64,000 nucleotides of DNA from Alphaproteobacteria bacterium (GTDB lineage: Bacteria; Pseudomonadota; Alphaproteobacteria; Bin95), in NCBI GenBank assembly GCA_964291285.2, contig OZ219786.1, forward strand, positions 704,001 to 768,000, in the 5' to 3' direction. Position numbers and translations under genes: made by a program. Positions 1 through 64,000 of the stretch are shown in pieces; within the stretch, counting starts at the first letter, position 1, and each line of letters starts with the position of its first letter. The notes beneath the pieces are model-generated. The model did not search any database. It had not been told where the DNA came from and saw only the letters and a program-made list of their open reading frames with translations.

Positions 1-638
1 CGCCGACGGCTTCGGGTAGTCCGCGCAAGGCCACGCCCGACGGCCGCGCCTTCGGACTGCCGGGCGGGATCGCGACGGGGGTGCTGTGCGCGGCGATCGT
101 CGGCTGCTGCATCCCGATGTCGATTCCGCTGGTCCACCTCAAGGCCTACGGCACCGACCTCGGCCTCGCCCCGCAGGCGGCCGCGGCCGCGCTCTCGATG
201 GCGCTGTTCGCCAGCCTTACCTCGCGCATTCTCGGCGGTGTGCTGGCGGACCGCATCGGCGGGTTGAAGACGCTGCTGATCGGCTCGACGATCCAGTGCG
301 CGATGCTGGCCGTCATCTCGCAGGCCCGCGAGATGTGGACCCTCTACGCCGCCTGCATCGTCTTCGGCCTCGGCTATGGCGGCATCATCGGCATGTACGC
401 CTATCTCGTGCGCGAGTATTTCCCGCCGGCGGGCGCGACCCGGCGGATCGCCTGGATCTTCCTGTTCGGCACCATCGGCATGGCCGCGGGCGGGTGGCTC
501 GGCGGGCGGCTGTTCGACGCCACCGGCAGCTATGAGGCGGCGTTCCTCGCGGGCTCGGCGATCAATGCCGTGCAGCTCGCCATCGTCCTCACCCTCCTCA
601 TCCGCGCGCGCCCCGCCGCGAGTCTGGCCGCCGCCTGA
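1..638 (+). CDS. MFS transporter (5' part outside window)
   Basis: Hydrophobic ORF with MFS motif A-like GVLADRIGGLKT; frame appears open to the window edge. Confidence 0.8.
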   Translation, partial: PTASGSPRKATPDGRAFGLPGGIATGVLCAAIVGCCIPMSIPLVHLKAYGTDLGLAPQAAAAALSMALFASLTSRILGGVLADRIGGLKTLLIGSTIQCAMLAVISQAREMWTLYAACIVFGLGYGGIIGMYAYLVREYFPPAGATRRIAWIFLFGTIGMAAGGWLGGRLFDATGSYEAAFLAGSAINAVQLAIVLTLLIRARPAASLAAA

Positions 639-763
639 AGGCCCCCGCCGGGGGCTGGCCCCCGGAGCGGAAAGGGGACTACCATGACCGCCGGGGTCCG
701 GGCGGCAATGGAGCAACCGGTGCCGGCCGACTCCCCGCGCGGTAAAAATGTGGAGGAAACGGA

Positions 764-1216
764 ATGGCGAGCGTCACCATCAACGGTGAAGCCCGGACCT
801 TGGACGGTCCGGACGACACCGTCCTGTTGTGGGCCCTGCGCGACATGGCGGGCCTGACGGGAACCAAATACGGATGCGGGGCGGGCCTCTGCGGCGCCTG
901 CACGGTGCATGTGGACGGCAAGGCCGAGAAGTCCTGCATGGTGACCGTGGGCGACGTCGCCGGCAAGTCGGTCACCACCATCGAGGGCCTCTCCGCCGAC
1001 GGCAACCACCCCGTCCAGGTCGCATGGCGCGAGTTGCATGTGCCGCAATGCGGCTTCTGCCAGACCGGGCAGATCATGCAGGCCGCGAGCCTGCTGGCCG
1101 AAAACCCGAAGCCGACCGACCGGGAAATCCTGGACGGGATGGCCGACAATATCTGCCGCTGCGGCTGCTACGAGCGCATCGTCTCCGCGGTGCGGCTCGC
1201 GTCCACGGGAGTTTAG
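764..1216 (+). CDS. iorA: (2Fe-2S)-binding small subunit, isoquinoline 1-oxidoreductase/aldehyde oxidoreductase family
   Basis: GTKYGCGAGLCGACTV and QCGFCQ...CRCG motifs; RBS GGAGG upstream. Confidence 0.9.
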   Translation: MASVTINGEARTLDGPDDTVLLWALRDMAGLTGTKYGCGAGLCGACTVHVDGKAEKSCMVTVGDVAGKSVTTIEGLSADGNHPVQVAWRELHVPQCGFCQTGQIMQAASLLAENPKPTDREILDGMADNICRCGCYERIVSAVRLASTGV

Positions 1217-1219
1217 GCC

Positions 1220-3535
1220 ATGGCGCACATGATGGAAAAAGCGTTCCTCGGAACCCCCGTCCGCGAGGCGGCGAAGCTCGCCTTCGCCAATGTCTCCCGG
1301 CGGCGTTTCCTGCAGGGCTCGGCGGCCGGTTTCGCCGTCGCCGCCTTCGCCACCACGGCGGAAGGCTTCGCGCGCTACAAGACCGGCGGCGACTTCATGC
1401 CGAACGGCCTGCGCTACGACCCGCACATCTTCGTCTCCATCGACCCCGACGGCACGGTGACCATCGTCGCCCACCGCTCGGAGATGGGCACCGGCTCGCG
1501 CACCTCGCTGCCGATGGTGCTCGCCGACGAGATGGGCGCCGACTGGGGGATGGTGAAGATCGTCCAGGCGGAAGGCGACGAGGAGAAATACGGCAACCAG
1601 GACACGGACGGGTCGCGCTCCATGCGCCACCACATCCAGTCCATGCGCCAGATGGGCGCGTCGGTCCGCCATATGCTCGCCAGTGCCGCGGCCGAAAAAT
1701 GGGGCGTGGACGCCTCAGCGGTCACGGTCGGCGTGCATGAGGTCATGGGCGGCGGCAACAAGGCCGGCTTCGGCGAGCTCGCCGAGGCGGCGATGAAGCA
1801 GCCCGTGCCGGAGTTCGAGGCGCTCTCCTTCAGGGACGAGTCCGAGTTCCGATACATCGGCAAGGGCAATGTCGGCATCTACGACCTGCACGACATCACC
1901 ACGGGCAAGGCCGTTTACGGCGCCGACGTGATGCTGCCGGGCATGAAGGTGGCGGCCGTCGCCCGCCCACCGGTGGTCGGCGCCGAGGCGAAGAGCTACG
2001 ACGCGAGCGCGGCCATGGCCGTGCCCGGCGTCGAGCATGTGGTGCCGCTGCCGGCCTCGATCATGCCGGCCAAGTTCGCCCCGCTCGGCGGCGTCGCCGT
2101 CATCGCCTCCAACACGGATGCCGCGATCAAGGGCCGCGACGCGCTGGAGATCCAGTGGGGCGACAGCCCGCATGGCGGCTACACCTCCGAATCCTACCTG
2201 GAAGAGATGCGGGCGGCGGCGAAACAGCCGGGCCAGGTGCTGCGGGCCGAGGGCGACGCTGCGGCGGCGTTCGCGGGCGCGGCGAAGACCTTCGGGCAGG
2301 AGTACAGCCAGGCGCACATGGCGCACGCGATGATGGAGCCGCCCGCGGCGGTCGCCAGCGTCGCGGACGGCAAGTGCGAGGTCTGGGCGCCGGTGCAGTC
2401 CCCCTTCGGCGCGCGCGGCGATGTCGCGGCGGCGCTGGAGATGGACGCCGCCGACGTGCGCGTGAACGTGACCCTGCTCGGCGGCGGGTTCGGCCGCAAG
2501 TCCAAGTGCGACTTCGTCATCGAGGCGGCGCTGCTCAGCCAGAAGCTCGGCATGCCGATCAAGGTGCAGTGGACGCGCGAGGACGATATCCGGCACAGCT
2601 TCTACCACACCACCTCGGTGGAGCGGATCGAGGTTGCGCTGGACGCCGCGGACAAGGTGACCGGCTGGCGTCACAACTCGGTGGCGCCGTCGATCCTGTC
2701 CACCTTCGCGCCGGACAGCGGCCACCAGTTCTTCATCGAGAGCGGGATGGGGCATGTCGATATCCCCTTCGAAATCCCGAACCTCTCGGTCGAGAACGGC
2801 AAGGCGATGGCGCACACCCGCATCGGCTGGTTCCGCTCGGTGTCGAACATTCCGCGCGCCTGGGCGGTGCAGTCCTTCGCCTCGGAGCTTGCGGCCGAAC
2901 TCGGGCGCGACGATCTTGAGGTGATGCTGGAGCTGATCGGTTCCGACCGGAAGCTCGACCCGCCGAAGCAGGGCTTCCCGGAGAACTTCTGGGACTATGG
3001 CGAGGTGTATGACGAGTATCCGATCGACACTATGCGCCTGAAGAACGTCCTCAAACTGGCCGCCGAGAAGGGCGGCTGGGGCCGGCAGATGCCGGCCGGC
3101 GAGGGCCTCGGCCTCGCGGTGCACCGCTCCTTTGTCACCTATGTGGCGACGTGCGCGCATGTGAAGATCGTGGATGGCAGAATCACCGTGCCCGAGATGC
3201 ACATGGCGGTGGACTGCGGCTTCGCGGCCAATCCGGAGCGCATCCGCAGCCAGATGGAAGGCTCGGCGGTGCAGGGCATGACCATCGCGCTCTACAGCGG
3301 CGTCACCTTCGAGAACGGCGCTGCGGTGCAGTCGAACTACCACGACTACCAGATGGTGCGTTCGGACAACTTCCCCGAGAAGGTGCATACGCACATCGTG
3401 CCGCATCCCTTCTCGGTCCACGCCTCGGGCGTGGGCGAGCCGGGCGTGCCGCCCGTTGCGCCGGCGATCGGCAATGCGGTCTTCCACGCGACGGGCAAGC
3501 GCATGCGCGACCTGCCCATGGGCGACACCGTCTGA
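1220..3535 (+). CDS. iorB: Molybdopterin-binding large subunit, isoquinoline 1-oxidoreductase beta family, Tat-exported
   Basis: SRRRFL Tat motif, EMGTG, LGGGFGRK, GVGEPGVPP; directly follows the 2Fe-2S subunit. Confidence 0.9.
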   Translation: MAHMMEKAFLGTPVREAAKLAFANVSRRRFLQGSAAGFAVAAFATTAEGFARYKTGGDFMPNGLRYDPHIFVSIDPDGTVTIVAHRSEMGTGSRTSLPMVLADEMGADWGMVKIVQAEGDEEKYGNQDTDGSRSMRHHIQSMRQMGASVRHMLASAAAEKWGVDASAVTVGVHEVMGGGNKAGFGELAEAAMKQPVPEFEALSFRDESEFRYIGKGNVGIYDLHDITTGKAVYGADVMLPGMKVAAVARPPVVGAEAKSYDASAAMAVPGVEHVVPLPASIMPAKFAPLGGVAVIASNTDAAIKGRDALEIQWGDSPHGGYTSESYLEEMRAAAKQPGQVLRAEGDAAAAFAGAAKTFGQEYSQAHMAHAMMEPPAAVASVADGKCEVWAPVQSPFGARGDVAAALEMDAADVRVNVTLLGGGFGRKSKCDFVIEAALLSQKLGMPIKVQWTREDDIRHSFYHTTSVERIEVALDAADKVTGWRHNSVAPSILSTFAPDSGHQFFIESGMGHVDIPFEIPNLSVENGKAMAHTRIGWFRSVSNIPRAWAVQSFASELAAELGRDDLEVMLELIGSDRKLDPPKQGFPENFWDYGEVYDEYPIDTMRLKNVLKLAAEKGGWGRQMPAGEGLGLAVHRSFVTYVATCAHVKIVDGRITVPEMHMAVDCGFAANPERIRSQMEGSAVQGMTIALYSGVTFENGAAVQSNYHDYQMVRSDNFPEKVHTHIVPHPFSVHASGVGEPGVPPVAPAIGNAVFHATGKRMRDLPMGDTV

Positions 3536-3560
3536 TTCGCCTCCGGGCGCAAGGACAGGG

Positions 3561-3592
3561 AAAGGGCCGGCCTCGCGTCGGCCCTTTTTCTT
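3561..3592 (+). terminator. Rho-independent terminator after iorB
   Basis: Stem AAAGGGCCG / CGGCCCTTT followed by T-rich tail. Confidence 0.7.
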
Positions 3593-3675
3593 CGGCAGCA
3601 TCCCGGCCTGTGACGAGCGCGCTCACAGGTTTACACTGTCCGGGCGGCGCATCCGGGAAAGGAACTCCCCCGAGC

Positions 3676-4665
3676 ATGGCCATCGATGCAATTCCGGCAA
3701 TCGACCTCGGGCCCTGGCGGTCCGGGGCTGACAGGGAGCGGCGGGAGGTGGCCGGGCAGGTCGCCCGGGCCTGCGAGACTATCGGCTTCCTCATCGTCTC
3801 CGGCCACGGCATCCCGCAGGAGGTCATCGACCGCGCCTTTTCGGTCTCGCGGGCGTTCTTCGACCTGCCCGTGGAGGAAAAGGCGCGGTTCATGCCGGAA
3901 GACGGCGTGGCGCCGCGCGGCTACCACGCCGTCGCGACGCGGAACCTCGCCCGCACCTACGGGCTGGAGACGCCGCCCGACCTGAGGGAGCAGTTCTTCA
4001 TCGGCCCCCTGGTCCCGCAGGCCGACCGGTTCGCCCATATTCCCGAAGCCGCGCTCTACTATTCGGAGAATATCTGGCCGGCCCGTCCCGCCGCCTACAG
4101 AGAGGCCCTGACGGAATTCTATCGCGCGTTCGAGTCCCTTGCAGAGCGCCTGATGGGGATTTTCGCCGTGGCGCTCGGGCTCCCCGAGGCGTTTTTCGAC
4201 GACAAGATCGACAGGCATTTCAGCACCTGCCCGTCGAACCACTACCCCGTCATCGAGGACGACCCGCAGCCGGGCCAGCTCCGCTGCGGCGCACACACCG
4301 ATTTCGGCAGCCTGACGATCCTCGCCTTCAACGATGCGCCGGGCGGCCTGCAGGCGCAGATGCCGGACGGCTCCTGGCTGGATGTCCGGCCCGGGCCGGG
4401 GCAGCTGGTCGTCAATCTGGGCGACATGATGCAGCGCTGGACCAATGACCGCTGGAAATCCACCGTCCACCGCGTCGTCAATCCGCCGGCGGAACGGCGC
4501 GGGCAAAGCCGCCGCCAGACCATCGGCTATTTCCTGCACCCGAACTACGACGCCGAGATCGACTGCCTGGAAGGCTGCTGCGGCCCGGGCAACCCGGCGA
4601 AATACTCCCGGATCATGGCCGGCGACCACATGCGCGAAAAGCTGGAACGCCGGATCGACGGATAG
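3676..4665 (+). CDS. 2-oxoglutarate/Fe(II) dioxygenase, isopenicillin N synthase family
   Basis: IPAIDL N-terminus, HTDFG (HxD), VHRV, RQTIGYF; ATG at 3676 chosen over the upstream ORF extension. Confidence 0.85.
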   Translation: MAIDAIPAIDLGPWRSGADRERREVAGQVARACETIGFLIVSGHGIPQEVIDRAFSVSRAFFDLPVEEKARFMPEDGVAPRGYHAVATRNLARTYGLETPPDLREQFFIGPLVPQADRFAHIPEAALYYSENIWPARPAAYREALTEFYRAFESLAERLMGIFAVALGLPEAFFDDKIDRHFSTCPSNHYPVIEDDPQPGQLRCGAHTDFGSLTILAFNDAPGGLQAQMPDGSWLDVRPGPGQLVVNLGDMMQRWTNDRWKSTVHRVVNPPAERRGQSRRQTIGYFLHPNYDAEIDCLEGCCGPGNPAKYSRIMAGDHMREKLERRIDG

Positions 4666-4691
4666 GCGGGAGCGAGGCGGCCATAACCACC

Positions 4692-5558
4692 TTGGGATTC
4701 ATCGGGCTCGGCGCGATGGGCAGGCCCATGTGTCGGAACCTCATCAGGCGCGCCGGCCTGCCGGTCATCGTCCACGATGCGGACCCCGAGGCGGGCGCCG
4801 CCTGCGTCCGGGAAGGATGCGTCGCTGCCGCGGATGCGGGGCAGGTGGCGCGCGAATGCGACATCGTCTTCCTGTCGCTGCCGGGCGCGGCGGAGGTCCG
4901 CCTCGTCTGCCAGGACGTGCTGGCGCAGGCGCGCCCCGGCAGCATCACCGTCGATTGCAGCACGGTGCCGCTGGCGCTCACCCGCGAGCTTGCCGCCGCC
5001 TTTGCGGAGAAGGGCGCGCGCTATGTCGATGCCCCGGTCGCCGGGACGGTCCGGACGGTGGCCGACCGGCAGATCAGCATCATGGCCGGGGCGGACGGGG
5101 AGACCTTCGCCCGGCTGGCGCCGCTGCTGGACTGCATGGCGGAGACGGTGCTGCATTGCGGCGCAAGCGGCAGCGGCACGGTGACGAAGCTGCTGCTGAA
5201 CACGGTGCTCGCCCAGTCCGTCGCCGCGCTCGCCGAGGCGCTGCTGCTCGGCCGCCGGGCGGGCGTGGACGGCGAGCGCCTGTTCGAGGCGTTCCGCCAC
5301 GGCTGCGACAGCTTCGCGCTCCGGCAGCACGGCATGACGGCCCTGCTGCCCGGCCGCTTCCCCGAAGGCCGGTTCCCGACGCGCTACATGCTGAAGGACC
5401 TCGACTATGCGATGGAACTGAAGGAGTCGCTGGGGATGACGCTCGGGGGCATGGACGCGGCGCACGGCCTGCTGGAGCGCGCCGTCGCCGCGGGCCTCGG
5501 CGACGCCTACTGGCCGGCGCTGATCGAGGTCATCGACGGGGATAGGAAATGCGGGTAG
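4692..5558 (+). CDS. NAD(P)-dependent oxidoreductase, 3-hydroxyisobutyrate dehydrogenase family
   Basis: GFIGLGAMG Rossmann motif, DAPVAG, KLLLN, LKDL; start codon uncertain. Confidence 0.85.
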   Translation: MGFIGLGAMGRPMCRNLIRRAGLPVIVHDADPEAGAACVREGCVAAADAGQVARECDIVFLSLPGAAEVRLVCQDVLAQARPGSITVDCSTVPLALTRELAAAFAEKGARYVDAPVAGTVRTVADRQISIMAGADGETFARLAPLLDCMAETVLHCGASGSGTVTKLLLNTVLAQSVAALAEALLLGRRAGVDGERLFEAFRHGCDSFALRQHGMTALLPGRFPEGRFPTRYMLKDLDYAMELKESLGMTLGGMDAAHGLLERAVAAGLGDAYWPALIEVIDGDRKCG

Positions 5559-6694
5559 CGGACGGCGCGCCGGTTAACGGCCGTTGCGAGGGGCGTTTCG
5601 CCGTCGTGGCCGAAGCGTTCGCGGAGAATTTCCGCAGCCGCGGCGAAGCCGGCGCGGCCGTCGCCGTCACCCTGAACGGCGAGCCGGTCATCGACCTCTG
5701 GGGCGGCTTCGCCGACAGCGCCCGCACGCGGCCCTGGGCGGAGGACACGCTGGTCTGCATGATGTCGGTCGCCAAGGCGGTGACGGCGCTCTGCGCCGCG
5801 ATGGCCGTGGACCGGGGGCTGATCGGCTGGCACGAGCCGGTGGCGCGCTACTGGCCGGAATTCGCGGCCGCCGGCAAGGCCGGTATTCCCGTGCGATGGG
5901 TCCTCGACCATCGCGCCGGCCTGGCGGCAATCGCGCAGGCCATGCCCGAAGGCGCGGCCTACGACTGGGAGGCGATGACCGGGGCGCTGGCGGGGCAGGC
6001 GCCGCTGTCTGCGCCGGGCAGGTCGCGCGCCTACCATTCCGTCACCCTGGGCTACCTTGTCGGCGAGCTGATAAGGCGCACCGACGGGCGGAGCCTCGGG
6101 CGTTTCCTCGCCGAGGAGGTCTGCGCGCCGCACGGCATCGACTACTGGATCGGCCTGCCGCCGGCCCTGCACGGCAGGTGCGCGGAGTTCTTCGGCGAGA
6201 CCGCCGACACGCTGTTCGACCGCTCGGACCCGGACTCCCTGATGTGTCGGGCAATGGCGCAGGTGCCGCCGGAGGACTTCAACACGGAGCGGTTCCGCGC
6301 CGCGGAAATCCCTTCGATCAACGGCATCGGCACGGCGCGCGGCGTCGCGAAGCTCTTCGACAGCCTCGCCGGCGGCGGCGTGCTGGACGGCAGGCGGCTG
6401 CTGAGCGCGGAGGTGCTGGCGGAAGCCACGGCCGAGCAGTGGTTCGGCAGGGAAGACCTGCTGGGGCACACCCGCCGCATGGCGCTCGGTTTCGCGCTCG
6501 GCCTGCCGGGGCACCTGGCGATGGGGCCGAGCCCGCGCGCCTTCGGGCACACCGGCGCGGGCGGCGCCATCGGCTTCGCCGACCCGGACGCGGGCCTCGG
6601 CTTCGCCTACGCGCCCAACCGCATGCATTCCGGCCCCGGCATCAGCCCGCGCCTCAGCGCCCTCGTGGACGCCCTCTACGCCGCGCTCGCCTGA
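5549..6694 (+). CDS. Serine hydrolase (beta-lactamase-fold esterase, family VIII-like)
   Basis: SVAK (SxxK), AYHS, FGHTGAGG motifs. Confidence 0.85.
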   Translation: MRVADGAPVNGRCEGRFAVVAEAFAENFRSRGEAGAAVAVTLNGEPVIDLWGGFADSARTRPWAEDTLVCMMSVAKAVTALCAAMAVDRGLIGWHEPVARYWPEFAAAGKAGIPVRWVLDHRAGLAAIAQAMPEGAAYDWEAMTGALAGQAPLSAPGRSRAYHSVTLGYLVGELIRRTDGRSLGRFLAEEVCAPHGIDYWIGLPPALHGRCAEFFGETADTLFDRSDPDSLMCRAMAQVPPEDFNTERFRAAEIPSINGIGTARGVAKLFDSLAGGGVLDGRRLLSAEVLAEATAEQWFGREDLLGHTRRMALGFALGLPGHLAMGPSPRAFGHTGAGGAIGFADPDAGLGFAYAPNRMHSGPGISPRLSALVDALYAALA

Positions 6695-6795
6695 CTCCCT
6701 TCATCGAACAAATTCCGATGCGAAAGATTGACTGAAGCCATGATAATGCGATTAGTTTGCATTCTTAATTGGAACATGCAGAGCTTGAACACGAT

Positions 6796-7366
6796 CCGTT
6801 CAGGTTGACCCGGCCCCGTCCGCAAAGCCTCAATCATCGCCCCGGCCCCCCGATCGGGGGCGATGAAGGTGTATGGCAAAAAATTCCTGAAATTTATGCA
6901 ATGATTCCTTATTTGGGACTTGCACCTGAGAAAACAGTGATATGATGGGTCCGAAGTAAGCGGCATCCGGAGCCGCTTCCCGCTCGTGCCGGCCCGGTGC
7001 GGAACGACCCCGATTCAGCCGACAGGCGAAGTGCGTCCTGCGCCTGCCCCGCGCACGCGCAATCAGGCGCGCGAACCGCGCCGGCGCAAACGCCCGCCCC
7101 CGCCGGCACAGGCGCCCGCGCGGGATACGCGCGAATCAGGGTCCCGCCGCTGAGGCAACCGGGCGGCGGGAAGAACGGAACGAAGACGGATCGAAAGGAG
7201 AGACCCATGCCAAAGACGCGAAGCCGGGGACACCGGATGGAATACCCGGAGCCCATGCCCGAACAGGTCACGGGATATGCGCCGCGCGCATGCAGATCAT
7301 GACATCTCATGACATATCGCACGGGGTCCCGCCGGCCCGCATGACAAAACATGACATCCCATGACA
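6796..7366 (+). repeat. Dispersed element copy A (promoter, structured leader, RBS and short ORF, CATGACA repeats)
   Basis: Colinear similarity to 26551-27298 and, on the reverse strand, 41532-41950; 29-bp core GCAATCAGGCGCGCGAACCGCGCCGGCGC at 7059-7087 is identical in all three; CATGACA at 7298, 7308, 7340, 7350, 7360. Confidence 0.85.
6938..6946 (+). promoter_or_regulatory. Extended -10 promoter-like motif TGaTATGAT of element copy A
   Basis: TGn-TATGAT in an AT-rich tract; same motif at the equivalent position in copy B (26714-26722). Confidence 0.5.
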
Positions 7367-7438
7367 TGTTCGACCGGTGTTCCTGTCCTGGCGGCAGGCG
7401 CGGGGCCGGGATGCGGGGCTGTCGGAACGGGGCCCGCT

Positions 7439-8890
7439 CTAAAACACCGACGCCCAGCGCTTGAGCAGGGCTTGCTCCAGGTTCCGCGCCCGGTCGAGCC
7501 ACGCTTCGCCCTGCTCCCGCTCTTCTTCTCCCGGCTCGGGACCGAGCGCATCGAGGCGCCGGCGCTCGTCGAGGTCGCTGGTGAAGAGCGCGAAGGCCAG
7601 CCTTCGTCCGGACGCCGCGTGCAGATATCCGGCAAGGCCGCGCCCGTAATACATGCTGCCGGTCTTTGCCCAGACGCGGAACGCCAGCGCGGGGTCTTCC
7701 TCCCAGCCGGCCAGCGAGCCCTTCCAGCCGGAAATCGGCAGGAGCGATTCGAAGCTGCGGCCCCCGTAGCGCCGGCCGTCGGCATAGCGGAGCAGCGCCG
7801 CCATCCGCCGGGGCGAGGCGCGCGACCGGCTGCTGAGGCCGGAATGGCGGTCGAGCAGCCAGCCCGTCCCATCCCCGCCCAGGCGCCGGTCGAGCTCCGC
7901 CTGCAGGCGGGCGGCGGAGGCCTCCAGCGCCTCGGGCCGGCCGGCCAGCTTGCGGGAGGCTCCGAGGCCCATCAGTTCGGCAACGAGATTGTTGCTGTAT
8001 TGCAGGGAAAGGGCGGCGATATCGACCAGCCGCGGACCGCGATGGCGGGCGACGGGCCGGGCGTCCACCGGCGCGGTCCCGGCCTCCGGTCGGGTAAGCG
8101 CCAGCCCCTGCATGGCCGCAAGCTCGCGGAAGACGGAGGCCGTGAACCGGGACGGCCGGCGCACCGGCACCCATGTCCTTCCCGGCCTGCGGGCCGTCAC
8201 CCGCCAGCTCGGCCCGTCCGGCGTTTCGAGGCGGTGGAAGAGCGCCTCGCCCTTGCCCAGGGCAGCCCGCAGCGGCGCGAGATCGCCGGCCGGCAGGGCG
8301 AAGGCCGCAAGTCCGCCGCCCTGTTTCGCGCCCCACACCAGGCGCCGCCGGTTGAAGGACAGCGAGAGCGCCGAAACGCCCGGATTGTAGGTTGCGCGGT
8401 CGCTCTGCCCCGCGTCGATTTCGGCAGCGGGCAGAAGCAGGCCGTCGTCGTAGAAGAGGCCGGCCCGGGCGATGCCGGCTTCGGCGCCGGCCCGCGCGAG
8501 CGACATCAGGTCCTCCACGGCGAGCAGCGGGTCGCCGCCGCCCACCAGGTAGAGCCGGTCGCCGGAACGCCTGAGGCTCGTCTCGAAGCGGTGCTCGCCG
8601 CCGAGGATCTCGAGCGCTGCAACGGCGGTTGCAATCTTGGCGGTCGAGGCGGGCAGGAAGGCTTCGTCCGCCCGCCGCGACGCCAGCACGGCGCCGCCAT
8701 CGAGGTCGATCACGACATAGCCGGTGCCGGCGCCTTCGAGCCCGGCGGCGGCGATCAGCGCCTCGGCGGGCGGCGGCGGCGTTTCCGGCTGCGCGGCCGA
8801 GAGAGGCGGCAGCGCCAGCGCTGCGGAGAGCGCCAGCGCCGCCAGAGGCCGCCGGCCCGCTCTCCTCAACTCGGCAGGAAGCGTTCGCAA
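7439..8890 (-). CDS. dacB: D-alanyl-D-alanine carboxypeptidase/endopeptidase (PBP4, peptidase S13)
   Basis: PASTAK (SxxK), YSNN (SxN), AKTGS (KTG), signal peptide. Confidence 0.88.
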   Translation of the reverse strand: MRTLPAELRRAGRRPLAALALSAALALPPLSAAQPETPPPPAEALIAAAGLEGAGTGYVVIDLDGGAVLASRRADEAFLPASTAKIATAVAALEILGGEHRFETSLRRSGDRLYLVGGGDPLLAVEDLMSLARAGAEAGIARAGLFYDDGLLLPAAEIDAGQSDRATYNPGVSALSLSFNRRRLVWGAKQGGGLAAFALPAGDLAPLRAALGKGEALFHRLETPDGPSWRVTARRPGRTWVPVRRPSRFTASVFRELAAMQGLALTRPEAGTAPVDARPVARHRGPRLVDIAALSLQYSNNLVAELMGLGASRKLAGRPEALEASAARLQAELDRRLGGDGTGWLLDRHSGLSSRSRASPRRMAALLRYADGRRYGGRSFESLLPISGWKGSLAGWEEDPALAFRVWAKTGSMYYGRGLAGYLHAASGRRLAFALFTSDLDERRRLDALGPEPGEEEREQGEAWLDRARNLEQALLKRWASVF

Positions 8891-9822
8891 TGAACGCGCT
8901 CTTCGGCGATGCCGGCCGCACGGAGCCGCGCGCGGGCCGCCTCGATCATCGCCGGCGGCCCGCAGACATAGGCGTCAATGTCGCTTGCAGGCGGGTCGAT
9001 CAGCCCGGTGACGAAGCCGGCGTGGAAGGACGGGTCTCCGCCCGGCCCCTCCACGGCGATGCTCACCTGCGCGCCGCTCGCGGCCAGGCGGTCGAGCGCG
9101 AACAGGCGCTCCTCGGAAGCCGCGCCGAACAGCACGACCGCCGGCTGGCGGCCGTCCAGCGCCTCCAGCATGGCCAGGATCGGGGCAAGGCCGGTGCCGC
9201 CCGCCACCATCAGGACGGGCCGGGCCGGCTCGCGCAGGAAGAACCCGCCATAGGGCCCCGACAGGTCGAGCCGGTCGCCGGGCTCCGCGCGCGCCGCCAG
9301 ATAATTCGACATCAGGCCGTCCGGCAGCAGGCGCGCATGGAACTCGGCCCGGTCCCGGCGGGAGAAGGAAAAGGCCCGCTCCGCCCCCGTGCCGGGCACG
9401 CCGATGCGCGCATACTGGCCCGGCAGGAAGGGCAGCTCCGCATCGAGCGCAAGCTCGAACCGCACCGTATCGGCCGCCACGCGCTCCACGGCCTCCAGCA
9501 CGGCCTGCCGGCGCAGCGGGCCGCCGGTCAGCGAGAAGGGATAGGGGAAGCGCAGCGTGCAGTCGCCGAGCGGCAGCATCTGGCAGGTCAGCACCAGGCC
9601 GGCGGCTTCCTCCTCGGCTGTCAACGCCTCCGGGCTGGCGTCGCCCACATCGTATTCGCCCCCGGTGCAGCGCGCCTTGCAGGTGCCGCAGGCGCCTTCC
9701 CGGCAGTCGGTCGCAAGCTCGATGCCATGGGCCTGGGCCGCCTGGAACACCGTCTGCCAGGGCAGGCCCGCGATCTCCCGCTCCGTGCCGTCCTCGAAGA
9801 CGAGGCGCAGGCTGAGGCTCAT
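8866..9822 (-). CDS. 2Fe-2S ferredoxin:NAD(P)H reductase (BenC/XylZ-like electron-transfer component)
   Basis: DCREGACGTCK ferredoxin motif, RAFS FAD motif, AGGTGLAP, YVCGPP, C-terminal ERF. Confidence 0.88.
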   Translation of the reverse strand: MSLSLRLVFEDGTEREIAGLPWQTVFQAAQAHGIELATDCREGACGTCKARCTGGEYDVGDASPEALTAEEEAAGLVLTCQMLPLGDCTLRFPYPFSLTGGPLRRQAVLEAVERVAADTVRFELALDAELPFLPGQYARIGVPGTGAERAFSFSRRDRAEFHARLLPDGLMSNYLAARAEPGDRLDLSGPYGGFFLREPARPVLMVAGGTGLAPILAMLEALDGRQPAVVLFGAASEERLFALDRLAASGAQVSIAVEGPGGDPSFHAGFVTGLIDPPASDIDAYVCGPPAMIEAARARLRAAGIAEERVHCERFLPS

Positions 9823-9861
9823 GCCTCCTCCGCGCTGTTCCGGGGCGCGGATCGGGGCCGT

Positions 9862-10650
9862 CTATTCCGCCGCGACCGCCTGCTGCACCAGGCAGTCGTC
9901 GGGCAGCACGCGGATGGGGTCGAAATCGCGGTGCGCGATCCACTCGGCGCGCTTGAAGCGCGTGATGTGGTTGGAGACCGCGCAGAGGCTGAGATAGACG
10001 ATCACCCGGTCCCACGGGCTGATATTGGGCGGGCTCGCATGGACGAGATTGCCGTGGAACATCACCACGGAGCCCGGCGCGCCGGTCGGGGCCGCGATGC
10101 CGCCCTCGTCCGCCAGCCGCGCCACCGTCTCGCGGTCCAGCGTCCAGAGCGGGTAGCTCGTCGTCTCCAGGTCGTGCCCGGCCTCGAACACGCCCTCCTT
10201 GTGGCTGCCGGCGAGGAACATCAGCGGGCCGTTCGCCGCCGTCACCGGATCGAGGAAGACGGCGATATTCATGGCGCGCGGCTCGGGCATGCCGTCATCG
10301 CGGTGCCAGGTGCCGAAATCCTGGTGCCACTGCCAGACGGCGCCGTCGAAGGCCGCTTTGGCGTTGACCTTGTACTGGTGCATGTAAACCGGCTCGCCCA
10401 GCAACTGCTCGACCGGGCGGATGAGCCGCGGATGCGCGCCGAGGCGCCCGAACATGCCGTTGTAGCGGTGCGCGGCGAAGGCCGTGCGCGGCGCGCCGTT
10501 GTCCTCGCGCCAGACCTCCTCGCGGCCGCTGGCGAACACGGTGTCGGCCTCGCGGCGCAACAGCGCCGCTTCTTCGGCGCTGAACACGCCTTCGAGAAAA
10601 AGGTAGCCCTCCCGGTTGTAGCGGGAGACCTGTTCGGGGGTGAGTTGCAT
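9862..10650 (-). CDS. Phytanoyl-CoA dioxygenase (PhyH) family, EctD-like hydroxylase
   Basis: WQWHQDFGTWHRDDGMP resembles the EctD signature but deviates; GSHK, LVHAS. Confidence 0.8.
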   Translation of the reverse strand: MQLTPEQVSRYNREGYLFLEGVFSAEEAALLRREADTVFASGREEVWREDNGAPRTAFAAHRYNGMFGRLGAHPRLIRPVEQLLGEPVYMHQYKVNAKAAFDGAVWQWHQDFGTWHRDDGMPEPRAMNIAVFLDPVTAANGPLMFLAGSHKEGVFEAGHDLETTSYPLWTLDRETVARLADEGGIAAPTGAPGSVVMFHGNLVHASPPNISPWDRVIVYLSLCAVSNHITRFKRAEWIAHRDFDPIRVLPDDCLVQQAVAAE

Positions 10651-10664
10651 CGCTCCGGTCCTCC

Positions 10665-12155
10665 TCAGCAGAGGTCGCGTTTCAGGATCTTGCCGGTCGC
10701 GCCCAGCGGCAGGCTTTCGCGCAACTCGACGATCCGGGGATACTTATATCCTGCCAGGCGCTCGCGCGCCCAGGCGACTATGGCTTCCGGTTCGGGGCCG
10801 GCGCCGGCGGCGGGCACGACAAAGGCCTTGACCTCCTCGCCATATTGCTCGTCCGGCACGCCGACCACGGCGGCGAGGGAGATCTCCGGATGAGTGACCA
10901 GAAGCTCCTCGACCTCGCGCGGATAGACGTTGAACCCGCCCCGGATGATCATTTCCTTCAGCCGGTCCACGATATAGAGGTAGCCGTCCTCGTCGAAGCG
11001 GCCGATATCGCCGGTGTGGAACCAGCCGCCGCGCAGCGCCTCGGCAGTTTCCTCCGGGCGGCCCAGATAGCCCTTCATCACGCAATGGCCGCGCACCACC
11101 ACCTCGCCGGGCTCGCCCACAGGCACGGGATTGTCCTCCGGGTCCACCACCTGCACCTCGACGCCCCAGACCGGCAGGCCGACGGAACCGACCTTCCGTT
11201 CGCGGTCGCGCCGGTTGAAGCTCACGCCCGGCGAGGTTTCCGAGAGGCCGTAGCCTTCCAGCACCGTCACATCGAACTTCTCCTCGAAGCCGCGCAGGAT
11301 CTCGACCGGCGTCGAGGCGCCGCCGACCGTGACCTGCCGCAGCGTCGAGGCGATGGCGGCGAGGTCGTGCTTCCCGGCGTCGGGATATGTGAGCAGCGCC
11401 CAGAGCATGGTCGGCACACCGGAGAACAGCGTCACCTTCTCGCTCTCCATGAGGCCGAGGCAGAGGCCCGGCTCGAAGCGCGGCGCCAGCACCATGGTCG
11501 CCGCCTTGCGGAACGCCGCCAGCATCTGCACCACCTGCCCGAACACGTGGAACAGCGGCAGGGCGACCAGCACGACATCCTCCGGGTGCACCTCGCCGAG
11601 TTCCACGCAGATTTCGGCGTTCATCAAGAGGTTGGCGTGCGTCAGCATCGCGCCCTTGGGCCGCCCGGTCGTGCCGGAGGTGTAGAGCACGACGGCCGTG
11701 TCGTCGGGGCCGCGCTGCACGGTGTCGAAGGAAGCCTCCGCCGCGGGCGCATCCGCCTCGATGAAATGCCCGCAGGCCGGCGCATCGCCGAAAGCGGCGC
11801 GGCCGACCTCGCCCAGCGGCAGTTCCGCCGAGCCCTCGTGGCAGACCAGCGCCTTCGCCCCGCTGTCGTTCAGGAGGTAGGCCATCTCGTCGCGTTTGAG
11901 CAGGATGGAGACCGGCAGCACCGTCGCCCCGGCCTTCAGCACGCCGAAATAGAAGGCCGGGAAGGCAGGCACGTTGGGGCAGGCGAGCGCCACGATGTCG
12001 CCCGGCCCGATGCCCCGCCCCGCAAGGTCCGCCGCGACCGCCTGCGCCCGCGCGTCGAGCTCCCGGTAACTCATGCGGACCGGCCCCTGCACGATGGCCG
12101 TCTTGTCCGGCCGGTCGCGGGCGCTAGTCTCCAGAATCGTGGCAAGCGAAAGCAT
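10665..12155 (-). CDS. Long-chain acyl-CoA ligase (AMP-binding)
   Basis: YTSGTTGRPKG, EGYGLSET, HTGD, GKILK. Confidence 0.9.
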   Translation of the reverse strand: MLSLATILETSARDRPDKTAIVQGPVRMSYRELDARAQAVAADLAGRGIGPGDIVALACPNVPAFPAFYFGVLKAGATVLPVSILLKRDEMAYLLNDSGAKALVCHEGSAELPLGEVGRAAFGDAPACGHFIEADAPAAEASFDTVQRGPDDTAVVLYTSGTTGRPKGAMLTHANLLMNAEICVELGEVHPEDVVLVALPLFHVFGQVVQMLAAFRKAATMVLAPRFEPGLCLGLMESEKVTLFSGVPTMLWALLTYPDAGKHDLAAIASTLRQVTVGGASTPVEILRGFEEKFDVTVLEGYGLSETSPGVSFNRRDRERKVGSVGLPVWGVEVQVVDPEDNPVPVGEPGEVVVRGHCVMKGYLGRPEETAEALRGGWFHTGDIGRFDEDGYLYIVDRLKEMIIRGGFNVYPREVEELLVTHPEISLAAVVGVPDEQYGEEVKAFVVPAAGAGPEPEAIVAWARERLAGYKYPRIVELRESLPLGATGKILKRDLC

Positions 12156-12272
12156 GAAAGCGGGTCTCCGGTTCGGCCGCCATACGGGGGCGGCAACTCC
12201 CTGCGCGCCAGCCTAAGGCCCCCGGTCCCCGCCGCCAAGGCGGGACGCCCGCTTCCCGTTCCCCGCCCGCCT

Positions 12273-13031
12273 CTATCCGGCGGCATGCATCGTGTAGCTG
12301 AAGCCGATGGGCGAAACGCAAATGCGGTCGGTGTAGACGACCGGTCGGTCGCCCTCCGAGAAATGTTTTTGCGAGAGCATGAGCAGCGCCCGGTCGCCAT
12401 CCGCGTTCAACAGCTTCGCCTCGCTGGAATCGGCGTTGGCAGGCTGAATTCTGGTTTCGATCCGACCGATCCTGAAGCCAAGATTTTCTTCGACCAGAAG
12501 CTCCTCGGTAGGCACGCGGTCCAGGGCCGACGTATCGAATTTGGGAAATACGTCCGGAGGAAAGAAACAACTCTCCGCCTCCACCGCCTCTTCCCCGATA
12601 AACCGCAGCCTTTCCAGAACGAAAACCGGCTCGTCCGACTCTATGTTCAGCGCTCTCGATACATCGGACGGCGCCTTCTTGCGGCCGAATGCCATCAGCC
12701 GGTAAGTGACGTCGTCCTCCTCCGGCGCGGTCCCGTCGCCGAACATCGGCAGACTGTGCATATCGACGCTGAAATCCGGGGCCGTTGCCTGCCTGCCGTC
12801 GGAACGAAACGCCCCGGCGCTGGCGAAGGTGCCTCGGCCGGGAAACCGCTCGATCCAGCCCTCCCATGCCAGCCGGGACATGGCGAATTGCACCGTCGCC
12901 CGGCTGACGCCGAACATGACCGCAATATCGGCTTCTGTGGGAAGCTGTTCTCCGGTTCCGATCCGCCCCTGCTGAATCCGCTCGCAGAAATGATCGTAGA
13001 TGCGGGAGTGAGCTGGCGCCGGCTTCTCCAA
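12273..13031 (-). CDS. GntR (HutC subfamily) transcriptional regulator with UTRA domain
   Basis: GEQLPTEADIAVMFGVSRATVQ...GRGTF wHTH; start tentatively TTG at 13031. Confidence 0.85.
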   Translation of the reverse strand: MEKPAPAHSRIYDHFCERIQQGRIGTGEQLPTEADIAVMFGVSRATVQFAMSRLAWEGWIERFPGRGTFASAGAFRSDGRQATAPDFSVDMHSLPMFGDGTAPEEDDVTYRLMAFGRKKAPSDVSRALNIESDEPVFVLERLRFIGEEAVEAESCFFPPDVFPKFDTSALDRVPTEELLVEENLGFRIGRIETRIQPANADSSEAKLLNADGDRALLMLSQKHFSEGDRPVVYTDRICVSPIGFSYTMHAAG

Positions 13032-13124
13032 CTTTCCGACCCCCTGGCGTTCCGACCACTTTGTCCGGTATCGGAATCTAGGCAAGTCGCACAAAATGAC
13101 AACGATATTCTCCAATATAACAGC

Positions 13125-13135
13125 TTGTAATACAA
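13125..13135. promoter_or_regulatory. Palindrome TTGTA-A-TACAA, candidate GntR operator
   Basis: Perfect palindrome with GT..AC core in the AT-rich region upstream of the gntR gene. Confidence 0.45.
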
Positions 13136-13773
13136 ACATTTTTTTGCCAGAAAAGACTGTCTGATTCAGAGCAGATCAATGCATTTCAGACTGTCATTTT
13201 GTCTCCATCCCGGGGTTGGATCGACCATGGGTATTTCGGGGCGTTGCGCACGCCCGTCACCCGGCGAACGGCCGTTATGCGCGCGCGGCCGGTCTTCTGC
13301 CATTCGACCCTCGCGGGCTCGGCGGCACGGGGTTGAGGGGGGCGTGCAGGCGCGCGGGCAGTCGGGGCGGGAGGCCGGGCGGCGGCCGCTTGCGGTGCTG
13401 GTTTGGCCGCCGGTCCCGGCCCGTCCCGAAATGCGCCGGCCGCTGCGTCATTCGACCTGAAAAGACCGTCTTGTATCGAGCGAATTAGATGTAATAAATT
13501 GCTTATTGACTACCTATTTTCCGAGGCGTGTGCGCTGTTTGGAAGTGCTTTCTGAGCAAGGCATTGCGGAGGGTCTGGATTTTTCTTACCCCGTCAGGAT
13601 GGCTGATTTCCGGGGTTTTTGCGGTTTGAAGGGAAAGGTTTTGTGGATTTCCACCCCATGGCCGTGCGCGGGCTGGTTTTCGGGCGCGTCGCGTTGAGGC
13701 GCGGGACTGAGTAGAAGGTGTCGCCATCGGGCCTGCGGCCCTTGTTCCATCCACCGGCGCTGGTTGGGAGAAC

Positions 13774-15252
13774 GTGATGGCGACAGCGGAGAAGTTAGCC
13801 TTTTCGTGGTGGTCTGTGGAGGGCCTTGCGGACCTTGAGCGTCTGCGTGTGGTGCTCGACACGCTTCCCGACGAGAAGGTTGTGGCTGCGCTTGAGGCGG
13901 GTCGAGGCCGGGGTCGCAACGACTACCCGGTGCGGGCGATGTGGCGGGCTCTGATCGCGGGGATCGTGTTCCAGCATGCCTCGATGCAGTCGCTGCTGCG
14001 TGAGCTGGGCCGCAACCCGGCATTGCTTGAGATTTGCGGGTTCGAGGCGCTGCCCTTGCAGGGTGCGCCGGTGGTGGCGCTTTGCGCAGGGCGCGCGGTG
14101 AGGCGTCCGGCGCCGTTGCGCTCGACGGTGCCGGGCGCCTGGAACTTCTCGCGGTTCCTGGGGCGCGTGGTGCGCCTTGAGGACGAGCGCGGCCTTGTGT
14201 CGGGGATGATCGGGCGTCTGCGCGCCTCGCTGTTCGAGGAGTTGCCGGACTTCGGTCGCCATCTCGGCTACGACGGCAAGGCGGTGGCGAGCCACTCGAC
14301 GGGCCGGGTTGCCGGGGCCAGGGGGCAGACCTCGGACCCCGATGCGGACTGGGGCAGGCACGAGACGGGCGGGGTGAACGCGAAGACCGGCGCGGTGTGG
14401 AAGAAGGTGAAGTCGTGGTTCGGCTACGGGCTGCACCTGATCGCCGACACGGACCACGAGGTTCCTGTGGCCTTCGAGGTGACGCGGGCGTCGGCATCGG
14501 AACCCGGGGTGCTGTCCGGGATGCTGGAGGAGTTGTTCGCCGAGGCGCCGGAGATGGCCGGGCGCTGCGCCGATTTCAGCGCCGACCGCGGTCTCGACAA
14601 CGCCCGCCTGAAGGCGCGGCTGTGGGACAGGTGGCATATCCGCCCGCTGATCGACACGCGCCTGATGTGGCGGGCGGAGAAGAAGGAGCCGGGCCATGAC
14701 CCGGCCCGGCCGATCACGCGACCGCTGTTCCCCGGGCGCGCCGACGTCATCGTTCATGACGAACGCGGCCGGGTGTCCTGCGTGTGCCCGCAGACCGGCG
14801 AGGTCCGCGCCATGGCCTTCCAGGGGTTCGAGGCCGGGCGCGGCGTCTGCGGCACGCTCAAATACCGCTGCCCCGCAGCCGCCTTCGGCTTCGAGTGCAA
14901 GGGACGCCGGGCCTGCCATCGGGCGGGTGGGGTGAAGTCCGGCGAATACGGCCGCATCCTGCGCGTCGACCTCGACAGCCATGACCGGCGTATCTTCACG
15001 CCCACGCCCTGGGGCAGCCCGTCATGGCGGCGCGGATACAACCGGCGCACCGCCATGGAGCGGATCAACGCCCGCCTCGACCGCAGCTTCAACTTCGAGA
15101 CCCATTACATCCGCGGACGCGCGAAGATGAAGACCCGCATCGGGCTGGCCCTGGCGGTCATGATGGCCATGGCGCTTGCACAGGCCCGCGCCGGACGCGT
15201 CGCACGCATGCGCTCCTTGGTCGGCCCGGCGCCATACCTCGATACCGGCTGA
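13774..15252 (+). mobile_element. DDE transposase, IS5/IS1182-like
   Basis: DYPVRAMW N-terminal domain, DGK, DPDADWG, WFGYGLHL, ADRGLD, YNRRTAMERIN; element ends not securely defined. Confidence 0.85.
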
Positions 15253-15545
15253 CCCCTCAGCCGACTGCCGACAACGCTGACCCAACCCGCCGGACCCCGG
15301 CATACGGACAAACGCGACCGAAGGCCGGCGATGCTGCCGGGCTGGGCCGCTCAAGTTCGAAAAGCAACCGCGGCGACCGCCTCGAACGCCGGAACAAACA
15401 ACATCAACACCCGGACCCAACGTCCCATCCGACCGGAAAAACCCCACAGCGCAAATTTCTCTTTTCCAGACCATACAGTCATTTTCGTCGACAGCGTGGC
15501 GGACACCCGGACGAGCCGCGCTCCGGAGCAAGAAAGGAAACGCAC

Positions 15546-16331
15546 ATGTCCACCCTCCTCCCTACACCTCCGCTTGATGAGAGGACCCGCTCGCGCAGGT
15601 TGCTGGGCGGCCTCGTCGCCGCGTCCGCCATGGCGGCCCTGGCCCTGGCAACGCCGGCTGCAGCCGAGAAGGCGGCCGAGGCCGAAAAGATGGAAGCCGA
15701 GGTCTGCATGCTGGCGGGCATCGAGATCCCGAAAGCCGAGGACGCCGACTGCCCGACGGACGTGCTCTCCACGCTCCGCACCTATTATTACGAATACGAG
15801 GCGCCCAAGATGGGTGAGGACGGCGCTCCGGTCATGGATGAGGAGACGGGCGAGGTCGTCATGGAAGTCCACAAGGAAACCTTTGGGCTGATGGCGACCC
15901 TTCTGGAGGCGGCGGGCTTCGGCGACGCCCTCATGGGCGCGCCCGGCACCGTGTTTGCGCTTCCCGACTCCGTTCTGGCTCCTGTCGTGGACGCTCTCGC
16001 CGAGGCCATGAAGGACGAGGAGATGCGCGACGCGGTCATGGCCGAGGTCGCAGCGGCGGCCGGCTCGCACGCGCTGAACGAGCCGATGGCGAAGGGCGCC
16101 TTCCAGAACGCCAACGGCAAGGTGTGGACGCTCGCCGGCGGCTGGCAGTCAGCGGCCCCGCCGCTTTCGTTCTACGCACTCGGCGGCGACGGCAGCGTCA
16201 AGGTCAACGGCGTCATGCTGGACCGGACCCTGACCGCGCCGGACGGCAGCGTCATCCACACCATCGCCAGCCCGCTGGTGGCCCTGCCGCAGCCGGCGAT
16301 GGAGATGGAGATGGCCGAAAAGAGCGGCTGA
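15546..16331 (+). CDS. Secreted fasciclin (FAS1)-like domain protein
   Basis: Signal peptide with RR; TFGLMATLLEAAG...TVFALPD and VKVNG...VIHTIASPL match FAS1 H1/H2; RBS AAGGA. Confidence 0.65.
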   Translation: MSTLLPTPPLDERTRSRRLLGGLVAASAMAALALATPAAAEKAAEAEKMEAEVCMLAGIEIPKAEDADCPTDVLSTLRTYYYEYEAPKMGEDGAPVMDEETGEVVMEVHKETFGLMATLLEAAGFGDALMGAPGTVFALPDSVLAPVVDALAEAMKDEEMRDAVMAEVAAAAGSHALNEPMAKGAFQNANGKVWTLAGGWQSAAPPLSFYALGGDGSVKVNGVMLDRTLTAPDGSVIHTIASPLVALPQPAMEMEMAEKSG

Positions 16332-16446
16332 CGGCGACCGCAGCGGCCGGACGGAGGAGCAGCGCCTCCCCCGTCCGGAGCCGGTCCCTTTCATACCTTC
16401 CGCCAAGCGCCCGACTGTCCCACGCTTGCACGGGAAACCTGCGAAG

Positions 16447-16472
16447 CCCCGGAGGGTTGCCTCCGGGGTTTT
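16447..16472 (+). terminator. Rho-independent terminator
   Basis: CCCCGGAGG-GTTG-CCTCCGGGG followed by TTTT. Confidence 0.7.
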
Positions 16473-16548
16473 CCTTCTCCGCTTCCCTTTCCGCCGCCGC
16501 CGATATATCGGTGCGGCCGTCCTGCGCCCGTTGACCGGAGGGGAAGGC

Positions 16549-17787
16549 ATGTACGACCTGCTGGAAGGCCTGCGGATCGTGGAGGGGTCGGCCTTCGTGG
16601 CCGCGCCGCTCGGCGGCATGGCGCTCGGCCAGCTCGGCGCCGACGTGATCCGCTTCGATGCGCTGGAGGGCGGGCTCGACTACCGGCGCTGGCCCGTGAC
16701 CGACAAGGGCGACAGCATCTACTGGGCGGGGCTCAACAAGGGCAAGCGGTCCTTCCGCGTCGATATCCGCAACCCGCGCGGGCGCGAACTGGTGCAGGCG
16801 CTGATTGCCGCGCCGGGGCCGGAGGGCGGCATCTTCCTCACCAACCTGCCCGCCCGCGGCTGGCTCGGATACGAGGCGCTCTCGGCCATGCGGGCGGACC
16901 TCATCCTGCTGAATGTGCTCGGCACCCGCAGCGGCGCCCCGCAGGTGGACTACACCGTCAACGCCTCGGTCGGCTTTCCCCATGTCACCGGGCCGGAAGG
17001 CCGGGAAGGACCGGTCAACAACGTGCTGCCGGCCTGGGACATCGCGACCGGCATGACCGCCGCCGCCGGGCTGCTCGCGGCCGAGCGCCGCCGGGCGCGC
17101 ACGGGCGCGGGCGGGCTCATCCGCCTGCCGCTGCTCGATGTCGCGCTCTGGGCGACGGCAACGCTCGGCTATGTCGGCGAGGCGGTGGTCAATGGCGAGG
17201 ACCGGCCGCGGGTCGGAAACCATATCTTCGGCACCTTCGGGCGCGACTTCCGCACCGCCGACGGCCGCGACGTCATGGTCTGCCTGTTCACTTCCCGCAA
17301 CCTCCGGGGCATCGCCGAGGCGGCCGATCTGGACCTTGCCTTCAGCCGGATCGAGGCGGAACACGGCGCGGACCTGAACGACGAGGCGGACCGCTGGCGC
17401 CTGCGCGAGGAGATTGCCGCCGCCGTCGAGCCGTGGATCGCCGCGCGCCCGCTCGCCGCGGTGGCCGAAGCCTTCGATGCGCACGGCGTGTTGTGGGGCC
17501 CCTACCTGACGTTCCGCGAGATGGCGGACGACCCGGGGCTGGTCGGGGACAATCCGCTCTTCGAGCGCATCGAGCAGCCGGGCATGGGCGCCTGGCCGGT
17601 ACCGGGCGCGCCGCTCGATTTCGCCGGCCTTGCGCGCGGCCGGCCGCGGCCCGCGCCGCGCCTTGGCGAGCACACGGACGAGATTCTGGCCGGCATACTG
17701 GGCCTGCCCGATGCCGAGATCGGACGCCTGCATGACGAAGGCGTGGTCAGGGGGCCCGACAGCCAGCCCGGAAGTCTTGGCCCGTAG
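16549..17787 (+). CDS. mct: Mesaconyl-CoA C1-C4 CoA-transferase / 2-methylfumaryl-CoA isomerase (class III CoA transferase)
   Basis: VEGSAFVAAPLGGM...GGLDYRRWPVT...WAGLNKGKRS, VDYTVN and VLPAWDI match Mct-type enzymes as recalled. Confidence 0.75.
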   Translation: MYDLLEGLRIVEGSAFVAAPLGGMALGQLGADVIRFDALEGGLDYRRWPVTDKGDSIYWAGLNKGKRSFRVDIRNPRGRELVQALIAAPGPEGGIFLTNLPARGWLGYEALSAMRADLILLNVLGTRSGAPQVDYTVNASVGFPHVTGPEGREGPVNNVLPAWDIATGMTAAAGLLAAERRRARTGAGGLIRLPLLDVALWATATLGYVGEAVVNGEDRPRVGNHIFGTFGRDFRTADGRDVMVCLFTSRNLRGIAEAADLDLAFSRIEAEHGADLNDEADRWRLREEIAAAVEPWIAARPLAAVAEAFDAHGVLWGPYLTFREMADDPGLVGDNPLFERIEQPGMGAWPVPGAPLDFAGLARGRPRPAPRLGEHTDEILAGILGLPDAEIGRLHDEGVVRGPDSQPGSLGP

Positions 17788-17839
17788 GGCGAACGGCGCT
17801 ATGGTCCGCAATCTGGAGTGTGCGGAAATATCAATCGGA

Positions 17840-18345
17840 ATGTCGAAAATGTTGGCGCGCCCGCTGATCGTTTTGTCGATGCTCCTGGCCAGCGCCGCCG
17901 CGGCGCAGGAGCCGAAGCGCATTGCCGCGCATCATGACTGGGTGGCTTATGTGTACGGGTCCGGCGACGACAGGATCTGCTACATCGCCTCCAGTCCGAC
18001 CGGCTGGAAGCCCAAGGGCATCAACCGCGACCCGGCCTATTTCCAGGTGGCGCATTTTCCGGGCCGGAACCTGAGGGGCGAGATCCATGTCGAGGTCGGC
18101 TATCCGCTGAAGCCGAACAGCCGGCCCCGCGCGCGCGTCAGGGTCAAGAAGAAGAGGCAGGACTTCCGCTTCTTCGTCAAGGACAGCTCCGCCTGGGTGG
18201 TGGAGCAGAAGAACGCGCCCGTGGTGGAGGCGATGAAGGCCGGCAGCACGATGGCCTTCACGGCAACTTCGGCGCGCGGCACCGTGGTCACCGACAGCTA
18301 TTCGCTCAGGGGCTTTACCGCCGCCTACAAGGCGATCAACAAGGC

Positions 18346-18358
<13 letters not shown>
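17840..18358 (+). CDS. Invasion-associated locus B (IalB)-like periplasmic protein
   Basis: Signal peptide, DWVAY...[25 protein letters not shown]; typical position upstream of rlmN in alphaproteobacteria. Confidence 0.7.
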
Positions 18359-20696
<2,338 letters not shown>

Positions 20697-20711
20697 GGGC
20701 GCAACGACTCC

Positions 20712-21359
20712 TCAGCCGCCCTCCTCCCGCAACACGATATCGCCGTACCAGGCGCGGGCGCGCTGGCGGCTGTTGTCGGCGTCCGTCATCACGGCGACGC
20801 CCTCCAGTTCGTCCACCTCGCGGCCGAACAGGCGGCGGAAATCCTCGCGCACATTGCGGCGGTAGCTCCGCCATTCGCCGGCATGGGCCGGGCCGGACTC
20901 GACCGCCACCATGCGGACCTTGGCGGTGAACGGGTTGGACCAGTCCGCGCCGATGGGCGCGCTGGCCGACCAGACATAGGAGATCGCGACGGGCAGCGCG
21001 AACAGTCCCTCGCCCGGCGCCACGACATAGACGCGCGCCGCGAAATCGTCGCCCGCCTTGACGCGCTCGTCGGGGACCCGAAGCGGCGCCTCCACCCGCC
21101 AGCGCCACTCCAGCACCGGGCGTGCGGCAAGGTCGATCTCCCGCTCGAGATAGAAGCTGGACGCGGCGCCATCGCTTTTCGCTTCCAGCACCCGGGTCCC
21201 GCCGGCCTCGACGATCCGGTAGCGGGTCTCGCCCTCGAAATGGCGGAGCTGCCAGCCTTCCGTGTCGCCGGCCGAAAAGCGGCCCAGCACGAGCGGCTCC
21301 GCGCGAAGCGGCAGGGCGGCGAGCAGCGCGGCGGCCAACAGGGCGAAGCGGACGGTCAT
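20712..21359 (-). CDS. DUF3047-like exported protein
   Basis: Signal peptide, DDFAARVYV, ISYVW, VAVMTDADNS. Confidence 0.7.
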   Translation of the reverse strand: MTVRFALLAAALLAALPLRAEPLVLGRFSAGDTEGWQLRHFEGETRYRIVEAGGTRVLEAKSDGAASSFYLEREIDLAARPVLEWRWRVEAPLRVPDERVKAGDDFAARVYVVAPGEGLFALPVAISYVWSASAPIGADWSNPFTAKVRMVAVESGPAHAGEWRSYRRNVREDFRRLFGREVDELEGVAVMTDADNSRQRARAWYGDIVLREEGG

Positions 21360-21494
21360 GGCGTCTCAATATCGCAGCCCCCGCCCGCCGTCACGCGGTT
21401 GCGGCAAAGCGGTCCGGGGAGTGTCGGAGTCCTTCCGCGCGGGGGTATTTCCCTTTAGCATCGGGCGGACCCTGTGCCGGAGGTGCCGCGCCCC

Positions 21495-22259
21495 ATGTTC
21501 GAGATCGAGATCGTCCCCGCGCTGTCGGACAACTACGTCTATATCGTCCACGATGCCGCCTCGGGCGCAACCGCCGTGGTGGACCCGGCCGAGGCGCCCC
21601 CGGTGCTCGCGGCGCTGGAGCGGCGGGGGCTGCAGCTCACCCATATCCTCAACACCCACCACCATTTCGACCATATCGGCGGCAATGCGGAGCTGGTGGA
21701 GCGCTACGGCGCGCCGGTGATCGGCCCGCGGGCGGACAGCGCGCGCATTCCGGGGCTCGATGTCGAGGTCGGCGAGGGCGACAGCTATACGGTCGGCACG
21801 CAGACCGCGCGGATCTTCGACGTACCGGGCCACACCAGCGGCCATATCGCCTTCTGGTTCGAGGAGAGCCGCGCGCTGTTCTGCGGCGACACGCTGTTCG
21901 CGCTCGGCTGCGGGCGGATGTTCGAGGGCACGCCGGAGCAGTTCTGGTCCTCGCTCGGCAAGCTACGCGCGCTCCCGGACGACACCCGCGTCTATTGCGG
22001 GCACGAATACACCCAGTCCAATGCCCGCTTCGCCATTTCGGTGGACCCGGACAACGAGGCGCTCCAGGCGGCCTGCCGGCGCATTGACGACCTCCGCTCG
22101 CGCGGCGAGCGCACCATCCCCTCAGAGCTCGGCGAGGAGAAGCTCGCCAACCCCTTCCTGCGGGCCGACCTGCCGGAAATGCAGCGCCTGGTCGGCATGG
22201 AGGGCGAGGCGCCCGAGGCCGTCTTCGCCGAAATCCGCCGGCGCAAGGACAACTTCTAG
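21495..22259 (+). CDS. gloB: Hydroxyacylglutathione hydrolase (glyoxalase II)
   Basis: DNYVY, THHHFDHIGG, GHTSGH, GDTLF..GCGR, CGHEYT, NPFLR. Confidence 0.95.
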   Translation: MFEIEIVPALSDNYVYIVHDAASGATAVVDPAEAPPVLAALERRGLQLTHILNTHHHFDHIGGNAELVERYGAPVIGPRADSARIPGLDVEVGEGDSYTVGTQTARIFDVPGHTSGHIAFWFEESRALFCGDTLFALGCGRMFEGTPEQFWSSLGKLRALPDDTRVYCGHEYTQSNARFAISVDPDNEALQAACRRIDDLRSRGERTIPSELGEEKLANPFLRADLPEMQRLVGMEGEAPEAVFAEIRRRKDNF

Positions 22260-22273
22260 CCGGCCGCGGTTCC

Positions 22274-22747
22274 TTGTCCGGCGCTGAACCCGTGCTGTTC
22301 GACGCGGTGCTGACGCCGCACCGTTCCCTGCCGCCCGCCGGCTTCCGGCTGCTGATCGGCGCGCTCGTGCTGGTCGGCCTGGTGGCGGGGATCGCGTTCC
22401 TCCTGCTCGGCGCCTGGCCGGTGCTGGGCTTCTTCGGGCTCGATATCGCGCTGCTCGCCTGGTGCTTCCACGTGAATTACCGGCAGGGACGCCGGCGCGA
22501 GCGGCTCCGGCTCACCCCCGACGCCCTCACCGTCGAGCGCATGAGCCCGGCCGGCGCGGTGGAGCAGGTGCGCCTGCCGCCCTGGTGGCTCCGGGTCGAG
22601 ATCGACCAGAGCGGCGAGCGACCGGGGCCTCTGACGCTCGCCACGCACGGCCGGCGCGAGACCGTGGGCGCGTTCCTGGCGCCCTGGGAGCGGGTCGAGG
22701 TTGCGGAAGCGCTCCGCCGGGCGCTCGCCCCGCTCCGCGCCGGATGA
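22274..22747 (+). CDS. DUF2244-like membrane protein
   Basis: LTPHRSL, GAWPVLGFFGLD, VGAFL. Confidence 0.75.
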   Translation: MSGAEPVLFDAVLTPHRSLPPAGFRLLIGALVLVGLVAGIAFLLLGAWPVLGFFGLDIALLAWCFHVNYRQGRRRERLRLTPDALTVERMSPAGAVEQVRLPPWWLRVEIDQSGERPGPLTLATHGRRETVGAFLAPWERVEVAEALRRALAPLRAG

Positions 22748-22787
22748 CCGCCGCAGCATCACCCGACCGTCACCCAGCCGAGGCCCG

Positions 22788-23660
22788 ATGACCGATCCCG
22801 GACCGATCCCGCCGCGCTTCGAGCGCTTCGAAGGGGCGGAGGGGCTTTCGCTCGCCGCCGACATACTGGGCGACGACCACCGCCCGACCGTGCTGCTCGC
22901 GCATGGCGGCGGGCAGACGCGCCATGCCTGGGGCGAGGCCGCGCTGGCGCTGGCGCTGCGCGGCTGGCGGGCGGTCAGCCTCGACCAGCGCGGCCACGGC
23001 GACAGCGACCGCTCGCCCGACGGGCGCTACCTGATCGAGCATTTCGGTGCGGATCTGCGCGCCGTCGCCCGGCAACTCGACCGTCCGGTCGCGGTCGGCG
23101 CCTCGCTCGGCGGCATCGCTTCGCTCATCGCCGAGGGAGAATCGCCGGAGCCAGTGCTGCGCGCCCTCGTGCTGGTGGACATCACGCCCCGCGTGCGCCC
23201 GGAAGGGGCGGCGCGCGTCGTCGAGTTCATGAAGGCCCATGTGGAGACCGGCTTCGGTTCTCTGGAGGAGGCGGCCGATGCGGTGGCCGCCTACCTGCCG
23301 AACCGCAGGCGCCCGCGCGACCTCTCCGGACTGCGCAAGAACCTGCGCGAGGGCGCGGACGGGCGCTGGTACTGGCACTGGGACCCCGCCTTCATCACGG
23401 ATGTGCGCGACCGGCAGGAGGACCGCGACCCGGAGCGGCTGGAAGCCTGCGCGCGCGTGCTGGCGCGGCGGCGCACCCCCACCCTGCTGGTGCGCGGCGG
23501 CAGCAGCGACCTGGTGACCGAGACCGAGGCGCGCGCCTTCCTGGACCTCGTGCCGCACGCGCGTTTCGTCGATGTCTCGGGCGCGGGCCATATGGTCGCC
23601 GGCGACCGGAACGACGCCTTCAACACCGCCATCATCCGCTTCCTGCGCGATTTGCCCTGA
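22788..23660 (+). CDS. Alpha/beta hydrolase
   Basis: HGGGQT, DQRGHG, GASLGG nucleophile elbow, AGHMV. Confidence 0.88.
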   Translation: MTDPGPIPPRFERFEGAEGLSLAADILGDDHRPTVLLAHGGGQTRHAWGEAALALALRGWRAVSLDQRGHGDSDRSPDGRYLIEHFGADLRAVARQLDRPVAVGASLGGIASLIAEGESPEPVLRALVLVDITPRVRPEGAARVVEFMKAHVETGFGSLEEAADAVAAYLPNRRRPRDLSGLRKNLREGADGRWYWHWDPAFITDVRDRQEDRDPERLEACARVLARRRTPTLLVRGGSSDLVTETEARAFLDLVPHARFVDVSGAGHMVAGDRNDAFNTAIIRFLRDLP

Positions 23661-23717
23661 GACGGCGAACGGAGTTGAATGCGTCCCGTCGCGGCAGCCA
23701 CCCCCGGAGACACGTCC

Positions 23718-25034
23718 ATGCCGGATACCCCCGCCGACCGTACGAATTTCGACCTCGCCGCCGCGCTGGAGGACGCCGAGGCCCGCTTCGCCGAGGCCAA
23801 TCCCACCAGCGCCGGCCTCTACGAGCAGGCCTGCCGCGCCATGCCGGGCGGCAATACCCGCACCGTGCTCTACTACCCGCCTTTCCCGGTTTCGCTCGCG
23901 CGCGGCGACGGCTGCTATGTTGAGGACGCCGACGGCCACCGCTATGCGGATTTCGTCGTCGAGCAGACCGCCGGCATTTACGGCCACTCGGAGCCCGCCA
24001 TCCAGCGGGCCATCTCCTCCGCCCTCGCCCAGGGCATCACGCTCGGCGGCCCGACGCCGCGCGAGGGCCGGCTTGCGGAGATCATGTGCGAGCGCTTCCC
24101 CTCGCTCGACATGGTGCGCTTCACCAACTCCGGCACCGAGGCGAACCTGATGGCGTTGAGCGCGGCGCGCGCCTTCACCGGGCGCACCGCCATTCTCGCT
24201 TTCGAGGGCAGCTACCATGGCAGCGTGCTTTCCTTCGGCGCCTATGGCAACCGGATGAACGTCCCCCTCGACTGGGTGATGGGGCGCTACAACGACATGG
24301 AAGGCACGCGCGCGCTCATCGAGGAGAACAGGGACAATCTCGCGGCCATCATCATCGAGCCGATGACCGGCAGCGGCGGCTGCATCCCGGCCGAGCCCGA
24401 GTTCCTGCAAATGCTGCGCGATGCGGCCGACGAGCATGGCATCATCCTGCAATTCGACGAGGTGATGACCTCGCGCCTCGGCCCCGGCGGCCTGCAGAAG
24501 GTGCATGGCATCACCCCGGACATGACCTCGTTCGGCAAATATCTGGGCGGCGGCCTCACCTTCGGCGCCTTCGGCGGCAAGGCGGAGGTGATGTCGCGCT
24601 TCGACCCGCGCGAGCCGGACCATTTCGGCCATGCCGGCACCTTCAACAACAATGTCCTGACCATGCAGGCGGCGATCGCGGGGCTGACGGAGGTGTACAC
24701 CGAGAAGGCGGCGGAGGAGATCAACGCCCAGGGGGACCTGCTGCGCCACCGCCTGAACAATGCCGCGGAGACGCGCAACCTGCCCGTGCAGGTGACCGGC
24801 TACGGCTCCATGATGATGTTCCACCCGACCGACGCCGACCTCACCGGCCCGAAGGACACCGACGCCGCGCCGAAGGAGGCCCGCGCCCTCTTCCACCTGG
24901 AGATGATGGCCCGCGCCCACTATGTCTCGCGCCGCGGCATGATGGTCCTCTCGCTGCCCATGGGCCCGGAGGAATTCGACGGCCTGACGGCGGCCTTCGA
25001 GGATATTCTGGATACTTACGGCGCGCTGTTCTGA
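23718..25034 (+). CDS. Class III PLP aminotransferase (glutamate-1-semialdehyde aminomutase-like)
   Basis: NSGTEA, FEGSYHG, FDEVMT, FGKYLGGG, HAGTFNNN. Confidence 0.88.
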   Translation: MPDTPADRTNFDLAAALEDAEARFAEANPTSAGLYEQACRAMPGGNTRTVLYYPPFPVSLARGDGCYVEDADGHRYADFVVEQTAGIYGHSEPAIQRAISSALAQGITLGGPTPREGRLAEIMCERFPSLDMVRFTNSGTEANLMALSAARAFTGRTAILAFEGSYHGSVLSFGAYGNRMNVPLDWVMGRYNDMEGTRALIEENRDNLAAIIIEPMTGSGGCIPAEPEFLQMLRDAADEHGIILQFDEVMTSRLGPGGLQKVHGITPDMTSFGKYLGGGLTFGAFGGKAEVMSRFDPREPDHFGHAGTFNNNVLTMQAAIAGLTEVYTEKAAEEINAQGDLLRHRLNNAAETRNLPVQVTGYGSMMMFHPTDADLTGPKDTDAAPKEARALFHLEMMARAHYVSRRGMMVLSLPMGPEEFDGLTAAFEDILDTYGALF

Positions 25035-25060
25035 GGAGCGCTTCCCGGCGGCGGAAAAGG

Positions 25061-25299
25061 TCAGGGCAGGCCCGCGGCCTTTCGGAGCGCGTCGTTGATG
25101 CGGGTTTGCCACCCGGGCCCGCCGGAGCGGAAGGCAGCAAGGACATCGGGATCGAGACGGAGGGTGGTCCGAACCTTCGTCACATCGGATTTCGGCCGGC
25201 CGCGGCGCAGCGGGCCCTGGCGAATTTCGCCTGCCATTCGGGGGTGCTGAAATCCGGCAGGTCATCGTCCGAATCGGGAGGCATAGAGCTCTTGTTCAC
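25061..25299 (-). pseudogene. brnA: BrnA-family antitoxin, frameshifted by a 1-bp deletion near 25213
   Basis: Manual translation MNKSSMPPDSDDDLPDFSTPEWQAKFARA / LRRGRPKSDVTKVRTTLRLDPDVLAAFRSGGPGWQTRINDALRKAAGLP; span is 239 bp, one short of a full frame. Confidence 0.8.
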
Positions 25300-25333
25300 G
25301 GGCGTTGGCCTTTCTCGTGTTTATGATGCGCCA
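25262..25333 (-). pseudogene. brnT: C-terminal remnant of BrnT-family toxin
   Basis: WRIINTRKANAREQELYASRFGR* overlapping the brnA start; resembles the BrnT RIISxRKAxxRE motif. Confidence 0.6.
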
Positions 25334-25361
25334 AGCAGCAAGCGGCAAGCGGGACAGGCTT

Positions 25362-26540
25362 ATGAAATACGACGTCATCGTCATCGGCGGCGGGCTTCAC
25401 GGCAGCAGCACGGCTTATCACCTGGCCGTCCGCGAACCGGGGCTCGGCATCGCGGTGGTCGAGCGCGACCCGGCCTATGAGCATGCCGCCTCGATCCGCT
25501 CGACGGCCGGCGTGCGGGCCATGTTCTCGCAGGAAGAGAATGTGCGCATGTCGCAATACGGCCACGAGTTCTACCGGGGCTACGAGCGGACGATGACCGT
25601 GGACGGCGATCCGGCCACCGTGTCCTTTCGCCGTCAGGGCTATCTGCACATCGCGACTTCGCCCGAAATGGCCGGGAGCATGCGCGCCAATCACGCGCTC
25701 CAGAGACGCCTCGGCTGCAATGTCGACCTTCTCGATGCGGCCGGGACGGCGTCCCGCTTTCCCTCGCTCCGCACCGGCGACATGGTCTGCGCGACCCACT
25801 CCCCCGACGACGGCTGGATCGATTCGCACGGCGCGCTGACGGCGCTCAGGCGCAAGGCGCGGGCGCTCGGCGTCAGCTACATCGCGGGCTCGGTGGCCGG
25901 TCTGAACGTCTCCTCCGGCCTCGTCCGTTCGGTTGCGCTCGAAAGCGGCGAGGTGCTGGAGGGCGACCGGGTCGTCAACAATGCCGGCGCTTGGGCGCAC
26001 GAGGTCTCTGCGATGGTCGGCCTCGACATTCCGGTCCGCCCGATGCCGCGCACGACCTGGTTTTTCGACTGCCGGGCGGAGATCGAGCCGCTGCCGCTCA
26101 CCACTGACGCCGCGAACGGCCATTCGATCGGGTTCCGGCCCGAAGGCGCGGGCTTTATCGCAGGCATATCCGACTACGAGCGCACCGGCGATTTCGACTG
26201 GGAGCCGGACCTGGAAGGGTTCGAGAGCGAGGCGTGGCCGCGCCTCGCGCACCGCGTGCCGGCGTTCGAGGCGATCCGGCTCAGGAACGCCTGGGCCTGC
26301 CACTACGCCTACAACACCTTCGACGGAAACATGATTATCGGCGCATGGCCGGGCGCGCCGGAGAATTTCCTCATCGCGACCGGGTTTTCCGGCCACGGCC
26401 TCCAGCACGCGCCGGCGGCGGGCCGGGCGCTCTCGGAACTGATTCTCGACGGAGGCTTTGCGACCATCGATCTCGACCGCTTCCATTGCCGACGCGTCCC
26501 CGAAAACAGGCGCGAACCGGAGCGCGGCGTAACCGCTTGA
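25362..26540 (+). CDS. FAD-dependent oxidoreductase (DAO/sarcosine oxidase beta-like)
   Basis: VIGGGLHG, NNAGAW, ATGFSGHGLQHAPAAG. Confidence 0.88.
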   Translation: MKYDVIVIGGGLHGSSTAYHLAVREPGLGIAVVERDPAYEHAASIRSTAGVRAMFSQEENVRMSQYGHEFYRGYERTMTVDGDPATVSFRRQGYLHIATSPEMAGSMRANHALQRRLGCNVDLLDAAGTASRFPSLRTGDMVCATHSPDDGWIDSHGALTALRRKARALGVSYIAGSVAGLNVSSGLVRSVALESGEVLEGDRVVNNAGAWAHEVSAMVGLDIPVRPMPRTTWFFDCRAEIEPLPLTTDAANGHSIGFRPEGAGFIAGISDYERTGDFDWEPDLEGFESEAWPRLAHRVPAFEAIRLRNAWACHYAYNTFDGNMIIGAWPGAPENFLIATGFSGHGLQHAPAAGRALSELILDGGFATIDLDRFHCRRVPENRREPERGVTA

Positions 26541-26629
26541 CACGTTGCATTAGAGCGGCACCCGTTCGGGTTGAAACGGCTTCGTCCGTAAAGCCTCAAG
26601 CATCACCCCGGACGGCACGTCAGCAGCCT

Positions 26630-26650
26630 GCCCCGGACTTGATCCGGGGC
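26630..26650. repeat. REP-like palindrome GCCCCGGA-CTTGA-TCCGGGGC
   Basis: Perfect 8-bp stem; resembles alphaproteobacterial CCGGACTTGATCCGG palindromic repeats. Confidence 0.6.
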
Positions 26651-26996
26651 GACGAGCCTTTCATGAAATTTAGGTAATATTTCTCTATTTCTGGTCTGAA
26701 TCAGGAAAACCCGTGATATGATGGGTTCGAGGTAAGCGGCATCCGGAGCCGCTTCCCGCCCGCGCCGGCCCGGTGCGGAACGACCCCGATTCAGCCGACA
26801 GGCGAGGCGCGTCCTGCGCCTGCCTCGCGCACGCGCAATCAGGCGCGCGAACCGCGCCGGCGCAATGGCGCGCCCGCGCCGGCACAGGCGCCCGCGCAGG
26901 ATACGCGCGAATAGGGGTCGCTCCGATGCCGGGACGGTGCGTCTGCCAACCCGCTCCGGTGTCCGCACCGGGCGCAAGCCGAACCAGGGAGCCGCC

Positions 26997-27296
26997 ATGC
27001 CTATCATCGACCCGACCGTCGCCCTCTCCACCCGCCAGGAAGCCTTCTGCCGCCACTGCACGGCTTCCGGCAATGCCGCAGACGCCGCAAGGCGCGCCGG
27101 CTATGCCGAACGCTCCGCAAGGCAGACAGGATGCGCGCTCCTGGAGCGGCCCTGGATCGTGGAGAACATCGAACAGCGCCGCCGGGACAGCCTCGACTGG
27201 CTCCAGAGGGCCGGACCCCTCAATGCGCCCCGGCAGCCGGACGGGCCCGACGGCGGGGATTTCACCCCGACCATGACAAAACATGACATTTCATGA
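26997..27296 (+). CDS. Terminase small subunit-like HTH protein (99 aa)
   Basis: LSTRQEAFCRHCTASGNAADAARRAGYAERSARQTGCALLERPWI resembles the TerS N-terminal pattern LTxKQxxF...NATxAAxxAGYS; RBS GGGAG. Confidence 0.7.
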   Translation: MPIIDPTVALSTRQEAFCRHCTASGNAADAARRAGYAERSARQTGCALLERPWIVENIEQRRRDSLDWLQRAGPLNAPRQPDGPDGGDFTPTMTKHDIS

Positions 27297-27332
27297 CACG
27301 GCGCTGGAGTGGGCCCCTTGGGTCGGACAGTT

Positions 27333-28127
27333 TCACGCGGCATTTTTGACAGGGTTGCGTTGTTGTTTCTCCTCGAAGCGGTTTGGGCTCAGATATCCGA
27401 GGGCGGAGTGCAGGCGTCTGTGGTTGTAGCTGTCGATGAAGCGTGGCAGTTGCCTTGCGACGTCTTCGGCGGTCTCGAAGGCCATGGGATAGACGCCTTC
27501 GACCTTCAGGGTTTTCATGAAGCTCTCCATCATGGCGTTGTCGTAGGGGTTGGCTCGTCGTCCCATGGAGCCGACCATCCCGTGTTTGTCGAGCCGGGTC
27601 CGGTAGGCATGGGCGGCGTATTGCGAGCCCCTGTCGGAGTGGTGGATGCAGCCGGGCTGAGGGCTTCGGTTCCCGATCGCCTTGTCGAGCGCCGCGAGCG
27701 TCAGGCGCGCGTCGATGCGTTGCCCGAGCGCGTAGCCGACAATGCGGCGCGACCAGGCGTCCATGACCGCCGCCAGATAGACGAAGCCGTCCAGGATGGC
27801 GATGTAGGTCAGGTCGGCGACCCAGAGCCGGTTCGGGCCCTCGACCTCGCAGTCCCGGGACCGGTCCGGGAAGACCGGCCCGTCGTGGCCGCTGTCCGTG
27901 GTGGCGACAAAGCGGCGCTTGCGCGGCGGCTGCAGGGCGTGTTCGCGCATCAGCCGCCTGACCTTCTTGTGGTTGACGGTCCGGCCCCGGTGGCGAAGTT
28001 CCGCCTGCATGCGCCGCCAGCCATAGGCCTCGAACTCGTCCTTGATCTCGTGCATCGCCTCGACCAGGGCGGTGTCGTCGACCGGGCTCTGCGGCTCGCG
28101 GTAACAGGTGGAGCGCGCGATCCCCAT
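27333..28127 (-). CDS. IS3 transposase OrfB (integrase core)
   Basis: WVADLTY, HHSDRGSQY, DNAMMESF, RRLHSALGY; TGATG overlap with orfA. Confidence 0.9.
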   Translation of the reverse strand: MGIARSTCYREPQSPVDDTALVEAMHEIKDEFEAYGWRRMQAELRHRGRTVNHKKVRRLMREHALQPPRKRRFVATTDSGHDGPVFPDRSRDCEVEGPNRLWVADLTYIAILDGFVYLAAVMDAWSRRIVGYALGQRIDARLTLAALDKAIGNRSPQPGCIHHSDRGSQYAAHAYRTRLDKHGMVGSMGRRANPYDNAMMESFMKTLKVEGVYPMAFETAEDVARQLPRFIDSYNHRRLHSALGYLSPNRFEEKQQRNPVKNAA

Positions 28128-28477
28128 CAGTCGGCATCCTTCGGCAACGGAGAGGCCTCGGGGCCGGCGATCACGGACATGGGCGCGCGCCTCGACCGCC
28201 GTCCTTGCCGCAAAGCCCCCTTTAGGAACTCCAGCTCCGCGGCCTGCCGGCCGACCAGCCGTTCGAGCGTCGCGATCCGGGCCTCATACGCCCGGAGCGT
28301 GTCAGCCGCCTCGGCCTCCTCATCGAAGGCGCCGGCCTCGTATTTCTCCAGCCACAGCCGGATCAGGGTGCGAGACAGGTCATGACGGCGGGCCAGACCG
28401 TAAAACGTCTCGCCTGCCAGATACTCCTCAACGACCTGGCGCTTGAAGGCCATGCTGTGCGTGCGGTGCTTCCTCAT
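28127..28477 (-). CDS. IS3 transposase OrfA (HTH)
   Basis: HSMAFKRQVV...LARRHDLSRTLIRLW, LERLVGRQAAELEFLK. Confidence 0.88.
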   Translation of the reverse strand: MRKHRTHSMAFKRQVVEEYLAGETFYGLARRHDLSRTLIRLWLEKYEAGAFDEEAEAADTLRAYEARIATLERLVGRQAAELEFLKGALRQGRRSRRAPMSVIAGPEASPLPKDAD

Positions 28478-28705
28478 CGGCGTCGATCCTTCCAATGACC
28501 GCGCACCTGTCAATTTCCTACAACAAAACTGTCCGAGACCAGGGGCCCACTCCACGCGAGAGGGCGCCGCCACTCCTCTCTTCTCCCGCCTGCAGGGGAA
28601 GCCGCGGACGGGGGAACGGGAGTGCATGCAATCCGCGTCCGGGGGTGGTAAACCGTCCGCCTCCGGTTTTCCTGCACACCCGATGCCCGTTTGAAGGACG
28701 ACGAC

Positions 28706-29581
28706 ATGACCAACGCCTCCGCCTACGAACCGCCGAAAGTCTGGACCTGGGAGCAAGAGAGCGGCGGCCGCTTCGCCTCGATCAACCGTCCCGTCGCCGG
28801 CGCCACGCACGAGCAGGAGCTGCCTCGCGGCAGGCATCCGCTGCAGCTTTACTCGCTGGCCACGCCCAACGGCGTGAAGGTGACGGTGATGCTGGAGGAG
28901 CTGCTGGCGGCCGGGCACAGCGGCGCGGAATACGACGCCTATGTCATCAGGATCGGCGACGGCGAGCAGTTCGGCTCCGGCTTCGTCGCCATCAACCCGA
29001 ATTCGAAAATCCCGGCGCTCGTGGACCATTCCACGCCCCAGCCGACGCGCGTGTTCGAATCCGGCGCGATCCTGCTTTATCTCGCGGAGAAGTTCGGCGC
29101 CTTCCTTCCCGAAGACCCCTCGGAGCGGGCTGAATGCCTCTCCTGGCTGTTCTGGCAGATGGGCTCCGCGCCCTATCTCGGCGGCGGCTTCGGGCACTTC
29201 TACGCCTATGCGCCGAGCAAGCAGCAATACCCGATCGACCGCTACACCATGGAGGTGAAGCGCCAGCTCGACGTGCTCGACAGGCAGCTCGCCGAAACGC
29301 GCTATGTGGCGGGCGGCGACTACACCATCGCCGACATGGCGATCTGGCCCTGGTACGGCGTGCTGACGACGGACGCGCTCTACGGTGCCGCCGAATTCCT
29401 CGCCGCGCAGGACTACCGGAATGTCGTGCGCTGGTACGACGAGATCGCGGCGCGCGATGCCGTCATCCGGGGGCGAAAGGTCAACCGGATCAGGGGGCCG
29501 CTCGAGGACCAGCTCCATGAGCGCCACGACGCCTCCGACTTCGAGCTGCGCACCCAGGACAAGCTGGAAGCGGTGGAATAG
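28706..29581 (+). CDS. yghU: Glutathione-dependent disulfide-bond oxidoreductase (Nu-class GST)
   Basis: YEPPKVWTW, INRPVAGATHE, YSLATPNGVKV, NPNSKIPAL, ERHDASDF. Confidence 0.9.
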   Translation: MTNASAYEPPKVWTWEQESGGRFASINRPVAGATHEQELPRGRHPLQLYSLATPNGVKVTVMLEELLAAGHSGAEYDAYVIRIGDGEQFGSGFVAINPNSKIPALVDHSTPQPTRVFESGAILLYLAEKFGAFLPEDPSERAECLSWLFWQMGSAPYLGGGFGHFYAYAPSKQQYPIDRYTMEVKRQLDVLDRQLAETRYVAGGDYTIADMAIWPWYGVLTTDALYGAAEFLAAQDYRNVVRWYDEIAARDAVIRGRKVNRIRGPLEDQLHERHDASDFELRTQDKLEAVE

Positions 29582-29698
29582 GGGTGGGGCTTCCTGCTCC
29601 GTTCGGCGCGGGCGGCGGTTGCGCGGCCCGTCGTTTCGGGGCACGGTTCCGGGGTCCGGGGGGCGCCCCGCGCGTCCCCGCCGCAATGGGTCCTGGCC

Positions 29699-30898
29699 AT
29701 GCCTGAAGCCGTTCCGCCGCTTGCCGGCGTCAAGGTCGTCGATATCTCCAATTTCCTTGCCGGCCCCGTTTCGACGATGTTCCTGGCGGACTTCGGCGCC
29801 GAGGTCGTCAAGATCGAGCGCCCGGACACCGGCGACGAATTGCGCTTCTGGGGCAACGACAAGAACGGCGTCGGGCTGATGTTCAAGCTGGTGAACCGCA
29901 ACAAGCGTTCGGTCACCGCGGACCTGCGCACGCCGCTCGGCGTCGAGATCGTCAAGCGCCTCGCCGCGGACGCCGACATCGTGGTCGAGAACTACCGCAA
30001 GGGCACGCTGGAGCGCTGGGGGCTCGGCTACGAGGTGCTGAGCGAAATCAATCCGGGCCTCATCATGGTGCGCCTGACCGGCTTCGGCCAGACCGGCCCC
30101 AACAGCCACCGGCCGGGCTTCGGCACGCTGGCCGAGGGCTATTCGGGATATGCCTACATCACCGGATATGCCGACCGGCCGCCGCTGCTGCCCGGTTTCG
30201 GCCTGGCGGACGAGAGTTCGGGCCTGATGGGCGCTTTCCTCGCCATGGTGGCGCTCCAGGAGAAGCGCCGGTCCGGCAAGGGGCAGGTGGTGGACTTCGC
30301 CATCTACGAGCCGCTGTTCACCCTGCTCGGGCCGCAGGTGGTGGACTTCGACCAGCTCGGCATCGTGCAGGAGCGCAACGGCAGCCGCCTACCCTTCACC
30401 GCGCCGCGCAACACCTACCGGACGAAGGACGACAAGTGGGTGTCGATCTCCGGCAGCGCCCAGTCCACCTTCGAGCGCATGTGCGAGGCGCTGGAGGTGC
30501 CGGAGCTTGTCCATGACGAGCGCTTCCTCGACAACCGGCTCCGCATCCAGAACGCGCCGGCGCTCGACGAGGCGCTCCAGGCGGCGATGCTGCGGTTCGA
30601 CCGCGACGACCTGCTCGCGCTTTTCGACCGCTTCGACGCGGCGGCGGCGCCCTGCAACAGCATTGCGGAGATTTTCGAGGACCCGCACTACAAGGCGCGG
30701 GAGAACATCATCGCGGTCGAGGATGCGGAGCTCGGCGGGCCGATCCGGATGCAGAACGTGGTCGGCAAGTTTTCGCGCACACCGGGCGGGATCCGCCATG
30801 CCGGGCCGAAGCTCGGGGCCGACAACCGGGCCGTCCTCGTGGAACGGCTCGGTTTCGACGAAACGGAGTTGCGCGCAGCCGGCCTGCCGCTCGACTGA
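29699..30898 (+). CDS. CaiB/BaiF class III CoA transferase
   Basis: LAGP..LADFGAEVVKIERP, NRNKRS, VENYR, GFGQTGP. Confidence 0.9.
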   Translation: MPEAVPPLAGVKVVDISNFLAGPVSTMFLADFGAEVVKIERPDTGDELRFWGNDKNGVGLMFKLVNRNKRSVTADLRTPLGVEIVKRLAADADIVVENYRKGTLERWGLGYEVLSEINPGLIMVRLTGFGQTGPNSHRPGFGTLAEGYSGYAYITGYADRPPLLPGFGLADESSGLMGAFLAMVALQEKRRSGKGQVVDFAIYEPLFTLLGPQVVDFDQLGIVQERNGSRLPFTAPRNTYRTKDDKWVSISGSAQSTFERMCEALEVPELVHDERFLDNRLRIQNAPALDEALQAAMLRFDRDDLLALFDRFDAAAAPCNSIAEIFEDPHYKARENIIAVEDAELGGPIRMQNVVGKFSRTPGGIRHAGPKLGADNRAVLVERLGFDETELRAAGLPLD

Positions 30899-30934
30899 GG
30901 CGGCGGCCGGAAGAGGCGCGACGGGAGGAAGGAC

Positions 30935-31846
30935 ATGCTGGCGCTGCCCGAACGGGTGACCGTGGTCGAGGTGGGTCCCCGCGACGGCCTGCAGTCGCTC
31001 GGCCGCTGGATCGAGACCGACGTCAAGGTCCGGATGATCGACCGGCTGACCGACGCCGGCTTTCCGGTCATCGAGATCACCAGCTTCGCCAGCCCGCGCT
31101 ACGTGCCGATGCTGACGGACGCCGAGGAGGTCGTCTCACGGGTGAAACGCCGCGAGGGCACCGTCTATCGCGCGCTGGTGCCGAACAAGCGCGGCGCGCT
31201 CCGCGCCGTCGAGACCGATATCGACGAGATACTCGGCCTCATGACGGTGAGCGGCACCTACATGGCGAAGAACCAGAACATGACGGTGGACGAGGCGATC
31301 CGGGCGGGCGGGGACTGCTTCCGCGTCGCGGACGAGGCCGGCCGGGCCTTCATCATGGCGCTCGGCATGTCGCTCTACTGCCCCTATGAAGGCGTCATTG
31401 CGCCGGAGCGCACGCTGGACTGCGTGGACCGGCTGCGCAAACTGGGCGTGCGGCGCTTCTATCTGGCCGGCAGCACCGGCATGGAGGAGCCGCGCCAGGT
31501 GGGCACGCTCTTCCGCATGGCGCTCGACCGCTTCCCGGACTGCGAGTTCGGCTTCCATGTCCACGAGAAGCGGGGCTGGGCGCAGGCGAATGTGATGGCG
31601 GCGCTGGATGCGGGCGTCGCGATGGTCGAGGGGTCGATCTGCGGCATCGGCGGCGGCATCGCCTTTCCCGGCGACTACGGCTCGGTCGGCAACCTGCCGA
31701 CGGAGGATATCGTGAGCTTCCTGAACGCCATGGGCGTCGATTGCGGCGTCGGCACGGGCGAGGCGGTGGAAGCCGCGCGGGATGTTGCGGGAATGACCGA
31801 AATCCCGCTTGCCAGCCGCGCGGGCAACATGCCGGAGCTGTCCTGA
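30935..31846 (+). CDS. Hydroxymethylglutaryl-CoA lyase-like protein
   Basis: EVGPRDGLQ, FHVH, GIGG, GNLPTED. Confidence 0.85.
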   Translation: MLALPERVTVVEVGPRDGLQSLGRWIETDVKVRMIDRLTDAGFPVIEITSFASPRYVPMLTDAEEVVSRVKRREGTVYRALVPNKRGALRAVETDIDEILGLMTVSGTYMAKNQNMTVDEAIRAGGDCFRVADEAGRAFIMALGMSLYCPYEGVIAPERTLDCVDRLRKLGVRRFYLAGSTGMEEPRQVGTLFRMALDRFPDCEFGFHVHEKRGWAQANVMAALDAGVAMVEGSICGIGGGIAFPGDYGSVGNLPTEDIVSFLNAMGVDCGVGTGEAVEAARDVAGMTEIPLASRAGNMPELS

Positions 31847-31880
31847 CCGCCGGCCCCGCCGGGCGGTTGCGGTGGGCGGC

Positions 31881-32981
31881 ATGAGGGTGCTGATCTGCGG
31901 CGGTGGCGTCATCGGGACGTCACTTGCCTATTTCCTGAGCCTGCGCGGCGTCGAGGCGCTCGTTGTCGAGTGCGCGGGCGTCGCCAACGCCGCTTCCGGC
32001 AAGTCGGGCGGGTTCCTCGCGCGCGACTGGTGCGACGGTTCCGCCCTGGCGGCCCTGGCACGCCGGGGCTTCGACCTGCACGCGGAACTGGCAGCGAGCC
32101 TCGGCCGCGACTGGGGTTATCGCCGGGTCGAGACTCTCGGCGTCGTCGCGAGCGCCCGGCAGGATGTCGGCCGGTTCAGGCGCCTGCCCTCTCCCGACTG
32201 GCTGGCCGGCGACTGCGCGGTGCATGGAAAGCTGGGGAGCCCCGACACCACGGCGCAGATCGATCCCCTGGCTTTCACCGAGGCGATGATGGCGAGCGCT
32301 GCCGAACGCGGCGCGCGGCTGATCGAGGGATGCGTCCAGGGTATCGCGCTCGCGCCGGACGGTTCGCGTGCGACGGGCGCGGTCGTGGACGGGACGGAAG
32401 TGACCGCCGACGCCGTCGTCATCGCCATGGGCCCGTGGTCGCTGCTGGCCTGCCGCTGGCTTCCGCTGCCCGCCGTTTACGGTATCAAGGGGCACAGTCT
32501 CGTCTTCGACTACGAGCCTTCTCCAGTCTCGCTGTTCGTCGAACTGGAAACCCGGGACGGAGAGAGGGCCGCTCCCGAGATCAATCCGCGGCCGGACGGC
32601 ACCACCTATGTCTGCGGCCTGTCGGGCGAACACGCCCTGCCCGTCGATCCGGCCGACGTCCTGCCCGAGGCCGGCGCCTGCGCGCGGCTGCGGCGGATGA
32701 CGGCAGGCGTCTCGCCGGCTCTGGCGGCTTCCAGGGTCCTGGCGGAGCAGGCCTGCTTCCGGCCGGTCACCGCGGACGGACTGCCCCTGATCGGGCCGGT
32801 CCCAGGCATCGCCGGCGCTTATGTGGCGACCGGCCACAGCGTCTGGGGCATGCTCAACGCCCCGTCAACGGGCGAGGCGATGGCGGCGCTGATCGCCGGC
32901 GATGCGAATGGCGGGATCGACCTGCAGCCATACGATCCGGCCAGGCTGGAACGGCTGGATCCCGGAGCCCTGGTTTCATGA
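31881..32981 (+). CDS. FAD-dependent oxidoreductase (DAO family)
   Basis: ICGGGVIG, ASGKSGGFL, QACFRP, ATGHSVWG. Confidence 0.85.
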   Translation: MRVLICGGGVIGTSLAYFLSLRGVEALVVECAGVANAASGKSGGFLARDWCDGSALAALARRGFDLHAELAASLGRDWGYRRVETLGVVASARQDVGRFRRLPSPDWLAGDCAVHGKLGSPDTTAQIDPLAFTEAMMASAAERGARLIEGCVQGIALAPDGSRATGAVVDGTEVTADAVVIAMGPWSLLACRWLPLPAVYGIKGHSLVFDYEPSPVSLFVELETRDGERAAPEINPRPDGTTYVCGLSGEHALPVDPADVLPEAGACARLRRMTAGVSPALAASRVLAEQACFRPVTADGLPLIGPVPGIAGAYVATGHSVWGMLNAPSTGEAMAALIAGDANGGIDLQPYDPARLERLDPGALVS

Positions 32982-33063
32982 CCCCGGCGCCGTCGAATGC
33001 CCGTGCAAACCGTGCCATAGTCGCCCAGGCAAGCTGCAGAGGGACAAGAAGGGGGCAGCGTCG

Positions 33064-34245
33064 ATGAAGATCCGGGGATTCGAGAACCTGCATGCGGATG
33101 CCGGCTGGCGGAACATCTCCTTCCTGAAGATCACCACCGACGAAGGGCTGGTCGGCTGGTCGGAATACAATGAGAGCTATGGCAGCCGGGGCCTGAGCGC
33201 CGTCATCGCCGCGCTCGGCGAGACCCTCGTCGGCGCCGACCCGCGGCCCGTCGAGCGCATTAGCGCCATGCTCTACGCGCAGACCCGCCAGGCGCCGGGC
33301 GGCATGAACGCGCAGGCCATCGCCGCCATCGAGAACGCGCTGCTCGACATCAAGGCGAAGGCGCTCGGCGTGCCGGTCTATGAGCTGTTCGGCGGGCCGG
33401 TGCGCGACCGCTTCCGGCTCTACTGGTCCCATTGCGGCACCTACCTGGTGAACCGGGACCATGCGAAGCTGATCGGCGAACAGCCGCTGCGGAGCCTGGA
33501 CGATGTGGAGGCGCTCGGCGGGCGCGTGCGCGAGCGCGGCTTCACGGCGCTCAAATGCAACATGTACCGCTTCGACGGCTCCGAGCCCTATGTCTATATG
33601 CCGGGCTTCGCGCGCTCGGCCGGCGACCGGCCGGAACTCAACCTCTCCCGCGAGACGGCGCGCGCGCTCCGCAACCAGATCTCGGCCTTCCAGGAAGGCA
33701 GCGGCGGGCGGGTCGACATCCTGGTGGACCTCAACTTCAACTTCCGCACCGACGGCTACATGGCGCTCGCCCGTGCGCTCGACGATCTCGGCCTCTACTG
33801 GATCGAGATCGACAATTACGACCCGGAGGGGCTGGCGATGATCCGCCGGTCGGTCGAAACGCCGATCGCGTCCTGCGAGTCGCTGTACGGGCGGCGCCAG
33901 TTCCGGCCCTTCCTGGAGCGCTATTCCATGGATGCGGCGATCATCGACGTGCCGTGGAACGGCTTCAGCGAAAGCCTCAAGATCGCCGCCATGTGCGACG
34001 CCTGGGAGGTCAATGTCGCGCCGCACAACTTCTACGGCCATCTCTCGACCCTGATGAGCGCGCATCTCTGCGCGACCGTGCCGAACTTCCGCATCATGGA
34101 AATCGACATCGACGACGTGCCGTGGAAGGACGACCTCGTGACCGTGCCGCCCCGGATCGAGAACGGCGAACTCATCCTGCCAACCGGCCCCGGCTGGGGC
34201 GCGGAGGTCAACGAAGACGCCGTCCGCGCCCACCCGCCGAAATAG
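33064..34245 (+). CDS. Mandelate racemase/muconate lactonizing enzyme family (enolase superfamily)
   Basis: ALLDIKAKALGVPVYELFGG, VDLN, WIE, CE, APHN, PGWG. Confidence 0.88.
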   Translation: MKIRGFENLHADAGWRNISFLKITTDEGLVGWSEYNESYGSRGLSAVIAALGETLVGADPRPVERISAMLYAQTRQAPGGMNAQAIAAIENALLDIKAKALGVPVYELFGGPVRDRFRLYWSHCGTYLVNRDHAKLIGEQPLRSLDDVEALGGRVRERGFTALKCNMYRFDGSEPYVYMPGFARSAGDRPELNLSRETARALRNQISAFQEGSGGRVDILVDLNFNFRTDGYMALARALDDLGLYWIEIDNYDPEGLAMIRRSVETPIASCESLYGRRQFRPFLERYSMDAAIIDVPWNGFSESLKIAAMCDAWEVNVAPHNFYGHLSTLMSAHLCATVPNFRIMEIDIDDVPWKDDLVTVPPRIENGELILPTGPGWGAEVNEDAVRAHPPK

Positions 34246-34260
34246 CGGCGGCCCGGGGGC

Positions 34261-35862
34261 CTATTCGCGGCCGCGCAGGAAGTCGGCGCAGCGCTCGCCG
34301 ATCATGATCGAGGGCGCGTTGGTGTTGCCGGACGGCATGGTCGGGAAGATCGAGGCGTCCGCGACCCGCAAGCCCTCCAGCCCGTGCACCCTGAGCCGGT
34401 CGTCCACCACGGCCTCCGGCCCCGGCCCCATGCGGCAGGTGCCGATGGGGTGGTAGGCGGTCTGCGAGTTGCTGCGGATCCAGTCCAGGATCTCGTCGTC
34501 GCTCGCCACCTGCTCGCCGGGGTCGTATTCCGCGCCCCGCAGCGGCGCCATGGCCTCGGCCGCCATGAGTTCGCGCATCATGCGGAAGCCGCCGGTCATC
34601 GCTCTCTGGTCGATCTCGTCATGCAGGAAGTTGAACCGGATCGCCGGCTGCGCGTCCGGGTCGGCCGAGCGGATGTGGATCGAGCCCAGGCTCTCGGGCC
34701 GCAGCTGGTAGCAGGCGATGGTCATGCCGGGGAAGGGCTGCAACAGCCGGCGCTTCGGGTCCTTCACGGCATAGGGCACAAGGTGCATCTGCACATCCGG
34801 CGTCTCCAGTTCCGGCCGGGTGCGCAGGAAGGCGAGCAGCGGCGCCGACGGCAGGCTCATGAACCCGCCGCGCGTGAAGGCGTAGCGCAGCACCTGGCCG
34901 GCCTTGCCGAACAGCGTGCCCATGCGCTCATTGTAGGACACGCCCCTCGCCGTGACCCGCCACTGGATGCGGGCGTTGATGTGGTCGCGGAAGTTCTCGC
35001 CGACGCCGGCCAGTTCGTGCTGCACCTCGATGCCGTGCGCGCCCAGCACCTCCGGGCGGCCTATGCCGGAGAGCTCCAGGATCTGCGGGGAGCAGACCGC
35101 GCCCGCGGCGAGCACCGTCTCCCGCCCGGCCCGCGCCTCGACCGTCCGTCCGCCCTTCTCGTAGGCGACGCCGACGCAGCGCTTGCCCTCCAGCAGCACC
35201 CGGCGGGTATGCGCTTCCGTCACGATGCGGAGGTTCGGGCGATTCCCGGCGGGCTTCAGGTAGCAATGGGCGGTGGACATGCGCCGCCCGTCCTTGATGG
35301 TCACCTGCGTCTTGACCACGCCTTCCTGGTCCGGGCTGTTGTAGTCCGGGTTGACCTTGTGGCCGACCTCTTCGGCGGCGGCGAAGAGCGCGTCGTAGAG
35401 CGGGTTCCGGTCCGGCACCTCGGTGACCTGGAGCGGGCCGTCCTCGCCCCTGATGCCGTCGCCCGCCTTCTCGTAGCTCTCCATGCGCTTGAAGACGGGC
35501 GCCACGTCCTCCCAGGTCCAGCCGCGATTGCCCATCTGCGCCCAGGTGTTGTAGTCGAGCGGCTGGCCGCGCACATAGACGAGGCCGTTGATGCTGCTCG
35601 ACCCGCCGAGCAGCTTGCCGCGCGGCACCGGGATTTCCCGGTTGGCCGTGTTCGACTCCGGCTCGGACATGAAGCACCAGTTGGCGGCCGGGTTGTCGAT
35701 CAGCAGGCCGAAGCTGATCGGGAAGCGCGACCAGGGGTGGCTCGCCTTGCCGGCTTCCAGCAGCAGCACCTTGCAGTCCGGGTCCTCGGTCAGCCGGCTG
35801 GCGAGCGCCGCCCCCGCAGACCCCGCGCCCACGACGATATAATCAAACTCCGCTTCCGCCAT
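34261..35862 (-). CDS. GMC oxidoreductase (choline dehydrogenase-like)
   Basis: DYIVVGAGSAG, GGSSSING, YHPIGTC, GNTNAP; true start at 35862, the longer ORF being an off-frame extension over dnaE2. Confidence 0.92.
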   Translation of the reverse strand: MAEAEFDYIVVGAGSAGAALASRLTEDPDCKVLLLEAGKASHPWSRFPISFGLLIDNPAANWCFMSEPESNTANREIPVPRGKLLGGSSSINGLVYVRGQPLDYNTWAQMGNRGWTWEDVAPVFKRMESYEKAGDGIRGEDGPLQVTEVPDRNPLYDALFAAAEEVGHKVNPDYNSPDQEGVVKTQVTIKDGRRMSTAHCYLKPAGNRPNLRIVTEAHTRRVLLEGKRCVGVAYEKGGRTVEARAGRETVLAAGAVCSPQILELSGIGRPEVLGAHGIEVQHELAGVGENFRDHINARIQWRVTARGVSYNERMGTLFGKAGQVLRYAFTRGGFMSLPSAPLLAFLRTRPELETPDVQMHLVPYAVKDPKRRLLQPFPGMTIACYQLRPESLGSIHIRSADPDAQPAIRFNFLHDEIDQRAMTGGFRMMRELMAAEAMAPLRGAEYDPGEQVASDDEILDWIRSNSQTAYHPIGTCRMGPGPEAVVDDRLRVHGLEGLRVADASIFPTMPSGNTNAPSIMIGERCADFLRGRE

Positions 35863-35942
35863 TGCGCCGCTTCCTTCCGTCCCTGCCGTATTCCGGAAGC
35901 GCAAGCGTAGGCGGTTTCGGACGGCAGGGGAATGTGCGGCCC

Positions 35943-38900
35943 TCAACGGAAGTCTCGCGACCTGGGGATCGTGCGCAGGTTGCGCGGGTGGCGCGAGGGG
36001 AAGGCGACGGGGCCGGGCGACGGCGCGCCGCCCGCTTCGTCCGGCGTCAGCAGGTCGAGCCAGCCGGTCAGGTCCTCCAGCCGGTCGGCGACGAGGTGGA
36101 CGATATCGGCGGTGCGCTGGACGCGGCCCCGGACCATCGCGAGGCGCGCGCCGAGCACCGCCTTGCGGAAGCACTCCAGAACACGGGGCCACACCACGAT
36201 GTTCACGACGCCGGTTTCGTCCTCCAGCGTCATGAAGATGACCCCGCTGGCGCTGCCGGGGCGCTGACGGACCAGCACGAGGCCGGCGGCGGCGGCACGC
36301 TCGCCGTCGCGGGAGCGGGCGATGGCCTCGGCCGCGAGCGCGCCCCGCTTCACCAGGCGGGCGCGCAGGAAGGAGAGCGGGTGTGCCCGGAGCGAGAGCC
36401 GCAGCGCCCGATAGTCCTCGATGACCTGCTCGCCGGACGTCATGGCAGGCAGGGCGGCCGGCGGCTCCGGGCCCTCGGCCGATCCGCCCGTCGCCTCGAA
36501 GAGGGGAAGCGGCGCCGATTTCGCAAGCGCGCCCGCCTGCCAGAGCGCCTCGCGCCGGTCGAGCCCCATGGAGCCGAAGGCGTCGGCAGCGGCCAGCGTC
36601 TCGATGGCGGCGGCTCCGAGCCCGGTCCCGCGCTGCATGGCGGCAATATCGGGCCAGAGGCCATTGCGCGCCTTGAGGATGCGCTTCGCGTCCTCCTCGC
36701 CGAGGCCGGTGACCTGGCGCAGGCCGAGGCGGAGCGCATGGCCCCCGTCCGCCCTGCGTTCCAGGCTGTTGTCCCGGCCGCTCGCATGGACATCGACCGG
36801 GCGGACTTCGACCCCGTGCCCGCGGGCGTCCCCCACGATCTGGGCGGGGGCGTAGAAGCCCATCGGCTGCGCGTTGAGCAGCGCGCAGGCGAAGACCTCG
36901 GGATGGTGGCATTTGAGCCAGGACGAGACATAGGCCAGAAGGGCGAAGCTCGCGGCATGGGACTCCGGAAAGCCGTAATCCCCGAAGCCCTCGATCTGGC
37001 GGAAGCAGCGCGCCGCGAGTTCCGGGTCGTAGCCGCGCGCGGTCATCCGGCCCACCATCCGGTCCCGGAGCAGGCCGAGCGTGCCGCGCTTGCGGAAGGT
37101 GGCCATGGCGTGGCGCAGCGCATTGGCCTCGTCCGGCGTGAACCGGGCCGCCTCCATGGCGACGCGCATCGCCTGTTCCTGGAAGAGCGGCACGCCGAGC
37201 GTCTTCTCCAGCACCTTGCGCAACTCGTCCGGCGGCCCGTGCTCCGGCGCCGGCGCCGGATAGACCACCTCCTCCAGCCCGTCCCGCCGGCGCAGATAGG
37301 GATGCACCATGTCGCCCTGGATCGGGCCGGGGCGCACGATCGCCACCTCGATCACCAGGTCGTAGAAGGAGCGCGGCTTCAGGCGCGGCAGCATGTTCAT
37401 CTGCGCCCGGCTCTCGATCTGGAAGACGCCGATGGTGTCGGCCCGGCAGATCATGTCCCAGACCTGCCCGTCTTCCGCCGGCACGGTGGCGAGCGTCAGC
37501 GTCAGCCCCTTGTGCGCGGCCAGCAGTTCGAAGGCCTTGCGGATGCAGGTCAGCATGCCGAGGCCCAGCACATCGACCTTCATCAGGCCGAGCGCCTCCA
37601 GGTCGTCCTTGTCCCACTCGATGAAGGTGCGCTCCTCCATCGCCGCATTGCCGATCGGCACGGTCTCGTCGAGCGGGCCCCGGGTCAGCACGAAGCCGCC
37701 CACATGCTGGGAGAGGTGGCGGGGGAAGCCTTGCAGTTCCGTTGCCAGCGCCACGGTCCGGCGGAGCAGCGGGTCGGCGGGGTCGAGCCCGGCTTCGCGC
37801 AGGCGCTCCTCGGGCACCCCCTCGCGGTGCATGTCGCGGACGGCGGCGGCGAGCGCGGCGGCGGTGTCCTCCGACAGCCCCATCGCCTTGCCCACGTCGC
37901 GCACGGCGCTGCGGGCGCGGTAGGAGATGACGGTAGCGGCGATCCCGGCGCGCTCGCGGCCGTAGCGCCCGTAGATGTACTGGATCACCTCCTCGCGCCG
38001 CTCATGCTCGAAATCGACGTCGATATCGGGCGGCTCGCGGCGCTCGCGGGAGACGAAGCGTTCGAACAGGAGGTCGATCCGGGCCGGATCGACGGCGGTG
38101 ATGCCGAGGCAGTAGCAGACCGCCGAGTTCGCCGCCGAGCCCCGCCCCTGGCAGAGGATGCCCTCGCCGTCGGCGTAGCGCACGATGTCGTGGACGGTGA
38201 GGAAATAGGGGGCGTAGTCCAGCTCGCCGATCAGCCCGAGCTCGTGCCGGAGCGCGGCGGCGACCTTCTCCGGGACGCCGTCCGGATAGCGCCAGGCCGC
38301 GCCCTTCCAGGCGAGCGCCTCCAGATGCCGCTGCGGGGTGCTGCCGGCCGGCACCGGCTCGTCGGGATACTCGTAGGCGAGTTCGTCGAGGCTGAAGGTA
38401 CAGAGCGAGGCCGCTTCGAGGCTCCGCGCAACCGCCTCCTCATGGCCGCGGAAGAGCCGCGCGATCTCGGCTCCGTCCTTGAGGTGGCGCTCGGCATTGG
38501 CGGCGAGGCGCCAGCCCGCTTCTGCCACGGTCACATGCTCGCGGACGGCGGTCAGCACGTCCTGTAGCGGCCGGCGTCCGGGGCGGTGGTAGTGGACGTC
38601 GTTGGTGGCCAGCAGCGGCGCCCCGGCGCGCTCCGCCAGCGCCGCCAGGCGGCTGAGCCGGGCGCGGTCGCCGCCCCGGTAGAGCATGCGCGCGGCGAGG
38701 TAGAGGGGGCCGTCATGCGCGCGGCGGAGCCCGGCGAGTTCCGTCTCGAACCCCTCGCGCCACGGCTCCGGCGGCAGCGCCATCAACACTTGTCCCTCGG
38801 CATGGGCGAGCAGGTCCTCCCGGTGCAGCACGCATCCGCCCTTGGCCGCGCGCCGCTGGCCGAGGGTGAGCAGCCGGCAGAGGCGCCCGTAGGCGGCGCG

Positions 38901-39152
38901 GTCGCGGGGATAGCAGAGCAGCGAGGCGCCGCCCGCGAGGTCGAGCCGCGCGCCGGTCAGCAGGCGGATGCCGGCCCGCTTCGCCGCCATATGGGCGCGA
39001 ACCGCGCCGGCGAGCGTGTTGCGGTCGGCGATGCCGATGGCCGCAAGCCCGAGCCGCGCGGCCTCTTCCACCAGTTCCTCCGCATGGGAGGCGCCGCGCA
39101 GGAAGCTGAAATTGCTGACCGCCTGCAATTCCGCGTAAGGGACGCCGCTCAT
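35943..39152 (-). CDS. dnaE2: Error-prone DNA polymerase III alpha DnaE2 (ImuC)
   Basis: YAELQAVSNFSFLRGASH, GRGSAANS, PPDIDVDFE, GFPESHAASF, C-terminal SRDFR. Confidence 0.96.
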   Translation of the reverse strand: MSGVPYAELQAVSNFSFLRGASHAEELVEEAARLGLAAIGIADRNTLAGAVRAHMAAKRAGIRLLTGARLDLAGGASLLCYPRDRAAYGRLCRLLTLGQRRAAKGGCVLHREDLLAHAEGQVLMALPPEPWREGFETELAGLRRAHDGPLYLAARMLYRGGDRARLSRLAALAERAGAPLLATNDVHYHRPGRRPLQDVLTAVREHVTVAEAGWRLAANAERHLKDGAEIARLFRGHEEAVARSLEAASLCTFSLDELAYEYPDEPVPAGSTPQRHLEALAWKGAAWRYPDGVPEKVAAALRHELGLIGELDYAPYFLTVHDIVRYADGEGILCQGRGSAANSAVCYCLGITAVDPARIDLLFERFVSRERREPPDIDVDFEHERREEVIQYIYGRYGRERAGIAATVISYRARSAVRDVGKAMGLSEDTAAALAAAVRDMHREGVPEERLREAGLDPADPLLRRTVALATELQGFPRHLSQHVGGFVLTRGPLDETVPIGNAAMEERTFIEWDKDDLEALGLMKVDVLGLGMLTCIRKAFELLAAHKGLTLTLATVPAEDGQVWDMICRADTIGVFQIESRAQMNMLPRLKPRSFYDLVIEVAIVRPGPIQGDMVHPYLRRRDGLEEVVYPAPAPEHGPPDELRKVLEKTLGVPLFQEQAMRVAMEAARFTPDEANALRHAMATFRKRGTLGLLRDRMVGRMTARGYDPELAARCFRQIEGFGDYGFPESHAASFALLAYVSSWLKCHHPEVFACALLNAQPMGFYAPAQIVGDARGHGVEVRPVDVHASGRDNSLERRADGGHALRLGLRQVTGLGEEDAKRILKARNGLWPDIAAMQRGTGLGAAAIETLAAADAFGSMGLDRREALWQAGALAKSAPLPLFEATGGSAEGPEPPAALPAMTSGEQVIEDYRALRLSLRAHPLSFLRARLVKRGALAAEAIARSRDGERAAAAGLVLVRQRPGSASGVIFMTLEDETGVVNIVVWPRVLECFRKAVLGARLAMVRGRVQRTADIVHLVADRLEDLTGWLDLLTPDEAGGAPSPGPVAFPSRHPRNLRTIPRSRDFR

Positions 39153-40729
39153 CCGTAGAGCCCGTGGATGTACCAGCGGGGCGGACCCTTGCTGCCGGCG
39201 TCCCTGTAGAGCCCGGCGCGGTAGAGCCAGTAGCGCCGGCCTTCCACATCCTCGACGCGGTAATAATCGCGCGGGTCGTCGTCGTGGCCGCCGGCCCACC
39301 ATTCCGGCTCGATGCGCTCGGGGCCCTCGGCGCGGGCAATGCGGCGGCGCAGCCGGCGCCAGGCGAACAGCGCCGGCGGGCCGTCCGGCAGCCCGGCGAC
39401 GACCTCCACCGGCTCGGGCCGGTCGAACAGGCGGAAGGGGCGTTGCCCCACGCCCGGCCGCACGGGCCAGGCCACGCCTTCCCGGCCGGGCGCCATCCGC
39501 CGTTCGGCGCGTTCCGGCAGGTGGCTTGCGACCGGCTTGAGGCGGGAGACGGACCCTTCGCCGAGACGGGCCTGCAGGCGGTCGATCAGCGGACCGAGCC
39601 CGCCGCTGCCGCGACCGCCCTCCGTCAGCCGGAATTGCTCATGCGCGAGCGGCTCGGCGCGGACGGCGTGGAGCGCCATCGCGTCGATCCCGAACCCGGG
39701 GTCCACGGTCTCGATCTTGCCCTCGAAAAGGCGCCGCAAATGCGCGCTGTCGCGGGTGGCGCGCGCGGTCGAGACGCCGCGCCGCGCCGTGCCGCCGTCC
39801 ACCCGGCAGAACAGCAGCGCGAGTTCCCGCGCGCCGAGCCCGTCCCGTTCCAGCGAAGCGCAAAGCTCTTCCATCAGCCGGGCGACCGCCGCCTCCAGCC
39901 CGGCAAGGTCGATCAGGGGTTCCGGGAAGGCCAGGCGTGCGAGGCAGGCAGGCGGCAGCGGCAGGGACGCCGCCGGGTCGGGGCGGCGGCCGAGCGCGCG
40001 GTCGAGGCGTTCCAGAACGGCCTCGCTCCGCTCCCGGCCCTGGCCTGCCCCCGCGCACTGGCGGGGGAAGCGGCGCGCAAGCGCCGCGCGGGGCAGGGCG
40101 TCCACCGCGCCGATGGTCACCAGGCCGAGGCGGCGCAGCAGGCGGGCGTCCTCGGATACGATCCGCAGCGCCTCGACCGGCAGGGGTGCGAGTGCGGCAG
40201 GAGCACCTCCGGGCGCGGCGATGCGGCGGCCTTCCCCGCCGAAGCGGGCGAGCGCCCAGGCGGCGCCCGGCGTATCGGCAAGGCCGGTCCGCGCCCCGAA
40301 GCCAAGGCCCGCAAGGCGCGCCTCCACTTCCGCCGCCATCGCCGCCTCGCCGCCGAAGAGATGGTCGGCGCCGGCGATGTCGAGCAGCAGGCCGTCCCCG
40401 CCATCGACCGCGCAGCAGGGCGTGAAGCGGTTGCACCAGAGCGCGAGGCGTTCAAGCCCGCGCCGGTCCTCCGCCGGCCGGGCTTCGGCTGCGGCGAGGC
40501 GGGGCAGGAGCGCGCGGGCGTCGGCAAGCCGCATGCCGGGTACGAGCCCCTCGGCTTCCGCCTGCCGGTTGACCGCCGCCAGCACCGCGCCATGGCGGCC
40601 GGGCGCGGTGAGCGCGAACGGCACCGGCTCAGCCGGCGGCGCGCGCGAGGACAGGGCGGCGGGCCGCCGTGCGCGGCGCAGCCGGTCGATCGGCCAGCGC
40701 GGCAGCCACACCGAAATCACCCGTCTCAC
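39149..40729 (-). CDS. imuB: Y-family polymerase-like ImuB
   Basis: GMRLADARAL, LLLDIAG, GPERIEPEWW, RDYYRVED, WYIHGLYG; ATGA overlap with dnaE2. Confidence 0.92.
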   Translation of the reverse strand: MRRVISVWLPRWPIDRLRRARRPAALSSRAPPAEPVPFALTAPGRHGAVLAAVNRQAEAEGLVPGMRLADARALLPRLAAAEARPAEDRRGLERLALWCNRFTPCCAVDGGDGLLLDIAGADHLFGGEAAMAAEVEARLAGLGFGARTGLADTPGAAWALARFGGEGRRIAAPGGAPAALAPLPVEALRIVSEDARLLRRLGLVTIGAVDALPRAALARRFPRQCAGAGQGRERSEAVLERLDRALGRRPDPAASLPLPPACLARLAFPEPLIDLAGLEAAVARLMEELCASLERDGLGARELALLFCRVDGGTARRGVSTARATRDSAHLRRLFEGKIETVDPGFGIDAMALHAVRAEPLAHEQFRLTEGGRGSGGLGPLIDRLQARLGEGSVSRLKPVASHLPERAERRMAPGREGVAWPVRPGVGQRPFRLFDRPEPVEVVAGLPDGPPALFAWRRLRRRIARAEGPERIEPEWWAGGHDDDPRDYYRVEDVEGRRYWLYRAGLYRDAGSKGPPRWYIHGLYG

Positions 40730-41444
40730 GGTTCCACTCCACAGTGCAGGTCACGGGCCGTCCGCCCCGGCAGCGCAGCAGGTCGAGGCGCCAGCGCGGC
40801 AGGCCGGGCGCGGCGGCGTCGAACGGGTCGCCCCGATCCGGGGGCAGCGACGCGACCCGCCAGCGCGAGAAGGCGGCGCTCGCCGGCCCGAGGCCGTCCC
40901 GGCGCAGCAGCAGGACGGGGGTCAGGCTCTCGCGGGCGGCGAGCGCAAGCCGGCGGCTCAGGGTGAAATCGAGGCTTTCGACCTCGCCCAGCACCGCCGC
41001 CAGGGCGGCGCTGCGCAATCCCTCCTCCATCGCCCAGGCGACATCCCGGTCGCGGCGGGCGGAGAGCAGCAGCAGGTCCGCCGGTTCGAGGCCAAGGTCC
41101 CGCCAGCCCGGCCCGTAGAGCCGGCCGAAGGGGCTCGTCCGGCTCTGGCAGACCAGCACGGCGCCCCGCCCGTCCCGGCGGTCGAGCCGGGCAAGCAGGG
41201 CAGCCAGGAAAGCGGCGGCTGCCGGCCCGTCTCCTGCCGCGCTGCCGCCCGCCTCATGCAGCCCGCCCACCGCCAGCCCATGCTCCGGCAGGGCTCCGTC
41301 CAGGGCGCCGAGGCCGAACCGCCAGACCTCCGCTGCTCCGCCTCCCGCCGGCTCCGCAACGGCCGTCCGGCGTTCCAGCAGGGCGATGCGCCGCCTCAGC
41401 GCGGCGAGCCCGGCAGGATTTCTTCGGGGAAGAGGGGCCGACAT
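40629..41444 (-). CDS. imuA: ImuA (RecA/SulA-like mutagenesis accessory protein)
   Basis: GGLHE, LYGPG, WAMEEGLR, SRRLALAA, LLRCRGG; first gene of the cassette. Confidence 0.88.
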   Translation of the reverse strand: MSAPLPRRNPAGLAALRRRIALLERRTAVAEPAGGGAAEVWRFGLGALDGALPEHGLAVGGLHEAGGSAAGDGPAAAAFLAALLARLDRRDGRGAVLVCQSRTSPFGRLYGPGWRDLGLEPADLLLLSARRDRDVAWAMEEGLRSAALAAVLGEVESLDFTLSRRLALAARESLTPVLLLRRDGLGPASAAFSRWRVASLPPDRGDPFDAAAPGLPRWRLDLLRCRGGRPVTCTVEWNRETGDFGVAAALADRPAAPRTAARRPVLARAAG

Positions 41445-41446
41445 AT

Positions 41447-41461
41447 GTTCATTATTGGTTC
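41447..41461 (-). promoter_or_regulatory. Alphaproteobacterial LexA box (GTTC-N7-GTTC)
   Basis: GTTC-ATTATTG-GTTC, 2 bp upstream of the imuA ATG. Confidence 0.9.
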
Positions 41462-41479
41462 GATTGACGGGCGAGTCAA
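41451..41479 (-). promoter_or_regulatory. Sigma70-type imuA promoter, probably leaderless
   Basis: Minus strand TTGACT-N17-AATAAT, then 6 nt to ATG; no RBS. Confidence 0.7.
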
Positions 41480-41531
41480 TAAGGGGCCGAGCTGCGGTTG
41501 GGGACCGAACGGGCCGGGACCCTCTGCGGGA

Positions 41532-41950
41532 TGTCATGAAATGTCATGTTTTGTCATGAGGCCCTCCGGAAATGTCATGTTTTGTCGTGGTCCGGGTCGA
41601 AGCCCGGGCCGTTGGCGCCGCTTCGAGGAGTCGTTCGTCGGGGCATTTGCGCCTCCTTCCATTCGATGGTTTCCGCCGCCCGCTGTTGCGGGGCGGCGAC
41701 CCTTTTTCGCGCGTAACGCGCGCGGGCCGGCGCGCGTCGGCGCCGGCGCGGTTCGCGCGCCTGATTGCCCGCGTGCGCCCGCATGCGCGAGGCAGTCGCC
41801 GGACGCACCCCTCCCGCCTGCTCCCCTGGGGGCTTTTTTCGCGCCGCCGCGACCCGAAGCGGCCTCCGGACAACCGCTTCCTCCCGCTCCACCTAATGGG
41901 CGGCGGCGCGGATTTCAACCCCTGTAATGGAATTTTTTCAGAAATTGTGA
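41532..41950 (-). repeat. Dispersed element copy C (diverged, reverse strand)
   Basis: Core at 41740-41768; AAGCGG..CCGCTT hairpin; GAAGGAGG RBS and ATGCC; TGTCATG at 41532, 41542, 41552, 41573 and variant TGTCGTG at 41583. Confidence 0.8.
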
Positions 41951-42044
41951 ACAAGGCCTGCCCTTCCCGCCTCTTGACCGGCCGGCCCGTCCGGCGCAGA
42001 GAATTGCCGGCAGCACCGCCGAAGGAACCGACCCGGCCCGGCCG

Positions 42045-42575
42045 ATGACCGCTATCGACGCCATGCAGGACAGCGACTGGCCCGAGGTCCGCGCCATTTA
42101 CCGCGCGGGCCTGAAGACCGGCATCGCCGCCTTCATGAAGAACCCGCCGAGCTGGAAGGCGTGGGACAAGGGGCACCTGGCCATCGGCCGGCTGGTCGCC
42201 AGAGACGGCGGCGGCCGCGCGGTCGGCTGGGCGGCGCTGACGCCCGCCCCCGACACCTGAGGCGCTGCCGGTGTCGCTGAGGTCAGCGTCTATGTCGGCG
42301 AAAGCGCGCAAGGGTCAGGGACCGGAACCGCCTTGCTGGAGGGGCTGGTCGCGGCCTCCGAGGCGGAGGGCTACTGGACGCTGCAGGCGCAGATCATGGC
42401 GGCGAACCTGCCCAGCATCGCGCTCCACCGGAAATGCGGCTTCCGCGAGGTCGGCCGCCGGGAGCGCTACGGGCATCTGGACGGCGTCTGGCACGACGTG
42501 TTGCTGTTCGAGCGCCGCAGCGCCCGCACCGGAGGACCCGGCCTGCCGACAAGGACCTGCGACGCGGCGGGGTAG
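42045..42575 (+). CDS. GNAT N-acetyltransferase (PAT/YncA/ArsN-like) with in-frame TGA, probable selenoprotein
   Basis: ORFs 42045-42260 and 42333-42575 share a frame and are joined by one TGA (42258-42260): GWAALTPAPDT-U-GAAGVAEVSVYV...QGSGTG...SIALHRKCGFREVG; hairpin follows. Confidence 0.7.
42273..42290 (+). promoter_or_regulatory. Candidate bacterial SECIS hairpin for the GNAT UGA
   Basis: CGCTG-AGGT-CAGCG stem-loop; loop 20-23 nt after UGA. Confidence 0.55.
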
Positions 42576-42643
42576 CGGCGATTGCCCCGTTGCCGCGCGC
42601 GTGTCAGGATAGCCGGCGTCCGAATGCAAGGGAGAGGACCGCC

Positions 42644-43126
42644 ATGGGCGAGAAGCTGGGGATCGGCGCCGCGTTTCCGGCCCTTTCGCTGAACCTGTTG
42701 GACCGGGGACCGGCGGAAGTGCCCGCCGACATGCCGGGCGCCTGGAAGGTGGTGCTGTTCTACCGCGGCCACTGGTGACCCTATTGCCGCCGTCAGTTGG
42801 ACGGCTTCCAGGAATTATGGCCGGAGTTCGAGGCGCGCGGCGTCTCCATCCTCGCCGGCAGCGTGGACGATGAGGATAACGCCCGCAAATTGGCGGACGG
42901 CAAGAGCTTCCCCTTCGCCTGGGGCATGACGCGGGCGGACGGAGACCGGGTCGGCGCCTGGTGGGAAGACCGCCGCAGCATCGTCCAGCCCTCCGAGTTC
43001 ATCCTGAACGAGGCCGGCGCGATCGAGGTCTCCAGCTACAGCGACGGCCCGCTCGGCCGCATCGACGCCGCCGACGCGCTGAAGCTGATCGACCTCTACG
43101 AGTCGCGGAGAAAGGCCGGGGGCTGA
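42644..43126 (+). CDS. Peroxiredoxin-like (AhpC/TSA, redoxin) selenoprotein with UxxC motif
   Basis: MGEKL...VVLFYRGHW-TGA-PYCRRQL; TGA at 42776-42778 occupies the first Cys of CxxC; RBS GGAGAGG. Confidence 0.88.
42789..42805 (+). promoter_or_regulatory. Candidate bacterial SECIS hairpin for the Prx-like UGA
   Basis: GCCGTC-AGTTG-GACGGC; loop G 18 nt after UGA. Confidence 0.6.
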
Positions 43127-43212
43127 GGACGACTTGCTCCGATTGCCCTGACATTCGATTGGAGTGGACCCGGCGGTCGGCGGCCCACATGGCAGGTCGG
43201 CGCGGCGCGGCT

Positions 43213-43737
43213 TTATCCTCGCCTTGCCTGCCTCCGCCGCCAGTATCGCGGGTCGAAGGCGACATCGTGGCCCCAGAGGCCGCGTCCTTCCCGGCGGGCT
43301 TCCAGTTCGACCTCCTTGTAGAGGTCTCCGTAAGCGGCGATGGCATGGCCGTTGCGGACGAGCCAGGCGCCGACATCCCTGCCGCCGCAGGTTACGCGGC
43401 CCAGCACGCGGCCATGCCGGTCTATGCCTTCCACGGACACCTCGACATGCCGGCCGCCGACCGTGCGGATGAGCGCACGCTTGACCCGTTTGCCGTGCTT
43501 GAACCAATAGCCGTCCCGGTGTTTCGCCCACTGGTCCAGTTCCGGGGCGTCGAGGCCGGAGAAGCGGACCCTGTGGCCGGAGACCCGGAGACTGTCGCCA
43601 TCTGTCACCCATGCCTTGCCGGCGATGACGCTGCCGGCTTCGGGTGCGGGCAGGCGCCGCTTGCGGCCTGGCTGCCGCCGGTGCCGCTGGCTGAGAAGCC
43701 GGAAAGCGGCACGGGCAAGGGCAGCGAGGAGTTTCAT
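43213..43737 (-). CDS. Thermonuclease (SNase-like) family protein
   Basis: VTDGDSL, RFSGLDAPE, DRHGRVLG, LVRNGHA, ARREGRGLW. Confidence 0.85.
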   Translation of the reverse strand: MKLLAALARAAFRLLSQRHRRQPGRKRRLPAPEAGSVIAGKAWVTDGDSLRVSGHRVRFSGLDAPELDQWAKHRDGYWFKHGKRVKRALIRTVGGRHVEVSVEGIDRHGRVLGRVTCGGRDVGAWLVRNGHAIAAYGDLYKEVELEARREGRGLWGHDVAFDPRYWRRRQARRG

Positions 43738-43867
43738 AGCCCGTTCCGCTTAGCATGTTTCCCGCCCGCCGACACCCGGCCGGGGCGGCCCGGCTTGCGT
43801 GTCCGGAGGAAGCGGCTATACCTCTCGGCAGCCCGGAACGGGCGGCCCGAAGGCGGTATCGAAGGCA

Positions 43868-44916
43868 ATGACGAAAGACAGCACGGCGGCGCTGGAGGCG
43901 GCGGCCGGGGAACGCATCCTCGTTCTCGACGGCGCAATGGGGACCATGATCCAGCAGCTCGGCCTGGAGGAGGCCGACTTCCGCGGCGCGCGCTTCGCCG
44001 GCTGGGACCGGGACCTCAAGGGCAATAACGACCTGCTGAACCTGACGCAGCCGGACGCCATTGCCGACATCCACGGCACCTTCCTGGACGCCGGCGCCGA
44101 CATTCTCGAGACCAACAGCTTCAACGCCACCCGGGTCGCGCTGGCCGATTACGGCATGGAGGCGTTCGCCCGCGAGATCAACGAGGCCGCGGCCCGGATC
44201 GCCCGCAAGGCCGCGGACGGCCGCCGGGACGGCCGGCCGCGCTGGGTGGCGGGCGCCATCGGGCCGACCAACCGCACCGCCTCGATCTCTCCCGATGTCG
44301 AGGACCCGGCGGCGCGCAATGTCGATTTCGACACGCTCCGCGCCGCCTACCGCGAGGCCGCCGAGGGCCTGATGGACGGCGGGGCGGACCTGCTTGCCGT
44401 CGAGACGGTGTTCGACACGCTGAACGCCAAGGCGGCGCTCTACGCCGTCGAGGAGGCGTTCGAGGCGCGCGGCACCCGCCTGCCGGTCCTCGTCTCCGGC
44501 ACGGTTGTGGACCTCTCCGGACGCACCTTGTCCGGCCAGACGCCGGAGGCTTTCTGGTATTCGGTGCGCCATGCCGCGCCCTTCGCCGTCGGCCTCAATT
44601 GCGCGCTCGGGGCGGAGCAGATGCGCGGCTTCCTCGCCGACATGGCGCGCGTGGCCGACACGCTGATCTCCGCCTATCCGAACGCCGGCCTGCCCAACGC
44701 CTTCGGAGGCTATGACGAGACGCCGGAGACGACCGCCCGCCATCTGGGCGCCTGGGCGCGGGACGGGCTGGTGAACCTGGTCGGCGGCTGCTGCGGCACC
44801 ACGCCCGCGCATATCGCCGCCGTCGCCGAAGCCGTGGCGGGCGTGACCCCGCGCAAGCCGCCCCGGATGGAGCGGCGCATGCGGCTCGCCGGGCTCGAAC
44901 CCTTCGTCGCGGCGGC

Positions 44917-44920
<4 letters not shown>
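43868..44920 (+). CDS. metH: Methionine synthase, homocysteine-binding module (split MetH part 1)
   Basis: [34 protein letters not shown]. Confidence 0.93.
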
Positions 44921-47571
<2,651 letters not shown>

Positions 47572-47624
47572 ACGGCCGGGCTGCGGGCGGACGCTGCAAT
47601 CCCTCCCTACCGGAACGCCGCTTG

Positions 47625-48320
47625 TCAGCGCGGGAAGTTCGGGCGGTCGGGGCCGTAATGCGCCGCCAGATAGTCGAGGATGACCGTCCTGGCATCTCCC
47701 TCGATCGGCTCCATCTCCTGCTCCTCGACCATCCAGTCCAGCGACTCGTCCCATTGCTCGCGCGTCAGGCCCTGCTGCACGACGATCCGCTCCGAGTGGC
47801 AGGGCGTGCAGGCGTAGAAGGTCTCGGAGGCGCCGGGCGCCCTGACCATGAGGCCGAAATCCTCCGCCTCCGGGGTCTGCGAAACCGCCGGGGCCGCGGA
47901 CGCCTTCCCGAAATCGGCCGGGCTGTCGCCCATCCCGTTCAGGAAGGCGATGACATCGGCGCGGTCGCGCTCGCGCTTCAGGCCGACGAAGCTCATGGAG
48001 CCGCCCTTCACCACCGCGCGCGGCTTCGTCAGATAGGCGTCGAGACGCTCCGGCGTCCAGCTGCCGCCGAACGCCGTCATCGCCTTCGAATAGCGGAACC
48101 CGTCCCTCGCCCCTACCGGCGCACCGACAATGCCCCAGAGGTTGGGTCCGATCTTTTTGCGTCCGCCCTTCTCGGCCGTGTGGCAGGCGGCGCACTTGCG
48201 AAACACCTTTTTGCCGCGCGCGGAATCGGCCGCGGCGAGGCGCGTCTCCAGGTCGGCCGCGCCGGCGGGCGCTGCCGCTGCGCAGGCAAGCAGCAGCGCC
48301 GCCGCCATGACGGTCCGCAT
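47625..48320 (-). CDS. Diheme cytochrome c (c2-like domain plus SorB-like domain)
   Basis: CAACH and CTPCH, GPNLWGIVG, signal peptide. Confidence 0.8.
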   Translation of the reverse strand: MRTVMAAALLLACAAAAPAGAADLETRLAAADSARGKKVFRKCAACHTAEKGGRKKIGPNLWGIVGAPVGARDGFRYSKAMTAFGGSWTPERLDAYLTKPRAVVKGGSMSFVGLKRERDRADVIAFLNGMGDSPADFGKASAAPAVSQTPEAEDFGLMVRAPGASETFYACTPCHSERIVVQQGLTREQWDESLDWMVEEQEMEPIEGDARTVILDYLAAHYGPDRPNFPR

Positions 48321-48330
48321 CGGCGCGCGG

Positions 48331-49626
48331 TCAGGCTACGCGCAGCGCCACCCGGTGCATGGTGTTGTTGAGATAGCCTTTCGGGTTCCAGTCGATGGCG
48401 AAGGGCTGCATCTCGCCGGCGCTGTCGGTCGCCCGCGCCCAGACCTCGTAGTAGCCGGCCTCGGGGAAGGCGATGCTGTGGCGCCAGTTCTGCCAGGCGC
48501 CGGGATTGACCGGCCCGTCCAGCTCCGCGGCCATCCAGCTCTTGCCGAAATCGATGGAGAGGTCGACGGCGGAAACCGTGCGGTCCCCCGACCAGGCATG
48601 GCCGCGCACCTCGACCTCACGGGCCGCGCCGGCGCCGTTCTCCGGCGACGTCACCAGGGATTTCACCGGCATGCGCTCGATGATCTCGAAATCCTCCGTC
48701 GGCACCTTGTCGCCCGGAGCAACGGAATAGCGCGGCACCCGGTATGACTTGCCGGTCATCTTCGGCCCGTCATGAACCTGATCTCGGAGCTGGATGCGCT
48801 TCAGCCATTTCTGCGAGCACGACCCCGGCCAGCCCGGCACCACCAGGCGGAGCGGCGCGCCGTTCTGCCTGTGCAGCGGCCCGCCGTTCATCGCAAACGC
48901 GATGAGCACATTGTCGGTCATCGCCTTCGCGATCGGCACGCCGCGCGAGATCGGCAGCTTGCCCTCCTTGCCGGAGAGGTGGGTGTCGGCGCCGTAATGC
49001 GCGGTATAGACCGCGCCCGGCTTGACCCCGGCCTTCTTCAGCACGTCGGCGAGGCGCACGCCGGTCCATTCCGAGCAGCCCACGGCGCCGACGGTCCACT
49101 GGTTGCCCTTGGCCGGCGGGTCGAAGAAGGCCCGTCCGTTGCCGCCGCATTCGATGGTGAGCGCCATGGTGACCACCTCGAACCCGGCCTTCAGGTCCTC
49201 GATGGACAGCTCCATCGGGTTGTCCACCAGCCCGTCCACGGCGAGCGTCCAGCCTGCGGCGTCGGCGTCTTCCGGCGGCAGGCCGTTATTGCGGATGAAG
49301 TGCCGGGCGGTGGGCGTGATCGCATCGTCGAGCAGGTGCGCCGGCGTCTCGGCATTGATCGGCCGGTCGTTCAGCAGCGTCAGCCCGTCCTTGCCGACCA
49401 GCACGTCCTCCGAGGCAAAGGCCGCCGGCACCAGCCCGCGCGGCATGTTGGCGTAGAAGGGGATCGTCATGCCGAGCAGGCCGCCTGCGGCCGCCAGCCC
49501 GGCGCCGGCGAAGAAGCCCCGCCGGCTCAGCCCCGGCGCCGGCTCGAAAAATTGCCGGCGCGCCTCTTCCGGATGTTCCGCGAAGTAGGCGTATAGCCCT
49601 TTGGTGTCTTGCGAATCTTTCGGCAT
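48331..49626 (-). CDS. Molybdopterin sulfite dehydrogenase (SorA/SoxC family), Tat-exported
   Basis: SRRGFF, HFIRNNG, ECGGNGR (Mo-ligand Cys), GAPLRLVVPGW, KWL; RBS AAGGAG. Confidence 0.88.
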   Translation of the reverse strand: MPKDSQDTKGLYAYFAEHPEEARRQFFEPAPGLSRRGFFAGAGLAAAGGLLGMTIPFYANMPRGLVPAAFASEDVLVGKDGLTLLNDRPINAETPAHLLDDAITPTARHFIRNNGLPPEDADAAGWTLAVDGLVDNPMELSIEDLKAGFEVVTMALTIECGGNGRAFFDPPAKGNQWTVGAVGCSEWTGVRLADVLKKAGVKPGAVYTAHYGADTHLSGKEGKLPISRGVPIAKAMTDNVLIAFAMNGGPLHRQNGAPLRLVVPGWPGSCSQKWLKRIQLRDQVHDGPKMTGKSYRVPRYSVAPGDKVPTEDFEIIERMPVKSLVTSPENGAGAAREVEVRGHAWSGDRTVSAVDLSIDFGKSWMAAELDGPVNPGAWQNWRHSIAFPEAGYYEVWARATDSAGEMQPFAIDWNPKGYLNNTMHRVALRVA

Positions 49627-49768
49627 GTTTTTCTCCTTGGTCATTTGCCGGCTTGTCTCCATGGAGACAGGCTGGGAGGTTGCTGGGCGTTCGCCGCGCG
49701 GCGTTGGGGAGGAGCCGCCCGCCGGGCGGCTCATGGCTCCCCTGGGCCGCGCGAGGGGCGCCGGCCGG

Positions 49769-51031
49769 TCAGCCGAAGATGTCGGCCGTGATGCCGGAAT
49801 ACCAGCCCTCCGACTCTTCGTAGGTGGTCTTGCGCAACTCCGCCGTTTCGCCGGTCTTGGAGATGAAGCCGTCGGTCTTGGCGATCTTCTCGTCCGTCGC
49901 TTCGTAGGACGCGCCGACCTTGACGCCGTTCTCCGTCGAGATGAGCGACCAGCAGGTGTTGGAATATCTGGCCGGGAACACCTTCGACCCGGTGAGCGCG
50001 CCGCGCACGGCGTTGGCGCAGACCTTCGCCTGGCTGTTGGCCGAGAAGCCCGACTTCGGCATGTCGCCCTGCTGGGCGGCATCGCCGAGGACATGGACAT
50101 CCGGGTCCGCCTTCGAGGACATGTCGTAGGCGCTGACCGGCGCCCAGTTGCCGTCGGTGACGCCGGCAAGCTCGGCAATGCGTCCGGCCTTCATGGCCGG
50201 AATGACATTGCAGACATCCACCCTGGTCTCTTCACCGTCGATGGTGACGGTCATGCCCGCGGGATCGACCGACACCTTGTCGCCGCCGAACTCCGGCCCG
50301 ATCCAGTCGATCATGCCGGCATAGTGGTCGGCCCAGCCTTCCTGGAAGAGTCCCATCTTGGAGAATTTCGGCTTGGGGTCGGCGATGATGATCTTCGCCG
50401 TCGGATTGTGGGCCTTGAGATGGTGCGCCACCATGCAGATGCGCTCATAGGGGCCGGGCGGGCACCGGAACGGGTTGGGGGGAGCGACCATGGCGTAAAC
50501 GCCGCCCTCCGGCATGGCGCGGACCTGCGCCCTCAGCAGCTCGCTCTGCGAACCGGCCTTGTAGGCGTGCGGCATCGCGTTCTGCGCGCCGACGTCCCAG
50601 CCCTCCACGGCCCCTTCGACGAAGTCGATGCCCGGGGAGAGGACGAGCCTGTCGTAGGAGAGCGTGGCGCCCCCTGCGAGGCTCACTGTCTTGGCGCTGC
50701 GGTCAACGCCGACGGCCCAGTCATGCACGACATTGACGCCGTGGGCGCTGGCGAGCCGGCCGTAGGTGTGCCCGATATCCGCAACTTCCTTGAAGCCGCC
50801 GATATAGAGGTTCGAGAAGAAGCAGGTGTAGTAGGTGCGGGTCGGCTCCACGAGGGTGACGTCAATGGCGCCCTTGCTGTCCTTTGCGATATAGCGCGCC
50901 GCCGTGGCGCCGCCGGCGCCGCCGCCGATGACGACCACGCGCGGGCGGCCCTGGCCGATGGCTGCCGGCGCCGCAAGCAAGGCCGCGGTCGCAGCCGTCG
51001 AGCCGACGAATGATCTCCTGTCGAGTTTCAT
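49769..51031 (-). CDS. soxF: Flavocytochrome c sulfide dehydrogenase flavoprotein (FccB/SoxF)
   Basis: DRRSF Tat motif, IGGGAGG, CFFSN, RCPPGPYER, MPKSG..ANSQAK, NTCWSL. Confidence 0.88.
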   Translation of the reverse strand: MKLDRRSFVGSTAATAALLAAPAAIGQGRPRVVVIGGGAGGATAARYIAKDSKGAIDVTLVEPTRTYYTCFFSNLYIGGFKEVADIGHTYGRLASAHGVNVVHDWAVGVDRSAKTVSLAGGATLSYDRLVLSPGIDFVEGAVEGWDVGAQNAMPHAYKAGSQSELLRAQVRAMPEGGVYAMVAPPNPFRCPPGPYERICMVAHHLKAHNPTAKIIIADPKPKFSKMGLFQEGWADHYAGMIDWIGPEFGGDKVSVDPAGMTVTIDGEETRVDVCNVIPAMKAGRIAELAGVTDGNWAPVSAYDMSSKADPDVHVLGDAAQQGDMPKSGFSANSQAKVCANAVRGALTGSKVFPARYSNTCWSLISTENGVKVGASYEATDEKIAKTDGFISKTGETAELRKTTYEESEGWYSGITADIFG

Positions 51032-51083
51032 GGCGGGTTCCTCCTTCCGGTTGCGTTGCCGTCGTGACGGGCGGGTTGGGTCC

Positions 51084-51782
51084 TCATTCTGCGGGATTGG
51101 CGAAGTAGGCGGCAAGCGCGGCGATTTCCTCGTCGCCCAGCCGCGCCGCGATCATCTGCATGACCGGGTGCTCGCGGCGCTTGTTCCTGTAATCGTGCAT
51201 CGCGATGACGAAGCGTTCCACCGGCCAGCGCAGGATGGAGGGTATGCCCTTGTCGCCTCCGTCCGCCCGGTGGCAGGTCGTGCATTCCCCGCTGAGCCAG
51301 GCGCCGTATTCGGGGTCGCCCTCGATGGCCAGAACGGCCGGATCGATGCCGTGGTCCTCAGCACTGCCGGAAAGCAGCGCCATGCCGGTTCCGTCGCCGA
51401 TGCTTTGGAGGAAGGCGATCAGGTCCGCCCGCGCGCGCGCATCCGCAATCCCGTCGAAGGTCATCCGGGAGTCGGGGGCGACGGCGTCCGGACTCCCGAG
51501 AAAGGCGTCGAGCGTTTCGGCGCTCCAGACATGCCCGTCGTCCCTGAGGCGCAGGAAGCTCCCGGAATAGATGAAGTCCGCGTGGCTTGCCGCGACCCGG
51601 CCGAAGAGGCCGTTCAGATGCGGGCCGATCCCGTGCCGGGCTCCGGCGCCGGCCTCATGGCAGGCCTTGCATTGGTCGAACACGGGGCGGCCGGCGTCCG
51701 CATCGCCGGACTCCGCCGGGCGCGGCCCCGTATGGACAGCGATTGCCGCCGCGAGGACCAGAACCAGCCGGAACCGAACCAT
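51084..51782 (-). CDS. Diheme cytochrome c (SoxE/FccA-like partner)
   Basis: CKACH and CTTCH, GPHLNG, signal peptide; start approximate. Confidence 0.8.
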   Translation of the reverse strand: MVRFRLVLVLAAAIAVHTGPRPAESGDADAGRPVFDQCKACHEAGAGARHGIGPHLNGLFGRVAASHADFIYSGSFLRLRDDGHVWSAETLDAFLGSPDAVAPDSRMTFDGIADARARADLIAFLQSIGDGTGMALLSGSAEDHGIDPAVLAIEGDPEYGAWLSGECTTCHRADGGDKGIPSILRWPVERFVIAMHDYRNKRREHPVMQMIAARLGDEEIAALAAYFANPAE

Positions 51783-51927
51783 CCGAACCCGATCTCCGAA
51801 TCTCTCCGGGCCGGCGCTGCCGCGCCCGCGCCGCTTCCTCATGGGCGTCCATCCTTCCCGTACCCGCGCTCCTGTCAATTCTTCTCGACCCGGCTGTCCG
51901 AACCCGGGGGCCCGCTCCAGCCAACGC

Positions 51928-51948
51928 CGGGACCCTGATTCGCGCGTA
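51928..51948 (-). repeat. Fragment D of the dispersed element
   Basis: Reverse complement TACGCGCGAATCAGGGTCCCG is identical to 7126-7146. Confidence 0.6.
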
Positions 51949-52020
51949 ACCTGCGCGCGCCTTCCGCCGGGAGTCGGGGAGGCGTAGGCTCGGTCCCGGC
52001 GCGATTCGGAGAGGAAACCG

Positions 52021-52857
52021 ATGCCCGATACCCTGGCCGACCTGGTGACGAAGCGTTACGGCCCCGAGACGCCCGGCGGCGCGGACATGCCGGCGGAGGG
52101 ACCGCTCGCGGCGATCCTCGACCGGCGCACCCACCGCCGCTACGCCGACCGGCCGGTCCCGGAGGACATGCTGGACCTGCTGTTCGCCTGCGCCTTCTCC
52201 GCCAGCGCCAAGTCCGACCTGCAGCAGGCTTCGGTCGTGCGGGTGGCCGACCCGGCGCTCCGGGCGGAGGTCGCCGCACTCATCCCGGGCATGCCGTGGA
52301 TCGGCACGGCGCCGGTATTCATGGTCTGGTGCGGCGACGGGCGGCGGATCAGGCGGATCTGCGAGTTGCGGGGCAAGCCGTTCGCCAACGACCATTTCGA
52401 TGCCGCCTTCAACCCGACCGTGGACGCCGCGCTCGCCATGCAGACCTTCATCCTCTCGGCGGAGGCGATGGGGCTCGGCTGCTGCCCGATCAGCGTCGTG
52501 CGCAACCATTGCTTCCGGGTGGGCGAACTGCTGGGCCTGCCGGAATGGGTGTTCCCGGTAGCCGGGCTCTGCGTCGGCTGGCCGGCGGCGGAGGGCTATA
52601 TCTCCATGCGGGTGCCGCCCTCGGTCACGGTCCACACCGACCGCTATGACGACGGCAAGCTGGCCGCCGGTATCGACGCATACGACCGCCGCCGCGACGC
52701 GGTTTACAGCATTCCGGCGGACAAGCAGCGGGACACCGACCGCTACGGCGAGGCGGGCTTCTACGGCTGGTCCGAGGACAAGGCGCGCCAGGTCTCGCAC
52801 ACCGAGCGCGAGGACTTCGGCGCCTTCCTCCGCCGGCAGGGCTACCGGCTGGACTGA
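52021..52857 (+). CDS. Nitroreductase (NfsA/Frp-like)
   Basis: RRTHRRY, SKSDLQQ, VDAALAMQ, GLGCCPI, GWP. Confidence 0.85.
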   Translation: MPDTLADLVTKRYGPETPGGADMPAEGPLAAILDRRTHRRYADRPVPEDMLDLLFACAFSASAKSDLQQASVVRVADPALRAEVAALIPGMPWIGTAPVFMVWCGDGRRIRRICELRGKPFANDHFDAAFNPTVDAALAMQTFILSAEAMGLGCCPISVVRNHCFRVGELLGLPEWVFPVAGLCVGWPAAEGYISMRVPPSVTVHTDRYDDGKLAAGIDAYDRRRDAVYSIPADKQRDTDRYGEAGFYGWSEDKARQVSHTEREDFGAFLRRQGYRLD

Positions 52858-53932
52858 TGGCGCCTCCCGTCGCGGGCGGCATCGGGCGCGTCTTCGCCAA
52901 CCGCAATTACCGCCTCTACTTCACCGGCAACGCGGTCTCGCTGGTCGGCACCTGGATGCAGCGCACCGGCGTCGGCGTGCTCGCCTGGGAGCTGACCGGT
53001 TCGGCGTTTTACCTTGGCCTGATCGCCGCGGCGGAATTCCTGCCGTCCATCCTGCTGGGACCGTTCGCCGGCGCGGTGGCCGACCGCCTCAGCCGGCTGG
53101 GCATCATCGCCGCGATGCAGGGCCTTCTGTGCATCCAGGCGCTCACGCTCGGCCTCCTGACCGTCACCGGCCTCACCACGCCGGAATTGCTGTTCCTGCT
53201 CACCCTGGCGCTCGGCACGGCGACGGCGATAGCGCAGCCGGCGCGCCTGTCGCTCGTGCCGTCGCTCGTGGGCCGCGACGACATCCCCTCCGCGGTCGCG
53301 ATCAACTCGATCGGCTGGAACAGCGCGCGCTTCATCGGCCCGACGCTGGCCGGACCGATGCTGACATATCTGGGGCCCGTCTCCGGCGCAGGCTGGGCGT
53401 TCCTGTGCAACACGGCGACCTTTGCCGCCTTCCTCATCGTATTGCCGATGCTGCGCCTCAGCCCCCGCCTGCAGGTGCGGCGCGAACGCCGGGGCCTGCT
53501 CGCGGAGATCGGCGAGGGCTTCGGCTATATCGGGCGCCATGCGGGCGTCGGCCCGCTGATCCTGCTGCTGCTGGCCGGGGCGCTGCTGGTCCGGCCCTAT
53601 GTCGAACTGCTGCCCGCCTTCGCCGATGTCGTGTTCGAGCGCGGCGCGGCGGGCTTCGCCTGGCTCATCGCCGTCAACGGGCTGGGCGCGCTGGCAGGCG
53701 GCCTCTGGCTCGCCTGGCGCGGCAACCGGGACGGGCTCGCCGGCATCGTGTTCGCCGGCGCGGCGGTGCACGCGGCGATGGTGGCGCTGTTTTCCCTCAC
53801 CGGACATTTCGAACTCGCGCTGGCGGCGCTGGCGGTGGCGGGCTTCGCCATGCTGGTCATGGGCGTGGGCGCGCAGAGCCTGATCCAGATGGGCACGCCG
53901 TCGGACATGCTCGGCCGGGTGCTGAGCGTTTA
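52857..53932 (+). pseudogene. MFS transporter truncated by IS1380-family element
   Basis: NYRLYF..GTWMQ, GAVADR; frame runs into the IS TIR after LGRVLSVY and the last TM helices are missing. Confidence 0.82.
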
Positions 53933-55630
53933 CCCTAAATCCGGCATTTGAGGATGGCGTGGCCTTGCCGAATCCCTTGTAGTCTGCGGATATGAGCGGC
54001 TTTTCAGGGGCCGAAGAGGCTCACCCTGTGGGTGATTATCCTGGCGCTGTGCGGGATGTCGCCCGAGCGTTCGTGAAGGTGGACACCTTCGGCGGCGCGG
54101 TTCATGTGGAATGGGACCCTGATGCGGCGGTGACGCCGCTGGGCCATCTGGCGTTTTTCGCGGAATAGCTGAAGGTGAGCGGTCGCTTTGACGCTTTGGT
54201 TGCGGACTGCCCGCTGCGGTACACGAGCCCGAACGCGCCGTCGAAGCGGGATGTCCTGGGGACGGTTCTTCTGTCGGTTCTGGCGGGGCAGTCCCGCTAT
54301 GCGCACATCACGTCGCTGCGCGGCGACGGGGTGAACCCTGCGCTGCTGGGTATGGACAAGGTTGCGAGCGAGGATTCGGTGCGGCGCGGTCTGGAGCGGC
54401 TCGGTGCGGATGAAGGCACATCGTGGCTTCAGGGCCATCTGGACGAGGTGGTCCGTCCGCTGCTGAGGGAGCCGTGGGTTCTGGACTGCGACACGACGAT
54501 CAAGGCGCTTTACGGTCGTCAGGAGGGAGCGGTTGTGAGCTACAACCCGAAGAAGCCGGGCCGCCCCTCGCATGCCTGCCATGCGTTCCTGATGGCGGGC
54601 ACGCGGCTTGTTCTTGATGTCGAGGTGGCGCCGGGCAACCATCACCATTCGAGGCGCGCGGCGCCGTCCTTGTGGGCGTTGCTCGACCGTCTTGGGCGGG
54701 ATCGCTGGCCGCGTCTGGTGCGGGGCGACAAGGACTGGGGCAGCGAGGCCAACATGGCGTCGTGCGAGGCTGCGGGTCCGGACTATCTGTTCAAGCTGCG
54801 CCTGACGAAGGGGGCGCGCCGGCTTGCCGAGCGGCTGATGGCGCGGGACGGCTGGGAGGATGCGGGCCAGGGCTGGTCGGGGATCGGGGCCGATCTGCGT
54901 CTGCAGGGCTGGAGCCGGACGCGCCGGGTTGTGGTGCTGCGCCGGCGGCTTCCTGCGACGCTGGCGTTGACGCGTGGCGACAAGGCCCGGGGCGAGCTGT
55001 TCCGGACCGGGGCGCAGCCCGGCACCGGGGTATGGGAGTTCGCGGTGCTGGCGACCTCGCTGGACCTGGAGATACGCTCGCTGGCCCGGCTCTACCGCGA
55101 CCGGGCGGACGCGGAGAACGGCTTCGACGAGTTGAAGAACCAGTGGGGTTGGGGCGGCTTCACCACGCGCGACCTGACGCGCTGCCGGCACATGGCCCGG
55201 CTGGTCGCGCTCATCTACAACTGGTGGAGCCTGTTCGTGCGCCTCGCCGACCCCGACCATCACCGCGAGGCGATCACCAGCCGGCCGCTGCTCCTGCACG
55301 GCGTCGCCCGCCAGACCCACCACGCCGGCCAGACCCGGCTGACGGTGACCTCCCATCACGGGCGTCGCAAGACGGTGATGGCGGCGCTGCGCCGGATCGC
55401 CGGCTTCTTCCGGTCGCTGACGCAAACTGCGGAGCAGTTGAGCGCCGGGGATCGCTGGCGCCGCATCCTCGCCGAGGCGCTCAGGAAATACCTCCATGGC
55501 CGCGAACCGGGGCGTCAACCCTGGCTGCCGCCACCCAGGGCCGCGACCGCGTGCTGAAATCCACGCCCAAATCCGGCCGTTCACACTACCCCGAGACAGC
55601 GATCAAGCCCGTCAAATGCCGGATTTAGGG
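53933..55630 (+). mobile_element. IS1380-family insertion sequence
   Basis: Perfect 19-bp TIR CCCTAAATCCGGCATTTGA; no matching target duplication (TTTA vs TGAA). Confidence 0.88.
53992..55557 (+). pseudogene. IS1380-type transposase with in-frame TAG at 54166-54168
   Basis: VDTFGGAVHVEWD...FFAE*LKVSG then LDCDTT, YNPKKPGRPS, RGD, YRDRADAENGFDELK. Confidence 0.8.
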
Positions 55631-55637
55631 TGAAGGA

Positions 55638-56068
55638 TCATCCTGCAATGAGTAGTTGATATGGGATGGGTTGTGTTCTGACGGCGCTGTGAATGAAGCG
55701 TGGGATCATGGAGTTGAGTTGGTATCGTCGGTTGTATCGCCAGGCAAAGCTGGCGAGGTAGCGTTCGGCATGGTCGGGACCGAGCTTTCGGTAGGTTCCG
55801 GCGATGGCGCTCTTGATGTTGCCGAGGGTCGTGTTGACCCATTTGAAGGGGGCCATGCGGGCGGCCCGGCGGCCTGAGCCGGTGCGGATGGCGCTGTGGC
55901 TTGCGGCGATGCCGTCGAGGGCGTTCCAGCAGTGCAGGGCATCGGTGACGACCTCCGTCCCCGGGGCCAGCCAGCGTTTGGCGCCGCGCGCGATCTCGCG
56001 CTTGCGGAAGCCCTTGACCGGGGCGAGCTTGACCTTGCGCGGAGCCCCTTCGGCGCTGGTCGAGACCG
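55638..56068 (-). pseudogene. IS1595-family transposase, C-terminal fragment
   Basis: VVTDAL, FKWVNTTLGNIKSAIAGTYR, RYLASFAWRYNRR; N-terminal Zn-ribbon and first Asp missing. Confidence 0.8.
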
Positions 56069-56079
56069 CGCCTCCCTCC

Positions 56080-56241
56080 CCGCCGCTCGCGCCGCTCACC
56101 ATGCTTGCGGACGCCAATGCTTCGGGCAAGAACAACCTGGTGAAGGCGCTACGATTGTTGTCGTGGATCGCCCAAGGGCACAGACTCACCGCGATCCGCC
56201 ACGCTCTGCAGGATGCCAATTATCCCATTCGCGGAATGTGA
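56080..56241 (+). pseudogene. N-terminal remnant of ABC/AAA_21-type ATPase
   Basis: LAPLTMLADANASGKNNLVKALRLL is a decayed GxNASGKSN Walker A region. Confidence 0.55.
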
Positions 56242-57215
56242 CCGTCGTTTGCCGTGAAAATGGTTGGGGATCGGGCGCACAAAGACCCCTCCCCGCCAAA
56301 GCACTGCTCCCGAGGCGTCCGATACTCGCCATCTGCGGCGCCCGTCTTGCGGATCGTGACCGGTAGGCAGCCCCGTACAACCCCGAAGTCCCGCCCGCGC
56401 GGCCGGCACCTGTTTTCATGATACGGAGTGGCCGACCCGCCCGGCAATGGACGTTTGGGGGCGTCCGGCGTCCATGAGCGGCGGAGAAGAAGGGCGGTGC
56501 CAGCGCGCGGTGATGGCGCCGCCGGCGGGAAATGGGCGCGCATTTGTCGATGCGCCGCTGGCGGCGGCGGCGGGCCTGGAGTGGGGAAGACGCGGCAGCG
56601 GACGCTCCATTGCGTTCCATTGCACGCCGGTGGAGAAAGCCGCGCCTGCCGGTCGTCGATGGGCGCCGCGGGCCCGGTTTGCGGGGGCCCGTCGGCGGCT
56701 GACTGTGGCATGGATGCAACATGTCGGTGAAATCGGCGTGGGGGTTGGTCCGGGAGCTTGTGCGGTGTCGTGCGCCGGGTTAGGTTTTGGGCAATCTCAG
56801 CGGCGAGTATACCCGGACGTGACTTCAGCGGCTCGAACACAGTGTAGAATACGCCTCGCGCCTCTTCATGTCTTTCATATGCGGGCTTTTGGCGCCGGTC
56901 AGCCGGTTCGCCATCGGGAGAGCGGCTCCCGCCTGATTGTTGTCTTTCCCGCCCGTGCGTCCTCTGCGGAGGAGCGCCGGGCGCGTGCAGATGGACAGGT
57001 TGCCGGGCAGCGCGCGGGAGCGCGCCCGCCGCGCTTGCGGCATGACCGCCTTGCGGGCGGCCCGGCTTTCCCCGTCACGCTTCCTGCCGCGGCCTTTCCG
57101 GGGCCGCGGCTTCACCTCCCGTCCCCGGTGACCTGCCGCCCCGTCGTGCGCCTTCTCCGGCGTGCGGCGGTCGACGGGCGCTGCGGACGGGCTTTCACCT
57201 GAAGGAGACGAGACG

Positions 57216-58397
57216 ATGACGACAAGACATGGCCCGGCATGGCCGGGGGACGGCAGGCTGCATGGCGGATGCCGAGCGCGGGGTTTCACGGGCAAGGTTC
57301 TTCTTGCGGCCTCGGGTCTTGCGCTTGCGGCGGGTCCTGCGTCTGCGGCGGAGATGCTGAGCGTGGGCGTCGGCGGCTACATGCAGCAGTGGTTCGGGAT
57401 GGTCGATGTGGACGACGAGGCGGACGCGATGAAAGAGGGCGGCGTTGCCCAGCAGTCGGACAGCGAGATCTTCTTCAAGGGCAAGCTGGACGCCGACAAC
57501 GGCATGACCTTCTCGGTGAAGGTGGAGCTCGAGGGCAACAGTCAGTCGGGTTCGATGATCGACGAGTCGCAGGTGACGGTTGGCGGCGAGTTCGGTCAGA
57601 TCACGCTGGGAGCCGAGGACAGCGCGGTGGTTCTCACCCACATGGGCGTGCGGGATGCCGGTTTCGGCATGCTCTGCGGCGACATGGGCAGATGGATCAA
57701 CGGCATCAACGAGTGCGGGCCCTCCGGCCTGGGGACCGCGGGCCACGGCCTCGGCGACAGGAACCTGGTGAGCTACTTCACGCCGCGGGTGAACGGCGCG
57801 CAGATGGCCGTGAGCTACATCCCGAACACCGGGCAGGAAGGCCGTGGCGGCAATGTGAAGAACAACGACATGGACGCCTGGTCGGTCGCCGGCAACTACA
57901 AGGGCGATTTCGGCAACATGAACCTGGCGTTCTCTGCGGGCCACTACCAGAAGAGCCAGATGGACGACGACGACTACACCTTCACGAATGCCGGCCTGCA
58001 GGTGGGCATGGGGGCGTTCAGCTTCGATGTCGCCTATGCCACGGCGGACGACGGGATGAAGACGGACTCCTCGGATGATGTCGAGGTCGTGGCCGCCGGT
58101 GTGATGTATTCGGAGGGCGCGCTGGCGGTGAGCCTGAGCGGCACGATGACCGAGGCCGACGACGGCACGGAGCAGTCGGGGGGCCTGTTTTCGGCGAGCT
58201 ACATGCTGGCGCCGGGCATTGCCTGGAGAAGCTCGCTGTTCATGGCCGAGAGGGACCGCGGCACGATGCCCGGCAAGCACGATTTCGGCGTGCCGTCGGC
58301 GCAAAGAGGCAAGCCTGCGCCCAGCACCGGCAGCAATGCCGCCGGCAGCAACGTCGAGGGCGCCGGGTTCGTGACCGGCATCACGCTGAGCTTCTGA
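57216..58397 (+). CDS. Outer-membrane porin (alphaproteobacterial type)
   Basis: Signal peptide, SDSEIFFKG..LDADNG, IDES...GEFG, SYFTPRVNG, C-terminal Phe. Confidence 0.88.
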   Translation: MTTRHGPAWPGDGRLHGGCRARGFTGKVLLAASGLALAAGPASAAEMLSVGVGGYMQQWFGMVDVDDEADAMKEGGVAQQSDSEIFFKGKLDADNGMTFSVKVELEGNSQSGSMIDESQVTVGGEFGQITLGAEDSAVVLTHMGVRDAGFGMLCGDMGRWINGINECGPSGLGTAGHGLGDRNLVSYFTPRVNGAQMAVSYIPNTGQEGRGGNVKNNDMDAWSVAGNYKGDFGNMNLAFSAGHYQKSQMDDDDYTFTNAGLQVGMGAFSFDVAYATADDGMKTDSSDDVEVVAAGVMYSEGALAVSLSGTMTEADDGTEQSGGLFSASYMLAPGIAWRSSLFMAERDRGTMPGKHDFGVPSAQRGKPAPSTGSNAAGSNVEGAGFVTGITLSF

Positions 58398-58479
58398 CCT
58401 GCGTTTCGCGCGGCGAAGGAACGGTTCAAACGGTTTGCCCGGTTTGTCCGGGCTTGAGAGAAAGAAGGAGAAGGGTTCG

Positions 58480-60189
58480 ATGAGGACCATGAGACATGTG
58501 GCTCTGGCGGCGATGGCCGCTGCGGGCCTGGCGCTCGCGGGCTGCGGAGGCGGTGGCGGGAAGAAGGCGGCCGCGCCGATGGACGGCGACCAGCAGATGG
58601 AGATGACGGACGTCCAGAAGGCGCAGTCTTACGTCGCCGCCGCCACGGCGGCCAAGAAGGCGGCGGAGGATGCCGTGAAAACGGCCAAGATGCAGCTTGA
58701 CGCGGCCAAGTTGGCGAACGCATATGACATCTACACCACCGGAGGCGACAGTTCGGTGGTCCGGACCAACGCCGCGGCCGTGATGGCCGCGAAGGCGGCG
58801 GCCGACAAGGCGCTGGCGGACGCCAAGGCGGCGCTGACGGCGGCCAGGAAGGCGCTGACGGACCTGAACGCCGTGTCGGGCACGCCCGGCCTCGCGTCGC
58901 AAAAGGAGGTGGTCGGTCAGCGGATCAAGGACGTGGAAGCGCAGATCAAGCTCATCGAGGGGTACCAGACAACGGTCAACGGCTATGCCGCGAAGGTCGA
59001 TACCGAGGCGAAAATCAAGGGCCTCGCCGGCGAAACCCCCGCTAGTGCCGCCGAGAGCGGCAACAACGCGCGGCGGGTCCTTTACATGCTGCAGCCCACC
59101 GGCGAAGGCAATGGCTCTTCTGCTCCCAAGAACGCGTCAATGTACTTGTTCAGGCCAGGACTGACTGCCCTGCCTAAGGGGGATACGAAGGTACCGATGG
59201 AGCGCGTCGCCCCTACCCCCTCGGACGCCAGCACAGACCCTGGCCGCTCCAAGGGCTACATCGAGTATGACCGGCGCGGCCTCCCGGAAGACGCCATGAC
59301 CTGGGAGCAGATCGCCGGAGCGGGGAACCTGATCAAGAAGGCCTTCGGCACCAACATCATGGATGTCGATGTCCTGCCCCTTGCCGGGATGCCCGTTTCC
59401 GCATTAACCGACTCGGATGGAAAGGCCCTGACGGCGCTTCCTGAAATCCCCGCCAACGGCATACTCGCCGACCAGTATTACAAGGGGATCAAGGGGACGT
59501 TGTATTGCCAGGGCAGCTGTAAGGTTGACGGCGACAATCTGATGGGTTCGCTGTTTTTCCAGAAGGTTGGGGGAAATACGCTCTACTACCAGATGAAGGC
59601 GGGCAACTCCTACTACACGCCGTACGGCACCTATGCCCGCTACGGGTACTGGCTGTATGAGAGCGTCAGCACCACCAATATCGTTCTCTTCGCCCACAGC
59701 CCCGCCGGCTCTGCCGGGGATGTCAGCGAGACCGCCGGGCTTGCCGAAACCGCCACCTACGAGGGCAAGGCCCTGGGCCTGTCGGTGCTGAAGACCTACA
59801 CCGGTCCCACTGTCACGGGGCTAAAGTCGGGACGGTTCACGGCGGATGTGACGCTCAACGCCAAGTTCGGGGCGGCGGGGACACCAGCACTGGGAGGAAA
59901 GATCGACAACTTCATGGGGAATGCCGTCGACGAGGACTGGAGCGTTACGCTAACGGAGAAGCAGGATGACGACATCGACTTTCAAGGCTCGAGCAACAGG
60001 GGCGAGGCCCAGGGTTCCGACTCTGTCGGCGGCGTCACGCCTCGAGCCGGCCAGTGGGAGGCTAGGCCCTATGGCGATAGCGACACGAAGCGTCCGGTCG
60101 GCGTGATCGGCACCTTCAACGCCCACTTCTCAAACGGGCACGCTGCCGGCGCCTTCGCAACGAGGATGAAGACGGAGACGACGGAGTAG
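58480..60189 (+). CDS. Surface lipoprotein with TbpB/fHbp-like C-terminal barrel
   Basis: Lipobox LAGC plus Gly linker, Ala/Lys-rich helical stalk, ATYEGKA.G, FTADVTLNAKF, G.FNAHF.NG..AGAF. Confidence 0.75.
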   Translation: MRTMRHVALAAMAAAGLALAGCGGGGGKKAAAPMDGDQQMEMTDVQKAQSYVAAATAAKKAAEDAVKTAKMQLDAAKLANAYDIYTTGGDSSVVRTNAAAVMAAKAAADKALADAKAALTAARKALTDLNAVSGTPGLASQKEVVGQRIKDVEAQIKLIEGYQTTVNGYAAKVDTEAKIKGLAGETPASAAESGNNARRVLYMLQPTGEGNGSSAPKNASMYLFRPGLTALPKGDTKVPMERVAPTPSDASTDPGRSKGYIEYDRRGLPEDAMTWEQIAGAGNLIKKAFGTNIMDVDVLPLAGMPVSALTDSDGKALTALPEIPANGILADQYYKGIKGTLYCQGSCKVDGDNLMGSLFFQKVGGNTLYYQMKAGNSYYTPYGTYARYGYWLYESVSTTNIVLFAHSPAGSAGDVSETAGLAETATYEGKALGLSVLKTYTGPTVTGLKSGRFTADVTLNAKFGAAGTPALGGKIDNFMGNAVDEDWSVTLTEKQDDDIDFQGSSNRGEAQGSDSVGGVTPRAGQWEARPYGDSDTKRPVGVIGTFNAHFSNGHAAGAFATRMKTETTE

Positions 60190-60212
60190 CCGGCTCCCGG
60201 AGCCTCCGGTTC

Positions 60213-60248
60213 AGGCCCCGGCCGCTTCGCGCGGCCGGGGCCTTCTTT
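60213..60248 (+). terminator. Strong hairpin/terminator between lipoprotein and Slam genes
   Basis: 13-bp stem AGGCCCCGGCCGC / GCGGCCGGGGCCT followed by TCTTT. Confidence 0.65.
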
Positions 60249-60302
60249 CCTCCGGCGCCCTCCGGGCGGCCGGAGGTTCCCTTTGCACGGACAGGGGTTT
60301 TC

Positions 60303-61464
60303 ATGCGCATACCCGCTCTCGTCATTGCGGCCGGGCTGTATCTGTTCGCCGCCGCGGCCCACGGCCAGGACGCGACCGGCGAGCGGTTCCGGGCGGGCAT
60401 GGAGGCGCTTGCCGCCGCGCAGGCCGCCGCGGACCGGGACGCCCGCGACGGGAAGCTCGACGAGGCGATTGCGGCGTTCCGGGCCATCCTGGTGGACCGC
60501 CCGGACCTGGTGCGGGTGCGCCTCGAACTCGCGCACGCCTTCTTCCTGAAGGAGGAGGACAGCCTGGCGCGGCGGCATTTCGAACAGGTGCTGGCGGGGA
60601 CGCCGCCGCCGGCGGTGGCCGCCAACATCCGGCGCTTTCTCGACATCATGCGCGCGCGGCGGCGCTGGGAGGCGCATTTCGGCCTGGCGGTGGCGCCCGA
60701 CAGCAACCTCAACGCCGCATCGGGAGAGCGCACGATCTTTCTCGACACGCCGTTAGGGCGCCTGCCCTTCACCCTCGACGGCGACGTGTCGCGCAAGTCG
60801 GGCATCGGCGTCTCGCTGTGGGGCGGCGGCGAATACCAGGTTCCGCTTTCGCCGGCCCTGCGGCTGCGCGCCGGGGCGGACGCCAGCGCGCGGGAATACA
60901 AGGGCGGGGCGTTCGACCGCCATTCGCTCTCGGCCCATATCGGCCCGCGCCGGCTGATCGACGGGAGCACGGAGGCGAGCCTGCTGGCGGTGGTGGACCG
61001 GCAGTGGACCGCCGGGCGGCCCGAGACCGACCGCTTCGGCGTCCGGCTGGAAGGCGCGCACCGCCTGACGCCGCGCCTCGCCCTGTTCGCCCACGCCAGC
61101 GCCACCCGGCGCAACTGCCGCGGCTGCAACCATCTCGACGGCCCGGTAGGCGATGCGATGCTCGGCGCAAGCTGGGCCGCCCTGCCGATCCTGCGCCTCG
61201 GCGGCCATGCCGGATACAACTGGACCCGCGCCAATGCCGGACACTGGCGCAACCGCGGACCCCGGGCCGGCCTCGGCGCGACGCTCGCGCTGCCGGCCGG
61301 CTTCACCCTCGGCCTGCGCGCCTCCCTGCAGCGCGCCGCATACCGGGGACAGGGCTTCGCCCACAATACCATCGACCGCAGGCCGCGCCGGGACGAGACG
61401 CGCAGCCTCTCGCTCTCCGTGCACAACCGCGCCGTCACCGTGCTCGGCTTCAGCCCCCGCCTCT
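60303..61464 (+). pseudogene. Slam/DUF560-like outer-membrane translocon interrupted by IS66
   Basis: Signal peptide, TPR-like RVRLELA, APDSNLN barrel start; homology stops at GFSPRL where GTATCCG begins. Confidence 0.75.
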
Positions 61465-61549
61465 GTATCCGTTCGGGTTCCGGGGGATCGTATGCCTCCA
61501 CGGATTTTCTGACTGGTAACTACTTCGCGCATGCGCTACGGTCTCGCGC

Positions 61550-63715
61550 ATGGCGGTTTTCGACGCGGATTTCTGCACCGACCTGACGCTGGCCGAGGGG
61601 GGCGACACCTTGTGGTCGCCTCCCATGGTGATGCCGGCGTGCGAGCCGCTCGACTGGGCGTCTGTGCTTGAAGAGGCAGAGGCGCGGATCGAGGAGGAAC
61701 GGGGTCGCGCACGCGTGGCGGAGTTGCGCCGCGAGGAACTGCGCTGGTCGGAGAGGGACGCCTGTACGCGCGTGCGTTCTCTGGAGAGGCAGCTTGAGAC
61801 TTGCCGGTTCAAGCTCAAGTTGGCCGTAACCAGGACCGCGTCGCGGGCCATGAAGGCGTTGGAGCGCAGGGTCGAGTATCAGGACGACGAGATCGCCGGT
61901 CTTTACCTCTCGTTGCGCCGGTCTCACGAGCACCGGGAGCGGGTCGAGGCGCGCCACCGGGACGAGATCAACTGGTTGAAGCAGGACATCGACCGGGAGC
62001 GCTCGCGGCTCGCGAAGGTACACCGCGAGGGCGAGCGCGTGGCCGAATCTCTGCGCAGGCGGTTCGACCGGCATCTCGCCGCGGCCAGGCGGCTGGTGAA
62101 GGCCGGGGAGGGCACGATCGCGTGGCTGCGCGCGCGCAACGACCGGCTGCGGGCGGCGGTCGTGCGGGCCACGGAGCTGATCGGGTCGCTGCGGGAGAAG
62201 AATGCCGGGCTGCGCGCCGAGGTGCGGGATCTGAAGGGCGAGAATGCCGCGCTGGCCGCGCGGGTCGAGAAGCTGGAAGGCGACCTCGACAAGCTGCGCT
62301 CGACCCGCAGCGTCCTGTCGAAGGCGCTCTACGGCAGCAGGAGCGAGCGGCAGAAGAAGCCGGGCACCGGGCGCGAGCGCGGCCAGCAGCGCGGCACCGC
62401 CGGGCACGGCCGCACCCGGCGCCCCGGGCTCAGGAAGAAGAAGGAGACGCGCGACCCGCCGGAAGATGCGCGGATCTGCCCGCGTTGCGGCAAGCCCTAT
62501 GTCGCCAACGGCGAGCGGCGCACCACCCTCTTCGAGATCGATGTCGAGGCCTGCGAGCGCACCATCGTCCGGTCGCGCTGGCGCCGGGCTTGCGACTGCG
62601 CCTCCGCGCCGCGGGAGGTGACCGCGCCGCCGGCGGTGCGACTGTTCGAGACCACGCCTTACGGGATCAGCGTCTGGACGTGCATGCTCTACGAACGGTT
62701 CGTCTGCTGCCGGCCGCTGCATCGGGTCGCGGCCTGGCTGGCCGACATGGGGCTGACGATCTCGCCGGGCACCCTGGCCGACAGCATCAAGCGCTTCGTG
62801 CCGCTGTTCGAGCCGCTGGCCGAGGCGATCCTTGCGCACCAGAACACCGCGGCCCTGCGCCATGCCGACGAAACATCCTGGCGCGTTCAGGCCTGGCGCG
62901 AGAAAGGCCGGTCGAGCCGCGCCTGGCTGTGGACCTCGGTGAGCCCGGACGCGGTCTATTACCACATCGATCCCTCGCGCAGCGCCGAGGTCGCGATGAA
63001 GCTGTTCGGTTCGACACAGGGCATCGTGGTTCTGGTCTGCGACCGGTTCAGCGCCTACAGAAAGCTGGCCCGCGAACTCGCCGGCAAGGTGATCCTGCAA
63101 TGGTGCTGGGCGCACCAAAGGCGCTCGTTCATCGACGGCGCGGCCGGGCGGGTGCGGCTCAGGCGCTGGTGCCAGAGATGGATCGAGCGGATCGCGGAGA
63201 TCTACCGGCTCAACGAGGCGCGGCTGGAGCATTACGACCCCGCTCACCCTCTCGAACGCCAGACGCCGGCGTTCGACGTCGCGCACGCCAGGCTGAAGAA
63301 GGCGGTCGACGAGCTGTTCGCGGCCGCCGAAGCGGAACTGGCCGGGCTGACGGACAGGGCGCGCAGGGCCAGGCCGCTGCGCTCGCTCCTCAAGCACCGC
63401 GAGGGGCTGTGCGTCTTCGTCGACAAGCCGTTCGTGCCCATGGACAACAACCGCGGCGAACTCTCCCTGCGCTTCGCGGTCATCGGGCGACGGCTCTCGT
63501 TCGGCTCCGACAGCGAGAAAGGCGCCGGGTTCACGGCAACGATGTACTCGGTGGCCGGCACGCTGGCGATCAACGGCATCGACGTCCGGCGCTGGCTCGG
63601 TGAATGGCTGACCGCGTGCGCGGAGAACGGCGGCGAGCCGCCGGAAGACCTCTCGCCCTGGCTGCCGTGGTCGATGAGCGAGGCGCGCCGGCGCGAACTC
63701 GCGGCGGCGGGATGA
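61550..63715 (+). CDS. IS66 transposase TnpC with long coiled-coil N-terminus
   Basis: LYGSRSER, CPRCG Zn finger, HADET, CDRFSAY, CWAHQRR, DNNRGE; start uncertain. Confidence 0.9.
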   Translation: MAVFDADFCTDLTLAEGGDTLWSPPMVMPACEPLDWASVLEEAEARIEEERGRARVAELRREELRWSERDACTRVRSLERQLETCRFKLKLAVTRTASRAMKALERRVEYQDDEIAGLYLSLRRSHEHRERVEARHRDEINWLKQDIDRERSRLAKVHREGERVAESLRRRFDRHLAAARRLVKAGEGTIAWLRARNDRLRAAVVRATELIGSLREKNAGLRAEVRDLKGENAALAARVEKLEGDLDKLRSTRSVLSKALYGSRSERQKKPGTGRERGQQRGTAGHGRTRRPGLRKKKETRDPPEDARICPRCGKPYVANGERRTTLFEIDVEACERTIVRSRWRRACDCASAPREVTAPPAVRLFETTPYGISVWTCMLYERFVCCRPLHRVAAWLADMGLTISPGTLADSIKRFVPLFEPLAEAILAHQNTAALRHADETSWRVQAWREKGRSSRAWLWTSVSPDAVYYHIDPSRSAEVAMKLFGSTQGIVVLVCDRFSAYRKLARELAGKVILQWCWAHQRRSFIDGAAGRVRLRRWCQRWIERIAEIYRLNEARLEHYDPAHPLERQTPAFDVAHARLKKAVDELFAAAEAELAGLTDRARRARPLRSLLKHREGLCVFVDKPFVPMDNNRGELSLRFAVIGRRLSFGSDSEKGAGFTATMYSVAGTLAINGIDVRRWLGEWLTACAENGGEPPEDLSPWLPWSMSEARRRELAAAG

Positions 63716-64000
63716 CCGGCGCGGTCGAGTGTCGCTATTACGGGCGCGACTTCACCGAAGATGAAATGGCGCTGCTGCGTGCCCTGATCGCCGATCCCGC
63801 CCCGCTCTCCCGCCGCGCCCTGTCGATCGAGTTCTGCCGGCGCATCGGCTGGCTCAAGCCCGACGGCGGACTGAAGGACATGATGGCCCGTGTCGCCATG
63901 CTCGCCATGCACAAGGACGGGCTCATCGAGCTGCCGCCGCCGAGGGGGCGGCAGCACCGGCCCAGGCCGGTCCAGTTCGGACCCGACACCGAACCGCCGC
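63712..64000 (+). CDS. DUF4338 (DruA-related) domain protein, partial
   Basis: Manual translation MTGAVECRYYGRDFTEDEMALLRALI...SRRALSIEFCRRIGWLKPDGGLKDMMARVAML...GLIELPPP; ATGA overlap with tnpC. Confidence 0.7.
   Translation, partial: MTGAVECRYYGRDFTEDEMALLRALIADPAPLSRRALSIEFCRRIGWLKPDGGLKDMMARVAMLAMHKDGLIELPPPRGRQHRPRPVQFGPDTEPP

Follow-up and report, generated by a model that had tools for sequence, protein, structure and literature searches.

This genome carries a family of about 100 dispersed cassettes, restricted to one genus of uncultured marine bacteria and built as transcription units that share a single order of parts: an AT-rich promoter-like tract, a 5′ hairpin, an invariant 29-nt core, a TACGCGCGAA motif, a ribosome-binding site (RBS) with an open reading frame, and CATGACA repeats at a 10-bp period. 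Most of the loci are old and shared between species. Within a genome, gene conversion keeps the transcribed part of the copies similar to one another, and the same recombination, acting between leader and array, both of which are conserved, swaps the cargo, removes it or, now and then, rearranges the chromosome. The family does not appear to match any repeat or mobile element described so far, and no published account of it was found in the part of the literature that is open to full-text searching.

Cassette anatomy in the window and across the genome

Three copies (A, B and C) are present in the window, by which we mean the whole 64-kb stretch of DNA that was analysed, and their features and those of the neighbouring elements are as follows.

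6780..6846 (+), low-copy AGAGC..CCGTTC module upstream of copy A, with an inverted partner at ~7417-7445
6882..6946 (+), copy A left end and promoter-like tract, an AT-rich block as read from the sequence
6920-6925 (+), copy A −35-like TTGCAC, with a 15-nt spacer to the −10
6941-6946 (+), copy A TGn-extended −10 TATGAT, not flagged by a strict sigma-70 scan
6958..6978 (+), copy A 5′-proximal hairpin AAGCGGC / GCCGCTT, just 3′ of the −10 box
7059..7087 (+), copy A invariant 29-nt core with hairpin GGCGCG-CGAAC-CGCGCC
7126..7135 (+), copy A TACGCGCGAA motif, elsewhere in the family the fixed insertion point of an IS4-like element
7195-7203 (+), copy A RBS
7207..7302 (+), copy A ORF of 31 aa ('type 3 peptide' cargo class), ending with a stop codon within the first CATGACA pair
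7298..7366 (+), copy A CATGACA array and right end, 10-bp period: units at 7298 and 7308, a short hairpin spacer, then units at 7340, 7350 and 7360
26657..26996 (+), copy B promoter-like tract through leader to start codon (TATGAT 26717-26722, hairpin 26734-26754, core 26835-26863)
26997..27296 (+), copy B 99-aa remnant of a 329-aa terminase-small-subunit-like gene, N-terminal DNA-binding domain only
27272..27298 (+), copy B array of three CATGACA units, 10-bp period, forming the right end
27305..28554 (−), IS3-family element 6 nt past the array of B, with inverted repeats beginning TGGAGTGGGCCCC and CGC on both flanks
41532..41954 (−), copy C whole, with TTGTTC left end at 41954-41949 and core at 41768-41740
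41646-41575 (−), copy C 23-aa ORF, unclassified cargo
41579-41532 (−), copy C array of one plus three CATGACA units
51917..51962 (−), leader remnant of 46 nt (model positions 227-274; nhmmer E 6.2e-6)

The part order, positions, hairpin, motif, ORFs and arrays that the initial annotation had given for the three copies were all recovered, including the 53-nt distance from TGAAATTTA to TATGAT in both A (6888, 6941) and B (26664, 26717), and a core without differences between A, B and C; the last CATGACA unit closes the copies at 7366, 27298 and 41532, respectively. The fragment reported near 51928-51948 on the minus strand is a genuine leader remnant, and in the sister species (genome G007) the flank syntenic to ~52.1-53.2 kb of the window adjoins a leader-bearing cassette with arrays (locus L063). 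Two earlier readings are revised. The initial 85-100 nt that had been counted into A (6796-6881) and B (26551-26656) are a distinct repeat outside the cassette, the AGAGC..CCGTTC module, and because only two of its 12 nhmmer matches genome-wide adjoin cassettes we rejected it as the true cassette terminus (a loose-pattern search returned 24 matches, mostly chance). An inverted pair of this module, at about 6780 and 7440, brackets copy A and belongs to that other repeat, not to the cassette as a terminal inverted repeat. The second revision concerns the 99-aa ORF of copy B, which had been read as independent cargo and is instead a deletion remnant of the 329-aa gene, hereafter the master gene.

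The expectation of many copies genome-wide was borne out, the leader having 109 nhmmer matches, 83 of them near-full, in the 6.1-Mb genome. There are 113 clusters of CATGACA arrays, 102 of which have a same-strand leader no more than 3.5 kb upstream, and 72 of the 83 near-full copies have an array no more than 1.5 kb downstream, a co-occurrence far beyond chance. The copies are dispersed, with unique flanks, and the units are 0.33-1.4 kb long. The leader is GC-rich, spans ~270 nt and begins with the hairpin; the right end consists of two to three or more CATGACA units, whose 10-bp period brings a TGA stop into all three frames. Comparison of near-identical pairs places the right boundary of the family 0-6 nt past the last CATGACA, and nine master copies, 86-99% identical to one another within the unit, drop to 37% identity directly after the array; their promoter tracts are 60% identical, and the DNA farther upstream is 36% identical.

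The master form, of which ten intact copies are present in this genome, is ~1.35 kb long, and its 329-aa product has a DNA-binding domain of the small-terminase type. Most of the remaining copies either arose by deletion or contain a small ORF of one of two further types. The cargo of the 83 near-full copies falls into three recurrent types (type 3 accounting for 19, including A) plus 29 that are unclassified. The type 2 cargo matches no Pfam family. At least seven copies have a second, promoterless module of RBS, 16-aa ORF and array directly after the first array, and a large number of copies have decayed or are interrupted by insertion sequences. The copies are mosaics, in that ORFs 97% identical can carry different promoter and hairpin types; together with the cargo types, and with content that differs between genomes at one syntenic site (described below), this fits the earlier proposal of expression units with swappable cargo. 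A cargo catalogue had also been suggested as a route to an autonomous copy; no integrase gene is present beside any copy examined, and there is no transposase among the cargo ORFs of the 83 copies, the enzyme-like ORFs being secondary IS insertions or, in one case, a methyltransferase.

The earlier description of a promoter holds insofar as an AT-rich tract with TATGAT is present, with a family consensus of TTGTTC..GAAATAATTC..CTTGAC..TGnTAtgAT in the 83-copy alignment; promoter activity itself we infer from this resemblance, the strict sigma-70 scan flagging seven of the 83 copies, and a relaxed scan (spacers of 14-18 nt) flagging 31 and leaving 52 without a site, with a usual spacer of 15 nt. 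Across 59 leaders from seven genomes the 29-nt core is nearly invariant, and minimum-free-energy folds of each of the 83 copies show a 5′-proximal hairpin that recurs across subfamilies with differing stem sequences. RNAalifold applied to the 59 leaders missed this evident hairpin because of alignment gaps (the covariation term is only −0.26, and one of 26 pairs is changed on both sides), and a separate MAFFT alignment gave a weak signal too. The leader matched no known RNA family when checked against Rfam, with no match at gathering score in the whole window and none at E ≤ 1 for copy B.

In one RNA library, contigs overlap parts of copy A (7052-7148 and 7288-7353) with a similarity of 90-95%, which does not show transcription of this copy. 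Four read runs consist of contigs, and depth ratios taken from them are not copy numbers. Contig ends fall at cassette A, for example at 7014 and 7352, so that the contigs neither bridge nor skip the cassette, and the joints within read-run contigs have short sides (18-69 letters) derived from other copies.

Shared loci, concerted evolution and turnover

Comparison with the sister species indicates that most of the loci are old. About 18 of the 29 distinct loci in G007 have a flank that lies no more than 2 kb from a cassette in the present genome (G000); this flank is single-copy in 17 and has two matches for locus L047. At three G007 loci, the two flanks adjoin cassettes at two different G000 loci. 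The DNA of the master gene is on average 94% identical within G000 (45 pairs) and 97% within G007 (21 pairs), and 78% between the two (70 pairs); in three syntenic pairs the copies are 78-79% identical and their flanks 88-95%. A tree of the master copies splits by genome with support of 100/100. That copies group by genome though their loci are shared between species points to concerted evolution. The measurement covers two genomes and a single copy from another, and the formal alternative is that cassettes inserted repeatedly at the same loci.

At one syntenic site with identical junctions, five genomes are empty, two contain only the RBS and array (56-76 bp), one has a reverse-strand nuclease gene and an array, and one has a full cassette. 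The array is the most persistent part, and the DNA on its 5′ side turns over. The nuclease beside the array, in genome G015 (Exo_endo_phos, E 1.1e-6), was considered as a mobilising enzyme and rejected: it occurs in four of 17 genomes, G000 not among them, and none of its eight other loci has an array. Within this genome we found no paralogous empty sites for the 69 copies tested with both flanks.

The cassettes are also targets for other elements, with at least three IS families inserting at fixed cassette positions. Every one of the nine IS3-like elements in the genome has a cassette array at a distance of 32-434 bp, five of 13 copies of an IS110-like element occupy one fixed position in the leader, and 16 of 49 copies of an IS4-like element are in cassettes, with a fixed insertion point at the TACGCGCGAA motif.

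The terminase-like protein and alternative explanations

The first ~110 residues of the 329-aa protein form a small-terminase-like helix-turn-helix followed by a helical hairpin, and the remaining part is acidic and mostly disordered. The full protein was searched with PF03592, against the PDB and by fold. Terminase_2 (PF03592) has 12 matches in the genome (E 3.8e-13 to 2.7e-6), every one of them inside a cassette and spanning only profile positions 2-64/75 of 141; it is the only family matched by the form in copy B, where the 99-aa ORF scores E 1.3e-9 over residues 11-62 and aligns to the full gene over residues 1-65. A sequence search of the PDB matched residues 9-59/79 to 4zc3, 2cmp and 3zqp, with E about 0.01. 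An AlphaFold model has pLDDT of about 90 at residues 10-60 and 65-76 for the helices at 69-106; with Foldseek it gives no match at E ≤ 0.001, and the best ten rows are all small terminases, 4zc3 aligning with TM 0.85 over 56 columns and 3zqq over 133 columns. Taken together, the Pfam, PDB and Foldseek results identify the helix-turn-helix DNA-binding domain of a small terminase in this protein.

The gene is under purifying selection, with dN/dS of 0.25 within G000, 0.15 within G007 and 0.26 between them, and none of the 18 full copies is disrupted in the part compared, the first ~270 codons (about 815 nt). Of the 16 other genomes in the genus, 13 carry the cassette and 12 have the protein; the protein was not found in G001, G003 or G013, in which the leader is missing or has one weak match, and seven of the eight complete-looking leader-bearing genomes (1-5 contigs) have several full-length, stop-free matches each. 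G008, which is complete in one contig, has 23 leader matches and no protein match, and cassette persistence therefore does not need the protein. As the CATGACA heptamer is invariant in every genome seen, there is no covariation that could be exploited for the predicted binding of the protein.

The explanation that we favour, with about an even chance of being right, is that the family consists of self-contained transcription-unit cassettes homogenised by gene conversion, in which the terminase-like protein would bind the arrays and start recombination. An oligomer of the protein may bind the phased CATGACA units in the way that small terminases recognise the phased repeats at pac sites, thereby marking every cassette end as a possible start of recombination, and new loci would arise rarely. 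Marking of this kind would account for three observations: that the right boundary is sharp, that DNA is inserted and lost 5′ of the arrays, and that insertion sequences are attracted. The fall in identity toward either end of the unit is the pattern of plain RecA-mediated conversion, and thus requires no special machinery. A bolder version of this explanation, which we regard as rather unlikely, is that the cassettes are a new class of dispersed, integrase-less element in which a domesticated small-terminase protein marks arrays as landing pads and recombination starts, modules being inserted, exchanged and copied from locus to locus on their 5′ side; if true, concerted evolution across the whole genome would follow, and the cassettes would provide insertion sequences with a safe haven.

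The initial annotation had raised the possibility of a mobile cassette; evidence for active transposition is weak, given the loci common to both species and a single insertion that could be polarised as derived. It is conceivable, if unlikely, that the family is a non-autonomous DNA transposon moved by a transposase that is encoded elsewhere and recognises the TGTTC left tip and the CATGACA right end (5′-TGT...ACA-3′ tips), one of the two ends having multiple binding sites like those of Tn7 or Mu. The right end is sharp, the TTGTTC left end is conserved, and in the main subfamily the left TGTTCATGAAAT resembles by eye the reverse complement of the right end TGTCATGAAAT; family-wide, however, the 83-copy left-end alignment and a listing of right ends reveal a likeness of only 4-5 nt (TGTTC / GACA) and no terminal inverted repeat. 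The IS3-family element, always beside arrays, is a candidate mobiliser, but it has its own, different inverted repeats and sits outside the cassette. Among the 25 of 83 copies whose ends could be placed by pattern, there is no recurrent target duplication of 3-6 nt at offsets of 0-3. The only insertion that can be polarised as derived is at a site empty in 11 of 17 genomes and has flank alignments that overlap by 8 nt, but only five of the eight match between sides, and the 716-bp insert is longer than its cassette, which is surrounded by about 130 bp and about 260 bp of additional sequence. Movement of whole units also fits poorly with a promoter tract that is 60% alike when genes are 93-99% alike, and with the 18 of 29 loci common to both species. 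As noted earlier for the three copies, no transposase, family-wide inverted repeat or target duplication was found, the last among the copies with placeable ends, and the family does not fit a MITE or IS.

We give a similarly small chance to a host regulatory family, in which the leader would be a functional RNA or a cis-regulatory 5′ UTR and the phased heptamers operators of a host response regulator, the copies being kept because they benefit the host and not as selfish DNA. The invariant core, the 5′ hairpins kept with different stem sequences, the conservation of loci between species and the retention of leaders without the protein in G008 would all be accounted for; read on the other strand the heptamers give TGTCAT at a 10-bp period, which resembles Pho boxes, but the Pho-box period is 11 bp. 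Against a regulatory role, Rfam yields no match even at E ≤ 1 for copy B, the copies are not oriented in any consistent way relative to the genes beside them (72 copies, the four possible arrangements occurring 24/20/15/13 times, with a home-made GC3 gene caller) and no replication-strand bias (40 of 83 copies, p 0.83), and many are decayed or IS-split.

Homogenisation could instead be RNA-mediated, a resident reverse transcriptase copying the cassette transcript into cDNA that converts other copies. Similarity would then be maintained in the transcribed region alone, as far as a fixed 3′ end. The homogenised tract does start near the predicted transcript start and end sharply at the array (60% in the promoter, 86-99% downstream), and the genome has four RVT_1 matches above cut-off. 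We nevertheless think this quite improbable: no reverse transcriptase is linked to any cassette, near-identical pairs differ in their left break-points, which fall anywhere between the left end of the unit and a position about 25 nt into the transcript, identity at the right end declines too (from 0.99 to 0.86), as expected for conversion at the DNA level, and no poly-A or other priming feature was seen. Nor does the family fit a retroelement such as a retron, a group II intron or a non-LTR-like element: the RVT_1 matches lie away from the cassettes, and 83 of the 109 leader matches include the promoter tract.

Highly improbable is that protein and array are dispersed pac sites from which a phage or gene-transfer-agent head packages chromosomal DNA. 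In favour are the fold near the N terminus, which is that of a small terminase, the phased direct repeats next to the gene, as at the pac sites of SPP1-type phages, and a weak genomic match to a capsid family (28.9 bits). Against it, only the DNA-binding half of the terminase profile is matched, no large-terminase partner was found (PF03354, PF03237 and PF04466 have no match each, in a genome rated 100% complete), and blastn of copy B found no match in a phage collection. A plasmid collection gave no match to copy B either.

Comparison with known systems

If the explanation favoured here is correct, about a hundred copies of a transcription unit are spread or kept uniform without a known mobility enzyme, a phage packaging-recognition protein serves a non-packaging job, and a further kind of repeat stands in bacteria beside IS, MITE, REP and integron cassettes. 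The roughly one hundred breaks per genome in short-read assemblies of this group would then be explained as well. The family offers a natural system for the study of gene conversion between dispersed repeats and of cargo exchange at conserved ends, and one for site-specific targeting by at least three IS families, including an IS110-type element with a fixed leader target. In metagenomes, leader and array serve as specific markers of the genus.

Integron cassettes with attC sites, such as those of the Vibrio cholerae superintegron, share with the present family short one-ORF units with a conserved repeat end and variable cargo, tandem modules each closed by a repeat, and content 5′ of the repeat that varies between genomes at one site. 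They differ in being gathered on one platform, compared with about 100 dispersed loci here, and each unit here has its own promoter-like tract and long leader; the attC site is an imperfect palindrome, whereas the end here consists of direct heptamers with a 10-bp period and no integrase is present beside the cassettes examined.

Correia elements are 100-160 bp long, with 26-nt terminal inverted repeats, a TA duplication and no ORF. Like these and the NIMEs and dRS3 of Neisseria, the cassettes are intergenic, carry promoter elements and number about a hundred or more, and in Neisseria too the repeats are targets of specific insertion sequences and phages and are mosaics exchanged by recombination. 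The units described here are longer, at 0.33-1.4 kb, have neither the 26-nt inverted repeats nor the TA duplication of Correia elements, nor any family-wide inverted repeat or duplication, and contain a structured leader and a gene under purifying selection. REPs are palindromes of 20-40 nt mobilised by an HUH transposase (RAYT), and with the IS3-family elements IS1397 and ISKpn1 the REP/BIME repeats provide a parallel for a high-copy intergenic repeat that is a specific IS landing site; the cassette is not a short palindrome, being ten to thirty times longer, transcribed-looking and coding.

SPP1-type phages have pac sites with phased direct repeats beside the small-terminase gene, and the cassette protein resembles the small terminase G1P of SPP1/SF6-type pac phages (4zc3, 2cmp, 3zqq) in its N-terminal helix-turn-helix (39-40% identity, 55-56 columns, TM 0.85), in the helical hairpin that follows and in the phased repeats beside its gene. 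Unlike G1P, it matches only the N-terminal part of the profile, has no large-terminase partner among the three Pfam families searched, and has a long, acidic C-terminal half modelled at low confidence.

Layout and extent of the cassette family

The cassette family is real and large. Three copies lie in the window, with limits as first annotated:

6796-7366, plus strand: copy A
26551-27298, plus strand: copy B
41532-41950, minus strand: copy C

Reading and alignment of these places bear out the initial annotation nearly letter for letter. In A as in B, TATGAT lies 53 nt after the start of TGAAATTTA, and both also carry the hairpin AAGCGGC..GCCGCTT; a 29-nt core is the same in all three copies, the TACGCGCGAA motif is present, and an RBS is followed by an ORF beginning ATGCC (31, 99 and 23 aa in A, B and C respectively), each copy being closed by CATGACA units with a 10-bp period. 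The cargo of B, described as TerS-like, matches Pfam Terminase_2 (E 1.3e-9, residues 11-62). The starts assigned to A (6796-6881) and B (26551-26656) are to be taken out of the cassette, as they belong to a different repeat, an AGAGCGG..CCCGTTCGG.. module with 12 nhmmer hits that lies just upstream of both copies (6780-6846 and 26548-26656). An inverted copy downstream of A (∼7417-7445) completes a pair that brackets A, and the separate repeat is associated with cassettes beyond chance expectation. Elsewhere in the window, a leader remnant at 51917-51962 corresponds to a syntenic locus of the sister species G007 (L063) that still has a leader-bearing cassette and arrays; this remnant shows in-place decay of a cassette.

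The surrounding genome (G000; 6.13 Mb, five contigs, 68% G+C) holds many copies, as had been predicted: iterated nhmmer searches with the leader of B, the ∼270-nt GC-rich stretch before the ORF, gave 98 and then 109 hits, 83 of them near-full. A CATGACA array follows within 1.5 kb in 72 of these 83, most of the other 11 being split by insertion sequences and one having a larger cargo; conversely, 102 of the 113 CATGACA-N3-CATGACA clusters have a same-strand leader no more than 3.5 kb upstream. It follows that a single unit has the leader at one end and the array at the other. The 10-bp period means that three CATGACA units present TGA in every reading frame, and all cargo ORFs terminate within the array (ending, for example, in ..HDKT or ..MTKHDIS). 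Cassettes number 14.5-16 per Mb on each of the three large contigs, against 8.8 on C4 and 4.5 on C5, with no rule of orientation toward neighbouring genes (24/20/15/13 among 72 copies, genes being called with a home-made tool) and no replication-strand bias (40 of 83 copies).

The 83-copy consensus opens on the left with a conserved TTGTTC; after it come GAAATAATTC, a -35-like CTTGAC/TTGCAT and a TGn-extended TATGAT, and there is no conservation upstream of TTGTTC. From its sequence this tract is a putative promoter, usually with a 15-nt spacer; a strict sigma-70 scan finds a site in seven of the 83 copies and none at A, and a scan allowing 14-18-nt spacers finds one in 31, of which 25 have the 15-nt spacer and 23 an extended -10. 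When the 83 copies are folded singly, a strong hairpin near the predicted transcript start recurs across subfamilies with differing stem sequences, and a second leader hairpin is often present. The alignment-based leader consensus is weak (both sides change in one of 26 pairs; covariation term -0.26), and Rfam gave no match.

Cargo and the terminase-like protein

Cargo classes in the 83 near-full copies of G000
Full 329-aa gene: 10
Remnants of the 329-aa gene: 10 (example, B)
Second acidic protein, 190-234 aa, no Pfam match: 4
Remnants of the second acidic protein: 11
31-48-aa peptide type: 19 (example, A)
Unclassified, IS-split copies included: 29 (example, C)

The intact master gene encodes ∼329-336 aa in its ten copies (up to 347 aa from an upstream start). 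All 18 master-gene sequences are open across the first ∼270 codons compared, and dN/dS is 0.15-0.26. In at least seven copies a second, promoterless module (RBS, a 16-aa ORF MPCERPERRPAPHDKT, and an array) directly follows the first array, as at G000 C1:227595 (+481..+680); its ∼130-nt GC-rich stretch resembles the 3′ half of the leader, giving tandem modules each closed by an array. At C3:1311907-1316300 a leader precedes a stretch of short tandem repeats (GGCGACGCAGC-like), a 401-aa methyltransferase-like gene with a DPPF motif and other genes, the array being 4.4 kb off; this may be a large-cargo cassette or a disrupted one.

All 12 Terminase_2 matches of G000 sit within cassettes and cover only profile positions 2 to 64 or 75 of 141. 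Sequence matches in the PDB are to SF6/SPP1-type small terminases (residues 9 to 59 or 79, E ∼0.01). The AlphaFold model of the 329-aa protein, built with 23 homologues, has a mean pLDDT of 59, reaching ∼90 at residues 10-60, moderate for the helices at 69-106, and below 50 in the long stretches 113-151, 218-252 and 288-329. We infer that the protein binds the array.

Copy identity, locus history and insertion sequences

DNA identity over the first ∼815 nt of the master gene
Within G000: 86-99.9%, mean 94% (45 pairs)
Within G007: 96-100% (21 pairs)
G000 versus G007: 75-80% (70 pairs)
Syntenic G000/G007 pairs: 78-79% (three pairs)

Mean pairwise identity along the unit, nine copies
Upstream of unit: 36%
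Promoter tract: 60%
Surroundings of the start and 5′ hairpin: 86%
Leader: 90-94%
Gene: 89-99%
Array region: 86%
Beyond array: 39%

Syntenic genes are no closer than non-syntenic ones, while their flanks are 88-95% identical, and the master-gene tree splits by genome with support of 100/100. Near-identical pairs have a right limit 0-6 nt past the last CATGACA and a variable left limit, and promoter and hairpin types can differ between copies whose genes are 97% identical. Gene conversion among the dispersed copies is our reading of this pattern of identities, and it would also be the source of the mosaics. That the copies were instead homogenised through an RNA or cDNA route seems quite improbable; the four RVT_1 matches in G000 (C5:185547, C1:86370, C4:287134 and C2:386469), two of which are identical 569-aa frames, adjoin no cassette.

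We compared the flanks of 30 loci (29 distinct) of the complete G007 genome with G000. In 18 of the 29 a flank lies within 2 kb of a G000 cassette, being single-copy in 17 and having two hits for one locus (L047); in three of the 18 the two flanks adjoin cassettes at two different G000 loci, indicating rearrangement between copies. Three of the 29 loci are empty in G000. One empty site is contiguous in 11 of 17 genomes and filled in G007, and the match of another genome, G014, also breaks off there, within a contig; the G007 state is therefore a derived insertion (L064). It comprises 716 bp, begins with an AGAGCGG module similar to that beside A and B, surrounds the cassette with ∼130 bp and ∼260 bp of other DNA, and has an imperfect 8-nt overlap of the flank alignments. 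The second site has the same junctions in all genomes:

Empty: G000, G006, G014, G012, G011
RBS-like stretch and array only, 56-76 bp: G002, G016
Exo_endo_phos gene (reverse strand) and array: G015
Full cassette with decayed array: G007

The nuclease gene (276 aa; L093 191-1021, equal to G015 C1:1824476-1825303) has the left junction on one side and a solo CATGACA array on the other; it is sporadic (4 of 17 genomes) and elsewhere not array-linked. We found no paralogous empty sites within G000, and the 25 copies with ends placeable by a pattern showed no target duplication. Of the parts of the unit, it is the array that persists best.

Insertion sequences also lie at or near cassettes. An IS3-family element at window 27305-28554 (orfA/orfB on the minus strand) lies 6 nt past the array of B, with inverted repeats starting TGGAGTGGGCCCC and CGC at both flanks. 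All nine copies in the genome, which occur in both orientations, have a cassette array at a distance of 32-434 bp, and the outer edge of the array therefore appears to be its target. An IS110-family element (DEDD-type transposase, ∼1.06 kb) has five of its 13 copies at one identical leader position (G000 C1:640044-641412, C1:858811, C2:876696, C2:1145070 and C3:1276383), as though the leader offered it a sequence-specific target. A third element is IS4-like, with a 600-aa transposase, 49 copies and the terminal repeat TAGCCCGACTTCCGCAACTCGG; 16 of its copies are within 700 bp of cassette parts, and at least seven are inserted directly after TACGCGCGAAT of the leader in either orientation (for example C1:257685, C3:941058, C3:195928, C4:199588, C2:676357, C3:686086 and C3:831410).

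Distribution and relation to known elements

Among the 16 other genomes of the genus, 13 have 23-28 leader matches each, G013 has a single weak one, and none occurs in G001 or G003. Beyond the genus, only two of 14 genomes match at all, each once or twice and weakly. A search for the protein is positive in 12 of the 16 and finds nothing in G001, G003, G013 or G008, the last (complete, one contig) being the sole leader-bearing genome among those searched to lack it, with 23 leader matches. Public collections hold at least 310 relatives of the protein, the best 120 being 266-396 aa and at least 67% identical; two, from Alphaproteobacteria bins, bear the automatic name 'terminase small subunit'.

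Plasmid and phage collections gave no DNA match. In G000 the families PF03354, PF03237 and PF04466 detected no large terminase, and one weak phage-capsid-family match (C2:88158-88493) lies away from cassettes. No Foldseek row reaches E ≤0.001; the ten best are small terminases only (4zc3, TM 0.85; 3zqq, 133 columns). Of the element classes tested, the family matches neither MITEs, insertion sequences, integron cassettes, Correia elements nor retroelements. The best-supported reading is of an old, genus-wide family of self-contained gene cassettes with a terminase-derived DNA-binding protein and a phased array at their heart; on this reading, recombination among the copies keeps them alike and reshuffles them.

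Follow-up and report, generated by a model that had tools for sequence, protein, structure and literature searches.

The window analyzed here is a 64,000-nucleotide stretch of an alphaproteobacterial genome (contig OZ219786.1, positions 704,001 to 768,000 of the forward strand). Its positions 42045-42575 hold, on the plus strand, a single frame of 176 codons that is interrupted solely by a TGA at 42258-42260. In the list of open reading frames the gene is represented by two fragments in the same frame, 42045-42260 (71 aa) and 42333-42575 (80 aa). On read-through the product has 176 residues, with the sequence ...PAPDT-U-GAAGVAEVSVYVGESAQ... around codon 72, and there is no lesion besides the TGA. 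The preliminary description of this DNA had reported the two fragments parted by one TGA, the 176-residue product with its QGSGTG motif, and a CGCTG-AGGT-CAGCG hairpin at 42275-42288 with its loop (42280-42283) 20-23 nt past the TGA; all of these were verified. The features of the gene, here called Sec-GNAT for its putative selenocysteine (Sec), are as follows.

42045..42575, plus strand: Sec-GNAT coding sequence, with ATG at 42045, TGA as codon 72 and the terminal TAG at 42573-42575
42249..42266, plus strand: remodelled gate loop, residues 69-74 (P-D-T-U-G-A), clade-specific at 69, 71, 72, 73 and 74
42258..42260, plus strand: in-frame TGA, proposed Sec72, with TGA at the same codon across orthologues
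42273..42290, plus strand: SECIS-like hairpin, 5-bp stem 42275-42279/42284-42288, AGGU apical loop 42280-42283
42279..42281, plus strand: Glu79 codon, invariant in the clade and aligned with the Glu of V-E-x-S-V-Y in PAT-family structures (2bl1, 9igk)
42309..42326, plus strand: acetyl-CoA motif QGSGTG, residues 89-94, between strand 77-84 and helix 93-107
42531..42560, plus strand: C-terminal tail GGPGLPTRTC (residues 163-172), with the invariant Cys172 as its last residue (42558-42560)

In public gene calls the same gene appears either as a 71-aa product stopping at the TGA or as a 173-aa protein with W at residue 72. An intact Cys paralogue is also found in the same genome, at C4:221510-221995.

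The TGA is present at the same codon in 16/16 orthologues from a set of 41 related genomes (65-99% identity), and in 33/80 family loci from named genomes. A search of species-representative genomes for the hairpin pattern, in which codon 72 was left unconstrained, matched 103 stretches, and among the matches listed a TGA lies directly 5' of the hairpin in 80/80. The exceptions among these 80 concern only other parts of the gene: four have a truncated downstream part and one has a tail without Cys. One metagenome protein has Leu at residue 72. TGA-bearing loci span the Alpha-, Beta- and Gammaproteobacteria, SAR324 and Chloroflexota and, judged from genome sequences, the TGA and hairpin arrangement is one that recurs in about a hundred bacterial species. 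The TGA could alternatively be an assembly error or a lesion newly acquired by a GNAT gene in decay, as gene callers cut the gene there into 71-aa products, and the intact Cys paralogue could render the TGA copy dispensable. However, the same-codon TGA of all three sets of loci, recurring across Proteobacteria classes and two further groups, the lack of a second lesion and the pattern of selection leave next to no room for this explanation. In 120 pairs, dN/dS is 0.166 over codons 2-71 and 0.171 over codons 85-172; purifying selection thus persists past the TGA and is equally strong on both sides.

In the 47 non-TGA homologues, the residue at the TGA column is Cys in 35, Ala in four, Lys in four, Glu in two, Arg in one and Pro in one. 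The TGA aligns without gaps to the Cys of the consensus GWAALSPVSxRCVYAGVAEVSVYV, which the preliminary description had given and which is identical to the consensus computed from the homologues. The column therefore matches Cys, and not Arg, Trp or a variable column, although it is not invariant. As 12/47 sister proteins are non-Cys at this position, the Cys there is not a universal catalytic residue.

If the TGA were a true stop, the gene would be a split GNAT consisting of a 71-residue N-terminal peptide and a C-terminal part with its own initiation; near-cognate read-through, stimulated by the hairpin, might also insert Trp, Cys or Arg and not Sec. Evidence for Sec at the protein level is absent, and the hairpin could in principle promote read-through or pausing. 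However, the terminal stops of the 75 complete genes in the hairpin-retrieved set are mixed (TGA 39, TAG 24, TAA 12), so a plain stop at codon 72 would not be expected to be TGA every time, as it is in all 80 listed loci. With TGA as the terminal stop in 39/75 genes, the codon has not been reassigned genome-wide either. The first in-frame common start past the TGA is TTG 42333, 24 codons downstream, and GVAEVSVYV, the best-conserved protein segment of the alignment, lies between the two, which argues against a split gene.

The genome encodes SelA (482 bits), SelB, SelD (277 bits) and a tRNA-Sec (anticodon tca). In the co-occurrence check, SelA is found in 16/16 genomes with the TGA-GNAT, and the TGA-GNAT in 0/11 SelA-negative genomes; together with the prevalence of Cys at the aligned position in relatives, this argues against non-Sec read-through. 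SelA is also present in 4/5 distant carriers of the TGA-GNAT. It was not found in the other one, a Granulosicoccaceae MAG of unknown completeness, and this case would favor a true stop or non-Sec read-through, which on balance is nevertheless very improbable. A Sec-type formate dehydrogenase was not found in the window's genome, where formate dehydrogenase-like frames are free of internal stops and do not reach the cut-off score. Thus, Sec-GNAT may be among the genes that keep the Sec machinery in use.

The hairpin is closed by an outer pair, G42273-C42290, beyond a U.U mismatch (42274/42289). The 16 bases at 42274-42289 (+17 to +32 nt) are invariant in 40/40 non-redundant genes, synonymous sites included, and codon entropy is zero at codons 77-81 only, with H of 0.6-2.3 at other conserved degenerate columns. 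The same sites vary freely in the 47 non-TGA homologues, where the encoded amino acids are the same: GCTGAGGTCAGC is found in only three of those with the same residues, and in none (0/47) together with the preceding GTC. The published bacterial SECIS model calls for 3-9 nt in the apical loop, a G within its first two positions, an upper stem of 4-16 bp, a spacing of 16-37 nt and an MFE <= -7.5 kcal/mol (PMC13188914). The AGGU loop (4 nt, G at position 2), the 5-bp stem and the 19-nt spacing between hairpin and TGA fit this model. The clade consensus folds at -7.41 kcal/mol, slightly short of the -7.5 threshold, and the energy criterion is thus borderline. For the window sequence, folding energies are -6.6 kcal/mol (18 nt), -8.2 (30 nt) and -16.2 (40 nt). 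In single-sequence folding the hairpin is not beyond chance (z -0.8 to -1.0 for 30-40 nt and -0.66 for 63 nt) apart from its 18-nt core (z -2.57), and the 63 nt past the TGA favor a different structure. As the hairpin core is invariant there is no covariation, and a double change is seen at only 1/8 predicted pairs of the clade consensus fold. The significance of the hairpin therefore comes from comparison with other genes, as invariance at synonymous sites, and not from folding or covariation. Rfam gives zero matches in the whole window at gathering thresholds.

The preliminary description had named four findings that would refute its reading of the gene as a Sec-containing GNAT: a TGA confined to the source genome, alignment of the TGA to Arg, Trp or a variable column, a host without Sec machinery, and relaxed selection after the TGA. 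None of these holds, and the reading is supported. The marks of a bacterial selenoprotein are all met, namely a conserved UGA, Cys homologues, a stem-loop (with borderline energy), selABCD and continued purifying selection. Recoding at UGA72 is very probable, on comparative evidence only and in the absence of selenium-incorporation data. We infer, with a probability of about 0.88, that 42045-42575 is an intact selenoprotein gene of a GNAT clade, with a Sec-UGA72 and a bSECIS. UGA72 would be read as selenocysteine, the hairpin starting 16 nt after the U of UGA would be the signal, and as a bacterial SECIS it would be bound by SelB carrying Sec-tRNA(Sec).

The TGA clade is one branch within the PAT/ArsN1-like GNATs (SH-aLRT 96), although the tree comes from a quick search only. 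Across this 96%-supported branch lies the Cys-type sister family (...SPVSxR-C-VYAGVAEVSVYV...), which includes the genome's own paralogue C4:221510-221995. The sister family has 53-62% identity and an identical GVAEVSVYV strand, but is without the TGA, the invariant synonymous-site hairpin and the Cys tail (0/47). Position 71 is Arg in 47/47 sister genes and Thr, Asn or His in 40/40 clade genes, and positions 29, 69, 71-74 and 116, plus the tail, are clade-specific. Two departures from residues described as conserved in the family, TFE to AFM and VY to GA, had been pointed out beforehand. Both differences are real, with T29A, V73G and Y74A specific to the clade, but residue 31 is unconserved within it.

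An invariant C-terminal Cys tail, overlooked in the earlier reading, also marks the clade. C172 and L167 are found in 40/40 clade genes, and P168 and T169 in 39/40 each; among the matches listed, 73/80 hairpin loci have the tail with its Cys. The pLDDT of the tail is 50-61 in the first model and 80 when the clade alignment is used for folding. No Cys form of the clade was found, either among the non-TGA loci (0/47 with the tail) or in a profile search of 1.84 billion representatives, where of 10 proteins from the best 150 (four of them picked for matches extending to at least profile position 164) only P0123 has the tail, with W72. This absence suggests that selenium is required, and not merely tolerated. 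The clade appears to be Sec-only, spread over Proteobacteria, SAR324 and Chloroflexota, with a SECIS that is frozen at the nucleotide level. P0240 and P0250 were considered as tail-bearing Cys forms and rejected, as their Cys-containing ends are unrelated.

The product meets the criteria of the GNAT superfamily in profile score, fold and acetyl-CoA motif. It matches Pfam Acetyltransf_1 (PF00583) with 50.7 bits against a cut-off of 20.7 (E 2.5e-13), and its predicted model (pLDDT 89.4) has the GNAT order beta1-alpha1-alpha2-beta2-4-alpha3-beta5-alpha4-beta6-7. Foldseek gives a probability of 1.00 to PAT-family chains, and the best PDB matches are PAT, PA4866, BAR and ArsN, with TM 0.80-0.85. 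Within the acetyl-CoA motif, the clade conserves G92 and G94 to 90% or more. Glu79 is the putative general base, by analogy with PAT enzymes. By sequence, the nearest relatives, at 53-62% identity, carry the annotation phosphinothricin acetyltransferase or YncA. The best NCBIfam model is ArsN1 family A, with 111 bits for this protein and 105-112 for three more clade members. However, all scores fall below the equivalog cut-offs (ArsN1a NF040503 111/170, PAT NF040502 54.6/300, ArsN1b NF040504 53.9/210).

The gene that follows, at 42644-43126, contains the motif HW-U-PYC and has an AhpC/TSA match (E 1e-17). The preliminary description had cited this UxxC neighbor in support of Sec in the GNAT; the neighbor is indeed there, but the support is weak, as a Prx-like UxxC gene is adjacent in only 7/40 non-redundant loci, none of them outside the 16 closest sequences (81-99% identical). 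Clustering of flanking ORFs, over about 3 kb in 40 loci and up to 8 kb in 80 loci, found no neighbor common across lineages. A neighbor shared by the window's genus and SAR324, by eye a Lon N-terminal-domain protein, was dismissed, its distances being quite different.

The substrate gate of PpArsN1 is formed by Arg75-Ala76-Arg77...Tyr80 in the beta3-beta4 loop, and Arg77 contacts the substrate amino group near the acetyl-CoA sulfur (PMC6465285). In the 9igk alignment (offset +6), the corresponding changes in Sec-GNAT are Arg75 to Pro69, Arg77 to Thr71, Tyr80 to Ala74 and Gly122 to Gln116. Sec-GNAT thus lacks the gate and substrate-binding Arg residues of ArsN1/PAT, the aligned residues being Pro69 and Thr71. 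With the cationic gate Arg lost, an anionic phosphinate or arsinate amino acid is an improbable substrate.

The proposed product is a 176-residue GNAT acyl-CoA N-acyltransferase of a distinct clade of the PAT/ArsN1/YncA-like group, in which acetyl-CoA binding and the conserved Glu79 would be retained and the acceptor site rebuilt. Sec72 would sit in the beta3-beta4 gate loop in place of the sister family's usual Cys. In the PpArsN1 dimer, the corresponding loop extends into the partner subunit's substrate pocket. Sec72 and the invariant Cys172, carried on its flexible Gly/Pro-rich tail, may be joined in a selenenylsulfide couple with a part in catalysis or in the gating or protection of the active site. 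This rebuilding of the acceptor site around a Sec72-Cys172 couple is inferred, there being no data on pairing or function, and is put forward tentatively, as somewhat short of an even bet. More doubtful is a stronger form, in which the GNAT scaffold has turned into a true selenoenzyme with the couple doing the chemistry. As a reductase, it might act on an amino acid with oxidized sulfur or selenium, bound in the former methionine-sulfoximine/phosphinothricin pocket; in a metalloid-capture version, a thiophilic organo-metalloid amino acid might be held for N-acetylation.

Two other roles for Sec72 were considered. It may be a covalent acyl acceptor, forming a Se-acetyl enzyme in a ping-pong reaction, with the tail Cys then as the acceptor, or only as a protector of the selenol. 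Selenols surpass thiols both as nucleophiles and as leaving groups, and the acetyl-CoA motif and Glu79 are kept. Sec72 also comes directly after the equivalent of PpArsN1 Arg77, the residue that touches the substrate amino group near the acetyl-CoA sulfur (PMC6465285). However, the characterized PAT, ArsN1 and MAT enzymes use direct acetyl transfer and are not known to form a covalent intermediate, and the sister-family Cys is dispensable (non-Cys in 12/47). The Se-acetyl route is given an outside chance. A slim chance is given to Sec72 and Cys172 as soft ligands for a thiophilic metalloid or metal substrate, e.g. a trivalent organoarsenical amino acid, which would then be N-acetylated. ArsN1 family A is the closest NCBIfam model (111 bits), the gate Arg that binds the oxyanion has disappeared at precisely the place where Sec comes in, and Sec-type arsenite methyltransferase and arsenate reductase are already catalogued (PMC13188914). 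However, the ArsN1a score falls short of the 170 cut-off, the gene is not flanked by ars genes in the window, and no neighbor is conserved in the sets of 40 and 80 loci.

The 2026 catalogue lists 119 prokaryotic selenoprotein families in its Table 1, and no acetyltransferase or GNAT is among them there, its supplements not being covered (PMC13188914). An acetyltransferase was likewise not found in the main texts of other selenoprotein papers (PMC12013277, PMC13326102, PMC2398784, PMC9312934, PMC1976440 and PMC8318568), the supplements of which were not covered and may list candidates. Sec-GNAT is thus missing from the catalogue and, relative to the part of it that was checked, a new family. 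The family is not rare, with 103 hairpin-pattern stretches in species-representative genomes, and two SAR324-like protein clusters have 333 and 322 members. Sampled public members are truncations of 71-79 aa at the TGA or 173-aa forms with Trp72 and, where names are given, the clade proteins are called YncA, phosphinothricin acetyltransferase or N-acetyltransferase domain protein. If Sec-GNAT is a true selenoenzyme, it would be the first in the acyl-CoA N-acyltransferase superfamily. An acetyl-CoA-dependent acyltransferase with Sec in its substrate loop would broaden the range of chemistry that employs selenium. Being small and soluble, with a short SECIS that does not differ among the members examined, the protein would also make a clean model system.

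Among known bacterial selenoproteins, redox enzymes with a thioredoxin fold or a metal centre predominate. With the selenoproteins in which Cys has been replaced by Sec, such as Prx-like UxxC proteins and arsenite methyltransferase, Sec-GNAT shares UGA on a Cys position and a downstream stem-loop with a loop G at 16-37 nt, as well as a presumed selABCD dependence and a putative nearby Cys partner (PMC13188914). It differs from them in that no Cys-form member of its clade was found, and in its fold, which is GNAT and not thioredoxin-like. It also has no UxxC or CxxU, as 100 residues separate the proposed Sec72 from its putative partner Cys in the C-terminal tail. With the PAT/ArsN1/MAT group (YncA, PA4866; COG1247-type), Sec-GNAT shares its fold, length and Q-x-x-G-x-G motif, and the A/V-E-x-S-V-Y strand with its conserved Glu is common to both. 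The solved members (9igl, for which no publication was found, 2j8m, 5dwn, 5t7e and 5wph) have the same fold at 25-32% identity. Within this comparison Sec-GNAT alone has the proposed Sec72 and the extra C-terminal G-G-x-x-L-P-T-x-x-C tail.

On comparative evidence, the TGA-bearing GNAT genes would form a genuine, conserved selenoprotein family, built on a GNAT scaffold and not catalogued before, to which we assign a probability of about 0.88, with no experimental selenium evidence. The preliminary description had joined two same-frame ORF fragments, split by one TGA, into a selenocysteine (Sec)-containing acetyltransferase (Sec-GNAT), a reading now supported by the conserved TGA, an invariant hairpin, dN/dS and the Sec machinery of the hosts. 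Both fragments are present in the mechanical ORF list, and the acetyl-CoA motif (QGSGTG, residues 89-94 of the read-through protein), the hairpin and the lack of any second lesion in the frame were all verified.

Features of the Sec-GNAT region (positions within the window)
39149-41537, minus strand: ImpB/MucB/SamB-type polymerase gene and upstream 302-aa ORF without Pfam match
42045-42575, plus strand: putative Sec-GNAT coding frame, 176 codons, ATG at 42045, TAG at 42573-42575
42258-42260, plus strand: TGA, codon 72, sole in-frame interruption of Sec-GNAT
42275-42288, plus strand: hairpin CGCUG-AGGU-CAGCG after the Sec-GNAT TGA
42644-43126, plus strand: second selenoprotein gene, AhpC/TSA-family, Prx-like, HW-U-PYC, TGA at 42776-42778
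43213-43737, minus strand: staphylococcal-nuclease-domain protein gene
43799-47571, plus strand: methionine synthase, two overlapping frames

A protein search of 41 related genomes found 16 Sec-GNAT orthologues (65-99% identity), 14 of them in the 17 genomes congeneric with the window's own, and one each in a different genus within that family and in a different family. All 16 carry a single in-frame TGA at the identical aligned codon (...PDT*GA[AP]GVAEVSVY...). When the clade alignment was scanned against species-representative genomes, 80 family loci were recovered, with TGA at column 72 in 33 (52-91% identity) and, in the other 47, Cys (35), Ala (4), Lys (4), Glu (2), Arg (1) or Pro (1). 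The earlier placing of the TGA on a Cys of relatives is thus borne out. After removal of 9 duplicates of the first 16 from the 33, there are 40 non-redundant TGA genes. Unbiased retrieval from the same collection, with a pattern of the hairpin and its 5' context that left codon 72 free, matched 103 stretches, with TGA directly upstream in 80/80 among the matches listed. By record title, carriers include Alphaproteobacteria (Rhodospirillaceae, Hyphomicrobiaceae, Paracoccaceae, Devosia), Burkholderiales, Pseudomonadales, Granulosicoccaceae, Azotimanducaceae, SAR324 and Promineifilaceae (Chloroflexota). In 75 complete clade genes the terminal stops are mixed (TGA 39, TAG 24, TAA 12). As judged from these, TGA clearly still functions as a stop in the carrier organisms, and if codon 72 were merely a stop, it would not be TGA each time. 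Selection is equal on either side of the TGA, with dN 0.064, dS 0.385 and a ratio of 0.166 for codons 2-71, and dN 0.074, dS 0.432 and a ratio of 0.171 for codons 85-172 (Nei-Gojobori, the 16 closest sequences compared in 120 pairs). The codon-72 TGA is, as inferred from the aligned genes, a conserved feature and no lesion.

A putative RNA element lies just downstream. Nucleotides +17 to +32 (U of UGA = 1) are identical in 40/40 non-redundant TGA genes, and codons 77-81 (V-A-E-V-S) are represented by one codon each in the clade codon alignment, where all other conserved degenerate columns have codon entropies of 0.6-2.3 bits. A strong control is given by the 47 non-TGA homologues, in which GVAEVS is likewise encoded but with synonymous sites free to vary; GCTGAGGTCAGC is present in just 3/47 of them, and with the preceding GTC in 0/47. 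The RNAalifold consensus (-7.41 kcal/mol) has an invariant 5-bp stem with an AGGU loop, an outer G-C pair (kept in 35/40, G-U in 2, broken in 3) and then two further weak pairs. There is no covariation, because the core is invariant. The published bacterial SECIS model, as given in the 2026 selenoprotein review (PMC13188914), has a loop of 3-9 nt with G within its first two nucleotides, a spacing of 16-37 nt and an MFE limit of <= -7.5 kcal/mol. The hairpin loop begins 19 nt past the UGA, in agreement with that model, and folding energies in the window are -8.2 kcal/mol over 30 nt and -16.2 over 40 nt. When the hairpin region was folded from one sequence alone, significance was reached by the 18-nt core only (z -2.57), and Rfam reported nothing for the window. 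The comparison among genes shows that UGA72 is decoded, and that the constraint under which this happens is confined to genes with the TGA. In bacterial Sec insertion, a hairpin recruits SelB carrying Sec-tRNA(Sec); here it would bring this complex to UGA72.

The expected Sec machinery is found in the window's own genome: SelA (482 bits), SelB, SelD (277 bits, cut-off 125) and a tRNA-Sec with anticodon tca. SelA is found in 16/16 TGA-GNAT carriers among the 41 related genomes; of the 25 without TGA-GNAT, 14 have it and 11 do not. Given the kinship among these genomes, this co-occurrence is a matter of consistency, not a statistical test. SelA is also found in 4/5 distant carriers, and was not found in a Granulosicoccaceae MAG of unknown completeness. 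The SelD match (L023, contig C2:1357981-1358862) is part of a 747-aa open frame, far exceeding the 311 positions of the model, which suggests fusion to another domain. No Sec-type formate dehydrogenase was found in this genome among the frames examined (C5:120337-123141, C3:236111-238027 and others); no formate dehydrogenase-like frame has an internal stop, and none reaches the TIGR01553 cut-off. The Sec machinery must therefore be sustained by other selenoproteins, of which the two in the window may be examples.

The second of these was described as a UxxC protein next to the GNAT. It is indeed an AhpC/TSA-family protein containing HW-U-PYC. Downstream of its TGA is a 6-bp stem whose 5-nt loop, AGUUG, starts at a distance of 17 nt, and the family is already catalogued among selenoproteins (Prx-like UxxC). 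Adjacency is not general: it holds in just 7/40 loci, all within the 16 closest sequences (81-99% identical). Gene context gives no clue to the role of the GNAT, no neighbour being common across lineages in the loci compared. The methionine synthase frames carry first a homocysteine S-methyltransferase domain, then pterin/B12/activation domains.

A branch with SH-aLRT 96 in a quick maximum-likelihood tree has all 40 TGA genes on one side, together with three metagenome proteins. Compared with the 47 non-TGA homologues, the TGA genes have clade-specific substitutions T29A, S69P, R71T/N/H, C72U, V73G, Y74A and G116Q, position 71 being Arg in 47/47 sister genes, and clade-specific tail positions L167, P168, T169 and C172. 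Cys172 is present in 40/40 non-redundant TGA genes and the C-terminal Cys tail in 0/47 non-TGA loci. The tail and its Cys occur in 73 of the 80 listed hairpin-retrieved loci; of the others, 2 are cut by contig ends, 4 are truncated downstream and 1 has a tail without Cys. Of the exceptions L130, L137, L167, L178 and L157, four have a truncated or frame-shifted part 3' of the hairpin, with decay or assembly error possible; in the other, on a 2.1-kb Pseudomonadales contig, the tail ends ...LPGRGNGN.

A Cys form of the clade was not found among 10 proteins inspected from the best 150 of a search with a profile of 26 members against 1.84 billion representatives. The only tail-bearing protein among the 10, P0123, has W at residue 72, almost certainly a TGA translated with an alternative code. 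A SAR324 locus that shares 91% identity with P0003 carries TGA at that codon. Their clusters (322 members for P0123, 333 for P0003) mix 173-aa forms with 71-aa forms ending exactly at residue 71; SAR324-type 173-aa calls have Trp at residue 72 and are mostly on contigs <2 kb. Source names in these clusters (YncA, phosphinothricin acetyltransferase, N-acetyltransferase domain protein) include no selenoprotein label. Such a Trp72/71-aa split can be recognised as an artefact of annotation and could help in mining for more selenoprotein candidates. Metagenome protein P0005 (4459-bp contig, SAR324-like) has Leu72 and Asn74, its relatives having TGA (or W) and Tyr; this could be real Sec loss or sequence error. 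Separately, an intact Cys-type GNAT paralogue (53% identity, 169-aa frame, no stop) is present in the window's own genome (C4:221510-221995) and in most genomes of the genus.

The AlphaFold model is a confident GNAT fold (pLDDT 89.4), closest in the PDB to 9igl (P. syringae phosphinothricin acetyltransferase), PA4866, B. ovis PAT, BAR and PpArsN1 (TM 0.80-0.85, identity 25-32%). Residue 72 falls in the loop (residues 68-76) that joins strand 59-67 to strand 77-84, and residues 69-74 map onto PpArsN1 Arg75-Ala76-Arg77-x-x-Tyr80 (9igk alignment, +6 offset to 5jtf). In PpArsN1 (PMC6465285), Arg75-Ala76-Arg77 of one subunit reach into the partner's substrate site, where Arg75 and Arg77 contact substrate and act as a gate. 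Both the acetyl-CoA motif and Glu79 persist, from which acyl transfer is inferred to be probably kept. The acceptor pocket has lost its invariant cationic Arg, and by inference phosphinates, arsinates and sulfoximine-type anions are therefore improbable as substrates. Placed at the gate, Sec72 is evolutionarily paired with the Cys on the Gly/Pro-rich C-terminal tail, suggesting a selenenylsulfide couple, catalytic or protective, an inference that remains tentative. Two rival roles for the Sec seem unlikely: formation of a Se-acetyl intermediate and, a little less likely again, action as a soft ligand for a thiophilic metalloid substrate.

No GNAT or acetyltransferase is present in Table 1 of the 2026 review, which compiles 119 prokaryotic selenoprotein families (PMC13188914), and searching that review by term gave none either. 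Term searches likewise gave no GNAT selenoprotein in the main texts of deep-Sep (PMC12013277), BSepDB (PMC13326102), the GOS study, a 2022 review and studies of Olavius symbionts and marine Deltaproteobacteria. Broader searches of the literature, as far as the sources were available, gave no relevant Sec-containing acetyltransferase, an unnamed listing in large-screen supplements not being excluded. No NCBIfam model names the family; the top model for the read-through protein, arsinothricin-resistance ArsN1 family A, scores 111 bits, below its cut-off of 170, and the protein matches Pfam GNAT families (Acetyltransf_1, E 2.5e-13). Recoding follows the usual bacterial route of Sec insertion, and as a GNAT the protein belongs to the PAT/ArsN1/YncA group. 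It falls below the curated cut-offs of all three named PAT/ArsN1 equivalog models, and it lacks the gate arginines that those equivalogs have.
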